Shown in pieces: positions 1-64,000 of a DNA stretch of 64,000 bases. The translations under genes and the position numbers were made by a program. How positions within the stretch are numbered: the stretch's first letter is position 1; the number at the start of each line of letters is the position of its first letter. The stretch is from the NCBI RefSeq assembly GCF_036321535.1, contig NC_087436.1, forward strand, positions 60,762,001 to 60,826,000, written 5' to 3'. The stretch is from Camelus dromedarius (Eukaryota). A model generated the notes under the pieces. The model was not told the DNA's origin and searched no databases. It saw only the letters and a list, made by a program, of their open reading frames with translations.

Positions 1-540
1 AGACGGGACTTTTGCCAACTTTATGACCAAACTTGTCTCTCTCAAGGACCTGAAAGACATCTCTTTAAAATGTGAACGTTAAAAAAAAAAAAAAAAAAAA
101 AAAGCTCATCTCCCAGTTTCCATATGAAGGTAGGAAGCTAACTTCAGTGGATGTCTTGCTCCAAGCTGCAAAACTATCACCTGTTATAAAGATATGGGAA
201 GTTAATTTTTTCTCTGGTAAATCCAGTGAGTTAGCACAGATGGTCACCCCAATTACCAGATGAAACTAGGATGGACTGCGTGTAAGAAATGGTGCTATTA
301 AGTCCTCTTACCTGATGATTAGTTATTGTTTCTCTTGAGAACATGTATGTAATGGGTTGTATCTGTGTAAGTCTATAAAAGGCTGAGATTTCTTTCTATC
401 TTTGCCACCTCTTAGTGGCCTGCCTATGATGTACATCATATTCTTATGCTTATTCAGAAGTAAAATTATTTTCTTCAGTCTTTGTGGAGAGAATTTCTGG
501 GTTGGGAGAAGATCTTGTTTTTAGTTGTATTTCCCCAACA
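1..540 (+). mobile_element. ERV1-type LTR, MER34-like, truncated by the window start
   Basis: TATA-like CTATAAAA at ~373. The end ...ttgtatttccccaaca resembles the MER34 3' terminus. A poly(A) run sits at 81-103. Family name from recall. Confidence 0.7.
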
Positions 541-1956
541 GTAAAAAGGAAATTACTCTAAATATGAATCCAGCACTTAGATGATCAATATCAGTAGGTT
601 TCATTTCAGAATTTCTACCCTTGCTCCCTCATCTCTGAGGTGCAAATCTTAATCGTGCAATCACTATTGAGCATGTAATGGGTAAGCCCTCTACTTACCT
701 GTAAACCTTCACCCTCCTCTTCTGATTATGGTCAGGCTGTTAAAAAACATGTGATTATTCTTTCACTTTTCCTTCTTCTGCCTTTCCTTGGTCATTCTCA
801 GTTCTTCAGATTTGTCCCATTGGAAACTGGTTTTCATCTCAGCCCTCACACTAAGCAGATACTCTGTCCCTGATTTTCCCTTCTGATTTTCTACTTCTAC
901 AGTCCCAAATTATGGCCACGGGATGGAAATTCTCATCCTCATGCTTTGGCATTAACTTCATTTCAAATGGCTCCTCCCTTACCCCAGTTTCAGAGTTAGA
1001 ATAACTTGCACATTCAAAGAGATGCTATACTCATGTATTAGTGTTTTTCTTCTAAGGGTGCTAGAAGGTCCAAGATAATTCCACTGTGCCTCGGGCAGTC
1101 TTTTTTTTTTTTTTTTTTAATTTTATCAATAGGTCAGAACTACATTTCAATTGGCAATTATCAACACATCAGCTGACATAGTCTCTTGGGTTCTAGCACC
1201 TCGTTTTCAAACTGTCACCAGTACTGTGATATCCCACGTTTAAACGTCACTAGTGCTGATAGGGAAGTCTTACACGGCACACTGTATGGTCGGTGATGTT
1301 CATTAGCAATGACCCTGTACGTATTTCCCAAATGTGATTCCCAGACATAAGTAACATCCAGAACACCAGCTTGTTTAATTGGACTGTTCTGTTAGGCAGT
1401 GGCTCAATCAGGAAAGGAAGAAATAACATGTGCACTTTCAGAATTCACTGACTTCTGAGTCACACTCCTCCACAATGATTTAAACGCTGCCTAGGGCTGC
1501 TTTTGTGTTCAACAAAATTCCTCTTATTTTTGATGGACGCCCTAGTTGACAGTCTCATGAGGGAATACTGTATGACCTTTTTTGCTATTAGCAGCAATAA
1601 TAACAGAGTTTCCTGTCACATGTATCTTTTTAATTTAAGATATCATATCCAAAGTCATAGTTCATCTTTTGCTTTTCCATAATAATTTTTTAAATTATAA
1701 ACAGATCACTACATCATTTTTGAACTTATATATCAGTGATTCTTGGACTAGGAGTTACAACTCCATAGCACCTCAAAATACACTCTGATATGGAACAAAG
1801 GAAAGCCATCATTTTATTTTACCTAGAGGTTTTTAGTGCAGCCATGCATTAGGATGGATGTCCAGAAACCTAGCAGTAATGTTACCCAATTAATACCTGG
1901 GTTCACTGAACCACTTTGAAGTCAACACAAAAAAATGTTTTAAGAAATCATCTCTT

Positions 1957-2601
1957 GTAAAGAAATTGAAATTCTTGTACACTGTTGGTGGGAATATAAA
2001 ATGGAATAGTTGCTACAGAAAACTATATGAAGGTTCCTCAGAAAGTTAAAAATAAAACTGTCATATGATCCAACAATCCTACTTCTGAGTATTTATCCAG
2101 AAGACTTGAAGAGAAAATAAAATTGATATCTGCACTCCAATGTTCATTGCAGTGTTGTTCACAACAGTCAAGATGAAGAAGTAAAATGCCCACCAGTAGA
2201 TAAAAGGGTAAACAAAATGTGGAATATACATACAATGGAATATTATTTAGCCTTAAAAAGGAAATCCTGCCATATGCTACAAAATAAATGAGTCTAGAGG
2301 ACATCTTGCTAAGTGAAATAAGCCAGTCATTAAAGAACAATTACTACATGATTTCACTTATATGAGGTATCTTAAGGAGTCAGACTCATCAACACAGAAA
2401 ATAGAATGGTGGTTTGCCAAGAGATGGGAGGAGGCAGAAGTAGGAAGTTGCTATTCAATGTGCATAAAGTTTCATTTGTGCAAGATAAAAAGTTTCTAGG
2501 TGTACAATATTGCACTTATAGTTACCAAAACAGTTATGTACACATTTGTTAAGAGGATAAAGCTCATGTTATGTGTGTTTTTTTATCACGATGAAAGAAA
2601 A
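1957..2601 (+). mobile_element. 5'-truncated LINE-1 (L1MA/L1MB-type ORF2 end and 3'UTR)
   Basis: Contains the L1 motifs tacactgttggtgggaat, atatgatccaacaatcctacttctg and atggaatattatttagcc, with an A-rich end. Flanked by the direct repeat aagaaatcatc at 1942-1952 and 2602-2612 (TSD). Confidence 0.9.
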
Positions 2602-3380
2602 AAGAAATCATCCTCGTGACCACTATAGTCAAAGAATAAATGCCATTATGACTCATAACGAGTTATGACCTCTGCCCACAAACATAATGATATAGCTACC
2701 AATGATGGTCACATTTCTCACCTCTGTCTATGCTTTATGACCACCAAAGTTTGCAAGTTATGAAAAAAGAAGAAATAGAAAAAATTCACAAATCTTTTAA
2801 ATTCTCAGTTTCCTATGTGTCTCAATGAGTAATAATACTTACCCTTCAGACTTGCCAGGTATAATAAATGTAATATATTTAAAGAATATGACCAATTTCT
2901 GATACATGAGAAGTAAGCAACTATCATACTACATGAATTCATTTAATAGTATCCTTGTTTATATAATTGACCTCGATATCTCTACATTTAATTAGAATGT
3001 TGTTCAAGGAGGTGACTCAATCATAAAGGGAAAAATAACATGGAGATTTTCATAGTGGACATAGACAAGTTTCTATGAAATGCATTAGCAGTTCTAAATT
3101 CAATTAAAATAAATTTCTTTAACTTGCACGGTGTTGCTTTGTTTTTTCAAAATAATTTACTGATTGATTTTCTGGAAAAAAAATCAATCTTTCCAAATAC
3201 CAATATGTATAAGTTATGCCACAATTTGGTCTTGCCAAGGGTACTACCAAAGTATGGTGCTACTCTTTGGCTTCAACTGAATATGAACTCATATGTGATA
3301 AATATATATGATTATGCAGGTAACCTTTATATACGGTCACTTTAATATCATTTAAAAAATGAGTAAGTTGCAGTGTACAC

Positions 3381-3738
3381 TGTGCTACATTCTTCCTGCA
3401 GCTTGGAGTGTTGACTGCTGAGGCTCATTGCTGAGTCCTTCCCCATGAGTTGCCTCCCACTGAAGGAAGCTGCCTTGCCCAAGGTTATACCCACTCCCTG
3501 CAGTCAGACTACTTCTATAACTGGTTGAATTGGGGTTTAAAGGCTTTGGTCCCTTGACTCACTTGGTACTCTAAAGAGTTTTGCTAGCTTCCAAACACCC
3601 CTTAAGATCAACTGAAGCCTCTTTTGCAACTTCTCCCTGTACCTTATTTTGCTTTGCCCATCCCTCACAGGCATCATATCTGAACACTCCCAATGAACTT
3701 TGCAAATCCGAGTATTTTTCTGAGTCCTGACCTACAAT
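3381..3738 (+). mobile_element. Ancient ERVL solo LTR, LTR16-like
   Basis: The stretch tgactgctgaggctcattgctgagtcc...tgccttgcccaaggttataccc...ccctcacagg...gacctacaa resembles the LTR16 consensus (recall). Confidence 0.65.
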
Positions 3739-4473
3739 ATAAGGCATATTGTTTTGAATTATTATTTTTCCTGACTATAAAAATTTTCAAACATAGAAAG
3801 GTTGAAAAAGCATTACAGTGACACCATGTATCTACTATTTAGATTCTACATTTATAAAAATTTTTACTATACTTGCTTTATCAGATGTCTATCCATCTAT
3901 CTTAAATTCATTATGAACATTTAAATATTTAATTTAAAATATTGGTAATCACCAAAAAGGTAAAATTGCAATGAAAATCTACATCAGCAAAGATCAGCTA
4001 CATGTTATCAAGATATTTTAAACTTATCTTGTACTTATTTAGGATGTTCAACCAAGACAGAATGAAAGCCATTACACGTTCAAAGGTTGTATGAACAATA
4101 GAAAGCAAACCTTACTACATACTTTGCAGATAACAATACCAACCACTCAGGATATACTGACAACCAGTGGTTGCTTGCCAAGCTTTCCTTTATTGAAACC
4201 TGCTGAAGAAATCAAAACAATATATCACAGGGTGGGAGTGTTTCTTACACGTTACCTAATGGACAGACCCTCTCATCATTCCTCTCCAGGGAAATGTCAC
4301 ACTTGCCAACGAGAAACAGAAACACTCATGGCAGATAGGAATTCAAGAAAAGTTTTATTATCCTGAAAGTCAACCATATTTTTCTATTGTCAAAATTCTA
4401 GTCCCTGGTTTAAGAACAAATTCTTCTCAAGTGATTGTGTGAAGCAGAAAATGCATGTGAAAATACTAGAGAT

Positions 4474-6307
4474 GGGGAGACGGAGCAAGATGGTGGAATA
4501 GAAAGACTCTGAGCTCACCTCCACTCACAAGCACACCAAAATCACAACTATTTGCAGGACAACCATTAATGAAAAAGACCATAACCTAACAGAAAATATC
4601 TTCTACAACTAAAGATATAAAGAAGGAACCACAACAATCAGGGTAGGAGAGGTGGAATCACCCTATAGTCAAATCCTAAACCCCTAGGTGGGTGATTCAC
4701 AAACAGGAGAATAATCACAACTGCAGAGGCTGTCTCAAAGGAGCAAGAGCCCTGCGTCAGGCTCACTAGCCCTGGGATCCTGCACCAGGACGACAAGCCT
4801 CCAGAGCATTTGGTTTTGAAGGCCAGCCAGGCTTACTTTTGGGAATTCCAGATGGCTGGGGAAAATAGAGACTTCACTTGTAAAGAGTGGACACAAAATC
4901 TTGCACACTCCAGAACCCAGGGCGGAAGCGGTAATTTGAATAGGAACCTGGGTCAGACCCACTTGCTGATCCTGGAGATTCTCCCAGAGACGCAGGACGC
5001 AACTACTGCTCTCCCTTGGGACATAGACACTGGTGGCAGCCATTTGTGGAAGTGCCTTCTACTACATGGACACTGGTGCAGGAAAGCGCCACTTTGGAAT
5101 CTTCCTTCTATTTTATTAGCCCCAAGACACAGCCCCACCCTGGCCCAACTATCTGCACGTGCCAGTGCTTGGATGCCTCAGGCTGAGCAACTAATGGACA
5201 GAGACACAGCCCCACACATGAACAGACAGGCTGCCTTAAGAACCCATGAACCCATATCCACCTCTGAATGGTTAAAAAGAACAAAACCTATATAAAAGCT
5301 GCCTACAAGGGACTCAATTCAGATCTAAAGACACACACAGACTGAAAGTGAGGGGATGGAAAAGGTATTCCATGTAAGCATAAATCAAAAGGAAGCCGGG
5401 GAAGCAATACTTACATCAAACAACTGGATTTTAAAATGGGCCAAAGACCAGAATAGACATTTTTCCAAGAAAGACATACAGATGGCAAAAAGGCACATGA
5501 AAAAATGCTCAACATTGTTAATCATCAGAGAAATACAAACTAAAACCACAAGGAGACATTATCTCACACCTGTCAGCATGACTGTCATCAAAAAGACCAC
5601 ATAACAAAGGCTGGCAAGAATGTGAAGAAAAGGGAACTTTAGTACATTGTTGGTGGAAATGTAAATTGGTACAGCCAATATGGAGAACAGTATAGAGGTT
5701 TCTCAAAAAACTAAAACTAGAACTGCCATATGGCTCAGCAATTCCACTCTTGGGTATTTAAAAAAAGGAAAACATAAATTAGAAAAGATATGGAAGCAAA
5801 CTAAGTGTCCATCACCAGATGAATGGATAAAGAATTGATGTGTGCACACACACTCACACACACACACACACACACAATGAAATACTACTCAGCCATAAAA
5901 AAGAATGAAATTTTGTCATTTGCAGCAATATAGATGGACTTGGAGGGTGTTATGCTAAGTGAAATAAATCAGATTGAGAAAGACAAATAATGTATGATAT
6001 CACTTGTAGAATCTAAAAGAATAAAACTAACTAGTGACAATAAAAAAACAGAAGCAGATTCACAGATATAGAGAAAAAGCTTGGTTACCAGTGGGGAGAG
6101 GGAAGGGAGGAGAGGCAAGATAGGGGTAGGGGTTGAAGAGATACTACTATGTATGAAATAAATAAGCTACAAGGATATATAGTACAACACAAGGAACATA
6201 GCCAATATTTTATAATAACTATAAATGGGATATAACCTTTAAAATTATGAATCAATGTTGTACACCTAAATCTTATTATTATAAATCAACTATACCTCAA
6301 TAGAAAA
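4474..6307 (+). mobile_element. Internally deleted cetartiodactyl-type LINE-1: 5'UTR, short ORF2 EN piece, ORF2 C-terminus and 3'UTR
   Basis: Starts ggggagacggagcaagatgg (L1 5' end with YY1 site). EN remnant at ~5263-5422 ([21 protein letters not shown]). C-terminal remnant [26 protein letters not shown]. The 3' end is aatcaactatacctcaat. A degenerate 15-bp TSD matches at 12/15 positions (4459-4473 vs 6308-6322). Confidence 0.9.
5845..5876. repeat. (CA)n microsatellite inside the L1 3' region
   Basis: cacacacactcacacacacacacacacacaca is directly visible. Confidence 0.95.
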
Positions 6308-8544
6308 GAAAACATTAGATATAAAAATGTGAGATTCACAATTGAAAGACTGCTTCTGAAAATTTTCAGACAGCATCTTCTTCAGGATGGATACAGAGGA
6401 TCAATTTGTGGGACTACATCATTAGCATCACCTCATCATCACCATCTAATCTAGGAGCTGAAGAGGTGGGAAACTTAGTTATAATTGGGGGAGGAGGGTC
6501 AATGACTCGGTTACATTGTTAAATCAGCTGTGCCCTAGATTATAGGAGCCAAACAAATGAATTTGCTCTTCCACAATCTCAGCTGAAAATGAAGGTTCAT
6601 TTAGTCTCACTAACATGAAATACAATTACCATAGGAGCATCTACTAGCTACCAATGCTGAAAAAATGCTCCTACTGTATAATGTTAAGCCTTAAAGTACA
6701 ATGACTAAAATTATAACAAATTTAAATAATTTGACTTTATTTAATAACATTTATTTTTCCATTTGACATTTTTTCTATATTATGATATCCATCTTGGCCA
6801 TCTGTTGATTTTAACATTTGACCATTCAACCTCTAGCCAAAATGCATGTACATTCAGTACACCTCAGTGATTTCACTGCTTTCCCTTTGTTAAGATGCCA
6901 GACTGAGTCTACATTGAAAAACTATGTTCTATATTTTTATGTTTAAAATTATGTAATATTCCTAGAAAAGCCTATTCCAATTTACTCAGAACCTTCAAGT
7001 ACTTTTGAAAAGTACTATTAAAATTCATTCTCTCAAGTATCCCTTTTGGAATTAGTGTAAGTTTCTACAAAATTTCAACAACAACCCAACAAAGTCAACC
7101 AGATTTTATTATTTAGAATATGTACACTCATTTTAGAGCTTGTGTAGAGTAACTTTTGGTTTTGAAACTTTTGCTAAAATATTTTTCAGTCTTCTGTAGA
7201 CAGCATGCTTTGCATACAGCTCTATTTTTTTTTTTTATTTTGTTAATGCAGAAAGTCAAAAATTAGGTTTTAAATATATGGCTTTACTAATTAAATATCC
7301 AATACTCACCAAGTGTGGACAAACGAGACAGGATGAACCACAGAGCTCTTGCGAGAGAAATCGGATGTTTGTACAACAGGGAAGATGCTGCTGTGGACAT
7401 ATTGGCACAATGAGCCCTGACTCACTCTCTTATTCAGAGCAGGTGCACATTTGGGCAGTAGCCTATGTCCATTTTTGAGGCTGTTATAAAAACAGCTAGA
7501 TAAATATTTCATGAATCTCAGGAAAGCAACTGGAAGAGAATAACTGATGAAAATAAATACCGAGGGCAAAGGGTATTCGACTAAAGTGTGGACATAGGGA
7601 AATTTGCCAGTTTAAACAGGAAACAGAAAGAGAAAGGAACATTAAAACTTCCTGACCTGAAGCAAGACTCTGTTGTCCAAAAGGAGATTCATCTTCCAAG
7701 TGAAAAAGTGACTAGTAGGTAAAGAGCTAGCTGACCCTAAATTTAACAATTTTACTGACCCAGAAGGAGATAAGTTCTGATGACACCTGATAGGTAGTTT
7801 TCAAAGGAGCTGTTCACACTGACAGTTGTCAAAATGGCTGAATGAGAGTGTTCATTATAGCATGGGTGCACACACAATTAAGTACATAAAATCTCTTTTG
7901 TTTTTAAATATAATCTCTCTTGTTTTAGCTAATGAGAGAAAGACTATTTCATCTTGCCCTTGTCATAATGGAGATGCAAACCCTTTTCTGAGTAAAGTAT
8001 ATTGGCTCTTTAAAAAATGATCTCCACTCTTTACAGAAGAAACCTGAGCTTTAATTCCTTGTTAAGAACCAAACATGCATGTGGAATACTTTGGGCTCTA
8101 TATTGTGGTACAATTACACTTCCTCATAACAGCTTTCTGGTAGTGAGTATTGGCTCACACTTTGTTTTAGAGCAGTAATGATTTTTTTTTTTTTGCAAAG
8201 ATGCACACATTATCTTTTTATTGAAATTCCATTAATACTTCATGGCTGAAAATTATTGTTTGTTATTACACAGTAGACATTCTTAAAAATTTTGACATTT
8301 TCTGAGTATTTTTTTCATTTCTTCTTTGAACAAGATATTTTTGAATTTTCTGTTATTTAAAATGCATAATTGTGTGGAACTCATACATGATGATTGTTTA
8401 ATTTGATCATCGTTGATGGTTGTACATTTTACTTATTTGATCCACTAACATAACAGAATATGACTGTCATTTTGTGAAATTTTGTGTTTAGCAATAATTT
8501 TTGAGGACCTTGCATCATTTACATCATGTGCAAAAGAAATCACT

Positions 8545-8685
8545 CCTGGCTTGAGAGTGAGCTCTTGTGTCAAATGGCTGAAGTTCGATCTTGAATCTAC
8601 TATCCATTAGCTGTCTGATATTGGGCAAATGACTTCACTTCATCTGTAAAATGGGGAAAACAATATTAACCACCTCACTGAGCTA
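8545..8685 (+). mobile_element. MIR SINE fragment
   Basis: MIR core: ttgaatc...tagctgtctgatattgggcaaatgacttcacttcatctgtaaaatgggg. Confidence 0.7.
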
Positions 8686-8689
8686 TTTT

Positions 8690-9050
8690 TTCATTTAGTC
8701 AATAGTTGATTTTGAAGGTTTGCTATGTGCCAGACTTTCTTCTAGACACCAAGGATACAGCAGTAACCAAAAAGAAAACCTCCCTTCCCTTTGGGCCATG
8801 TTGGTTCTATTGAAGGAGACATGGTATAAACACATACTATATAAAGTATGTAATAAAGAAAAGTAAGAGGAATAAAGAAAAAAATATCAGGAAAAGGAAA
8901 ATAGATGGACAGAGTTTTGCTACCTTAGATGGCCAATTAGGGAAGCCCTCCCTGGGTGAGAATGAAGAAAAGGCAAAACCTAGGGGAAGACGATCCCAGG
9001 TAGAGTAACATGTACAATCACCCTGAAATTAAAATAAGCTTATGTTTTGA
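8690..9050 (-). mobile_element. LINE-2 3' fragment
   Basis: tcatttagtcaatag...tgctatgtgccagac...ggatacagcagtaacc is the antisense pattern of the L2 3' end. Confidence 0.6.
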
Positions 9051-9079
9051 AAGAAGCACAGAGCTTACATGAATTTAGT

Positions 9080-9460
9080 CTTTACTATGTAGCAGGCTCT
9101 GTTCTAAGCGCTTGATACTTGTTATCTGTTATATCTCCTCCATAATTCTAAAAGTTAGGTGCTACTATTAATATCAGCCTCATCGTATAGATGAGGGATT
9201 CAAGACAGAGTGTTTTTAAGTAATCTGTTGAAGGTCACACAGCCAGGAGTGGATAGGCATGATAAAAATCCATGTTTGAATCCACGAACTGTGGTCTTAA
9301 CCACCAAGCTCCTATTACATGCCTGTGGCACCTCCCATGTAACTGATGAGGGAAGAAAGGTCCAGATAGGAACATGATTTGCCCACATTCACATAGCAAG
9401 TCAGGAGAGATGTTGGGACCAGCATCCAATCTTAGTGTTAGAACTAAACATCTAGTCACT
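9080..9460 (-). mobile_element. Degenerate MIR fragments
   Basis: tactatgtagcaggctctgttctaagcgc...atagatgaggg...aaggtcacacagc...tttgaatcc, followed by a second partial core at ~9340-9460. Confidence 0.6.
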
Positions 9461-10085
9461 CCTTTCCTAAGTGGTCACTGAGCCTCCTGTTACGAAAAAC
9501 CTTGTACCAGGCACCAGGGGCAGAGGAGTAAGTGTGAACCACAGAGAACAAGCCCCTGACCTCGTGTTAAAAATGAAGTAATTTATTCAGCATTATTCTA
9601 ATTTGGTGGTGACTTTCTCTCCCCTGCTACATTCTACCTTTCCCCCATGCTATCCCTGCCCTTTCCTGGCTATGTCTGTCTGGTGGCATGTTTGTCTCCC
9701 TTGCTGAACTGTGAGATCTTTTATGGTAGTAAGTGGGTTTGTTACAATCAGTCCCCATCCTGGCACTCAGTAGACAAACAGGGAAGAGCTTTTAAATAAA
9801 CATGTATATGTGTAAGATGATGTTGCTCAAGTATATTTATAGTAGCATTAGTTATAACAACAAAAAGTAGGAAATAACAAGTATCTATCTTAATGTAACT
9901 GGCTAAAATTATGAAGGTCAGAAATTTAATGCAGCCATTAAAATAAAAGACATTTTTATGATTTTTTAAAGCGTAACCACCATGCTATATTTTATTCCAT
10001 CTTTTTCATAGGATTCTTGCTAAGTTGCTATGGGTTTATAGGCAAGAACTGCTAATAGCTCATAGAATTTTTTCCAGTGACTATT

Positions 10086-10230
10086 GTTTTTTATTGAAGT
10101 AGAGTGATTGGAAATACTGCATTAGTTTCAGGTGCACAGCATAATGATTCAGTATCTTTAGAGACCATACTCGATTAAATGATCTTACATGATAATGGTT
10201 ATAATTCCTTGTTCTGTACAATATATCCTT
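10086..10230 (-). mobile_element. Short LINE-1 3'-end fragment (cetartiodactyl type)
   Basis: A T-run followed by attgaagtagagtgatt...ttagtttcaggtgcacagcataatgattcag...tacaatatatcctt. This is the antisense of the same 3' end seen at ~6170-6300. Confidence 0.8.
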
Positions 10231-10649
10231 AAAGCAGTAATGATTTCTATCAAAGTTTCACCAATAACCTTTCTCAGCTATATGAATGGGATATATAAAG
10301 GCTAGGGCGTTTCTGGCAGCCCAGATGTCAAATGTGTCACCTTCTTGCTCGCACAAATCTGATGACACCCCCAAAGACCTCAAGAGGAAAATCCTTCTTC
10401 TCTGAAGGGAGTATTCACATTGTCAGAGCAGATGCAATTGGGAAAGCTAAGAGTATACAGTCCTGAAGATTTTGGCTTGCCTGGACAAAATATATTTTAG
10501 CTTTTGTTGGTTCCAAATTTTGCCGGTTTTTCCCATCTTTGTTATAGCCATTTTAATTCCTCTACTTTTCAAATGCTAGGTCTGCCTCTGTCCCCACGTT
10601 ATTTGAAGTACGTGAAGACAAAGACAGCACAAATAAGTTCTCTTCCACT

Positions 10650-11300
10650 GTGATAGATCCAGGAATGGATGCATGGATTAGAGGCTGCATACTCAAGTGC
10701 TACAGTTTGGGAGATAGTGGCAAAACCTCTCCCAAACTCCAGCCTAAATCACCTTGGACATCTGCCTTCTTGTCTGAAATTATACATATAAAGATTCCTG
10801 CAGGGTCTCCTAAAGCATTCATACATGTACCGCAAGAGAGAATCAGCATTTGGTACTTTCACTCAGAGGTCACAACCAAGGCAACTGTCAGAGTCAAGAG
10901 AGGAAAAGACCAACCCCAATTAAATGCATCATTTGACTGACCCTTTTCTCCCATCTCACTTTTCTGTCTTCAGTAGAAGAAAAAGTGCTTCAGAAAAGGG
11001 AAAGGGAGGATGGGAAAAAGTCCCTAAATCAGATCTTTTCACTTTCCAACTCCAACTCTTTTGAGCCAAAAGTCCTGTTCCTATTGGAAGGATGAGAAAG
11101 ATTTAAATTGGGTACAAGCTGGCCCAGACTGATGTTTAATAACTGAAAGTGACAGGAAACCTATGGGATTTCTCCCAAGATATCATTAAAGGATAGAAAC
11201 GGAATGTCTACAGAGAACAGTTGAAGGAAGTAATTTTTAAAAGAAAGATTAACAATTTTATCTCTGTGTCCCATCAAATTCACCCTGTTCATTAATCTGT
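10650..11300. mobile_element. Possible ancient LTR remnant (MamGypLTR-like)
   Basis: Weak resemblance only: tttaaattgggtacaag...tttaataactgaaagtgacaggaaacctatggga...cattaaagg. No TSD seen. Confidence 0.3.
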
Positions 11301-12919
11301 ATCTCATATTTAAATTAGTCTAATCCTTTCCTCATTTAGTAACCAAACATGAAGTCACAGAGGAAATGGGGGTACCAATGAGGGAAAAGAAGTAAGTGTG
11401 AATTAGAAATGCAGTTTTAGGTGGACAGCCTGGGTGTTAACAGTCTTAAGAGTCAGAGCTACTATGTAGCAGACATTTCACCAGCATCGTTTGGGAATCC
11501 TGACAACTTTGTAAATTAACTAGTATTTATCCCAGCTTGCAAGTAAGGAAAGGATCTCAGAGAAATCAGGTGAATCAGCTAAAGCAATAGGTTCTAGAGT
11601 CAGGACTTGAAGATAGAGGTTTTCCTTACAAAGTCCAATCTTTGGTCATTATATATACCTCTGGAGGGGAAGGGGGCAGGGGTATTCGGGGTAATAGTGG
11701 TGGGGAAAGAAAAGAGAAGACTACAACCCAAAGAAGAAAAAGAAAAGAGAAAGGAGAAGTAGGAATATGCTGAAGGAAACTTTCCATCTTTATAATTATG
11801 ACGAGGACTGACCTGAAATATTTAACCTCACTATAGTTTATCCATGAGCAACAGAAGTACTGACTTAAAAACATGTAACATTCTTAGTGCTTTTCCCTTG
11901 TCAACCTACTCTTGGTTGTATATAAATGGCTGTCTTTCAGAAAGGAAATTGTGTGAGCCTATTTAGTCACAAAACCTGCTTCCAGAAAGTTCAGTATTCT
12001 AGTTTCAGATAAGCTGTTTATGTCTATGTTAGGGAAGACCTGAGCCAAGAAACAGAATTGAAAATGACATAAATTCCTACTCTTTCCTGTCATTTTGGGT
12101 TCATTCCAAGATTTTTTTATGTTGCAAAACATCAGACATAACAATATTTAAGTATGACCACATAAATACATTATTGAGCAAAAATATTGTAGAATTTATG
12201 CCATTACAAAGAATCTTAATCTACAGCTTTCTTTCATTAATGAACACATGTGAAAGCTTTTAAAGTCCTTTTGTATGAATGCAATATTAAAAACATAGGA
12301 ATAACATTATTCTTTCTCCTGTGCCTAACCTCCCCTTGAATATCTGCAGGCAAACATAGAACTTACCGTTAGATTTACCCATCAGTGATTTCACATTTAC
12401 CAGCCCAGCCAAGATCGTGTGCCCTCATCGTGCGTGCATTTACACATTCTTATGTGTGTATTCACACACCTGTGGAAAAGTGTTCATCAAGAGCAGCGTA
12501 TCTCTACTTTCTACTCTATACTGAGTTACGCTGATGAGTCCAGACATCCTATCAGAAGTAACTTTTGTTCCTTCACAATCACACTTCAGATCTTCTCTGG
12601 AATCAAATTATGAAAATGAGTACTGCTTTGAAATCTGAGACCCAAAATGATTGAAGATAAACCTTAAGGAAATCAAGAAATCATATGATAACTAAACCAA
12701 AAGTTAGTATGGTCTGTTTAAACTTTTTTTTTTTTTTTTTGGTATAATTTACATGGACGTAACATGAAGACTCTCCATACGTCTGCTGCCCACCACAAAG
12801 TCATTTGTTCTCTTACCCTGAGAACATAAGGACATGAGCACTAGAGAAGACTAGATAAACCCTGGTTTGACTACAAGCTCCATCGTTGGACACATTGGGA
12901 GGATAAAGTTGTTGCTCCC

Positions 12920-13100
12920 TTGGGAGCTAGACTTTGACACTCACAGCTTAGGGACTTGGGGCGGGTTACTTAATACTGTGTGTCCCACTTTCCTCATCCT
13001 TAGAAAGGAGATAAAAGTAGCATTGTCATATTGGTTGGATTAAATAAAACATTTTAAATACTTAAAATAGTTTCACAGACTAAACATCAGCTGCTATTAC
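12920..13100 (+). mobile_element. MIR SINE fragment
   Basis: gacttggggcgggttacttaat...ctttcctcatccttagaaaggagataa...ggattaaataa. Confidence 0.6.
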
Positions 13101-13681
13101 TTAACAGCAAGTCAATGTTTAGCATTAATATCTATCATAAAAAACTAGAAAGTTTTATTTTTATGAGGGAAAAAACATTATTTTTCCAAAAATAGAAGCA
13201 GAAAACACAACAAAAGATCCATGGGAAATGACATAATGCACCATGGTTTCTCCACTAATTCTACCTCTAGCCTTGCCTGGAGAGACCGGGAATTCACCCA
13301 AGCAGAACACCCAGACGGGTGAATTCCAGCTGCTCTGTCCCCCTGCCCCTTCCCTGTTAGCTGTTGCCTAGACGGGCCTTCCAGAGCTCACAAAGGGGAA
13401 GTCCTGCAGGCAATAGGCCTGGGTTAGTTCTGCCCTCTGGGAAGGAGACACTTTCAAGTGTTCTGCCTTTCATCTTCATTGTGGACCCATTTCAGCTTTT
13501 CCAGATCATTTATTATCTATTTCTAGGTTTGCCCTTCCTCCTAGTTTCTGCCCTCCAGCACCCTCAATCCAAGGCCAGTGGTGAAAAGGTTTACTCTGTC
13601 CTTGTTGCTCAGCCAGGGTTTCCTGCCAAAATGGAAAACAAAGAGATGGTGAAGAGACTGAGAGTGTTCCTGCCCACACAG

Positions 13682-13697
13682 CCCCTGACGTCAGGGG
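13682..13697. promoter_or_regulatory. Full CRE (TGACGTCA) within a perfect 16-bp palindrome
   Basis: CCCCTGACGTCAGGGG is its own reverse complement. Function is inferred only. Confidence 0.4.
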
Positions 13698-14053
13698 ACT
13701 GGGCCAGGCCCTTTGTAACGCAGATTTAGGAACTAAAGTTGCCAAATGTGCCTCAGTACAAGTGAGTAATTTATACACAGAGAAAGGAAGGAATCTCATT
13801 TCTGGACAAAAGTAAAAATTCTATAATGAAACAACTGTCTGTAACGGAAGGAATTAATTTGATATTTTAACCCTTTTGTATGTACCATGCGATCAAAATA
13901 TGCAAAGCAACTCCCTGGATAGATATGCACATACCAACAATGTAACCGGGATCATCTCATGTAGCTATACATTTTTTTCTCTAAGTCTCCATTTCTGTAT
14001 ATACCAAAATACGCAATTCTTTTACAACAGAGCAGTAAGTTGAATTAATATTA

Positions 14054-14563
14054 GTGACAGCTAGACTCCAGGGTGGACCCCAGTGACCCCTGCCTCCTGG
14101 TGCTGACATCCTTGGGGAGTTGCCTTCCATGCTGTGCCAGAGTTGGCTTGTGTGACCAACGGGGGAATGGTGATTAAAGGTGATAATAGACTACAGCTTC
14201 TGCCTTGGGTTCTGTCTCTAAGGGAGAGCTCACTTGCTCTGAGGAAAACCATCATCATGTCATAAAGACTCAGGCAACCTACAAAGTGACCCACTTGGCA
14301 GGGAACGGAGGCCTCCAGCGAACAGCCGAGGAGGAACGAAAGTGGCAACCGCTTGGCAGTGGGTCCTGCAGCCGCAGGAGGGGCCTGGAAATGACCCAGC
14401 TCCTGCCAGAAGTTCTCTGCAGCCTCACCAGAGTCTCAGCCAGAACCAGCCAGATTCCTCACCCTCTCAGATTCTTGAGCCTCAAAAACTGGGTGATAAT
14501 AAATCTTTGTTATTTTATACTGTTACATTTTAGGATAATGTATTCCTCAGCAAGAGTTAACTA
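14054..14563 (+). mobile_element. MaLR solo LTR (MLT1F/G/H-like)
   Basis: Begins gtggaccccagtgacccctgcctcctggt, contains gcttgtgtgaccaa, and ends ataataaatctttgttatttta...cagcaagagttaacta. Confidence 0.85.
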
Positions 14564-17500
14564 TTTTTTCCTATAATATTGAAGATAAAGACAAATAACC
14601 AGATGGAGAAAGTATCTTTTTTTCCTTTCAGGTGGCTTGCACACTTGTCCCTGGAGGGGACAGGGGTGAGCATTATTCACCTTTATTCATGAGTCTCCAA
14701 GTCTGGAACAATTCTTCCAAAGTCAAAGATCTAATTGATAAGAGGACTCCCGAAATTTCTTCATTTATGTTCCTATCTGTGAAGAAGGAATCTTTTCCAT
14801 CACAGATTATATCTAGACTAATAGAAAAACTTGAGGTGAAGTGAATCTCAGTGTGGGGAAGAACCCTTAAAGTTAAAGTAATTTTGTACCCACTTAGGAA
14901 TTTTATAAAAATAGCCTATGGCTATAGTTTTATTGAAAACTAGAGCAAAGGAGCAAATCCAAATTGAAAGTATTGAGCTATTAGTTTCCTGCCCTGATAG
15001 CAAGAGGAAACCATTCTGCATCTGGACAGGCCCTCGGGCCCTCCCTGACTAAATAGTACATATGAGGAGGCTGACTGAGCATGGTGTTTTATACAATATT
15101 GAAGCTTTACTGAAACCTGTCTAGAAGATGAAGCTAATTTTTTAATGCCAGTTATTTCCTTGGAGAAATAATAGAAATAATCTTCCAATTCTTTTCATCT
15201 ATACCCTTGATACCTTTCCAGATGGGCTCCAGTTGCCTTTTAAAGAAGACAAAAGATGAGATGACTTGGCTTTTCAATTTTTGCTACTTGTTTGTTCATT
15301 TTTAGCTCCTTATCTCTTGAGAAATAAAAAAAGAAAACACCCACAGCAATTTGGGATGACCAAATCTCTTCATTTCACATTATTGAACATATACAGATGT
15401 AGGCAGAATGCCTGGAAGCAATCCACGTCAGACGGTTGGACACACACATGGCCACCCTCAGTCACTACATCAGCAGAGTCAGATCCACCACAGGTGCCGT
15501 GTCATAATTTGACCTGTCAGGGCCTACAGCCAGGCCATCACTTTCTGCCATCTTTCCCTGAATTCTTAATATGACCATTTTGCTCTCTTTTTTTCCCTCA
15601 ATTGCTTTGTCAAGACGTTTCTTACATCACTCCTTTATTCTGCCTTTTATTGTTGTTATCTATTTGTCTTTATTACAAAGATGGATTGCCCATGATTGTC
15701 CTAGACGCTGGGATTATAATGATAAGGAATGCATGGTTCCTTAGCAGGAGCTGTAAGAATCCAACGGAGATCCACACAGTCCTGCAAGAACAGCCCCTCT
15801 GCTTCCCTGCCCCATTTCAAAACGTTGCCTGTCTCACCCTCTAACAGCCAGAGAGACCAGCAGCTAGAAGGAGACTGCAGTTACTCTTTATTCACTATTG
15901 TTCTTCCTTGTAAGAAATCATACAGACTAGCCTCTTTGCATTTACAATCTTCTTCCTTCGACACAAGAGCTCCTAGTCTTCCATACTCTTATCTCCCTCT
16001 GTATAAACCCCATAGCCTCCTCAACCTCCCACCCCAGCTGCCTTTCCACTCACTGTGCCCTCCAGGATGGCATCTGCAAACAAGCTTGTATCCTTAAGTC
16101 CTCTGAACATTCCTGTAACTTTCTCTTCTGTTGAGCCTGGCTACTTGCTGAGGACACTACCTTCCCCACAGGCCTCGAAAGTAAAGAATGCTCTCCTCTT
16201 CCCACGTAACACGATGGGCAGGAGGGGCTGGCAGCCTCCTTGCTCCCCATCATGGCTTCCGGATCAGTGCTCCACCCCTTGCCATTAAAAGAAATAAGCA
16301 AAGAATCCAACCTACTTGAAGCAGATGTCATCCTTACACTATCTTTCATTTTCGTGGGCATCTGCCATTTACCTGGTTACTCCCTATACTCATTGAAGGT
16401 TTTAGCCCTTGGCTTCATGTGTTTACTCCTACAGAATTCCTGTCACTGTTCATGGTGCGTTTGGAATTGCTGATTGTGCTGTCATTCTCCCTCTATTACC
16501 CAGCCATCGCAGGAGCAGCAGTGGGGTCTTGATAAATATGCATCTAAGACCCCCAGTGGTTAACCAGCCCCCACTTCACTCCAGAAGAGTATCTGTGAAA
16601 AGAGTCATCCTTGCCACTCTAGTCAAGTACCCATGAAGGATTATTCAGAGTTCTCACATATTAATGAATTACTCATCACCATGTTTGTCTTGCTTTTTCT
16701 TTCAATCTGATTACATCATTGGTATACACTGAACTTATTTTTTATAGCTCTAAAGACTTTCTGGTTCCAGTTTGCCTACAGATATGTTTTCCCATATTTT
16801 TCCTGTGCGTGTTTCCTCCAAAACTCATATTTTTAAGATAGCATCATTAGGTTTATTTCCAAGTAGATAGTGACCAAAATAATGATTAAAATGTACATCT
16901 GTTAATTTCCAGGATATTGGGAAAGGATATGAAAAGTGAGAGGAGGATGCCTATTTAAATTGTGAAGGGAGCAGGATTATAGAAATTGTGACACATTTGA
17001 ATTTGCACGATGAATTATTTCAGTGTTATTATTGTAGCTTAATATGTACTTATATACATTAATTTGTAAGTAATGGCAAAAGTCTAAATTTGAATCCTGC
17101 ACTAAATGCACTTCCTGACCCTTTATAGGAAAACTGGCTGCATGGTTTTTGGAAGACATCTAACATTTCTGCACTTTAGTTTTCTCATATGTGCAGTGAG
17201 AGCTTTTGCTTAGCTATTCCTAAGGGCTCTTCCTACACTAAAATTCTATTAGTCTGAGATCTACTCCCATTCTTCCTCTCATATTCCACTGAGGTAAAAG
17301 TCCCTTTAATCTCATAGCCATCTTCATCTCTTATTGAACAAGGATGGCTCTGTGTCCTCAAGTCTGTTCTAAATGACTCTTAAAGAGAAATCAAATTTTT
17401 TTAGACAATTGAGTCCTGATTGACTGAGATCTTTACATCCTAACGATAGCTATTTGATACAGTCATGGGATAAAGCAGTCTCTTCTGTTGATATGTCTAA

Positions 17501-20500
17501 GTGTCTGTGAGTTCAGCCAACCAAAAAATCCATTCAGCTGAGCAGTCTTAGTGCTGGAAGAGGTCTTATCTCAAGGGGATACACCCTATTGTAAGATAAG
17601 AGAAAATGTTGGGTAATCTTTGGTCAGAATCTTTGTGAATCCAAATGCCTCCACTGATAACTTGGCGGGGTGCAGGGGGGGAGTGTGGCTTAGGAAGATT
17701 TATATGTTTAAAAAGTGAATTCTATAGTGTCAAACAAAACAGCAGTCATTGATGGAATAAAGTATATATCAATACTGTAGTAAAAGCTATAGAGGTTAGT
17801 TCTGTATTTCACAAAAATCCATATGGTGAGAGAAACAGAAATATACATTTTAAGTGAACTTACACATAATGAGGCAGTATTTTTATATCTAAATAGCTAT
17901 GGAAGCAAAAGATAAAATCAAGACATTATTATGAACTATTAGTCAAATGACTTAGTGGAAGTAAGCTATTTTATGATAAAGGGAGTCTTACGTTTCAAGC
18001 AGAAACACTCCTAGTTGGAGATGTATAAAGGCCAAAGAAAATCCCAAACAGAATTTTTAAATATCTATGTGATAAGAAGTTTAATTTATGAGGCTGCCAA
18101 CATTCTCAAAGCACCTGAATATCACTTTTAATGGTTAATTGATATTGTTGGCATCTAGCCCCATGTCTTTTCCTAAAAGTTCAAAAGATATATTGCTAAA
18201 ACCATGAAATCTTAAGCTGCCCTTAACAAGCTGTGTAAGATGACTTTCTTCCACCTTTTTGTCAAACTGACTCTTATTTATTCTTAAACGTTTTTTCTCT
18301 GAAGTCTTTCCTAATCCTATTTCCCCTGGTAGATTAATCGCTAGCACTGTTTTTTCTTTAAACAGAAAGCTTGGATGCACTTTTAACATGCATGCTTTAA
18401 TTGTCTGCATATCTGTCTCCCTCACGATGGTGTCTTACTCATTTCTGTTTCCTTAATACCAGGCACGAAGCCTGGCATACGGAATGGGCTTAATAAATAC
18501 ATATTTTTGAACTGCTGAGAAATACAAGACCCAGAAAGAAGCTATTTTGACAGATCACATAGCTCATTAGTAACAGTACTTGGGTTAGAATTCAAATATG
18601 CTTCTCTTGATGTGATGATTTTCACATAATTCATAAATATTTACAGAATTAATGAATCAATAGGTTGATAAATTAATGATTTCTACAAACTTTCCATTGT
18701 TCTATTCTGATCAATAATAAATATACCATCTCTCTTTTTAACCAGTCTTCTGGCTACTTGGCTTCAATGAGACAAGTGATCAGGCAATGAGATTAATATA
18801 CACAACAAAGGGACCAGATATTTCACATACATTTGATTGTTTTGGTTTCATGAAGACGTAGTCAATATCAATCATACAAGCTAACATTTATCTGGTAACA
18901 AAAATCTACTAGTGATATCTAATGATCTAAGCCAGTCATCTGAGAGACAACTTTCTTACCAGTTGAAAATCTATCCTGTGAATATAACTACTGAAGAGTT
19001 TTTGTTTCAAAATGAATCTTCTTGGACATGAGCCAGTCCACGTATCACAGGTGATTAAGGGAAGGTTAAATAGCTTCCCTGTTGCTCTGAAAGCAGAGAG
19101 GTAAACTTTTTATTGACCTGGACACTAAGGAATTACCAACTTGACCTCAAGAATCATAATATGCTTTGGATATATTTCTTAGAAACAAAAGAAGAACACT
19201 CTCCCCTTGGATGTCCACAAGGCTTACTCTCTCATGTCAACCAGATACCTGTGCACACATCACCTAACCAGAGAGGTCTTTTCAAATCAACCTTTTCTAA
19301 GATAGGACTGCATTCTGGTTTTCTCCCTTCGTCCCCTTACCCTGCTTTTCCTGTACCTATTATCACCTGATATACTATATGCCATTTTTATGTCTTGTTA
19401 TTACATATGTATATATAACATATATGTTCTATCCACATTTTACACATTTAATATTTTTGAGTAATGAGTGTGCAATATCATAGATACATCAGAGAGCCTA
19501 CTTTGCATAAAATTCAGCGTAAAGATTTAAAATTTGGTAAGGACACTGTAGTTAGTCATATGATACAAACCATTAATTTTATAAGTATGAAATGAAATAA
19601 TAAAACAGATAATTGCACACTTCAAGAGCAAAACACTGAATAAAGTGCTTTACATGCATAAACCCATATGATACTTATGGCAGTTCTAAAAGGTAGATCT
19701 TATTACTATATGTCATTGATTTAAAGATATGCATTTTTCTATTTCTCATTTAATATCTTTATCAATATTGAAATCAGAATAATTATCACCTCAGGATAAT
19801 TATCATAGAAGTTATGTGAGTTTGAAAAATATAAAAAGGAAAGGAATTAAAGATAATTGTATTTGTTCTTTAAAAAAAATAAACTTAATTACTGTGTTTA
19901 CCAATGTATAACTTTGTACAAAAATCTCTGAGATGTAAAAATCAATTTGGCAATAACATAGTTTCTAGCTTTTTCCTGATTTTTTCAGGAAAGAAGTGTT
20001 CATGAGCCTCCAAAAAGAACCACTACCCCATAACCTGTATCATGTATAATATGTGAGACATCATTTGCCCAGTGCTGGCATGAGACTCAGTTATCCATGT
20101 GGAAGAGTGGCTCAAATGGCCAAGGTTGTGGATCCTGAGCCTGTTTTTCAGGGTGATAAGGTCAAAGCCAAGGATCTTTTTTCTGTAGGAGCCCAAAGTT
20201 AAATTTCAGAAGTTCAAAGTGGGTAAGGATAAAGGACAGGGAGTTGCTGTCCAAACCTACACAAGGCAGAAAATATGGTTAGAGTCAAAGACTGCAGTCA
20301 GTGTTAAGAGAACCAAACTGGGGAGGGGACAGAGCAGAATATGACCATGACACTCCAGCCTGCATTCAGGGTTTAATCAGACCGAAAAAACAGGAGAAAT
20401 GAGTTCAAATGAGAGGTGAATTTAAACTTGGGGACTGAAAACAAGCAATTATTCCCCCTAAAGAACCAAGCATGAGTGATTTTTAATTGTAGGACACAGC

Positions 20501-22729
20501 TGTGTGCCCCACAGCCCCTGGTTTGGGGAACAGATAAGCTTCCAAGATATAGTCTGCCCCACAGGGAGGAGACACCAGTGACCACACTTGGGTGGGTCCT
20601 CCTGCAGCCCTAGTAATTTTAACAGCCAATATCTGGTTAATGAAATAGATGAAATTCAAGATCCACCAAGAGACCCTTCTGGATGTCAAGCATAACCTTT
20701 GGTGAATATCTCTTCACATAAACATAATGCACAACAGCCTTCTCCTTGGCTCTCCAGAGGACTCGAATGACAGATTGCCATGTGCACAGTAATCCAAGTC
20801 GATGACATTCTGTCAAGGCCTTCCTCATTACAGTACTGCATTTCTGACACAGCAATAAAAGAAGGCCATTTTTAACTATATCCCCTGTTGTTCTGTTGTC
20901 TAGTCATTTAATTTCCAAAGAGAACTGTCTCAAAAAAAAAAAAAAGCCAGTTTGTCTAATTGAAATGATCAGGTTAAAATAGTAGCATGTGCATGTATTT
21001 ATCAATTTATGAATATAAAGGCTTTCTTCTAACACAGAAAAATCTTAATGGACACAATCTACACTGGGAAATCCTTACTAGTCACTTTTATTGAGTATTA
21101 ATACCTGTTTAGGAAGAACTACACTTAGTTTTTATCAGTTTCATTTGTTTAAAAAATCTTAGGAATTAATTGCTGCATCTATGCAGCAATGATGACTGAT
21201 GTGGAGAATTCAACCTCCAAGAATATGTTAGCCTAATGTATGTCTTTATTCACTAGATAAATGCTGGCTTCTCCACACCACTTTAACAGGGCAGCACTGA
21301 GTCAGGGTGAAGATTGTTACTTCAGCATTTGAAATGTTGACTACAGTTTTAAGCTGCTGTTTGGGGATATTTTTGGCTACTGGTTGCAGCTAACCTTTAC
21401 TGAATGCTTACTATTTGCCAGTAATTTTTTTAAAGACATTTGATATATTTTAAATGAGACTTTAATTTATACATCAGCCTTCAGAGTGGTATTACTTTTT
21501 TTCATTTCACAGATAAGAAAATACAGGATTTTGGAAGTTAAGTAACTTATCCATGGTCACACAATTACATGCAAACAACAGAAAAGTGCCTCTCCCCGGA
21601 GAAGGAGTATGGAGGTAGAGAAAAGGTGTCTGGGGAGTAGAATTAGGGGAAATGGAAAAATTTGCTCTGTCTGGATTAAACTAGGAAAATCTATACGCAA
21701 TATCTGTTTATGCCTTTTATAGAATTAAACCCCAAATTGATAATACATATTTTCTTTCTTTTTAATGTGTGACTGAAGAATTTGTAAACATCAAAATCTT
21801 GGTTACCAGGCAGTTATCTTCAGAAAAGGTATAATTGGCATAAGATTGAAATTTTGCAATGAGAAAATTCTCCACGTGCATGTACTGTGTTGTGAGTCAC
21901 TGCTAAAAGGAGGAACTGCCACCCCAAAGGACCAAAGAAAAAACTCAAACTGCGAGAAACAGGCTACGCCCATCTGGAATTTTCTACTCCTGGAGGCAGT
22001 GATGGTCTTGCCAGAGAGATGGAACGTTAGGTTACTTTGACGGCATGCCATGTGACAGGAAAATTGTGAAATTGCCCTTGTTTTGAACCATGCTCACCAG
22101 AAAGGCTTCTCACTGTACTATTGCTTCCTGAGTATCACATTTGATAGGAAGGATTCTACTAATATAAGCATTCCAGTTTGCTTATCATTGCATTTCTTAC
22201 TATAAATGAATAAATCAGAATTATGGAAGTGTACCAGTTTCTATGAGCTTGAAGAACAGGAGCCTGCTCCTGAAAGACAGATCAGCTCTTTCTCTGATAA
22301 AACAGCAGGAATGAAAGGGAACCAAACTCTAAATATGATTAATTCACCAAATCAATATACTTTATATATCGAAATATGTAACAGGCCTCTTCAACCCAGG
22401 AAGCTCTGCACAACTTAACAGCCAGAAAGCAGTTCTACTGGAGAAAACTAACCCAGGGATAAGTTCATTTTCAAAATGAGGTGTTTCCTGCTGCCAAACC
22501 TACGCCCACCATAATCCACAATCCCATACGCCTTATAAGAATTCAGAAGGAAATAAAACAGTAAACCAAACTAAAGAAAATAATGTAAGACAGAAAACCC
22601 AAATAAATATATCTAATACATAAAACAAAACTCTTCCCTTAGGTAAATACCAGGCATAAACGAATACAGTGGTATATTAGTAGCTACTGGAACTTCAATA
22701 GTTGTGCTTTTTAAAAAAAAAAAAAAAAA

Positions 22730-23778
22730 AAAGCTATTACCGGATGCCTAGATCTTGGGTTCTGATACCATTCTCCAGTTAAAAAAAGAAAAAAAGAAAA
22801 AGAAAAAAAATCAGGAGTATTTGGAGAACTGTCTGGCTCTAGACTGAGGCAGGGAATAGACAAATCAGGAGCAAGTTCTGGGCACCAGAAAGTAAGGAAG
22901 TACTCGGAGAACGAAAGGATGGGGCCTGTCAAAGGGAGTCAAAGTGAAAGAGCTCCAAATGGCCAGAACTGGAATAATTTGAGCAACAGAATAAATAGCA
23001 GAGCTGGAAGATAACCCAAAGCATAGAATAAATATTTCAGGTCCATACCGATACAAATAAATGATACAATAAACAAATGAGGGAGAAGAGACAACTCTTT
23101 CTTAGAAAGAATTTCAAATAATTTATTTGGATGCTCCCTTTTCCAGGAAGTGGGGCTTAAATCACCCCCTACTTTTAAGTGTGGGCTACACCGAGTGACT
23201 TGATTCCTTAGAGCAAGGAAAATAGGCAGAGGAAGTAAGCTCACAGTGGAGACACCTGGCAAGCACTATCTTGGCCAGATGATGAACATCATTACTGCTA
23301 AATCACGGACACAGCATGTAGCCTGATGTGATGTGATGTGGTGAGAATTCACCTCTCTAGTCTTCCTCCCTAAAGCCCCTTACCCTAATCTACAAATGAG
23401 AAAAACATTAGACAGACCCACATTGGGAGACACTCGACAAAATATTCCTCAATACTGACAAGGACATAAAAACCAAGGAAAGCTGGAGAAACTGCCACAC
23501 TGGAGGAGACTGGGGAGATGTGATGACTAGACGCAATGTGCTATCCTGGAGGGGATCCTGGCACAGAAAATGGACCTGAGGGAAAAACTAGTGAAATCGA
23601 AACAAAGTCTGCAGTTCAGTTAACAGTAACAAACCAAGCTTGTTTTCTTAATGTAACAAAGGTACCATAGTATCTTAAGATGTTAATCTTAGGGGAACTA
23701 GAACTCTCTGTACTATCTTTGCAATTTTTCTGTTAAGTTTACAAGTATTTTTAAATTAAAAGTTTATTTTTTAAAAAA
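22730..23778 (+). mobile_element. Old LINE-1 3'UTR (L1MC/L1MD-type)
   Basis: cctagatcttgggttctgataccattctcc...aagtgtgggctacaccgagtgacttg...gaactctctgtactatctttgcaattt...ttaaaagttta, with an A-rich end. Confidence 0.85.
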
Positions 23779-24874
23779 GAGAACTATTGCTTTCTTCACG
23801 TTGTGGCTCTATGGATTTCTTAAAAGCTATGCAATGAAAAATTCTACATCAGATGGATGTTGACATTTCTAATTGTTCTGGTGTAGAAAAGTCACCTTGA
23901 AAAGACTGCATTCAGATTGAGAAACATAGCAATTCAATTATATGCCACATCCAACCATCTCTATTCAGACTTTGCAAGACACAAGATTTCTGACCTCAAT
24001 TATAATAGTGGGATCCTCTTTTAATCTGGCTCCTTAGTTCCTAGTAAGGGCTAAACCTGGTAATAAAATAAATAGATGGTAAATGAAGAAAAACAAGATC
24101 AATAAAACCACCTTGTCAGTAAAGATACTCGACTTAGTCTGGAAGAAAATGAGCAAGATACATTTTGAAAGGTGGTCCCAGGAGAAGCAGAGTTGTGATG
24201 AAAAGTTATTTATTCCTTCAATCATCTGTTCAGTACAGATGTACTGCTTGCCCATAGTGAGTTTGATATTCCAGAAACAGACAGAAAGGATAAAGCCCTT
24301 GTTATCATCCTCCTGGAAGTCACAATCTGGGGGAAAAGACAGTCAGGAAAGGGAGGACTTAAATATACTGATAAATGCTAGAGCTGCCTTTTTCCTCCAG
24401 TGTCTGTGCTTTGTAAAATATGCCGGCTGCTGCCTCAGCACATCATCTCACCCTGCACCGTCAGTGGTTACGAATTCAGGAACCATTCTGGATTTATGGA
24501 GGGAAATAATTTTCAAAAAGCTACCTCCAAAACCCTTATCCCTTTTTTATAAAGCCATGACCGAATGGTAATTTCTCTGTCTTATTTGAATATTGCCCCT
24601 GCTACAGCCATCTGGGCTTTTATTATTTAACCATTTTACGCTGACTTATGAGCAAGTAACCAAGGTGACCTAATGGTATAGCTTTATCCTTAAAAGGAAA
24701 TTTATTATTCCTCAAGATTTATAAAGACAACCCCAAAATAAGTGAAGAATGTGTTTTTGCCCAATGCCATGTACATTCTTTGTGTATCCAGTTGGACTTG
24801 AAGTCTGTAAAAAAAACACGTTTCCTACCCGCAACCCGACCTGACCAGTGAACTATGGCACCATTTGGGATTAT

Positions 24875-25775
24875 TTTTTTCTTTTAAGTCAGTTTTATTT
24901 AGGAATAAAATAGACTCACTCTAAGTATGCATTCAATAAGTTTTGACAAATGAATATACCCATGTAATCACTGTAATGATAAAGCCTAGAACACTTTCCC
25001 ATCACCCCGAAAAGTTCCTTCCTGCCCCTATCCTCTGATCCAGGCATTCATTGGGTTAATTTATATCCTCAAGGAAGTAGATGCCAAGACAGAATCAGCC
25101 ATGAAAGAGATTTAGGGGAAATAATGAGGAGGATAAAGGGAAGAGAACTGAGAAGGCATGGAGAACCTACAGAGCAATGCAGCTCTGACACCTGAGAAAG
25201 AAAGGAGGAAGGTGGGAGGAGGGGTAAAGAGGGATTCTCAGGCTGCAAAGTGCAACCCAAAGAAAGCCTTGGCCAGGCAGAGGGGGCATCCTCCAGGAAG
25301 TCTCCCATCAGAGGAGTCCTATGCCTCTTGGGAGTGGGCGGGAATCAGCACCTCCTCTATCCTCAGCCGTAGGTAGGGGTATCCCACGTGGGATGAACCA
25401 TGATTAGTGTATCCATTCACCGGCTGCTGAACATTTGCATTGTTTCCAGTTTGAAGCTCTTATAAACAAAGCTGCTACGAACATTTATGTACAACTCCTT
25501 GTGTAAACATGCTTTCGTATGTCTTAGGTAAATACATGAGAGTAGGATTGCTGGGTCTCATAAGGGTGGTTTAACTTTGAAAAAAAAAAAATCTGCCCAA
25601 ACTTTTTTTCCCAAGAGTCATTGTGTATTTTACAGGATGCCCAGTTGCCCACATCCTCTCCAATACATGGTACTATCAGTCTTTTTGATTTTAGCCCTTC
25701 TAATGAATATGTAATGATATCTCATTGTGGTTTTAATTTGCTTTTCCCAGTGATGAGAAGCATCTTCTTATATAC
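24875..25775 (-). mobile_element. Old LINE-1 (L1MB/L1ME-type) 3' region, interrupted by an MLT1 LTR
   Basis: Antisense L1 motifs cccatcaccccgaaaagttcc, ttgtttccagtttg, ggattgctgggtc and tatctcattgtggttttaatttgc. Confidence 0.8.
25060..25395 (-). mobile_element. MaLR LTR fragment (MLT1I-L-like) nested in L1
   Basis: ctcaaggaagtagatgccaagacagaa...gatttaggggaaataatg...aatgcagctctgacacctgagaaagaaagg...ccatcagaggagtcc. Confidence 0.6.
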
Positions 25776-26019
25776 TTAACCACTGCCTTCCTAAGGTTCC
25801 CAAGAGTTTCATCCCATTAGAGCAACAGCTCAAAATCATTTAAATCAGGCCCAGGTGTTAAGGAGGTTACCAGGTGTAACCTGTTAAGCACAAATCCTGA
25901 TTGATCAGTGTTCCCTACTGAGGAAAGAATAAAATAATCTAAAGAAAATAACCTCAAGGTTGTAGGCCATTGCTTTGAATATATACGTATTTTTTAAATC
26001 TTCCATCACCTAGCTGTTA

Positions 26020-26535
26020 TATGTTATCAGTTTATAACAGCAACTACATTCAGCTGCTAAAAACAGAGTTCCAACAACAGAGACTTAAAATTCACATTTT
26101 TCTCACATAACAGAAGTAAACAGTTGATGACATTGATTCAGAAGTTCAGGAATATTAGTACTGAAGTACCTGTGATGCTCTTGATATTTTTTTCAAGGTC
26201 CCACGGTGGTTGCTCTGACTTCGGCCGTCTCAGCCCATGTCAGGAAGGTAGAAAAACAAGGCTTCCGCCTGAGGCAGCCCTTTTAAGAGCTGCCCTGGAA
26301 GCCTCAGCCAATGGCCCAGAGCTGCCCTGGAAGCCCCAGCCAATGGCCCAGAGCTGCCCTGGAAGCCCCACCCAGTGTCTCGTGATTATGTCTCACTAGC
26401 TACCTAATTGTAGTGGGGTCGTGGAGATGTGATTTTTAAACTGGGCATATTACCGTGACCAATAATATAAGAGCGCTGTTACTCAGTTAGAAGAACAGAG
26501 TTGATATTAAGTAGGCAACTAGGAGTCTTTGTAGT
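26020..26535 (-). mobile_element. MaLR LTR remnant (MLT1J/K-like)
   Basis: attcagctgctaaaaacagag...ttttctcacataacagaagt...gagatgtgatttttaaactgggca...gtaggcaactagg. Confidence 0.55.
26286..26370. repeat. 32-bp minisatellite, ~2.7 copies
   Basis: The unit agagctgccctggaagcc(t/c)cagccaatggccc starts at 26286, 26318 and 26350. Confidence 0.95.
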
Positions 26536-27805
26536 TTCCTTCCCCTTACACTTGAGGGTCTGAAAAGAACAATCTCAAATTACCATTATTTGATCACTTT
26601 CAATTCACTGCTTAATACATGTAGCTTCTGGCATCTAACTTCTCTGTAATTGTCTGTATTTAATCCTTTTAACAATTATACCCCTCTACCTGGAGTGTTT
26701 ATAATTAAACCCCTTCTTTTAAAAATTACTTCTGTGCTTTATAGCATAGTATTCAATGCTGATTAACCACTGTCAGGTGACTCCTCAGTTTCCTGTTTTG
26801 GTTCTTTGCTCCTCTTCCCTTCTTATTTCTATACGTTCTTTCTAGCAATACCGTTCACACTTACGACATCAATTTTTAAATTACCTACGTACCTTCTAAA
26901 TCTCAGACTTAAATTGCTAATCGCCTATGAGTTACTGCCTTGATTTGCCAAATACCTACTAGGTACCGCCACCTGGGTAGCTTAACAAGAAAACAAGATT
27001 CAAGATTTTCAAACTGAAATTCTCTACCTCCCCTCCTTTCACCCCCAAATCTCCCATATTTCCTGTCCCAGCTGATGTAACAGAATTAGTAAGAATAAAA
27101 GGGGAAAAAAGACATGACCAAAAATTATAAATCCCCTATATGGGTCAGAATCAATGTTAAAATGTTTTTATGCCCTATATAATTTCCTTGTCACAATAAC
27201 TTTATAAGATGGCACATCTCAGGAATGGCTTGATTTGGTGGCTAAAAGACTTCATTAAGAATCTGTCAGCTTTGTCCTAAGACTGGCCCCAAGCTGATTA
27301 CCAGCTGCAACTGAAAACATGTATGCTTTTCCCTTTAGTACAAAGGGAAAGTGTTTGCCATCCCAGTTATTGACTAAAAGTTCTGGGCTTTCCTCTGAGT
27401 GTATCAACTTCTGTCAAGTTCCCCGAACCAATCACAGCCAGAAAGAGTTTATGTTTTCACTGTCTGGCTTCTGCCTACCCAGAACCCTATAGCTCTGAGG
27501 GAGGCAGGGAACTCAGGAACTGAAATGTGGACTCATTAACTAGAAACTTCTTTAAAAGCTTAAAATTAAAGAGCCACCTTAAAGGAATGGAAAGCCCTGA
27601 TGAGATCTACTCTATATGACCACATTGTTTAAGGGTCTCACTTGCTCAATCTAGCTTAACCACATAGTTTGAGGGTCCCTAGTTACCTAATTTTATTTCT
27701 GCAGAGTGTTTGTCCACAGAGCAGAACAAACTGGAAAGCAAGCAGGAAAAGGACAGCCAATGGAAAGAGGACAAGAAGCACCAAAGAAGATGGATAAAAG
27801 AACCC

Positions 27806-28005
27806 TGTTAAGACCCAAAGGACGGGAGTTCTTGCGCCTGGTCACCTTGGCCCGAGGCTCCCCCAGTTGATCGCCTTTCCCTTGGGCAATAAAAAGCAGC
27901 TTTTCATTCTATCTTTTGCCTCCGCTGTGAATTCTTTCATGGTAGAAAGGCAAGAGCCCACACTTTGGGGGTTTTCCCCATGGGGAGGCCCCCTGCCCGC
28001 TAACA
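27806..28005 (+). mobile_element. Short or partial ERV LTR (R-U5-like portion)
   Basis: Termini tgtta...taaca. AATAAA at ~27888 is followed by a U5-like tgaattctttc...caagagcccac. Several CpGs are retained. No matching TSD. Confidence 0.6.
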
Positions 28006-29382
28006 GCTTTACCCAACCAGAAAGCAAAAGTGAATACTGGAGAGGCAATGAACCATGTCCACAATGAAAGTCAGACTGAGTAAGGATATTTTAATTACTG
28101 CTTTATAAACATTATCAAGGTTAAGGAATATATCACTATCATATAGGAAAAGAATATAGTAAAGAACCCACCACATTTACATATCCATGAGCATATTTTT
28201 ATGCTTCTAATAAAAACTATGGTGACTAATTCTAATCTGGACTTTGTAAATTGACAGTTTTTCTACTAAGAGTTCTCCTGTTGAAGAAAGTTAAATTGTC
28301 CTATCTGTAGGAGCTCCTAAAAACCTTCCTGAAAAAAATGTTTCTCTATAAAAGATTAAATATTTATGGGGGAAAATATACATCCAATCTATTATTCCAA
28401 GAAATTACCCCTAATTCTATTAGCTTGCATTCAAGATCTTAAGGGTATTAGAATCTATTTTACTTGATTAACTCTTTGTTGACATAAGCAGAATATTCTT
28501 TTACATGTGGAAATAAATAGGGGAGCTCTATATTTGAGGGGGAGGAGTCCTAGATTAAAACAGACTGCATACCACACATACCAATCCTTTTTTGTTCCTT
28601 CTCATTTCAGTAAACAGCTTCCCTTACCCCTAGAGGAGTCCTTGAGAAAGCAGAACATATGGGTAGTGTGTGGAGAAACTAGAGGGTAGTTTTTGGCTTT
28701 TGAAGAATCAGGTTTTACAGATATGGCTTCAAGTTGTTGGTATGAATTATTGGAAATTCCTAGATCATTAGCTATATTCCAAAGGAATTGCCCAAATGAA
28801 TTCTAAATACAATATAAGTGATTTTTTGGATTATCTGCTTTTGTTCCTCTCCAATAGCTTGGAAAATTAAGTCAACTGCATGTGAACCTCTTATTCACAA
28901 CTAGACAGAACATAGCCTCCTCTGAATTATTCATGCTAATTGTGGGCAAGGAGAAGAAATGTCATGAATAAATTAAATTCACAGATGAACAAAAATATCT
29001 ATATTGTCATGGCATATTGCGTTTATCATTGAGAGAGAATATTTCATAACATATTATATTTATAATGTTTTGTCTATTAGACTTGAAGTTTTGAGGGCAC
29101 CCAATGATAAGGAACTGAGGCAGACACCAGAACTATAAATAAATATAAACTATCAAGTCACAGTTGGTCCTCTCAAGAAATTTATTGTTTCATGAAAGAC
29201 ACAGATAAGAATACTAAGGTTTACAAAACAGTAAGACAGTCACTTCAGGATACAGGGGCAGAGGGACAGGGAGCTTTGGGGAGTCAGGAAATTCCAAGGA
29301 TAGGTAAATGAGCTAAATGTTAGAGGATAAGTTATCCAGACAGCTGATAAAAGGGCATAAGTAGGATAAGACGACCTCATGA

Positions 29383-29842
29383 AATTGCTGGATCACATGG
29401 CAGTTCTATTTTTAAGTTTTTGAGGAAACTCCATGCTGCTTTCCATAGTGGCTGCACCAATTTACATTCCCACCAACAGTGTACAAGTGTTCCTTTTTTT
29501 CCATAGCCTCACCGACAGTTGTTATTTCTTGTCTTTTTGATGATGCCCATTCTGTCAGGTGTGAGGTGATAGATATCTCACTGTGGTTTTGATTTGTATT
29601 TCCCTGTTGATTAGTGATGTTGATTACCTTTCAGTACCTGTCGGTCATTTGTATGTTGTCTTTGGAAAAATGTCTATTCACTTTCTCTGTCCATTTTTTA
29701 TCAGATTGTTTAGGTTTTTGCTCTTAAGTTGTGTGAGTTCTTTAAATATAGACCCTTTGTCAGATATAAGATTTACAAATATTTTCTCCCATTTCATAGG
29801 TTGCCTTTTCATTTTGTTGATGATTTCCTTTTGCTATGCAGA
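29383..29842 (-). mobile_element. LINE-1 ORF2 C-terminal fragment
   Basis: attgctggatcacatgg...ttccatagtggctgcaccaatttacattcccaccaacagtg...ttttctcccatt...ttttgctatgcagaag. Confidence 0.9.
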
Positions 29843-30719
29843 AGTATTTTATCCATTTTCTTGTTTTTCCTAAATCCTATTGGAGGGGACACCTCCCTAT
29901 TTTTCTCACTTAGAGTAACACCACTGTAGGAAAGTCCTTTTTAAATGTACCCATACCTCTCAAACATGTACTGCGGATAGTCACTACCTGTTTGGCAGCA
30001 CATGCCAGAACTGGTAAGAAGAGACAAAAGGGACCAACTCATCCACTGACTTGATGTCCAGCTGTAACAGAAGGTGGAAATGATCTGTGACTAATCTCCA
30101 CTTGCTTTGGTACAACAATGATAGAAAGATAAGAGTATTAGAGAAATGGCTGTAAGAGGACAATTCCACACATTTGCTGGCTGAAATAATGGAAGTATCA
30201 GGATTTTTAGTACATGTTAATCAAATAATAATGGGAGATGAGAGGAGGAGAAAGAAAAAAGCAGTAAGTTATTCTTCTTTCTCTTTTGTTGAAAATAATT
30301 CTCAGCTGTTTGGAGTCTGGGGCCAGTGTTATTTACCACGGGAAGGAAGGTTGTTGAACAAAAGAAAGGCCAAGATCGCGCCTGATTCTGTGTGTGGTTA
30401 AGTGGTGAAACCACCACCCTTCCCCACAGGGTTCTCTCCAAACTATTTCTACAGAATGACAGGAAGTGAAAAGGGAAATGCGCAATCCATCCCAAAGTCT
30501 CCCTTTTGTCACTTTCCAAACAATGTCTTCAGCCCAGAAACGAACATTCATTACATTTTGTCCTGACAGGAAATGAACCTCATAAGATCCTATTTTGTTC
30601 TTGGCCTTGTATCACCAATATCACCAAAAGCAATCGTGATTTTGCATAAGATATTATATGTAGGAAATCAAAATACATTTACACCTTGTTTCCATGATGT
30701 TAAAAAGCAAAGTCAAATC

Positions 30720-31333
30720 ATCATACGGATGGGGCAGGCAAACACAAGATGAGCTGGTCACATCTGGTGCCAAAAAGGAAGGAAGGACTTTTTTTAAGCA
30801 GGTTATGTCAAACGGACGAGGGAGCCCACCAGCAAGGGGTTCCACTGATCAAAACTGAACAACTTGAATAACAAAAATAATTAACGTAGTACTGGGTTAT
30901 AACCCAAGGTATGATATAAATATCCCTGAGTCCATACAGATATAAATACATGACTGAATAAATAAACCAATGGAGAAGAAGAGACAAATCTTTCTTACAG
31001 AAGAATTCCAAATAAGTTACGGAAACATTCCCTCCAGGAAATGGAGCTTAACCCACATATTGCTTGAATGTGGGGTGAACTTAGTGACTTGCTTCCAAAG
31101 AATAGAATAGGGAAAGGGGAAAATAGTAACTTTACAGTGGAAAAATGTGGCAAACACTACCTTAGCCAGAGGATGAAGGTTAACATCATTAGTGATGAAT
31201 CGTGATGAGAGCATGCACCCCCGATGTGAAGTGATAACTAGGTAAGATGTACACTGAACTCTCCATACTATCTTTGCAACTTTACTGAATATCTTAAAGT
31301 ATTCCAAAAGTAATATTGTATTCAAAAAAAAAA
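30720..31333 (+). mobile_element. Old LINE-1 3'UTR (L1MC/L1MD-type)
   Basis: Visibly homologous to 22850-23780: gacaaatctttcttacagaagaattccaaat, ttagtgacttgcttccaaagaatag and gaactctccatactatctttgcaac, ending in an A-tail. Confidence 0.85.
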
Positions 31334-32309
31334 AAGGACAAGTCAACATTATAAAAGCATGTGGAATGAAACTATTAAAAAGCATTTATTTGACACATGA
31401 TATCCAAGAAAGTTTTTTTAAATGTGTGAATAAGGTACACTTTAGAGGGAAAAAGCCAAAGATATATGATGAAATTTTTATGCATAACATTTTAAATATT
31501 TCCACTTTTTTGCGACAATTCAGGAAGGCTTCCTATATCAACTTACTACCTTTTCCTAAAACAAACAAAAGAATAGTGTCAGTTAAGTGCTTTCAAGGGT
31601 AAATTTTCTCCAAGCTATAGTAAACCTGAGATCATTATGTAAGAGGATAAAAGCATCAAAGATTTTGCTCCAAGTACTCACATGACATTTATTATTTGAT
31701 TTGAATCCACCTGCAGCCCCCCTTCCTTTTCTGGTTAATTCGCAGTGTTCCACGCTCTCTTCGCTGGTGTATGCTTTACACCAGGTGAGGTCTTGCAGCA
31801 TCATTAACTCTTCTGTTTCTCTTCCCCGCCACCACTGCTTTGTCTTTATTCTGTTGCTGGGAGAGAGAGCAACAAAATTCGGAGGAGGGCTTTCTTTCCC
31901 TCATTAATTTTATAAATTTTGATTCGTGTTGTACAGTCTTCAGAGTTACTTTGATCAGCTTAGTCATGTTTCAAGGTTGGTGTTTCTTAAAGAGTGGTGT
32001 GAAATTACTGAATAGAAAGTAAATAATAATAAATAACATTCATCCTCTTTCTCCATTAACCCTTTCCCCAGTTCTCATCCTTGACTCTAAGAACCCACTT
32101 CCCTTACCCCTGGGGAGAGAGAGGAGCTCTCTCTGTTGATTGAGAAAGATTACATCAAACGTTGCAAAATGTTCCTAGTTATAACCCTGAGCTCTAGGGA
32201 ATCTTCTGATCAGACCCAGATTTGATGTGTCACCTGTAGACACCTGTACACAATGAAAACTTCCCTCTCATTGAACCAACAACCACAAAAAGAAAAGTGG
32301 CGTGAAGAC

Positions 32310-32420
32310 CAGCTGCACTGGAACCACCTAGGGTGTTGATTCTTGACATAGACCTACGAACTTAGAATCTCTGGGGCGGAGCCAGAAACCTGATTTTAAC
32401 ACTGGCACCCAGGGGACTTT
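32310..32420. mobile_element. MER5A-like hAT DNA transposon remnant
   Basis: ggaaccacctaggg...agacctacgaacttagaatctctggggcggagcc...ttttaac. Confidence 0.55.
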
Positions 32421-35234
32421 TTTGTCCATCAATACAGGAGGTGGACATGTCTCTGGACATCACAGAGGCATTATCACTCTTAGTTTTAGCTTCCATTTAT
32501 GGAAGAACTTGAAACCATTTTAGCCATTTCTGAACTCCAAGTGGATACTGAGGTGCTCCCAAATTCAGAGGCTGAGAAAGCTTCATTCTTAACTTTGTAT
32601 TTGGAAGAGTCTATCAGTCTCATAACAAAGTACTCATAGAAATAAATTTTCTTGTGATTGTTTTTCAACCTCAGCATTTCCAAGGGCCATTTTCAAATAA
32701 GGCACTTTCCAAGACCTGGCTACAAAAGGCTATATTAAGTACTGTTCTTACATATCTAAACATTATTTCCATCTACTTGCTTCACTTTCTTAAATGGATT
32801 TCTTGCCACATTTTCTAGACTAATGATATAATACCAAGAGTCACATACATAATAAAATAGAGAATTAGACTGAATCTATCTGAAGAATAGATCATTTCAG
32901 CTGACCCCACTTGGTTAATAACTCCCTGGAAAGATTTTTTTTTCTCAAAGTTAGAATAATGTGAAAAGTATATGTGGTTTATACTCATTCCACTTTTCTT
33001 TGATGGCTGAAATTCCCATTGTCTGCCTCATTGTGACACATTATTCCCATTTTCTTCTCATTTCATTTAAAATGGTCACGTTGTCTTTCATGCTAATTAG
33101 CTTTAAACAAGAAAAATATCCCTGTACACATAATAACCAAATCCAATTGGCCATTATGTCATTAACTTCATGCTTTGGAGACATAATGACTGCCTGTTAC
33201 AACAAAGCAGAGCTGGTGTAAATTAAATCTCAACGGGTCATTCATTAAAAAGGCATTGTAAAATGGCCTGAAAAATAAGGTTCTTTAGCTAAACTTAATG
33301 GTATTTTTCCCATAAAATTTTCCTAATGTTGCCCTTGTAGTTCAAACACATCCATTTTAGTCAATTTCTAAATTCTTTACTCAAAAATAGTATCTTAAAA
33401 AAAGAATTTAATGCTGATTAGACCTTCTGACAAAACCAACCTAAAACATCATCTTTAATGTTTCTAACCAAATGCTACTGAGAACTGTACAGATATTTTT
33501 GTGCATGGATTCAATATTTCCTAAGAAAGTAAAATGCAAAAAGCTGATCATGGCCACTGAAATATCAAATTTAATTATTTCCTAGATACTAGTCATTTTT
33601 AAAGCAAGTAATTCATTCCTTTACTATTCTGAATTCTGAAGTAACAATCTCAACCAGGTTACAATGGTTAATAAAGACCTTTATACAAAAACCTTTCACA
33701 ATCTAAAAACCCTTCTGGCATTTTTTTTTTTTTTCCTGTTGGGAGATATATGTGTTTGCATGGTATTTGGATCTATTTTAGTATATATAAAGGGAAAGCT
33801 TTCCAATTATAGAGCATATAGAAATTTAGTTACGAATTTTTTGAATAAAAATTCTTCCATTCAATCATTCAACAAAAATCGTCTCAACTCTTTTGCGTGC
33901 AAAGCACTACACCAAAACCTTTGAGAACAAATGTGAATAAGGCAGACATCCTCCCTGCCCTTATGGAGATTGAAAACTAGTGCTATTAATTCACTTCCAA
34001 AAATATAATGACTTTTTGTCATTTTTGTGCTGGCTGAGTTCACCTCATATTAAGCAATAAGATTTTTTAGTACCTAACTGTTACTGTTTCAACAGAACAA
34101 AAACAAATAGGAAATTTTAAACATGGTAGAAACCTACAGCACATGTTATACATAAAATTATTAGTGAGCATTATGGGTTTTACAGAATTTGTGGTCACTG
34201 CATTTATGATATAATTTAGTCAAATATGTGGTAAGTTAGAAAACAGAAAAGTATGTGAGAAGTGTATCATGCTAAGTCTATGATATGAGCCACACTCCCC
34301 CCTAAATTAGGAGACACATCTTTGGGGAAGTTTATCTCTGTAAAACAGAAAGATAAACCCTGAACCCAGAAGTTTCAAGATCTTTTCTTTCCTAAGTAAA
34401 TAATGACAGGATGTAAGTATGTGGAGGAGGAAAGGCTATATCGTCCTCTCTCCCATAAAAGTGTAAAGTTCTTAACTTCCTATGATTGTTCCTATTTAGA
34501 ACGTTATATTCTGTAAATTATTTGAAAAAGGAATTGTGAGTAATTCATAATAATCTCAGAAATTGGTTTTTCATTCTGAGGTTAATACTGTATACAGACA
34601 TATTAAATTTAGAGTTTAGCCATTTTTTCCACCTAAATAATGAATTCAAGGATGACCTAGAAACCGCTTTGTTTCTCCCAACTTTTAGTTCAGTTTAACC
34701 TTCCCATTCACTGCTACAGTTTAGTAAAGGATTTCTGCTGGTCGTCAAGGAAACTGAAATATAGAGAGGACTGAAGATGTTGATAATCTCGTTTCTCATA
34801 AACCTATAAACAAGAGATAAACTGAATAGACAAAGCACAAATGCATCTACTGTCCCATTGGAGAAAATAGGTTTGAAATTATCTTACAAAGAGGCTCTTC
34901 AAAAACAGGGCCTGCTGTTTTACAAAAGGGGAAAAGGAAAAGTGAGAACGTGAGGGATTCTCTAGAGGTACTGGGATAAACGAGGAAAGAAATGGAACAT
35001 GAAGAATAAGAGTAAACATTCATTACAAATGCAGGAGGAATCTTTTTTCTTTTCTAATTTAAAAATGGGAATCATGAGCCTGCAATTCTGCCCATCTTCC
35101 TTTGCCTTTTTGTCCAGCCAGATAATTGTATTCAGTAGTGCAACATGAGCAAATTTCAGGAAGGTTTAATGAAAACAAAATCTCCACAGTAGCATTTTCA
35201 TATTTCACTGAATGGTTTTAGAAATATCCAGAAT

Positions 35235-35789
35235 TGTAGGACAGTCAGGTAAGTGGGGGCACCAGGCAGATAGGTGGAGGAGAGGGAGGATGGTCCAGAA
35301 GATGGTGGTGTGCCCGCCTCCAGCACAAAGGGACTTTACTTCTTCTAAATGAGTGCCAGCAAGAAACCAGTGAGAACCCAACAGACACGACTGCGTGGTA
35401 GCAGAAAGGATTTAACTGGACACGACCCAGTGTTCGTTGTATTATAATTAGCACCGTGGGTTGGGCCCTCTCCCTTAGGTTTTCCTGTGTACACCGTGGG
35501 TGAAAGCATTTGCAAAGGAGATGCGCACGCCTAAGCATTCAAGGGACGTGAACCGTCAATCAACCACAAGAACGCCCCTAAAGCCAGGACATAAGGCAAG
35601 AGAAACAAAGGAGTGGCACCATTTTCCTCTCTTGGGTTGGTCCACCTTCAATTCTTCAAGGTGTACTATGCTGACTTTTGCTCTACTAATGAAATCCTTT
35701 GTTTACAACATATTTAGTCTTTCGTTTAAATTCTTTTTCTCGGGTAAGACAAAGAATCGAGGTTTTTTACTTCCTTCCCCGTGGTAACA
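35235..35789 (+). mobile_element. ERV1-like solo LTR, relatively CpG-rich
   Basis: Termini TGTAGG...GGTAACA with flanks gaat/gaac (4-bp TSD, 3/4 match). U5-like tttaaattctttttctcgggtaagacaaagaatcgagg. Confidence 0.75.
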
Positions 35790-35901
35790 GAACTATCATG
35801 CTGTTAAAATTCTCAAATGAACTTAAAGGTGTAAAAGTTTTCATTTCTGAGTTTCCAATTTTGAAATTATAAAATGGACAAGAAATCTCTGACCCAAAAG
35901 T

Positions 35902-36000
35902 AGGAAGAGGAGGAGGAGAGGAAGAGAAGGGAAAGGAGGGAGGAAGGAAGGAAGGAAGGAAGGAGGGGGGAAAGGAGGGAGGGAAGGAAGGAAGGAAGAA
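35902..36000. repeat. Polypurine (GGAA/GGA)n low-complexity tract
   Basis: About 100 bp of only G and A on the + strand. Confidence 0.95.
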
Positions 36001-36469
36001 AAAATCAAGTCAAAGTTAGGAGTAGGGATGAAACAGGAAAAAAGCAAGTATGCAAACTATCAACAAAAAGAAGAGATACCAAAATTCTTTCAATTATTTT
36101 ACAATTTAGATCAGAATAAATCCTACCTAGATAGATATTTTAACACTAATTGACTATAAGATATAAAATAACACTTGTATATACTCAATTAAATTGAATT
36201 TACATGATTGCGTATGCTTTCTATGGTCCTTTGTTCCACACTGCTAATGTCCATCTCTACAAATACTAAAGCTGAGGTCCTTGAGGCCCAAAGTATAGAT
36301 ATTTCTGTGTATTTCTCCTATGATCCAAGCCCTCTCTCCACAAGTAGCCAGCAGAAAACAAACACATGCTCCAAAGACAGAAGTAAAATAGACAGGAATG
36401 GGATTGATCTTTTTACAGACCGGGGAGAAGTACCTTTTCAATCTTGAATTTTTTGCTTCTTTTAATAGA

Positions 36470-36961
36470 GTGGTGGGGTTCAGAACACACCACCCGCAGA
36501 ATATGGCACCTTGGCATATTGAATATTTAAGCTGAAGGAGTTTGAGAAAATAGCACAAGCAGGAAGGTCTCTCTGACCCTTCTCTGAAACGTCATAAAAG
36601 CCTCCTGTGAGAGGTGCCCTCCCTATACTCAGAGGAAAGGAGCATCCTCATCTGGGAAGACAAGTGGACACTGAGAAGAATCTGAACAAACAGCCCTTGC
36701 TAAGTTTCCCGCAGTTTACTACACCCACCACACACTCCCTAACCCATCATATTCCTCCATGGCTGTCCCTTCTTCATCAAAGCTAACAAAATAATACACA
36801 GGTTTCCTTCAGGTCTTCATTTCCTTATGAAGGCTCCCGTCATGTAAAACTCATTTTAATTAATTTGTATGCTTTTCTCCCATTCATCTGTCTTTGTCAG
36901 TTGAATTTTCAGACTCAGGCAGAGACATTAAGAGAATGGAGGAAAACTTTCCTCCTCTGCA
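36470..36961 (+). mobile_element. ERV1 solo LTR, MER31-like
   Basis: ggggttcagaacacaccaccc...aatatggcaccttggcatattgaatatttaagctgaagga...aggctcccgtcatgtaaaac matches the MER31 pattern (recall). Confidence 0.8.
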
Positions 36962-39779
36962 AAAGATACATGCTCATATCTCCTAAAGTCAGTTTTTTTA
37001 GATGTGCTCCACATTGAATAGTTTTAAAACTAGAAAAGTCTTAAAAGTGGTTTAACAGAGCTATCAGGAAGGTTTAAAGGTTTAAAAGTAAAGTTCAAAA
37101 TCTAATTAGGTTAACTTAGATTTCCTTTGACAGATTTTCTTTAAAATGAAGGAAGGCAAGGGAAATGGAACAATATAATGTGCAAAGGCTTTTTCTAGGA
37201 TAAAAATGGCTCATCCAAAAGCAAGTTTGATGGCCCACATATTTTTTAACAACTAGTTTAAATTGCTATGTGGAACATGCTGCCCCTCTGCTGCTTGGTC
37301 CCTCGGTAACCATGTGTTCTGCATCTCAGTGGTCACCATGTCTCCTCCCTACTGGTGGGCATCCCTGCAGGACTGTGAGAGGCAAGAGAGGACGATCCCG
37401 AATTCATGGCTAATTTAATGTGCAGATATTAAATCATTAGTACTTAGTTTCAATTTTTTATAGAAAAAAAAGGTAACTTTAAGTAATTTTAAATTTAAAC
37501 AATTCTAAAAACAACCATGCAAGTCTGTACCACGCTTCACCATTTGTAAGTGAATTTTACATTTTCTCATATGATCATCAGTACAAATCATTGAAGCAGA
37601 CATACAGTTATTATTATTTTCACTTGACAACAAAGGGAAATCTGACTTAGAGAAGGTTTCACTTGTTACATCTAAATGTTTAACTGCAAAAGCATTCAAT
37701 AACACTTAGAACTGCTCGTTTGTCTCTTAGAGATTCTTTTTATAAACTACATGGTGATCATTGGATGGATTAGAACCTGCTGTAAGCTATACAAATTATC
37801 TCCTATTGTTACTATATTTAGTGATGTAAAGGAAAAGAATTCAATAATTTAACTAGAACTCCAACATGAACAATATTTGCCCTAATAGGCTTTACTCTAC
37901 TTAAGGGGCAACTTAATTTTTGGTATAACCAAAAAATTAAGGAAGTCAAAAGAATTTAATAGCAACATTTGTATACATTTTAAGATCAAACCATTACTAA
38001 GTGGCCATGGAAATACATTGTTAATATTCTTACCAGAAATTGCCTATTATCCTGTATGCTTCACCCGGAACTAGTACAACAGGTAATAAATTTCCTTTTA
38101 ACAAAGTTTAAAAAAAAATTGTTTTCCATTGCTACGACCAAATATTCTACTAGTAAATGTCAAAAGGTGAGAACATTTGTTTGGAATGGTGGAAGGACAT
38201 CTTCCTGAAAAAGACACTAGCCAACTACACTGGAAATTTTGCTCTTTAAATGACCCTGTATAAATCCAGATTCAGCACCTTGTCACCTTACCTAACACAT
38301 AGATAAAATGGGAATATTCTTATTATTCTTTTCTGCATCAGTCTTGATACATTTTATAAACACATGTAGAAGCTGAAATTTCACATTTGTATTTCAAAAA
38401 TAACGATATTATTTAAAAGGTGAATCCAATGTTATTAAACATGTGTATGAACCCTGGAGTTCAATCATGAAGCTCCCATGGGGAACATTTTTCTCCCAAA
38501 TGTCACAAGGGCTTTGGGTCACAGATTGTCTTCCGTTGTTTTCCCTCCTGTCCTTGTCAAGATCCAGCCATACCAGCGGGGAATGGAATCAGAAGGGCGC
38601 TTGGCAGCCAGCTTCAAAAGGGCCACTAATGAGGCGCTGAGAGGGGACAGCCACAGAGCCTGACGAAATTCTACTATGAAATCTTTGATGCTTCCAGGTA
38701 CATTTTCCACTAGAATCAGATGAAAGTAAGGTAATACATAAAATCATGTCGAACTACCACAGCCAAGTAGAACCACAAGATAGAGACACAGCTGTGAAAC
38801 TGACTTAGCTTGATACAATTGGTACTCCAATGTTTTCAGAGTGTTAAAGTTTTAAACTACATTGGCCATTATTCTCATTTTCCAAAAAGTTGCCTTAGAA
38901 ACCAAATGAAAATCATTTTCTGGCCTAAAGATTCATGACTAACAAGATGAAAGTATTTTTCTAATTGAAACAGAAAACTGAATGATCTGACGTCCCACCA
39001 AAACACACAGACTAACTTTGTGCCAGCAAAGGCTCTGTAGATACTGTGGTGGGAAGAGGCTCACCTCTGTTCCCTGCTGCCAGGCGAGCACCTGCCTGCG
39101 GGCAGAACGTGCGTCAGTGAGCACTAAAACTAACTTTGAATCACAGGCCTGTGGCAACCCTGGGGTGGGGGAAATGAGGGTAATAAAGAACATTCCTTTA
39201 CATTCTTTTCTTTAGCATTATTCCATCATGATATATCTATTCCATGCTTCCAGTTAATTGGAAATTATAAACCAGGTAGCTTCAAATTTCAAACCTTGAG
39301 TCCAGACAATTTAAATGTGGGGCAGGGATTGTCTATGTTGTCATCACAAAGGTTTAGACCCGTGGGCTCACTGGGAGTCCTGGTGGTGCTGACCAAGAGC
39401 TCACAGGCACAGCCTCCTGGGAAAGACTTCATCACCTGGCTTTGGAGGAGACAGAACATTCAGATCTCCCCTTGCTCCATTGTCTAGTCTAAACCACATG
39501 TGGTTTGAAAAGTTATAAAAGTTATCAGGAGAGAATTCCTACAAGAGAAAAAGAAATCGATTTTACAGAGAAAACCTTATGATACACTGGGAGCACAATG
39601 CTGGAGTGCTCTGACACCAAAGTTAAGGTTCTTGGGGCCCTGATAAATACTTCTTTCTTGGAGCATTGCACACAACCCCCTAACAGGACTCTGTGGGTAT
39701 TTCAAATACTCAGAAACACTCCCCAAACATATGACTTTAAACCGAGTCCTCGCACTTTACATTATTGGGAAAATTGGAG

Positions 39780-40015
39780 AAACCTCAAAGAGGTCAAAGG
39801 ATAAACTAGATAGTGGTATTAATTTCCATATTTAGATGGCTGTTCCACATTTGGATGTTAGATGGCTGTGTAGTTTATAGAAAATACCTAATAAAGTACT
39901 TGAGGTGAGGAGCTATCAGGTCAACAATTTACTTCCGAACTGTAGAAGAAAATAAAAGTTCTTGGCACTAAAGTTGAAACTTTTTGTGAGTTTGTAAGTT
40001 TAAGATTGCTTTAAA
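39780..40015 (+). mobile_element. Old L1 (L1MC-type) 3'-end fragment
   Basis: tagatagtggtattaatttcc...gaaaatacctaataaagtacttgaggtg...aacaatttacttcc...aactttttgtgagtttg. Confidence 0.5.
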
Positions 40016-40230
40016 AACATGTATATATAATTATATATAATTTTATTGTTATAAATGTGTGTATAGCTCTATGGCCTAGCTTAAACCTACCACTCTAGCA
40101 CTTTTATTCGTTATTCCCCCTCATAAATCCTGTACTCCAGGCAGCTAGTTTACTAGCTTTCTTCTAACACAGCAGGCTGCAGACTAGCCCACCGATGTGA
40201 CTATTCCCTGTTACCTCCACCCAAGAAGCT

Positions 40231-40262
40231 TAAATAAATAAATAAATAAACAAACAAACAAC
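40231..40262. repeat. (TAAA)n(CAAA)n microsatellite
   Basis: taaataaataaataaataaacaaacaaacaa is directly visible. Confidence 0.9.
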
Positions 40263-42463
40263 TGCCTGTCAAATTCTACTCATCCTCGAAGGCACCTCCT
40301 AAATGACATCTCCTCCATTAAATCTTCTACTAGACCCTAGCCTAATGCCTCACATACAGTCTGCGCTAAAAATGCATCTAGTGAAAAAAATTCAATCACT
40401 TAGGACTTGAGTGGTTAGAGATAAGCTCATAGAAATTGTACGTGAGCCAGACCTTTCAAGATCAGCAGAAAATAGCAGTCCAAAGGTAGATAAATACTTA
40501 ATTTTTATCCTACAAACAAGAAATAAAGAAGGAGATCAAAAAAGGAGCCATAAAGGGGTTATCTGAAGGTAGATTTGAGAATGCACTTTATTGATCCATG
40601 AGAAACAGTGTAGAAGAGATTCAGATCATTGTAACTGGAAGTATAAAAACTTAGCCCTACAATATTTAAGGACTGGCTAATAACCTAAAAGGCTAATAAA
40701 CCAAGGAGAAATAAAGAGATTTCTTTCATGTGTAAGCTGTTGAACAAAGCAAGACAAGATTTTTTATTAAATATAGGAAGTGTCTCCAGATTTTATTTTG
40801 TTCAGTATCTCGAAGGAACACAGGGTTGGGTCACAGGCAAAGATGAGTGATCATCCTAAAACATTGTGATGGGAAGAACAGCCAACAAAGAATTACATAT
40901 TCTGGCTGCATAGTTATTCTGGCTAGACCACTTTCCTGGAAAAAGATGCTCTAAGTTGAAACTATATTAGTATTCATAGTTATAAGAGCCCAAACACATA
41001 CCTTCCAAAGAAACAAAGCATTCTTGCTTCTCCCTGTATTTCCTGTATAATAAAACCTAAAAGACAATGATGCGTCACTCCCATGTAGCTAGAACAGTTC
41101 ATCAGAGAATTACCAAGAATTGTGCAGACATTACTGACCACTACTTTAATACGAATTTAAGGAGACTTCCTCATGGACAGGGAAAAAAGGATATAAGCAA
41201 TTTCAGGGTTTGAAGGAAAATATTGGAATAATGCCAGTTTGCAAGAATCAGCAGTTTGCCAAATGAAGGTCTCACTCAGGAAACAAAAAGAAGCAGTTTC
41301 ATAATCAAACAAAATTGCCAGCCTGAAACATCTGTCACTTCACCCTTAACCCTGCACTCTTTCGCTACAACATTTTAGGAGATTTGATATTTCTATGAAG
41401 CTGTGGATCATGTTTCTTTTTCAATTCTTTCATTCCACTAACAATTTCACTACAATACCAAAGTAACGAATCTCCTAGGATCCTCACAAAGAAATGCATT
41501 TTGCAAAGATTTCCCAAGTGTACTGGAATTGATCCCAGGAAGCTTGGCAATTCTCCTTTCGTTGATGTCACCCTGTTTCCCTGTTTCCAGCCTTTTTCAC
41601 AGACTGGTCCCTTGTTTCCCTTACTAAATCTCTTTCTGTTTCTCACAGCAGTCTCCTGAGACTAGTGTGACTTGAGGAGAAGATCCTTGAGATACCTTCC
41701 CTCCCTGAGATCCTGCCATCTGTGAGTATGAGGGGTCCATGATAAGATCATAGAAGTATCCATAGCAAGTCTTAGGTCCTTTTTGCTTTTCCTCTTCAAA
41801 ACCTAAAACTAAACTTAAACTCATTAGGCAAAAATAAATCATGTGACCATTTTTTTCAAATTATCATTTCCTTGGGGTGCTTCCCCAGAAAGGAATTAAA
41901 AAGAAAGGGCCCGTTTGCACTCTAGGAACAAATAATAATGGCTTATAATGACCATGACAATAAGCACCAGCTTATGGAGTCTAGGGCTGAGAATAAATCA
42001 GGGTGGGCCTAGTATGAAACAGGCAGTGGTCCTGATAGGTAGTAGGCAGAGGACCTAAGGAGAAATGCAGTGATTTCTGTCACACTTTTCCATCAATCTG
42101 TGGTTTGCTTTCTGTGGTATTGTTTGGTAGTGAGCTTTAAGAAATCTCTTCCACATACATGCTCCCGTTCTCTTACCTCTCGATTTGGAGATCAGCTAGA
42201 TGTTACAAAGATCAAGAAGAAGAAAATTATGTCTGAAATGTGTGAAGAAGAACTTAGGAAATATTCAGTCTATTTAATCTATTAGAGTGAGCACACTAAG
42301 CCTAAGAGATCGATAATTGTTGTAGGAGGGTTGTGTGGGAACACACTGCAAATTGTAGTAAATCTCTTTCTGCATAAAATATTTCCTGAACTGAATTCTG
42401 AATGGCAGAGTAGATACATCTCATATGTATGAAGTTGATGAGATCATCTCATCTCAAATTCTT

Positions 42464-42592
42464 TTTTTTTTTAACATTTTTAATTGAGTTATAGTCATTT
42501 TACAATATTATGTCAAATTCCAGTACAGAGCACAATTTTTCAGTTCTGCGTAAACATGTATGTATTCTTGTAACATTTTTTTTCGCTGTGAG
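42464..42592 (-). mobile_element. Young, very short (~129 bp) 5'-truncated LINE-1 insertion
   Basis: A T-tail and L1 3'-end sequence (attgagttatagtcattttacaat...aaattccagt) flanked by a perfect 15-bp TSD, tcatctcaaattctt, at 42449-42463 and 42593-42607. Confidence 0.9.
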
Positions 42593-42817
42593 TCATCTCA
42601 AATTCTTACATAAGGAAAGAAGAATCTCATTCTTTGATCTATAAACTGGAATAGTCTAAAGACAATTGTGCCCACACACAAAAAAAAAAAAAAATCATGA
42701 ATCGTGGCTTCAACCAGTCTTTTGAAAGAAGAGAAAACGAACTTGAAAGCAAATGTTAACATTTTAAATAGCCAATTAGAAACTAGTATTGAAAATCAGC
42801 TGTTTGGTTAAAACAAA

Positions 42818-43452
42818 TTGTAAGCAGACAGGGTAGGGGATCCCCAGAGGAAAAGAACCAGACTTGGCTTCAATCTCTCTCTCTCTCTTTTTTTTTTTTT
42901 TTTTGACATAAAAGAAGCCATTTTGGCCAAAGCCATTTTGTGATCTTAGCCCGGCTACCATGCTTGCCCTTCAACAAGTCAACAGGTCTCAGCAATCAAT
43001 GATCTTAAGGGAACAAAGGAATGCAGGAACAGAGAAAAGGCAGTCAAGCAATAGTGCAGTGATAAAACAAGAGTTCTCATTCCTCCTCAAGGAATATTCA
43101 TAATAATATATCTTTGAGTTCTGCAGGAACTAAGGTTCCCACCCAGGTGGAGTATGGAATGATGATGGCCCTCTTGATTTCAATTAATGCATCAACCCAA
43201 GACTTGGACTCTGGATCTCTGCCCTAATTCTATGCTGAATTCTCCGTTCAAGCCCCTTGTGACTATGCATGTACTTTTAGCTTAAAAATTCCCCAGTTTT
43301 GCTGTTTGGGGAGATATTGCTTTGGGAAAGATCCTCAGTGTTCCTCTTATTTGCTGCAAGTGATAATAAATCCTTCCTTCTTCCCCTCTTTGACTTGGTT
43401 GTGTCTTTTGGCTTGACATCCACCAAGAAGCAAACCCAGTTTTGGGGTAACA
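42818..43452 (+). mobile_element. ERV1-like solo LTR (family C in this report)
   Basis: Termini TGTAAG...GGTAACA with AATAAA at ~43365 and approximate flanks aaat/aatt. Contains an internal CT/T tract. Confidence 0.85.
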
Positions 43453-44326
43453 AATTGTATGTTATATAAAGCATGATTGATTTTGTTACATTATTGGTGG
43501 GGGGGGTACTTCAGAACTTGTTCCTTGGTATGTAGAGTTGGATGTTAAATAAGTAAAGGAAAAAACATTCTAAAATTCACAGAGCTGAGCAGTATTATGT
43601 CAAAATATACTATACTTCCAATTGCTCCAATTATTAGCAAGTTTTTATTTTTAGTTACTCCCAATTAAATTAGTTAAGACAGTAAATAATAGCATATTTG
43701 TAGCAAGTGTTTCAAAGTTAATGAGAATTATTAAAGACAATTTTTATCACATGCCTTCCCCACAAAGCCAGGAGATTAATAACTAAATAGGGATGTTACC
43801 CACAGCTTGGCTGCCAGGAAGAATTATATGAACTAATTAACAAAAGACCTTGGAGGAAAGTGGTCTCATTTACAATCTTGATAAAAAGGAGGGGAGAAAA
43901 CATACCACAAAGGAAAAGATAAACAGATGATTCTGTGAACTCTCCTTTCTTTATAATACAATATATCATAACTAAAATAAAAAGCAAAAGCTAATAAAAC
44001 AGTATCAGGAAAAGACATGAAATTGAAAAGAAACATATAAGAAAAAATTAGTGAACAAATAAATGAAAAAATAAAAGAAATTGGAAATTAAAATTTTGAA
44101 AACGTGTTATACCTAATAAGTGTGCAAAATAAAAATAAGGTAATATCTATGCTGGTAACGTATATATGTAAATGGATAAATATTGTAGAAATCATTTTTA
44201 GTATGTAGTCCAAAAATTATGTAGACAGTAGTATTCTTTGTATAGTAATCTCATCTGCATCAGATTTTCCTAAGAATTATCTAAAGGAAAGAATATCTAT
44301 ACTTATTGCAAAATTACTTATGTTAG

Positions 44327-44794
44327 TGTGAATGAAAAGTACTGCAACCATATCAGTAAACAAAGAATGCTGAAACCATCAAGTCATCAGCGGCTGCTGC
44401 CACGCCCCAGTGAAGACAAGCCTGCAGCCCAGCCTCTGCAGCCACTCACAAACGGTGCACTCTGAAGGCCCTCAGAATAATAAAGGACAGGATACTGGCC
44501 CTAGATAGCTAGGTGCTTGTCAGGAATGAACTCAATGAGTCCAAATGTTTGCTCCCTCTCGTACATAGAAAAGCACTAAATTCTTTAACTTGAGATGTCT
44601 AGTTTTCTTTAGATAATGAGTATTCTTTTATTGTTCCAACTACCTGGTCTTTGTTGTAAAGCTCCTATATATCCTAGACCCTCCCCTACCTCTTCAGAGC
44701 AGTCCCTCAGAGGGACTGTCATCCCAGCTCAAGTCCTCCTGCCAAACGAAACATAACTCTCATCTTTTAGGCTCTGCATTTATTTCAGTCGACA
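44327..44794 (+). mobile_element. ERV1-like solo LTR (family A, copy 1)
   Basis: Termini TGTGAATG...GTCGACA with flanks ttag/gtag and a TATA-like ctatatat at ~44665. An inverted copy lies at 46279-46757. Confidence 0.92.
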
Positions 44795-45366
44795 GTAGCA
44801 AAAAAGACTAGATATTTAGCAACAGGAAATGAGTAGTTAAATTTTGATCTATTGATTTGATGGAATAGTATTGGGCAACAACTAAAATGTTATTTGTGAG
44901 GATTCTGTAGCAACATACCATAAATGCTAAGTGTAAATAGCTATCGAAAAACTACACAGCTGTAGCGAACAGAGAGAAATGTAGAAAAAGAAAAAATTTG
45001 GGGGTGGAAATATTGCTCATTCTGAATCTAATTTTTATCCACGTATTTTTATCACTTATTTGAGGAGAAAGATAATACAGTGGAAGACTGCTCAGACTTC
45101 TACTGGAATTCAATCATTTCAAGATAGTCAAATATAAGCTCTTCTAGTTAAACCTGCATTACAATTTATTTCAGAAACAATATCCTTCAGTTATATATGT
45201 GCTGTGACATTACACTCAACAAAATACTTGATCAGGGCTATCAATTCAGGTATAGGAGATTTCACAGGATGTTTCACTGAACTAACTGATGTTTTGGATT
45301 CTAGAATGAGGACTGAGGTCTGGTGCAGGTGGAGGACACCAGAAAAGGCAATACAGACAGAACCAG

Positions 45367-45856
45367 TGTGAAGGAAAAGCCAGGCTGGGCCAACAAGATA
45401 ACTCACAAGTCTAAGAATGTGAAAGAAAAGCAGGGCTGGGCCAATAAGATAACTCACAAATCTAAGTATCAGAATACTGATCTGAGTTCTGCTGGACTAA
45501 CTCGTAAATCTAAGTTAATTAGTGTTGGTTTGCTGATTCCCTGTTCATGTTGTTTTTATTGTTGTTGTTTTTTGCTAGGCAGCTGGATTTTCAAAGAGAT
45601 ATATCTGGCTTTGGAATGTTGGTTTGCTGCCTCCCTGCCTCCACTTTTGTGATAATGATGCTGCTAAAGCTGTTTCATGACTATTGGCCGAATACCCCAA
45701 GCTTGTACTTAACCCTATAAAGCCACATGCACAAGTCTTGGAGGTGCTCAGAGCTTCGGAGCAGAAGCCCCTCTGAGCCCACCGGCATACTACATCTGAG
45801 TACTCCAACCCTCCGAGTGGTGCTTGTTTCTTGGCTGGCCTGTCATTTCCGTAACA
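45367..45856 (+). mobile_element. ERV1-like solo LTR (family B, copy 1)
   Basis: Termini TGTGAAGG...GTAACA with a perfect 4-bp TSD ccag and TATA ctataaa at ~45715. Homologous to 48930-49392 and 50629-51073. Confidence 0.92.
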
Positions 45857-46278
45857 CCAGAACTGTTCTAATTAGAAATCATCTCAGGGTGCTTAGAGAA
45901 GAGAAAGTGAAACAGACATCAGAGCTCTCCTCTATATCCTTTATAATTTTATCCTGCATAATATCCTTTATAATTTTACTTGTATGAGTATGTGTAAAAA
46001 TTGCTGCAGGAAATTCATTACAATGCCAGCTCAGTCTGCCTGTACAAATCCTTCGGTTGCTTTTGAAAAAGCCCAAGTTAGTGATTTGTCTCTAGATATT
46101 ATACATAAATATCCAAACCAAGTATTAGATCAGGGGTCAAAAGCTCAAGGCCTGGGGGGCTAAAACTGGCTTACAGATGAATGTTTGGGTGGACACATTT
46201 TGGACAAAAGTTTGAATTGGAATGCCGTATGGTGGAGCCAGCAGTCTGGACCAATTCAAGCATTCTTGTCATTTGCCT

Positions 46279-46757
46279 TGTCGACTGAAGTAAATGCACA
46301 ACCTAGAAGTTGAGAGTTACGTTTCGTTTGGCGGGGGGACTCAAGCAGGGATGACAGCCTCTGAGATCCCGCTGAGGGACTGCTCTGAAGAGGTAGGGGA
46401 GGGTCTAGGATATATAGGAGCTTTACAACAAAGACCAGGTAGTTGGAACAATAAAAGAATATTCATTATCTTAAGAAAACTAGACATCTCAAGTTAAAGA
46501 ATTTAGTGCTTTTCTATGTACGAGAGGGAGCAAACATTTGGACTCATTGAGTTCATTCCTTTGACAAGCACCTAGCTATCTAGGGCCAGTATCCTGTCCT
46601 TTATTATTCTGAGGGCCTTCAGAGTGCACCGTTTGTGAGTGGCTGCAGAGGCTGGGCTGCAGGCTTGTCTTCACTGGGGCGTGGCAGCAGCCGCTGATGA
46701 CTTGATGGTTTCAGCATTCTTTGTTTACTGATATGGTTGCAGTATTTTTCATTCACA
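46279..46757 (-). mobile_element. ERV1-like solo LTR (family A, copy 2, inverted)
   Basis: Reverse complement of 44327-44794, with a perfect 4-bp TSD gcct on both sides. Confidence 0.92.
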
Positions 46758-47236
46758 GCCTGGATCCCAGAGCCATTCAAGCTGACACATTTGACACCTA
46801 TATGAGAAACAGATTTTTGGACTCAGAACTAGTGGGAAAATGAATGTATTCTAAACAGTCTTGTGAATAGGCCCCAGCTCAACTTTCCCTTCAAGGCCTG
46901 GGGCTGTGGCTACTGGGTTTGATTTCCTCAAAGCAATGTGGTTGCCGAGGTTGGGGAAGTTGTATGACCTCGCCCCTGCCCTTTGTTCTCTTAGCCCAAG
47001 GTGCTGAGACAGTTTGCAGCTGTTGTCTTGGGATCAAACCATCAGTGCAAGGTTGGAATTTGTCAGCCTTTGGTAAGTTGAAAAAGCCACTGGGAGGCCC
47101 TTATCTTCTTTCTCTGCCTCCTGCGGAGAGAAGCAGCTCTCAGCAACCCTTAATTGACTATTATGCAATAATATTCAAACGTGATGATGTTGGCATATAG
47201 TGAGAATCCCTATTTAAAAGAAAAACACAATGATTG

Positions 47237-47860
47237 TGAGACAGGAAGGGGGCAGCGCACAGCCTTTCAAGGAATGCCACAGCAATTAACATCAAAATGG
47301 TGAAAGATTCATCCCCCAGTAGGCCTTGAGGCTCAGGATGATGAGAGATTTAACTTCTAGCAGATCTTGAGCTTCATTATATGCTCACTGTAATATATTA
47401 ACATGGTGAATAACACGCCCCCAGGCACCATGGCTGTCCCAAGGCTAGCCACAAAATGTCAAAGAGTGGGAAATGGCCAACTTCCTGGAAATCCCAGCCC
47501 CTTCCCCAGGCTACTTAGACTGGTCCTTCCACTTGTTAGCATATGAAGCCACCAAGTCCGTAAAAACCAGCAACATGGAGCCTCTCGGCCTCCCCTCTCT
47601 CTCTGTCTTCGGAGATGGCCCACATTCTGTCTATGGAGTGTGTACCTACTTTTAAACTGAGCACCCAACCCCCACATCTCGTGGCCTTTCTCTTGCCTTT
47701 CAATGCATCTCTCTGAATAAATCTACCTCTCAACTGGTTTGCTCTTGAATTCTTTCCTGCACGAAGTCAAGGACCCACACTTGGCGGGTCACAACCCAGG
47801 GGCTCAGCCAAGACCTGGGACACAGCCCTCCTCATGCCCCACATTTGTTTTCCTGCATCA
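47237..47860 (+). mobile_element. ERV1 solo LTR, MER41-like (family D)
   Basis: Termini TGAGACAGG...CCTGCATCA with a perfect 4-bp TSD attg. AATAAA at 47716-47721 is followed by U5 ctcttgaattctttcctgcacgaagtcaaggaccc. The MER41 assignment is from recall. Confidence 0.88.
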
Positions 47861-48250
47861 ATTGGAACATAGTGCAGTTAGCCTGTGTTTTATTTAACAC
47901 CTTTCACCTAAGAATCTCAGAGGTGTTATAGCAATTAGCTGGTTAACTTTTAATGAATGAAGTATTTTCATTCTTATAGCCTGCAAACCACATATAAAAC
48001 TCATAACTGAATTTTAAAATGTAGAAAACTAAAGGGATAGAACAATTTTAAAAATAGGATAAAGCCCCTTCACTGGCTTTAAATCTGTCCAATAGGAAGA
48101 AACATTGCATTTAATAGATAAAGGCATCTGTAGGGCACGGTCTGAAAAAACACATTTTCTCCCTCTAGCATTTTTTCACAACTAGATTGAAATAATACAT
48201 AATCGCTCTTGTGTACAGAGCATCTGCTGCTCAGGCATCTTTAACTTTTT

Positions 48251-48266
48251 GGCGACATCTACTGTA
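48251..48266 (-). promoter_or_regulatory. Candidate CTCF motif
   Basis: The minus strand reads TACAGTAGATGTCGCC, resembling the CTCF core CCASYAGRKGGCRS. The CpG is retained. Confidence 0.3.
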
Positions 48267-48929
48267 CAAACAGGGAAATGCTGTGGACTCATTCTGTACC
48301 CAGAGCATATTCTATAAATTATTTTATTTTTTATTTACAATGCTACAACTTTTTTGATACTTCCCTTCAATATAAGAAGGCCTCACTTTAAAATTTTAAG
48401 GATATTTAAGTAATTTCCATATGTATTACACCACAGAGCCATAGAAATATCAGTCTGTGCTGACAAATTCAAACTTAATTTTCTAGTAGATACTTTAAAG
48501 ATCATTTCAACTTAGAGACTCTGCTAAAACTCTATTTGAATATTAGGGAAAATACTAAAGTGGATATTTAAATGCATTTTCTTATATTTAAAGAGAACCA
48601 TTCTGAGGACTGAATTAAATATTATTTAAATATGTATTACTTAGTTGTATTTAATTTAAAATAAAATATTATTTAAATTAATATTATAATAGTAATATTT
48701 ACAGTAGAACTTGAACTTTAAACGAAATAAAAGCTACAAATAGTTGTCAGTTTGCCTTCCTATTTCTCACTCTGGCTATAAAAAATAGAATTACTTGGTA
48801 TGTACCAGCGTTATTTATACTCTTAAATTATGCTTAACCTGTTCCACAGTTGATGGTTTGCAAAAGACTGAAACAGTTCATTTCATAGCTCATGACTGTA
48901 AGTAGGGAATTCTTTCAGAGGCATTTGGT

Positions 48930-49392
48930 TGTTATGGAAACGACAGGCCAATCAAGAAACAAGCACCACTCGGAGGGTTGGAGTACTCACATGTATTACG
49001 GTGGCGGGCTCAGAGGGGCTTCTGCTCCGAAGCTCTGAGCACCTTCGGACGTGCGCATGAGTTTTTATAGGGTAAAGTACAAGCTTGGGGTATTAGGCCA
49101 ATAGGCATGGAACAGCTTTAGCATCATTATCATCACAAAAGTGGAGGTGGGGAGGCAGCAAACCAACATTCCAAAGCCAGATATGTATCTTTGAAAACCC
49201 AGCTGGCTAGCAAAAAACATGAACAGCAAACCAACACTAATTAACCTAGATTTACAAGTTAGTCTAGCAGAACTCAGATCAGTATTCCAATACTTAGATT
49301 TGTGAGTTATCTTGTTAGCCTAGCCCAGCCTCTCCTTCACATTCCTAGACTTATGAGTTATCTTGTTAGATCAGCCGGGTCTTTCCTTCACA
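48930..49392 (-). mobile_element. ERV1-like solo LTR (family B, copy 2, inverted)
   Basis: Reverse-complement homologue of 45367-45856 (tgttatggaaac...ccttcaca). The TSD is imperfect (tggt left, ggta right). Confidence 0.9.
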
Positions 49393-50628
49393 GGTAATTC
49401 AACAACAAAGTAAACAATTTTTCACTGAGCATCTGTTAAAGTATTATGCTAGATGCTTTCACCAATGTTGGAAAGGTATAGCTCCCAAAGAAAACCCAAA
49501 ATAGGAGGGCCCCCCTGTTCTTTGGCACACCTAGTCTCACCCACTGTAGTAAGAGGTAAGGAGATATTTCCCCCAGCAGTTATGGTTCTCCAGGTCTCAA
49601 AAACAAAACAAAACAAAAAAACTCTACTTTTTCAACCTGCCTATTGTAATCCAGTGGACAGACAGCCATTTCAAGTTTGCTGTGGTGTAAAAACCAGATA
49701 TGATAGAAGTAAACAAACCTAGAGTCTCATATAATGTTACATGAGCGTATTTAAACTATTAAGTAATCCCTTCACCATTGTGATTTCCTTTCCAGTCCTC
49801 AGTACCTTTTTTAAATTAATGACCCCAAGGCCCAATAATCTGCCTGAAAAAATAACCCAGGTCAGTGAGTCATTTAATTACTCTGTCATTATTTTTATAA
49901 TTTTAATAATTTAATAATTAAATATAAAATTATTAATTATTCTGCAAATATTTTTGGCATGGCTGGCTCACCCTGTAAACAACAAAAACATAGACTTTTT
50001 CTCAAGGGTTTTCAGCCTAGAAAAGGGATGCAACAGTTCAAATCAAATCAGAAGGTAATAAGTGACTGAATGAGATATACAGTAATGAGATTAGGATTTA
50101 GAAGAAGGTACAAGTACTTCCAGCTGAGGGAATCAGAGGAAAATCTATAAAGTGATCCTTTTGATCAAATATGAGGAGTCTGTGCAATTTCAAACACAGG
50201 TGTGGATAGTCTTGGATAGTCTAGGAAAGGAGGAATTCAAGAGCCAGGCCAACATGGAGACAGGGAGGCCTGGACAGGTACTCAACCCTGAGCAGCCCTG
50301 TATGCTCATTGGATACATGTTGGCTGTTACAGAAGTGACAAGGAAACAAACAGAGGCTAAGACATCTCCCAAAGGGCCTTGACTTGGAAACTGAAGAGTT
50401 TGGATACATTTACTAGGAAGTTGAGTGCCTTACTCCAGATCCCTAGATCATGGAAGGGAAATGTCTTCAAATCTGGGTTTCAAGTCAATTTCCTTTTAGC
50501 TTCATCTCAAAGCTGTTGTGCCAGGTTGGGTTTTCCCCAACTTCTTTCTTCTTATACTTTTGATTTCTTCCTGACCTTAGACTAAGGCTTTTTGGCAAGT
50601 TACCATACATAAATCTTTCACATTGGAT

Positions 50629-51073
50629 TGTGAAGGAAAAGCTGGGCTGGGCCAGCAAGATAACTCACAAGTCTAAGAATGCAGGCTAACAAGATAACTC
50701 ACAAATCTAAGTATCGGAATACTGATCTGAGTTCTGCTGGACTAACTCATAAATCTAAGTTAGTGTTGGTTTGCTGTTCATGTTTTTTTTGCTAGCCAGC
50801 TGGATTTTCAAAGAGATATATCTGGCTTTGGAATGTTGGTTTGCTGCCTCCCTGCCTCCACTTTTGTGATAATGATGCTGCTAAAGCTGTTCCATGCCTA
50901 TTGGCCGAATACCCCAAGCTTGTACTTTACCCTGTAAAACCTCATGCGCACATCTTGGAGGTGCTCAGAGCTTCGGAGCAGAAGCCCCTCTGAGCCCACC
51001 AGCGTAATACATGTGAGTACTCCAACCCTTCAAGTGGTGCTTGTTTCTTGGCTGGCCTGTCATTTCCATAACA
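50629..51073 (+). mobile_element. ERV1-like solo LTR (family B, copy 3)
   Basis: Termini TGTGAAGG...ATAACA with a perfect 4-bp TSD ggat. Confidence 0.92.
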
Positions 51074-52061
51074 GGATCAGTTTACTTTTGATCAGAACTT
51101 TTGATTCTGAAAAATCTTTGTTTCTCCCACTTCCTCTAACAATTGCATCATTATTTTGCCCTGGGAAATTATTGTCATGCTTTCAATTTTTAAATACTTT
51201 GGATTGTCTTCTCCAAATACATTTTATCATATTCATGCCTAGAATTTACCTCACCACTTCTGGTAGGTGAAAGGATATTGTGGGAACATAACACCATCTT
51301 CTCTGACTACAGAAGATGGGAAACTAATAGCACAGAAAAAGGCAGAGATGCAGGAGGAAATTTTACCCAATTTAGTTACTTTCCCCCACCTTCCAAAAAC
51401 CCCTCAGTTCACTTTCTCTTAAAGTTTGAAATAATCTTTTTTATGACCTGTCAATGAAATACACAAACAGCGTATTTGAAATGCCTAATATGTAAGTACA
51501 AATATATTCGGAGCTAATTAAATTCAGTTGACTACTCAACTGCAAATCATAAATATATACACATTGAGATTCTGCCTAGAATTTAATTTTCATCCTAATT
51601 CTAGAAATGATTAAACATTTTTCTACAAGAGCAAGTTTGGAGTTCTCAACTCTACATTAGGCAAGAACAATTTATAGTTTCTAGTCTATGAGTTTATTAT
51701 TATTTTTTATCATTTATCACTATTCTTCTATTAACTTCAGCATATTAGTAAAATTAAATCACCATCCTTTATTTTTCATTTATAGTTTCAGTCTAACATC
51801 ATACATCCCATAGAAGGAAGATAGGATAAATTCAACTGACAGAATAATAAAGATATTTTACATTTCTATACTAATTTTTAAATGTCTGCATGAATCAGGC
51901 AGCTTAATTTCAGCTCTGTACAAATCTATCTCAAGAGGATGAAATGGACACAAGGAAGCCACACTTCTCTCCACAGTCCAGTTATATTCTCTGTGATATA
52001 TATTCATGCACTAAACTGGTTTTCCCCACCTGCATGACTCTCCTTACATAACATTGTCAGA

Positions 52062-52078
52062 ACTGCCATCTACTGACA
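52062..52078 (-). promoter_or_regulatory. Candidate CTCF motif
   Basis: The minus strand reads TGTCAGTAGATGGCAGT, a good match to the CTCF core. Confidence 0.4.
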
Positions 52079-53142
52079 GAGCAGGCTGCACCTAAATGAG
52101 ATGATTTAAGAATGACCATGTAATTTGTTGTCCAGATCAGGACATATTTGAGAGTTAACAAAATATTTTTTCACATTGTTCTCAAAACTATATAAATTTT
52201 TCTAAAAATAAAACTGGCATATCTATACACTAAGACAAACAAATTTTAAACCTCATATTCATGATGTGAATATTAAAAGACAGCATAAGCAGAATAAATA
52301 TTCTTGGTACATATTCACATTCATTAATAGATTTCTTAGTGGTATCTGTCTCTAACATGATAGCCCTGAATTTCTCTGAAAAGTATATTTTAATCCTATT
52401 TTATTCTTTTTATATTTTAAAATTATAAATACCTTGCTGAATTTTTTTAAAGAATATTTTATGTTCAATAAATTTGAAATTGTTGATAAAGTCAATTGAG
52501 TCTTCTCTAGCTAAGAAAATTCTTTCTCTGCAGGTGCTGAGGCACTTGAGAATTTTCAGAGTAAATTTTGCAAAATAAAAGACATTGTTGTAAGGTCTTA
52601 TACTGCTCCCAGTAAATTTCTCCTCAAGATAATAATACATGAAAAAGGGGCCAAAAGTGACAAAGTTTTATATCTCGTGTGGAATACTGTCTGATAAATC
52701 AAACTTGCAATTTGTGAAGTAGATAACAATGATACATTTTAGATGGAATGTCTCACAAACTAACGGCATTATCTATTTAAGGCAGTGAGGGATCAGAAAC
52801 CATTCAGATCAGATCTTTATTTTTTAACAATAATAGTGTTTTCAGTCAGAGAAGTGACCTAAAAGGCAGAAGCAATGCCCCAGGTAATAAAGGCTAGAGA
52901 ACTGAGCTTGCTGATGAAGCCTAGAACCATAGTTCTATGGTCAAAAGTCCCATTCTTGAAGTGACACCTAAGTTGTCCCTGTTATTGCTTTAATTTAAAA
53001 ATGTCTGAGGACATTCTACTCTATAAATGATCATGTGTCCTATGACAACATTGTACTACCATAGTATGCAATTTGTTCAAAATAGGCTGAAATTTTAATT
53101 AAAATGTTTTATAACCAAAGCTTTAAAAAAAATTCAACTTTT

Positions 53143-53391
53143 GTGGAGGGTTGGAACTTTCCCACCCCACCAACATCTGGGGAGCAGAGAGGGGCTGGAG
53201 GCTAAATCAGTCTTGCCAATGGCCGGTGATTTAATCAATCATAGCTATGCAATGAAGCCTCTGTAAAAACCCAAAAAGTATGAGGTTCAGAGAGTTTCTG
53301 GTTCAGTGGATACATGGAGACTTGGGAGAGTGGTGCACTCAGAGAACTTGAAAGCTACACGCCCCTTACCACCTAGCTTGCCCTGTGCATC
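53143..53391 (+). mobile_element. MER21-like LTR internal fragment
   Basis: gagggttggaacttt...gaggggctggag...ccaatggccggtgatttaatcaatcat...gccctgtgcatct. Confidence 0.8.
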
Positions 53392-53609
53392 TACAGGAGG
53401 ACTTATATACATAAAGCAAATACTGACAGACATAAGGGAGAAATTGACAACAATGCAATAGAAGGGACTTTAACACTCCACTTACATGAATGGATGGATC
53501 ATCCAGACACAAAATCAATAAGGCAATAGTGGTCTTAAATGATACAATAGACCAGTTGGACTTGATAGATATTTACACGGCATTCCATCCAAAAACAGCA
53601 GAATACATT
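53392..53609 (+). mobile_element. Isolated LINE-1 ORF2 endonuclease fragment
   Basis: Encodes degenerate YIKQILTD...GDFNTPLT.MDGSSRHKINK...LDLIDIYTAFHPKTAEY, which are canonical L1 EN motifs. Confidence 0.9.
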
Positions 53610-54149
53610 GTTTTTACATTCTAATTTAGAGCTGTGTAAAGCAGAGATATATTTTCACCCTCCTTTTTAAATTAAAATCTTAATTATTTCAAACTTTTTT
53701 TAAAATGCCAGATGTGAATCTTCGTGCTATTAGTCTTCTCTTTACTTATTAAGTGATTTAGCTTCAGTGGGTACCATTTACCATTTAACTACTGCAGATA
53801 CCAGCTGAAGATGAATTGCTCTCAAACTCAGTGCAGCAATTTTGGAAGACATTTTCCAAAGTGTACTTGACTTTATTTCTTTACACTTGTATGCATTTTG
53901 CTACAAGTTCATCCTAGAAGGTCCATCAGGAAGTTATGTTGCTTAAAATCAAATATTCCAGAGAGAGATTATTGAGACTTTCCACCATCAAACGAGTCGT
54001 TATTAATATCTTCCTTAGGGGCCATTCTTCAAGGTACAAGAAGAGATTTTTGTTTCCTATTGTGGATAAAACAAATTGAGATATTGATTTGGTGCCCTTA
54101 TTTGCACTGACACCAGGAAACTCAGATCTGAAAATGAGGCCCATCCTTA

Positions 54150-54980
54150 ATAATTTTAAAAATGAAAGATAACAAGTGTTGGCAAGGTTGTGGAGGAAAG
54201 GAACACTGTGCACTTTTATAAGGAAGGTAAATTGGTACAGTCATTATTGAATACAGTATAGAGGTTCCTCAAAATATTAAAAGTAGAACTACCATATGAT
54301 CCAGAAACCCCACTTCTGAATATATATCCCAAGGAATTGAAATTGGGATATCCAAGAGATGCCTGCACTCTCATGTTCATTGAAGCATTATTGACAATAG
54401 CCAAGATATATAAACAATCTAAATGTCCATCAAGGGATGAATGAATCAAGAAAATGTAGTATATATATATACAGCAGAATATTATTCAGCCATAAAAAAG
54501 AAGGAAATCCTGTCATTTGTGATAACATGGATAGACTTAGACAGCATGCTAAGTGCAACAAGCCAGGTATAAAAAGACAAATACTACATGATCTTACTCA
54601 AATGTGGAATCTAAAATTGTCAAACACATAGAAACAGGGTAGAGTGATAGTTGCCAGGATCTGGGAGGAGGAGAAATGGGAAGGTGTTGGACAAAGAATA
54701 CAGTTTCAGTTATACAAGATAAATAAGTTCTAGAGATCTACCTTACAGCATGGCACCTAGAGCTACCAATACTACATTGAACACATAAAATTTTTTTAAA
54801 GTGTAGATCGTATACACTGTTCTTACCACAAAAAATAACAAAAATAAAAATTATAATAAAGTAATAATAATAATAATGAGGGTAGGAGGAAGCTTTACAA
54901 GGTGATGGATATATCTATGACCTTGATGGTGGAGATGGTTTCATGGTTGTATACTTAACCTCAAACTCATTGAGTTGTGT
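54150..54980 (+). mobile_element. 5'-truncated LINE-1 (L1MA-type) 3' region
   Basis: gataacaagtgttggcaagg...gaactaccatatgatccag...aataagttctagagatcta...ggtgatggatatatctatgaccttgat. Confidence 0.9.
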
Positions 54981-55045
54981 ACAGTGGTCCCCCCTTATCT
55001 GCAGGGGATACTTTCCAAGCCTCCCAGTGGATGCCTGAGACCTCA
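54981..55045 (+). mobile_element. MER44/Tigger-like terminal fragment
   Basis: A TA dinucleotide followed by cagtggtccccccttatctgcaggggatactttccaag...cagtggatgcctgagacc. Confidence 0.65.
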
Positions 55046-55674
55046 AGGCTATTGAATGTATCAACCAAGGTACTGCTGACAGAAGTAAATGTCTGTTTAC
55101 TAAAGTTTGGAGAACATAAACATCTGGTTTTTGCCTCCCACCTGAGAAATTCCAAAGGGAAAGTCTGAACTTGGGTCTGCAGGGTAAAGAAAGAAGTCTA
55201 TATTTTCCACCACTACTAGGTCACAGAGGCATGGTTCCTATGCCCAGATGCAAATTTTGAGCCCACAAGGCTCATTTAAGAGGAACACCCTCTACAAGAG
55301 CATTTGCTGCCAGGAACAAGGAGCCTTGAGCAGGAAGAGAGACCAAAGATACTGTCCAGTGAAGAAGTAGCTGGAAGACAGGGGCCATGTAGAGGATAAC
55401 TTTAGGGGAAACATTCCTTACAGCATAAGAGCTGAATTTTTGTGTCTTTTCCAAAGGGGAAAAGTCAAAGAAACTCACAAAAATATTTCAGGAGAAGAAG
55501 AATGAACACTGGGAATCTGCTGTACTTAGAGGGCATAAAGACTTAGTTATATCTGCCTCTGCCAACTAAGTGTGTTGTCATGCCTCCTTTGCTTTCCTCC
55601 AGAACCAAAGTGATATTGAGAAGGACTGGAACAAGGTGGGCAAGTGGAGAATTGGCCACACTCTCTTCCCCTCT

Positions 55675-56030
55675 TGTGATTTTATGTGTCAGTTTGTCTG
55701 GACTAAGGGATGCCCAGGTAGCGGATACACGTTATTTCCAAGTGTGTCTGTGAGGTTGTTTCCAGAAGAGATTAGCATTTGGATCAGACTGAGTAAGGCT
55801 CACCCTTACCAATGCAGGGGGGCTTCCTCCATCTGTTGAGGGCCTGAATAATAGAGCAAAAAGCCAGAAGAGGGGTGAATTTGTTCCCTTTGCTTGGTCC
55901 AGGACATCCATTTTCTCTTGCCCTTGGACATCAATGCTCCTGGTTCTTAGGTCTTCTGATTCAGACTAAATTACACCATTGGCTTTCCCAGCTAGCAGAC
56001 CACAGATCCTGGGTGGTTGGACTAGGATTC
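55675..56030 (+). mobile_element. ERVL LTR (MLT2-like), partial
   Basis: ttttatgtgtcagtttg...gtgtgtctgtgaggttgtttccagaagagattagcatttggatcag...gagggcctgaata...aattacaccattggcttt. Confidence 0.85.
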
Positions 56031-57479
56031 TTCATCTGCAGGAGCAGAGGGAAGGGGAACTTGTGGTTAGGCCATTCAAGTTTCTCCCCACTTTACAGAT
56101 GTCAAGATAACATTAATATTGTGTCTTAATTCCAGCCTTACACCTCAATGGAAAAAAGCCAGAGAGAAGACATTGTATATACTTAGGGTCTAACTAGTAT
56201 TTTAGAATGTCTGGAATGTGGAGCACAGAAAGAGAAAGGTCTGAAGGAGACTGGAGAAATACACAGGGACCAGAATCTAGAGCCTCAAATGCCTGTTAGA
56301 GTTTTCCCAAAGGGATAGCATTGAAGAGTCCTACACAGAGTGGTATCGTGAGATTTGTTTTCATTTAGAAGTCTTCTACCTGTACTAAAGTGAATGTCTG
56401 AGAGTAGGGCATGGCCAGAGGTAGGTAGACAAATTAGAAGGCTGATGGATTGTCTAAGAGAGTGAAATGTACCAAAAGTAATTTTGGAAATAGAAAAATA
56501 TGGATGTATCTCAGAAACTTAAGCAGAAGGAAAAACGAAGTTTTCTGTATTTGGCAACTAGATAAATGATATATCTTTCACTAGAGTAAAGAAAACCAGA
56601 TAAGCACAATTTAGAAATGGAAATGTACTTTTCACAAAATTATGATAAATTCATCATACAGTGGGGAGGTGTGAGTCATTTACATGTATTTAAATGGTAG
56701 ATTTTCCCACTTCCTGTGTTTATTGATTATTAAAATACTGCATAGTGGAATCAATATCTAGGTAACAGGAATCAATCAAAAAACACTTTCAACCTACACA
56801 CTCAATATTAAAGATAGTACTCTCAAAGAATTTTTACTAGTTGAGTATATTCAGACAAAACTCATTAAAAGACTATCAGCACATTGTGGTATTTGCTAAC
56901 CACCAAATGATCAGACCAGAAAATGAGTTTTATAAAAGTATTCAAAAATGGTAATACCAGGGAAAACTTCTTGCTTCTAGAAACTTATGCTAGGAAAATA
57001 GTAAAGAAATTATGAATAAAAAATGTGAGGTAAAAGAAGTGATAAATAGTGAAGTTCATGTTTTCTCTAAGGTTTTTGCTTATAGAGGCAACATGCAATC
57101 TTCTTTTCAATCACAGTCAGGTCAAATGAGTACCCTCTGAAGATTAAACAAAAAGACCCTATTAAGCAATTGAGGTGTTTTCCTATCAGTTCCTCCTCTT
57201 CCTCTTTACTTCATCCTCTAGGGCTGAAATCTATGCGAAAATACAGAGAAAGAATGAAGACAAGCTGACCATCATATCTGTTTTTCTTTAATACTGATAC
57301 TTTCTGGTTAACAACCTCACCTCTAGTCTGCTTCTCCCACCTTCAAAAATAACCTTGTTATATTCCTTTATAATTATCTTTGACAGACTCCCTGAACTTA
57401 GGAAGTTTCCCTAAATGTTTTTACTTTCAGACGGAGCCTTAAAAACACAAATGATTTTTTAAAAGTAATCTTTTTAATT

Positions 57480-57900
57480 AGAAGTTCTGCTTCTAGGAAT
57501 TTATGGTAGGAACATGGTGAAGAAATCATGAATATGTATGCAGAGAATGGTGGTCTTTGAGTTTTAACAGTGAAAACTTAGCCATCACCTATATTAACAT
57601 CAAAAATGGTTTGATTATATAATAATGGCATAACTTTACAATGGAATATTATTCCATCATTAAAAATGATAAAGTAGAACTGCAAGTATTATAAAAAAAG
57701 ACACAGACAATATATTATTACATTGAAAAGCAGCTAAAGGGAGAGTATTAAGGGGTGGTAACGTCTTTCTATCTGTATGTGTGAGGAATTTGGAAAGGAA
57801 TTACCCCACAGGTCAACGGTAGTTATCCTGAAGGATGTGGGATTGCAGAGTTAGTTTCACTTCTCTCTACCATCTGAAATTTAGAATGACAATATGTTAC
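57480..57900 (+). mobile_element. Ancient L1 (L1ME-type) 3' fragment
   Basis: cttctaggaatttat...acaatggaatattattccatcattaaaaatgat. Confidence 0.55.
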
Positions 57901-58404
57901 CTGAAAAATATATATGTAATGAAAGGATTTCCATTGTCTTCTGAAGAGCTTTCTGGACAACCCTTCTTTAGACAAAGAAAAATCAGACAGGCCAAATGAC
58001 ATAGAAGCTTTCTTCTACGTTTGCATCCTGTCTCCTACTACGGAAGATCTCCCAATCCCCAGCAACTAGAATGAAAACTGATACACTTGCCACTTTGATG
58101 GGGTTTGATTTTGGCCAACTCGTGATCTCTTAATGTTATTTTTCTAGCTTCAGATAATGATAAATTATACAAAGGTATCTGGCCATTTGACAAAACCCCC
58201 CAACACATGGCTTCACTATTTTTATTGAGGTAAAACATTCTCTTCATAACCAAAGTTCAACGTTACAGAACCATCTTTAATTTCTTCTTTGTCCCCTATG
58301 TCATATCTCTAACAAAGCCACTCCTTTTCTCCCCTTCCCTTCTCTTCTTTACAACAGGGGTCAGTAAACTTTTTCTGTAAAAGACCAGGTCATTAATATC
58401 TTAG

Positions 58405-59930
58405 CACAACAACATACTTAGATCTTAAATGCACTTTGCCAAGTGAAAGAAGTCAGACATAAAAAGGCTCATTTTGCACTATCCCATTTATATATAGCAT
58501 TCTGGAAAAAAAAGGAAAACTATAGAGATAGAAAGCAGATTAGTGGTTGCCAGTGATAAAGGCATGAAGAGAGGGGTTGAATATAAATGAGCAACATGAT
58601 GGAATCAGGGGGCTAAGAAAACTATTCCATAGGGAATTGTGATGGTAAACACATGAGTTCTTGCATTTGTCAAAACTCAAAGAGTTGCGCATCACAAAGA
58701 GTGAATTTACTGCATATTAACTTCGAAGAAATCAAATCAAACAGGATGTGGGGAGGGATGCCGACTGTGACAAATCCAGCTGTATTACAAAGAAATTGCA
58801 TAACCACAAAAGGCTGCTGACCCAAGTAACTCTGGCAAACAGCTATTTGACTGGATACTTCAAAGCTAAACTCAAAAAGAAGTGTACACCAACACTGGGC
58901 TCTAATTTAGGGCTTAGCAAACTTTTTCAGAAAAGGACTCATCAGTCAATATGTTAGGCTTTGCAGACAACAGTCCCTGTCACAACTACTCAACCCTGTA
59001 GTTGGAGCACAGAAGCAGCCACAGAAATACATAAACAAATGAGCATGGCTATATCCCAATGCAACTTTATTAAACAGGTGCTGGGTTAGATTTGGCCTGT
59101 GAGCTGTACTTGGCCAATCCCTGCTAGAGTTGATAAATTTATTCCTCACAGAGGTATGGACTGGCAATTCTGAAACTATTTTTGCACTAGGGTTGAACTA
59201 ATAAATAAATACATTGTGGAAATTGAGAATTGGGTTTCTCACTGTCAAAGAAAGAAGTTACAAATAAGGAAAGGATGGATGCTGGCATGAACCATGTGGT
59301 ACTGGACTGGAGATGGGAGTATTCAAATGAATTCATGATTTTTTTTTAATACCTACAAATAAATAGACAGAAATATGTTTATAGGCATGAGTTAGGGTAC
59401 ATACATATATTCCCCAGTTGTATCCACTAAGAGGTACTAGAAGAAGTATTAACCCTGCAGCAGTGAACTTGGTTTCTAAGTATCATTGTCTAATAAAAGG
59501 AACCAGGGCTCCTGGTACAACCAGTTTATCCTATGGCTGGGGCAGGGAAAACATTAGATAATTCTAGAACAGCTTGTGATGCCAGAAAGTAAGGAAGTGA
59601 TTAAAAATAAGTAATAGGAGATCAAGACGTATTGAAAGGGCACAGGAGACCTGAATAAGTAAAACTCCCAATAGCCAAAATCAGAACATTTTCAAGAACA
59701 AAGTAAGTTAACAGTAGTATTGGACTGTAACCCAAAGAATGATATAAATATCCACAGGGATATAAACAAACTCTCCAAAAAGTGAATAGATAAACAGACA
59801 AATTATTAAATGGGGGCAGGGGGTAGGTGCGGAGGGACTAGTCTTCCTTACAAAAATTTCCAATTAAAAACATAGAAAGAATGAGGAAAATCACCATCCA
59901 AGCACCACAGCCATAACTGCCTCAGACAGG
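58405..59930 (+). mobile_element. Old LINE-1 3'UTR (L1MC-type), interrupted by MER58
   Basis: aagtgaaagaagtcagac...gcagattagtggttgcc...tgcatttgtcaaaactc...ggtttctcactgtc...aaaaggaaccagggctcc. Confidence 0.8.
58907..59125 (+). mobile_element. MER58A-like hAT MITE
   Basis: tagggcttagcaaactttttc...aatatgttaggctttgcag...ctgtcacaactactcaac...tttggcctgtgagctgtacttggccaatccctg. A second 5' fragment lies at ~58355-58403. Confidence 0.8.
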
Positions 59931-62803
59931 ACCGGTTAAACGCCTCCCACACTGGTTCATAGTGCCTATGCTGTGGAATTACACTTAAGATGCTGCCTTA
60001 CAGGTAAGATAATGTTGCTAAGTCAATCCATTTATTTTGGGCTTGAGGTAAAAGATCATACGATAATTGTCTTTAGGGTCCAGTTCTGAAGAAATTAGAC
60101 AGACGTAAGAATATCAAAGATAATGGCCTGCTTCCCCTGGTACAACTTGGCAGAAGCCCCAGGTCTCTGTGAGAAACCCGGTGTTTGACTTGACATCCAA
60201 CTCAGCCCAGAATCAATAACAACACTTACGCAGGGATGTTCTCAGCAAGGTAGGCCTAATAAATACCAGCTCTCCGTGTGCCCCATATATGGTTTCAGAA
60301 GTGTCCACATAACCCAAGATACAGAGTATGAGAGGACCAATAATCTGGTGAAGGTGTGGGGGTCATGGCTGAAATATTCCAGGATTTCAACACTACAGGC
60401 AAATGACTGAGACCATTGACCTCAGAGCAGGTCCAGCACGTTGTCTCAAAACACCACACAGACGTGATCATATCCCAGTGGATACCAGTCAGGAGCTAGA
60501 TAAGATTCCACACTGCACAGAAAATCAGCAAGTGTTCGTAGAAATCAATATGCCTTCAAAACCCTCTTCTCCCCTGTTCCCACAAGGTAATTTAAGCCTC
60601 CTAAAAACCTAAAATATCTGGAATTAGAACAGGAGGGAGAAGAAAGAAATTTAAAAGGCTAAAAAGTTACACCAAAAAGACTGAAACAAGCCAAAGAGGT
60701 TATTTATGCTGGGAGAAATTGAGAGACCATTACTTTATATTCTAAAGTGGGATGCAGAAAATAAAAAAGTTGTGCTTTATTTGCACACGTGAGAAGCAAT
60801 TACTAGATTATTGAATTTACAGTATGTGTTTAATGTATCATTAGACTGAAAGTTCAGTGGAAAATGGAACTGCACCTTTTTGTTCTTATCATTGAAAGCC
60901 TAGGATGGTAATAGATATTTGATAAATACTTATCATATGAATGAATGGAAGAATGAATAATAAGTTACTTTCCTAGAGCTCAAGACCTGGAAAGGCAGGC
61001 AGACATGTAAACAGATACTTAAAATAAATACAATAAAAGATATGATAATTCTCAACCATCTCTGCCTATGAGGGGCAAAAAAACTTCGGAGAGGAACGGT
61101 GTAGATCTTGAAAGATTAATAGGGTTTGACAAGGATCTTCTGAACTAGAGAGAAACTTGGAAACTTTCTTGAGGTTAAAACTATTGATTTTATACTTCTT
61201 AATATTTTTTCTGAGCCCCAGCACAGTAAAAGGCATTCAGTAAATGCATTGGTTTAAGTTTCAGTTTGCAATTCATTTGTCAAAAGAAATTGACATTGCC
61301 TAGAACATATTTCCAACTGATGATGTCAGATGGAGTGCTTTTTCTAAGCTAAATTGATCACTACAGTGATCTTGTATAATGAGGTTTATTTATGAAATTA
61401 CCTACCATGGGATCAAATCAAATAATGATCATGGATAATCATATAATTGGATTTTTTTTTTTTTTGCTTTTTAGGTTTAAACATATACAAATTTAATAAT
61501 GATGGACTCTACCAATACTTTAGATTGGATTCTCCAAACAAGTCTTCTGTGTTTTTCATTTGAATTTCTCTACCTACTTTATTAAAATCTCATTGTATTT
61601 ATGTAATAAGTACTGAGCTTTAAATGTTATAAAAGGCTAATTTGATGTCTTTTATCACCATTTAGAATCTTCTTACTCTTGATGAATCAAAAATATTCAT
61701 CTCAAAATGGGAAAAAAGAGAGGCAAAGAGAGGGAGGCAGACAGAAGTTCAATTAGAGGCATATACTGATCACAATTAGATCAGATTTCCTTCAGATTTT
61801 GGATTAAATTATAGAATCATAAAATTCAAATTGTACTTCTGGAGGCAAACTTAGAAACCATCTACTCAATTCCTTTGTTTTACATATAAACTTTATTAAA
61901 CTAGAAATTGGATCAATAACCAGAGAAGTATCCTAAATGTCTTGATTTGAACTATTATTTTTTAATAACAACTTCATTGGGATATAACTAACATACTATA
62001 GAATTAACTGTTTTAAAGTGTACAATTCAATAGGTTTTAGTAGATGAACAGAGCTGTGTAACCATCACCAATGTCTGATTTTAGAGCACTTCCATCACCC
62101 CAAAAAGGAACCCAGCATTCATTAGGAGTCATGTTCCATTCTACCTTCCCCCAGCTGCTAGCAAGCTAATTTGCTTTCTGTCTCTATAGATTTGCCTATT
62201 CTGAATTTCATGTAACTTTAATAATACAATATGTTGCTTCTGTGGTGGGATTATTTCACTTAGCATGATGTTTTCAAGGTTTATCCACGTTGTAGCATAC
62301 ATTCTTTTTTAGCCAGATAATATTCCATTTTAAGGATATGCCACATTTTATCTATCCATTCATCACTTGAGAGATGTTTGGGTTGTTTCCATTGTTTGGC
62401 TATTAGGAATAACACTGCTATGTACATTTGTGTTCAAGTTTTTGTTTGGACATGTATTTTCAACCTGGAGTATATACCTAGGTATGGAATTGCTAGGTCA
62501 TACAGAAAACTCCAGGCTAAAATTTTGAGGAAATGCCAAAGTGTTTTCCAAAATGGCTGAGCCACTTTAAAATCCCACCAGCCATGCATGATGGTTTCAA
62601 TTCCTCTGTGTCTTGGTCAACACTTATTACTGTCTTTCTTAATGTATGGTTATCCTCGTGGATGTAAATTGGTATCTTCCTGTTTTAATTTGCGTTTCCC
62701 TAATGGCTAATGATGTTGAATATATTTTCATGTGTTTATTGGCCATTTGTTTATCTTCTTTGGAGAAATATTTATTCAAATCTTTTCTACATTTTTAAGT
62801 TGA

Positions 62804-63476
62804 TGTTATGGACTGAAGATTTGTGACCTGCCCCCTGCCCCAACGTGATAGCATTAAAAGTTAGGGCTTTGGACAAAATGTCAAAGAGTGGGAAATGGTC
62901 AACTTCCTGGGAATCCTAACCCCTTCCCCAGGTAGCTAGACTGGTCATTCCACTTATTAGCATATAAAGCTACCAAGCTCATAAAAACTGGCAACATGGC
63001 TCTTCACAGCCACCTCTTGCTCCCTCCTCTTCGGAGACTGCCTGCACTCTGTCTATGGAGTGTGTATCTACTTGAACCTGAGCACCCATCCGCCATCCCT
63101 CGTGGACTTTCTCTTGCCTTCTGAAACAGCCTACACTCTATGCAGTATGTATCTCTCTAAATAAATCTGCCTTTACTCAGAAAAAAAAAAAAAAAGGGCT
63201 TTGGGAAGTTAATTAGGCATGAAGGTAGAGCCCTCATAGATGGGATTAGTACCTTTAGAAGAGACTCAGGCTAGCTCTCCTGATCTCTTGCTTCTGTGTG
63301 AGGAGACAAGAAGTCAGCTGTCTGCAGCCTGCAATAGGGCTCTCACCAGAACCCGACTATGCCGGCACTCTGATGTCAGATTAACAGCTTCCAGAACTCT
63401 GAGAAATAAATTCCTGTGGTTTATAGGCCACCCAATTCATGGTACTTTGTTACAGCAGCCAAAACTGACTAAAACG
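62804..63476 (+). mobile_element. MaLR LTR MLT1A-like, nested in L1 and itself interrupted
   Basis: tgttatggactgaa...gggctttgg|gaagttaattagg...gatgggattagt...ctcaccagaacccgac...ccagaactctgagaaataaatt...cagcagccaaaactgactaa. Confidence 0.88.
62873..63194 (+). mobile_element. L1-retrotransposed (processed) copy of an ERV LTR U3-R, same family as 47237-47860
   Basis: Aligns to ~47451-47735. AATAAA at 63160-63165 is followed 15 nt later by an A-run. U5 is absent. The 10-bp TSD agggctttgg lies at 62863-62872 and 63195-63204. Confidence 0.9.
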
Positions 63477-64000
63477 GTAGGATTGCCTTTTTAATTATTG
63501 AAATGTAAAAGTTCTTTATACATTCTGGATACCAGTACCTTAGCAGATACATGATTTGCTAATATTTTCTCTCACTCTGTGGTTTGCTTTTCACTTTCTC
63601 GATTGTTTCCTTTAAAGCACAATTTTTTTTTTAATTTTCACAAAGTCCATTTATTTTTTTCCTTTTTGATCACTTGTGCTTTTGGTGTTATATCTAAGAC
63701 ACCATTGCCTAAGTCAAGGTCACAAAGATCTATTCTTATGTTTACTTCTTAGAGTTCTATAGTTTCAGCACTATGATGCATTTTTAATTAGTTTTTGTAT
63801 GCAGTGTGACGGAGGGGTTCAACATCATTCTTTTGCATGTGGATATCCAGTTGTCTCATTTCTTAAAAAGAATATTCTTTCCACTCATGAATTGTCTTGG
63901 CACACTGGTTGAAAAGCAACTGACCAGAAATGTAAGGGTTTATTTCTGTACTCTCAATTCTATTCCATTAATTTAGGGTTGAGTTTATAATAATTCTGCT

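Follow-up and report, generated by a model that had tools for sequence, protein, structure and literature searches.

Two LTRs that face each other tail to tail with 1484 bp between them, here called arm A and arm B, were very probably made alike over most of their length by local non-crossover gene conversion, long after they had been inserted independently as members of an ERV1-type family and reduced to solo LTRs. They lie in a 64-kb stretch of AT-rich mammalian DNA, the whole of which we call the window, in which L1 fragments occur and solo LTRs are clustered at 44-51 kb.

Two insertions and a step in identity

Both arms have TG..CA ends and a 4-bp TSD, A has a TATA-like box and the family has a high copy number, the features by which solo LTRs are recognized. 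The 4-bp TSD we take to be the mark of ERV1, and on that basis A and B are classed as ERV1-type. Among 209 stop-free frames of at least 62 aa, a set that misses shorter exons, no Pfam match, and so no sign of internal retroviral sequence, was found above the cut-off. Because each arm has its own TSD and exact LTR ends, A and B represent two integrations, and because the TSDs are not swapped between the arms, there has been no net crossover; the arms were inserted independently and their flanks have not been exchanged. The first-pass annotation of this DNA had described two LTRs of one family facing each other 1484 bp apart, each with its own TSD and with no net inversion of the spacer, and we reproduced the coordinates, the spacer and the TSDs, the last in ancestral order (Table 1). 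Homology between the arms is restricted to the two LTRs, and blastn found no third copy of their family within the 64-kb window. The exact ends at the LTR termini and the differing TSDs led us to reject an origin of either arm as a local copy of its neighbour.

Table 1. Features of the facing LTR pair and of a second LTR family in the window.
Feature	Position	Strand	Remarks
Solo LTR, left arm A	44327..44794	+	468 bp, TG..CA
Solo LTR, right arm B	46279..46757	-	479 bp, TG..CA
TSD of A	outer TTAG 44323..44326; inner GTAG 44795-44798	+	one mismatch (3/4 letters match)
TSD of B	inner GCCT 46275..46278; outer GCCT 46758-46761	+	
Spacer between A and B	44795..46278	.	1484 bp, uninverted; contains the unrelated solo LTR 45367-45856
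Homogenized outer part of A, mostly U3	44327..44710	+	99.2% identical to B
Homogenized outer part of B	46372..46757	-	from alignment and letters common with A
Diverged inner part of A, R-U5	44711..44794	+	9 bp missing near 44715
Diverged inner part of B, R-U5	46279..46371	-	final 35 bp in single-copy contig
TATA-like box of A	44666..44671	+	LTR position 340
Adjacent pairs common to both arms	46403-46404, 46464-46465, 46614-46615, 46325-46326		
Two adjacent rare letters in the diverged part of both arms	46325-46326; in A 44747-44748	-	98-99% of depth differs
Second-family solo LTRs	45367-45856 (+), 48930-49392 (-), 50629-51073 (+)		51-bp internal repeat

Global alignment of 44327-44794 (+) against 46279-46757 (-) gave 468 ungapped columns with 15 substitutions, 3 of them in the outer 384 columns (at 44339/46745, 44610/46472 and 44620/46462) and 12 in the inner 84 (Fisher p = 1.6e-7). 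The outer part also holds a 2-bp indel near 44521/46561 and the inner part a 9-bp indel, the 9 bp missing from A near 44715 being present both in B and in a distant relative described below (L002). The best change point fell at column 384 and was attained by 0 of 5000 permutations, the JC distance was 0.008 for the outer part vs 0.158 for the inner part, and the longest run identical between A and B measured 182 bp. As is characteristic of gene conversion, a contiguous tract is much more identical than the remaining homology between the arms. The counts that the annotation had made by eye proved accurate: 3 substitutions and one 2-bp indel in the outer 384 bp were exact by global alignment, the identical run had been put at ~180 bp, and the ~12 substitutions and 9-bp indel given for the inner ~85 bp were recovered over 84 columns.

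A second family of solo LTRs in the window served as a control. Its TSDs read CCAG/CCAG and GGAT/GGAT, with that of the middle LTR exact only over GGT, and its members are 5.4-10.8% apart, with a longest identical run of 95 bp and no homogenized tract (uncorrected p values for a change point, 0.32, 0.18 and 0.024). One pair of this family is likewise inverted, 1236 bp apart, and unhomogenized, so closeness and inversion do not guarantee conversion.

Six LTRs lie within 44.3-51.1 kb, and a third high-copy LTR-like element, at about 47236-47860 and with a depth of about 1e5, starts 480 bp to the right of B. A partial LTR of this third family at 62873-63193, 83% identical to 47451-47699, ends at an AATAAA that is followed by an A run about 20 bases on; it has the appearance of an LTR transcript whose 3' end was retroposed by the L1 machinery. 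Self-comparison of the window returned L1 and LTR repeats and no repeated SINE family, which fits a SINE-poor genome. The stretch 53780-54240 (-) resembles decayed coding sequence with no Pfam match, and the gene-like frame 53929-54138 (-) within it had no homologue among longer proteins. Rfam gave 0 matches in the window, and Pfam matched 1 of the 209 stop-free frames, below the cut-off and judged to be chance; no host gene was found by this search.

Letters rare in the family and common to both arms

Contigs from 4 of 24 public runs, in all four cases contigs and not reads, were aligned at 80% likeness to 45870-47440, which contains arm B only. Depth in the unique flanks was 18-29 in run X1 and 7.5-8 in run X12, and it rose across the LTR to about 250,000 and 67,000, respectively. 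LTR depth so far above flank depth indicates a family of thousands of copies, although contig depth is not equal to copy number; the LTR depth of runs X15 and X16 likewise derives from the whole family, and the small word shares of X16-X20 were not counted as evidence. Two DNA runs from different studies showed 0 differences from the window over 45870-46313 and 46729-47295 and thereby confirm, for B, 5 of the 12 letters in the inner part as well as the letter at 46745. From these difference-free flank contigs, both runs appear to come from the window's species. In each of them a contig from the spacer reaches 35 bp into B (to 46313). Contig words being 31 letters long, this contig should have stopped 30 bp in, had a second insertion carried the inner end of B; the single-copy contig therefore indicates that no other insertion carries it. 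Compared with B, the longest contigs assembled from other copies show 17-37 differing letters over about 165-220 (about 8-17%).

The wider family extends beyond this genome, since a second metagenome scan recovered two loci, L001 and L002, nearly one locus and 66-69% identical to the arms, from host sequence within two publicly available metagenome assemblies (L001:677-853 and L002:677-1023). Exact-pattern scans of viral contigs, genome contigs and a first metagenome set gave no match to the LTR. The polarity of changes was read from L002 only, a noisy outgroup at 68% identity.

Letter counts come from 40 of 117 rows, those listed; 34 of these lie in B, where 3 rows below 50% were excluded and 31 have another letter as the majority in both DNA runs. 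Among the rows listed, A has the non-majority letter of B at 19/21 outer sites and at 3/10 inner sites, where it has the majority letter at 5/10 and a third letter or a gap at 2/10 (Fisher p = 0.0013, outer vs inner). Thirteen of the 19 common outer letters listed differ from at least 90% of the aligned depth in both DNA runs. The outer likeness of the arms therefore reflects changes absent from most of the family, the signature of arm-to-arm copying, and the 19 of 21 rare outer letters common to the arms among the rows listed support the first-pass proposal of such conversion. At these 19 sites L002 goes with the majority at 10, where the letter of the arms is thus derived, and with the arms at 5, which weigh against the conversion reading; 4 are unresolved. 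Four outer CpGs are common to the arms, two of which (46521 and 46680) were created by non-majority letters. At 46551, 46459, 46614 and 46325 the residual depth for the letter of the arms corresponds to about 3-13 single copies, and at several sites to about 5-15 among hundreds to thousands, figures that understate carriers because contigs lose rare variants and minor paths, and about half of the LTR words were apparently lost.

Some of these letters do not fit a single simple event. The 22 common non-majority sites listed include four adjacent pairs, more than expected by chance (p about 0.011), and such pairs resemble changes diagnostic of a lineage more than mutations of the host. One of them, 46325-46326, falls in the unconverted part, so one simple tract does not explain all of the data. 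It sits inside a 12-bp identical run flanked by two CpG transitions, probably at the position of the poly(A) signal, and hints at an earlier exchange, a patchy last tract or a rare common lineage. As to the residual outer differences, B departs from the majority at 46462 and 46472, the outgroup makes the 2-bp gap a loss in A, and the difference at 46745 was probably derived in A, since the first 30 bases of B are common to other family copies; together the four give no direction of transfer.

Proposed history and competing explanations

In the history that we propose, two members of a very abundant ERV1-type LTR family integrated independently, 1.5 kb apart and in opposite orientation, as their ends and TSDs show, and both elements would have been reduced to solo LTRs. 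Each arm would then have collected private mutations, until one of them suffered a break or a stalled fork and was repaired, perhaps by fold-back in cis or from the sister chromatid, with the neighbour as template. About 355-385 bp may have been copied without crossover, leaving the flanks unmoved, and copying may have stopped between LTR positions 355 and 385, near the 9-bp deletion of A, which is a plausible barrier. The four remaining differences, two on A and two on B, would have arisen since or been left over. The outcome was most likely neutral. With the alternative substitution rate of 2.2e-9/year, the last exchange in the outer part dates to 1.8 My (0.4-5.2) and the separation of the inner parts to 36 My. 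A rate of 5e-9/year, equal to 2.5e-8 per 5-year generation in the excerpted text of a camelid study (PMC8605555), presupposes a camelid genome and gives 0.8 My (95% 0.2-2.3) and 16 My (8-28), respectively; conversion last acted roughly 1-2 million years ago.

The number of exchanges bears on how well this history agrees with published conversion. According to excerpts of two papers, conversion between TE copies is raised at distances below about 10 kb (PMC8230782, PMC6598467), and the first of these places the optimum at 89-100% identity (PMC8230782). A single event would have joined copies about 85% identical, below that optimum, which counts against it, whereas recurrent exchange needs no 380-bp tract between copies 85% alike. 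More than one exchange probably took place: we give roughly even chances to one long recent tract combined with an earlier or patch-like event, and see recurrent homogenization of the outer part as a possibility of somewhat lower standing.

The site at which the tract ends admits more than one cause. The predicted transcription start of A, placed by the +30 rule from the TATA box, is at about 44696 (LTR position about 370), inside the tract-end interval of 355-385, and the 9-bp deletion at LTR position 389 adjoins that interval. It is possible that the end was set by the deletion or by the transcription start, and either cause fits; large indels disturb pairing and end concerted evolution, as stated in part of one paper (PMC3924837). 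The predicted U3/R border falls in this interval too; a recombinant retrovirus would switch there, and this counts against conversion. A bolder reading, in which the arms were kept identical for more than 10 million years by repeated conversion acting only upstream of the transcription starts, strikes us as improbable. If true, exchange would be confined to U3 while the transcribed R-U5 escaped. The pair would then amount to a small self-maintaining palindrome with two convergent promoters, transcription rather than the 9-bp deletion would set its edge, and other inverted LTR pairs would have edges of this kind at the U3/R border as well.

The coincidence of the step at LTR 355-385 with a start predicted near 370 is what would be expected if A and B were recent insertions of a young recombinant lineage, with one U3 source and with R-U5 taken from different templates at strand transfer. 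The adjacent-letter pairs and the common inner pair also suggest rare shared ancestry, and LTR bursts at 0.5-4 My are described for 2 of 4 camelid genomes in excerpts of PMC8605555. We nevertheless hold this lineage, together with a variant in which an unlinked copy later replaced one of the inner parts, to be quite unlikely; neither needs exchange between the neighbours. The inner 35 bp of B are single-copy in both DNA runs, no long near-identical second copy occurs among the 8 pieces listed per run, the rarest common letters are found in about 5-15 copy-equivalents, and the probability that 2 of 10-20 copies fall within 2 kb of each other by chance is about 1e-4 to 4e-4. Moreover, the TSD of A is mismatched and each inner part has private changes. 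The first-pass annotation had itself named such a subfamily as the case that would overturn its reading; we tested for it and did not find it, the inner end of B being single-copy and the longest contigs of other copies about 8-17% off.

It had also named an assembly or polishing artefact, in which reads of one arm overwrote the outer part of the other. None of the contigs listed crosses the middle of either arm, and arm-specific confirmation, from a check of assembled contigs on the B stretch, extends to the two ends of B. Collapse, however, predicts identity and not four differences with two derived on each arm; polishing would be unlikely to shift reads between copies 14% apart among thousands equally distant; and contigs with 0 differences span both junctions of B in two studies. 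Overall, an artefact is a very slim prospect. The spacer might alternatively have flipped and flipped back through crossovers between the arms that left conversion tracts, for inverted 384-bp arms of 99% identity are a crossover substrate and TSDs are blind to even flip numbers. Such toggling requires at least two crossovers plus conversion; the TSDs are in ancestral order, and contigs cannot show the orientation of the spacer across the arms. We regard it as highly improbable, and return to non-crossover conversion as the best explanation.

RNA pairing and comparison with known systems

The annotation had suggested that a read-through transcript could fold into a ~385-bp dsRNA. RNA folding did pair 384 outer positions on the plus strand and 381 on the minus strand with no shuffle control, a result that follows trivially from identity and is not counted as functional evidence. 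An RNA initiated within A could pair over no more than the diverged inner 99 bases (90 pairs predicted). Since an RNA started in an LTR is without the homogenized part of that arm, the suggestion is weakened: the ~385-bp dsRNA requires a transcript initiated beyond the two arms. In run X15, which is RNA by conjecture only, locus-specific contigs cover 45983-46283 in the spacer and 46961-47203 in the right flank, and X16 has a depth of 1-4 at about 46877-47088 in the right flank; both are strandless and may be DNA.

Conversion between neighbouring repeats has precedents. Neighbouring Alu copies less than 10 kb apart share non-diagnostic mutations (Aleshin and Zhi 2010, as relayed in excerpts of PMC8230782 and PMC6598467). 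As far as those excerpts go, that case and ours are alike in nearby copies and neutral homogenization, whereas A and B are a single inverted LTR pair in a camelid-like genome, with one long, sharp-ended tract. Ectopic conversion of human LTRs, a solo LTR included, favours linked donors, and the tracts in the excerpted data, which frequently had many donors, measure 3-86 bp at minimum and 14-450 bp at maximum, with a mean maximum of 99 bp (Trombetta et al. 2016, PMC4921805). Set against these excerpts, the present pair is similar in its solo-LTR acceptor and dissimilar in its tract of about 355-385 bp from one neighbour. Between the two LTRs of one camelid provirus, 1-10 kb from each other, conversion is a common event according to the portion of the study available (PMC8605555; 1,765-1,908 elements per genome); there, the LTRs are direct repeats of one insertion, while A and B are inverted, independent solo LTRs.

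The annotation had further likened the pair to palindromes. The arms of palindromes are duplicated kilobase-to-megabase segments from one duplication; those of A and B are 0.4 kb long and come from separate integrations, and the long duplicated arms of sex-chromosome palindromes were not found here. The comparison thus holds as a likeness only, the pair being two independent insertions and not a duplicated palindrome; to judge from part of one paper, inverted arms are homogenized with the spacer unmoved in both (PMC8600007). Inverted Alu pairs, which are sources of dsRNA, resemble A and B as short-distance inverted repeats able to pair in RNA or single-stranded DNA, and the identity of A and B over 384 bp is much above theirs. 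Such Alu pairs are unstable structures in the excerpts of PMC3215922.

Our literature search, with subscription journals mostly outside its reach, returned no report in which independent solo LTRs in inverted orientation had undergone conversion, nor any that dealt with the present locus; as best explained, the pair is a new example of a known process. It would offer a clean, datable conversion between old TE copies, one that would mislead LTR dating about 20-fold and that leaves behind a near-perfect 384-bp inverted repeat, of a class expected to be unstable.

Follow-up and report, generated by a model that had tools for sequence, protein, structure and literature searches.

The closest described systems are the processed pseudogenes of HERV-W, which are defined by a 3′ end at U3-R, a poly(A) tail, a TT/AAAA target and a TSD of 5-15 bp (PMC5016936). 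In an earlier HERV-W dataset copies of 0-0.5 kb were the commonest, a class in which PMC5016936 suspects over-split fragments. Among HERVs, mobilisation by LINE-1 (L1) is described as specific to HERV-W (PMC5537654), and it is reported as absent even from platyrrhine ERV-W (PMC6995185). The prior is therefore low for any given ERV family. Another kind of L1 product, the orphan L1 3′ transduction, consists of non-L1 sequence with poly(A) at a downstream signal and a TSD, and keeps no L1 remnant (PMC12350158). SVA/SINE-R elements have an LTR-derived 3′ end followed by an A-tail, are mobilised by L1 in trans and are often 5′-truncated (PMC3287187, PMC12593883).

An insertion that resembles all three lies in a stretch of 64,000 nucleotides (64 kb) from Camelus dromedarius, hereafter the window. 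It is mammalian DNA with a GC content of ~37%, and it holds what we take to be old L1, MIR/L2 and MaLR pieces together with several younger solo LTRs. The insert comprises 308 bp of LTR sequence and 14 A between two identical 10-mers (Table 1). The older LTR that it interrupts (62804-63476) is presumably a MaLR, MLT1-like. Like HERV-W processed pseudogenes (PMC5016936, PMC5537654), the insert has a U3-R end without U5, a poly(A) tail, a TSD within the 5-15-bp range and a truncated 5′ end. It differs from them in being one copy, against 135 of 213 loci in HERV-W, in lacking internal ERV sequence and an R-U5 5′ end, and in its degenerate target motif, non-primate genome and other LTR family. It shares the listed traits of orphan transductions, but its payload is wholly LTR and no source L1 was identified in the window. 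From SVA/SINE-R, whose tailed LTR end and truncation it shares, it is set apart by the lack of a VNTR or Alu-like part, and nothing points to a repeated family of such composites. The literature searched, covered in part, yielded neither a camelid case of ERV copies processed by L1 nor a retrocopy of MER41, and pseudogenes go unmentioned in the available portion of a camelid repeat survey (PMC8605555).

Table 1. Features of the insert, its host site and the sequences compared with it (positions within the window).
Feature	Position	Strand	Remark
Canonical TT/AAAA motif	62854-62859	+	7 nt upstream of the 10-bp TSD
5′ TSD copy, 10 bp, AGGGCTTTGG	62863-62872	+	reads TT/AGGG, a degenerate L1 endonuclease site
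5′-truncated LTR piece, distal U3 and R	62873-63180	+	~215-496 of the solo LTR, aligned to 47451-47732
Two TATA-like motifs, at 62963 and 62981	62963-62987	+	motif match only
Region with 23 nt absent from the solo LTR	63121-63150	+	exact gap placement ambiguous
AATAAA polyadenylation signal, single in the insert	63160-63165	+	15 nt before the A-run
Poly(A) tail, 14 pure A	63181-63194	+	15 A counting the first base of the 3′ TSD copy
3′ TSD copy, 10 bp, AGGGCTTTGG, identical to the 5′ copy (10/10)	63195-63204	+	
Older LTR split by the insert, inside an old L1	62804-63476	+	~340 bp without the insert
Complete solo LTR of the same family, 624 bp, TG...CA, 4-bp TSD ATTG on both sides	47237-47860	+	U3/R/U5 reference
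T-richest 30-nt windows of the solo LTR, 14/30 T	47726-47760	+	begin at the position matching the insert's 3′ end
14-bp TSD of a probable partnered L1 transduction	8171-8184 and 10233-10246		minus-strand insertion

The part of the solo LTR covered by the alignment runs from position 215 to ~496; the first 214 bp of U3 and all of U5 are missing, in agreement with the earlier note. The end of the LTR part in an A-run 15 nt past AATAAA (63160-63165, with the tail from 63181) was likewise confirmed, as was the contrast that the note drew between a perfect 10-bp TSD, seen as identical 10-mers at both junctions, and the 4-bp TSD of the solo LTR. Neither TG...CA termini nor a 4-6-bp TSD, the marks of a solo LTR left by integrase, were found in the insert. 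In the tested flanks no U5 or upstream-U3 remnants were detected, the best matches being chance 7-18-mers (E ≥ 0.27). None of the 46 ORFs listed is one of at least 90 aa over the insert, and the 64-kb window gave 0 Rfam matches.

The poly(A) tail, the TSD, the 5′ truncation and the loss of both the TG and the CA terminus make it very likely that the insert arose in the germline by L1-type target-primed insertion of a 5′-truncated, LTR-terminated RNA. Copying of an LTR piece from polyadenylated RNA to a new site by the L1 machinery is a known kind of event. Integrase products in the window look different: the six solo LTRs checked have TG...CA ends without exception, and four of them a perfect 4-bp TSD. 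L1 machinery was active here as well, since two other insertions, both on the minus strand, carry L1 3′ ends and TSDs of 14 and 15 bp. In the proposed mechanism, a Pol II transcript would have entered the LTR from upstream and been cleaved and polyadenylated ~14-15 nt past the AATAAA of the LTR. In the germline, this transcript would have been captured in trans by L1 ORF2p, which would have nicked the old MaLR LTR and primed on the poly(A). Reverse transcription would have run for ~310 nt and stopped in U3, giving a 5′-truncated U3-R-poly(A) copy between 10-bp repeats. The resulting copy is most likely inert.

Polyadenylation sites usually consist of a signal, a cleavage site and a U-rich downstream element. 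The 3′ end of the insert can be read as such a site because of its AATAAA, the CA that the solo LTR carries where the LTR part of the insert stops, and the T-rich stretch beyond. At the matching end point the solo LTR reaches 14 T in 30 nt, against 25% T overall, and judging by this composition 47726-47760 is likely the U-rich element downstream of the cleavage site, with which U5 would begin. The longest A-run in the solo LTR, the one full copy compared, is at most 5 nt, so the tail of the insert was not templated by the single full copy available. The insert had been proposed to mark the R/U5 boundary of its family, and this fits an end point at CA where the T-richest stretch of the solo LTR begins. 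The claim that the RNA began upstream of the LTR promoter holds if the motif assignment is right, as the TATA-like motifs, recognised by motif match only, lie 90-108 nt inside the 5′ edge of the insert. The single copy is a useful marker of the polyadenylation position for this LTR family, and little more.

Insert and solo LTR lie ~15 kb apart; 280 columns align, of which 237 are identical (84.6%), and the insert carries 23 additional bases. Identity varies between 72 and 95% over blocks of 40 columns, and only 2 of 27 transitions fall at a retained CpG. The uneven 15% divergence and the few CpG transitions suggest that the two belong to separate subfamilies, which makes dating by divergence from the solo LTR unsafe. 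It had been argued that the extra segment rules out the local LTR as parent. By itself it does not, as the solo copy could have lost the 23 nt later; that the local LTR is an unlikely parent is better argued from the 15% divergence beside an intact TSD and tail. The window contains no second copy of the LTR-tailed insert, and a pattern scan of viral contigs for other copies of the LTR returned 0 matches. Five metagenome loci were considered as LTR copies and all five were discarded, since they match only over a 20-24-nt seed, by chance. A different LTR at 27928-27972 has a short U5-start motif in common with the solo LTR (78% over 45 nt, E 0.003).

By its layout, the family of solo LTR and insert resembles the MER41-type ERV1 LTRs. 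The features in common with MER41-like LTRs, including MER41_Vpa, are a 4-bp TSD, an LTR of ~600 bp and a GAS-type motif in U3 of the solo copy, and the resemblance is one of layout. MER41_Vpa is a named camelid subfamily, and GAS motifs have been reported in a bovine relative (bioRxiv 10.1101/2021.10.01.462810). In the solo LTR the motif TTCCTGGAA at 47482-47490 is one of 3 strict plus-strand matches in the window and, should the family prove MER41-like, would be a candidate for interferon-gamma responsiveness. The insert differs at this position, where it reads TTC-N4-GAA (at 62904), which is not GAS.

The insertion is probably younger than the split between insert and solo LTR. This follows from the intact TSD and pure tail, which have a joint probability of 0.06 at 7.7% decay per copy, a rate taken as half of the insert/solo LTR divergence and applied to substitutions only, slippage being ignored. 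Between LTRs of one family the window shows differences of 3-11%, against 15% between the insert and its solo relative. The observed/expected CpG ratio of the insert (0.19) is close to the window background (0.18), and its difference from the younger LTRs of the window (0.30, pooled) is not significant (P=0.31). Background-level CpG beside an intact TSD and tail leans slightly towards late copying of an LTR that was already old, which would weigh against a proviral RNA.

Allele evidence comes from a list of sequencing runs ranked by their share of words from 62300-63700, in which 16 of 24 rows, from four organisms, hold 0.79-0.89 of the words. Such a list, made without alignment, cannot reveal empty alleles, and its best holder may be the source sample. 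An empty allele would hold at most ~0.74 of the words, from which rows at 0.79 are not distinguishable (P=0.14). The four rows at 0.82 or above, from two organisms, point to the filled allele (P ≤ 0.018) as far as word shares without alignment can be read. Two RNA rows (0.05 of words each) and two rows guessed to be RNA (0.11 and 0.28) are unaligned and have no evidential weight.

Copying stopped inside U3 and everything upstream of U3 is gone, so the identity of the RNA is not readable from the insert. Four RNAs fit its end: a proviral transcript, an L1 read-through, a host RNA with a solo-LTR end and an SVA-like element. The first of these, a proviral (gag-pol-env or env) transcript ending in the 3′ LTR as in HERV-W, is our tentative preference, at slightly below an even chance. 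To our knowledge, every proviral RNA ends exactly as the insert does. Against this source, the insert starts inside U3, and with internal ERV sequence and an R-U5 5′ end both absent nothing ties the RNA to a provirus. The earlier note had described the locus as ERV RNA mobilised in trans by L1. What survives of this description is an insertion of L1 type and an RNA that used the polyadenylation signal of the LTR itself; the label of ERV RNA does not, since proviral internal sequence is missing and three other routes leave the same structure. Read-through was part of the note's reasoning but missing from its title and inference, and its further conclusion that the LTR family was germline-expressed and L1-mobilised goes beyond what a single copy can establish.

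An orphan L1 3′ transduction is unlikely, yet deserves to be taken seriously. Here, transcription of an active L1 would have continued past its weak poly(A) signal into a same-strand solo LTR lying downstream, its RNA would end at the AATAAA of that LTR, and reverse transcription would stop before reaching the L1. The outcome would be identical in structure to the insert and would fit an old-looking LTR sequence with intact insertion marks. Orphans are documented in human data, where 48 stand against 878 partnered transductions (PMC12350158); they make up only a minor part of the L1 events recorded there, and just some of them would terminate in the LTR family of the insert. The route likely operates in the present genome, as the window holds a probable partnered case, a 2-kb L1 3′ transduction on the minus strand at 8171-10246. 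Directly at its 5′ TSD is a 148-bp L1 3′ end (70% to the L1 end at 6171-6310, E 3e-9), and it includes ~1.9 kb of carried flank with old repeats and an AATAAA ~21 nt before the A-run. Copying that ended 150 nt sooner would have made it an orphan. However, of 4000 random positions 18 have a 14-bp match within 7 kb, and the screen took in 15 A/T runs; the call therefore rests also on the L1 end abutting the TSD.

The probability is a little lower again for a heavily truncated processed copy in which a solo LTR of this family supplied the 3′ end of the RNA, either a host mRNA or lncRNA or a read-through transcript. It would leave the same structure as the insert, and solo LTRs are at least tenfold commoner than proviruses (PMC13756887). 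Read-through is also a common route of ERV transcription, clear 5′ LTR starts being found in 9 of 37 expressed HML-2 proviruses (PMC11359688). Such an origin nevertheless needs a germline-expressed RNA that ends in this LTR family and its truncation to less than 310 nt, and no candidate parent was found within the 64-kb window.

It is improbable that the insert is a 5′-truncated copy from a retroposon family not yet described, SVA-like and L1-dependent, with U3-R of this LTR as its 3′ end. In SVA the 3′ end is a piece of HERV-K10 env and 3′ LTR followed by an A-tail, and 5′-truncated copies are common (PMC12593883, PMC3287187), so a short truncated copy of a similar element would resemble the insert. 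However, of the 15 long A/T runs in the window just one terminates an LTR piece, a second copy is lacking there, and no such family appears in the available portion of the camelid repeat survey (PMC8605555).

Read at the 10-bp TSD, the target is TT/AGGG, a poor match to TT/AAAA that counts against the preferred reading, and the targets of the two L1-ended insertions in the window are degenerate too. The canonical motif further upstream (Table 1) has a counterpart, a TT/AAAA 0-8 nt upstream, at 1.3% of window positions. Counted from it, the repeat would be 17 nt long with 14 of 17 bases matching; the true nick may have been made there, with three bases lost by primer trimming or tail slippage. 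Among ~3000 random position pairs with ends anchored within 5 nt, none reached a 10-nt repeat (the best was 9, once), and in a laxer test 34 of 4000 random positions had a 10-mer match anywhere within 400 nt upstream. A solo LTR cut by two deletions with later A-run expansion, or a DNA-level capture, is the least probable origin and hardly credible. In its favour, the window is rich in A-runs of 12-23 nt (14 found) and the target departs from the canonical motif. Yet both termini would have to be lost, the 3′ break would have to coincide exactly with the poly(A) site, and a 10-bp repeat would have to flank the piece on both sides by chance, which no anchored pair attained.

The insert would matter if many such copies exist. 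We consider it quite doubtful that a camelid MER41-like ERV was copied wholesale by L1, as a second HERV-W-like case and a non-primate one, or that an SVA-like LTR-tailed element is at work. If true, such mobilisation would disperse pieces of U3 from near the promoter, the interferon-motif region among them, with no need for integrase. The frequent copying by L1 of HERV-W, and not of other HERVs or platyrrhine ERV-W, is described as unexplained (PMC6995185, PMC5537654); given many copies, a comparison for this puzzle would come from an independent family in a different order of mammals. In repeat annotation, L1-made LTR copies would be miscounted as degraded solo LTRs.

Other repeats lie elsewhere in the window. 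At 42449-42607, on the minus strand, a 5′-truncated young L1 tail of ~120 nt (42473-42592) with poly(A) and a 15-bp TSD is inserted beside an LTR at ~42800-43450; presumably it resembles camelid L1 ends. A dense cluster at 42800-51073 packs at least 7 solo LTRs into ~8 kb, among them an inverted pair (44327-44794 and 46279-46757) that is 96.8% identical and three copies of another LTR family at 89-95%. A second LTR family has a 51-bp unit in tandem duplicate at its U3 end (45367-45466 and 49295-49392), and the copies differ. A further tandem repeat, with a 32-bp unit in 2.8 copies and 96% matches, is found at 26286-26374.
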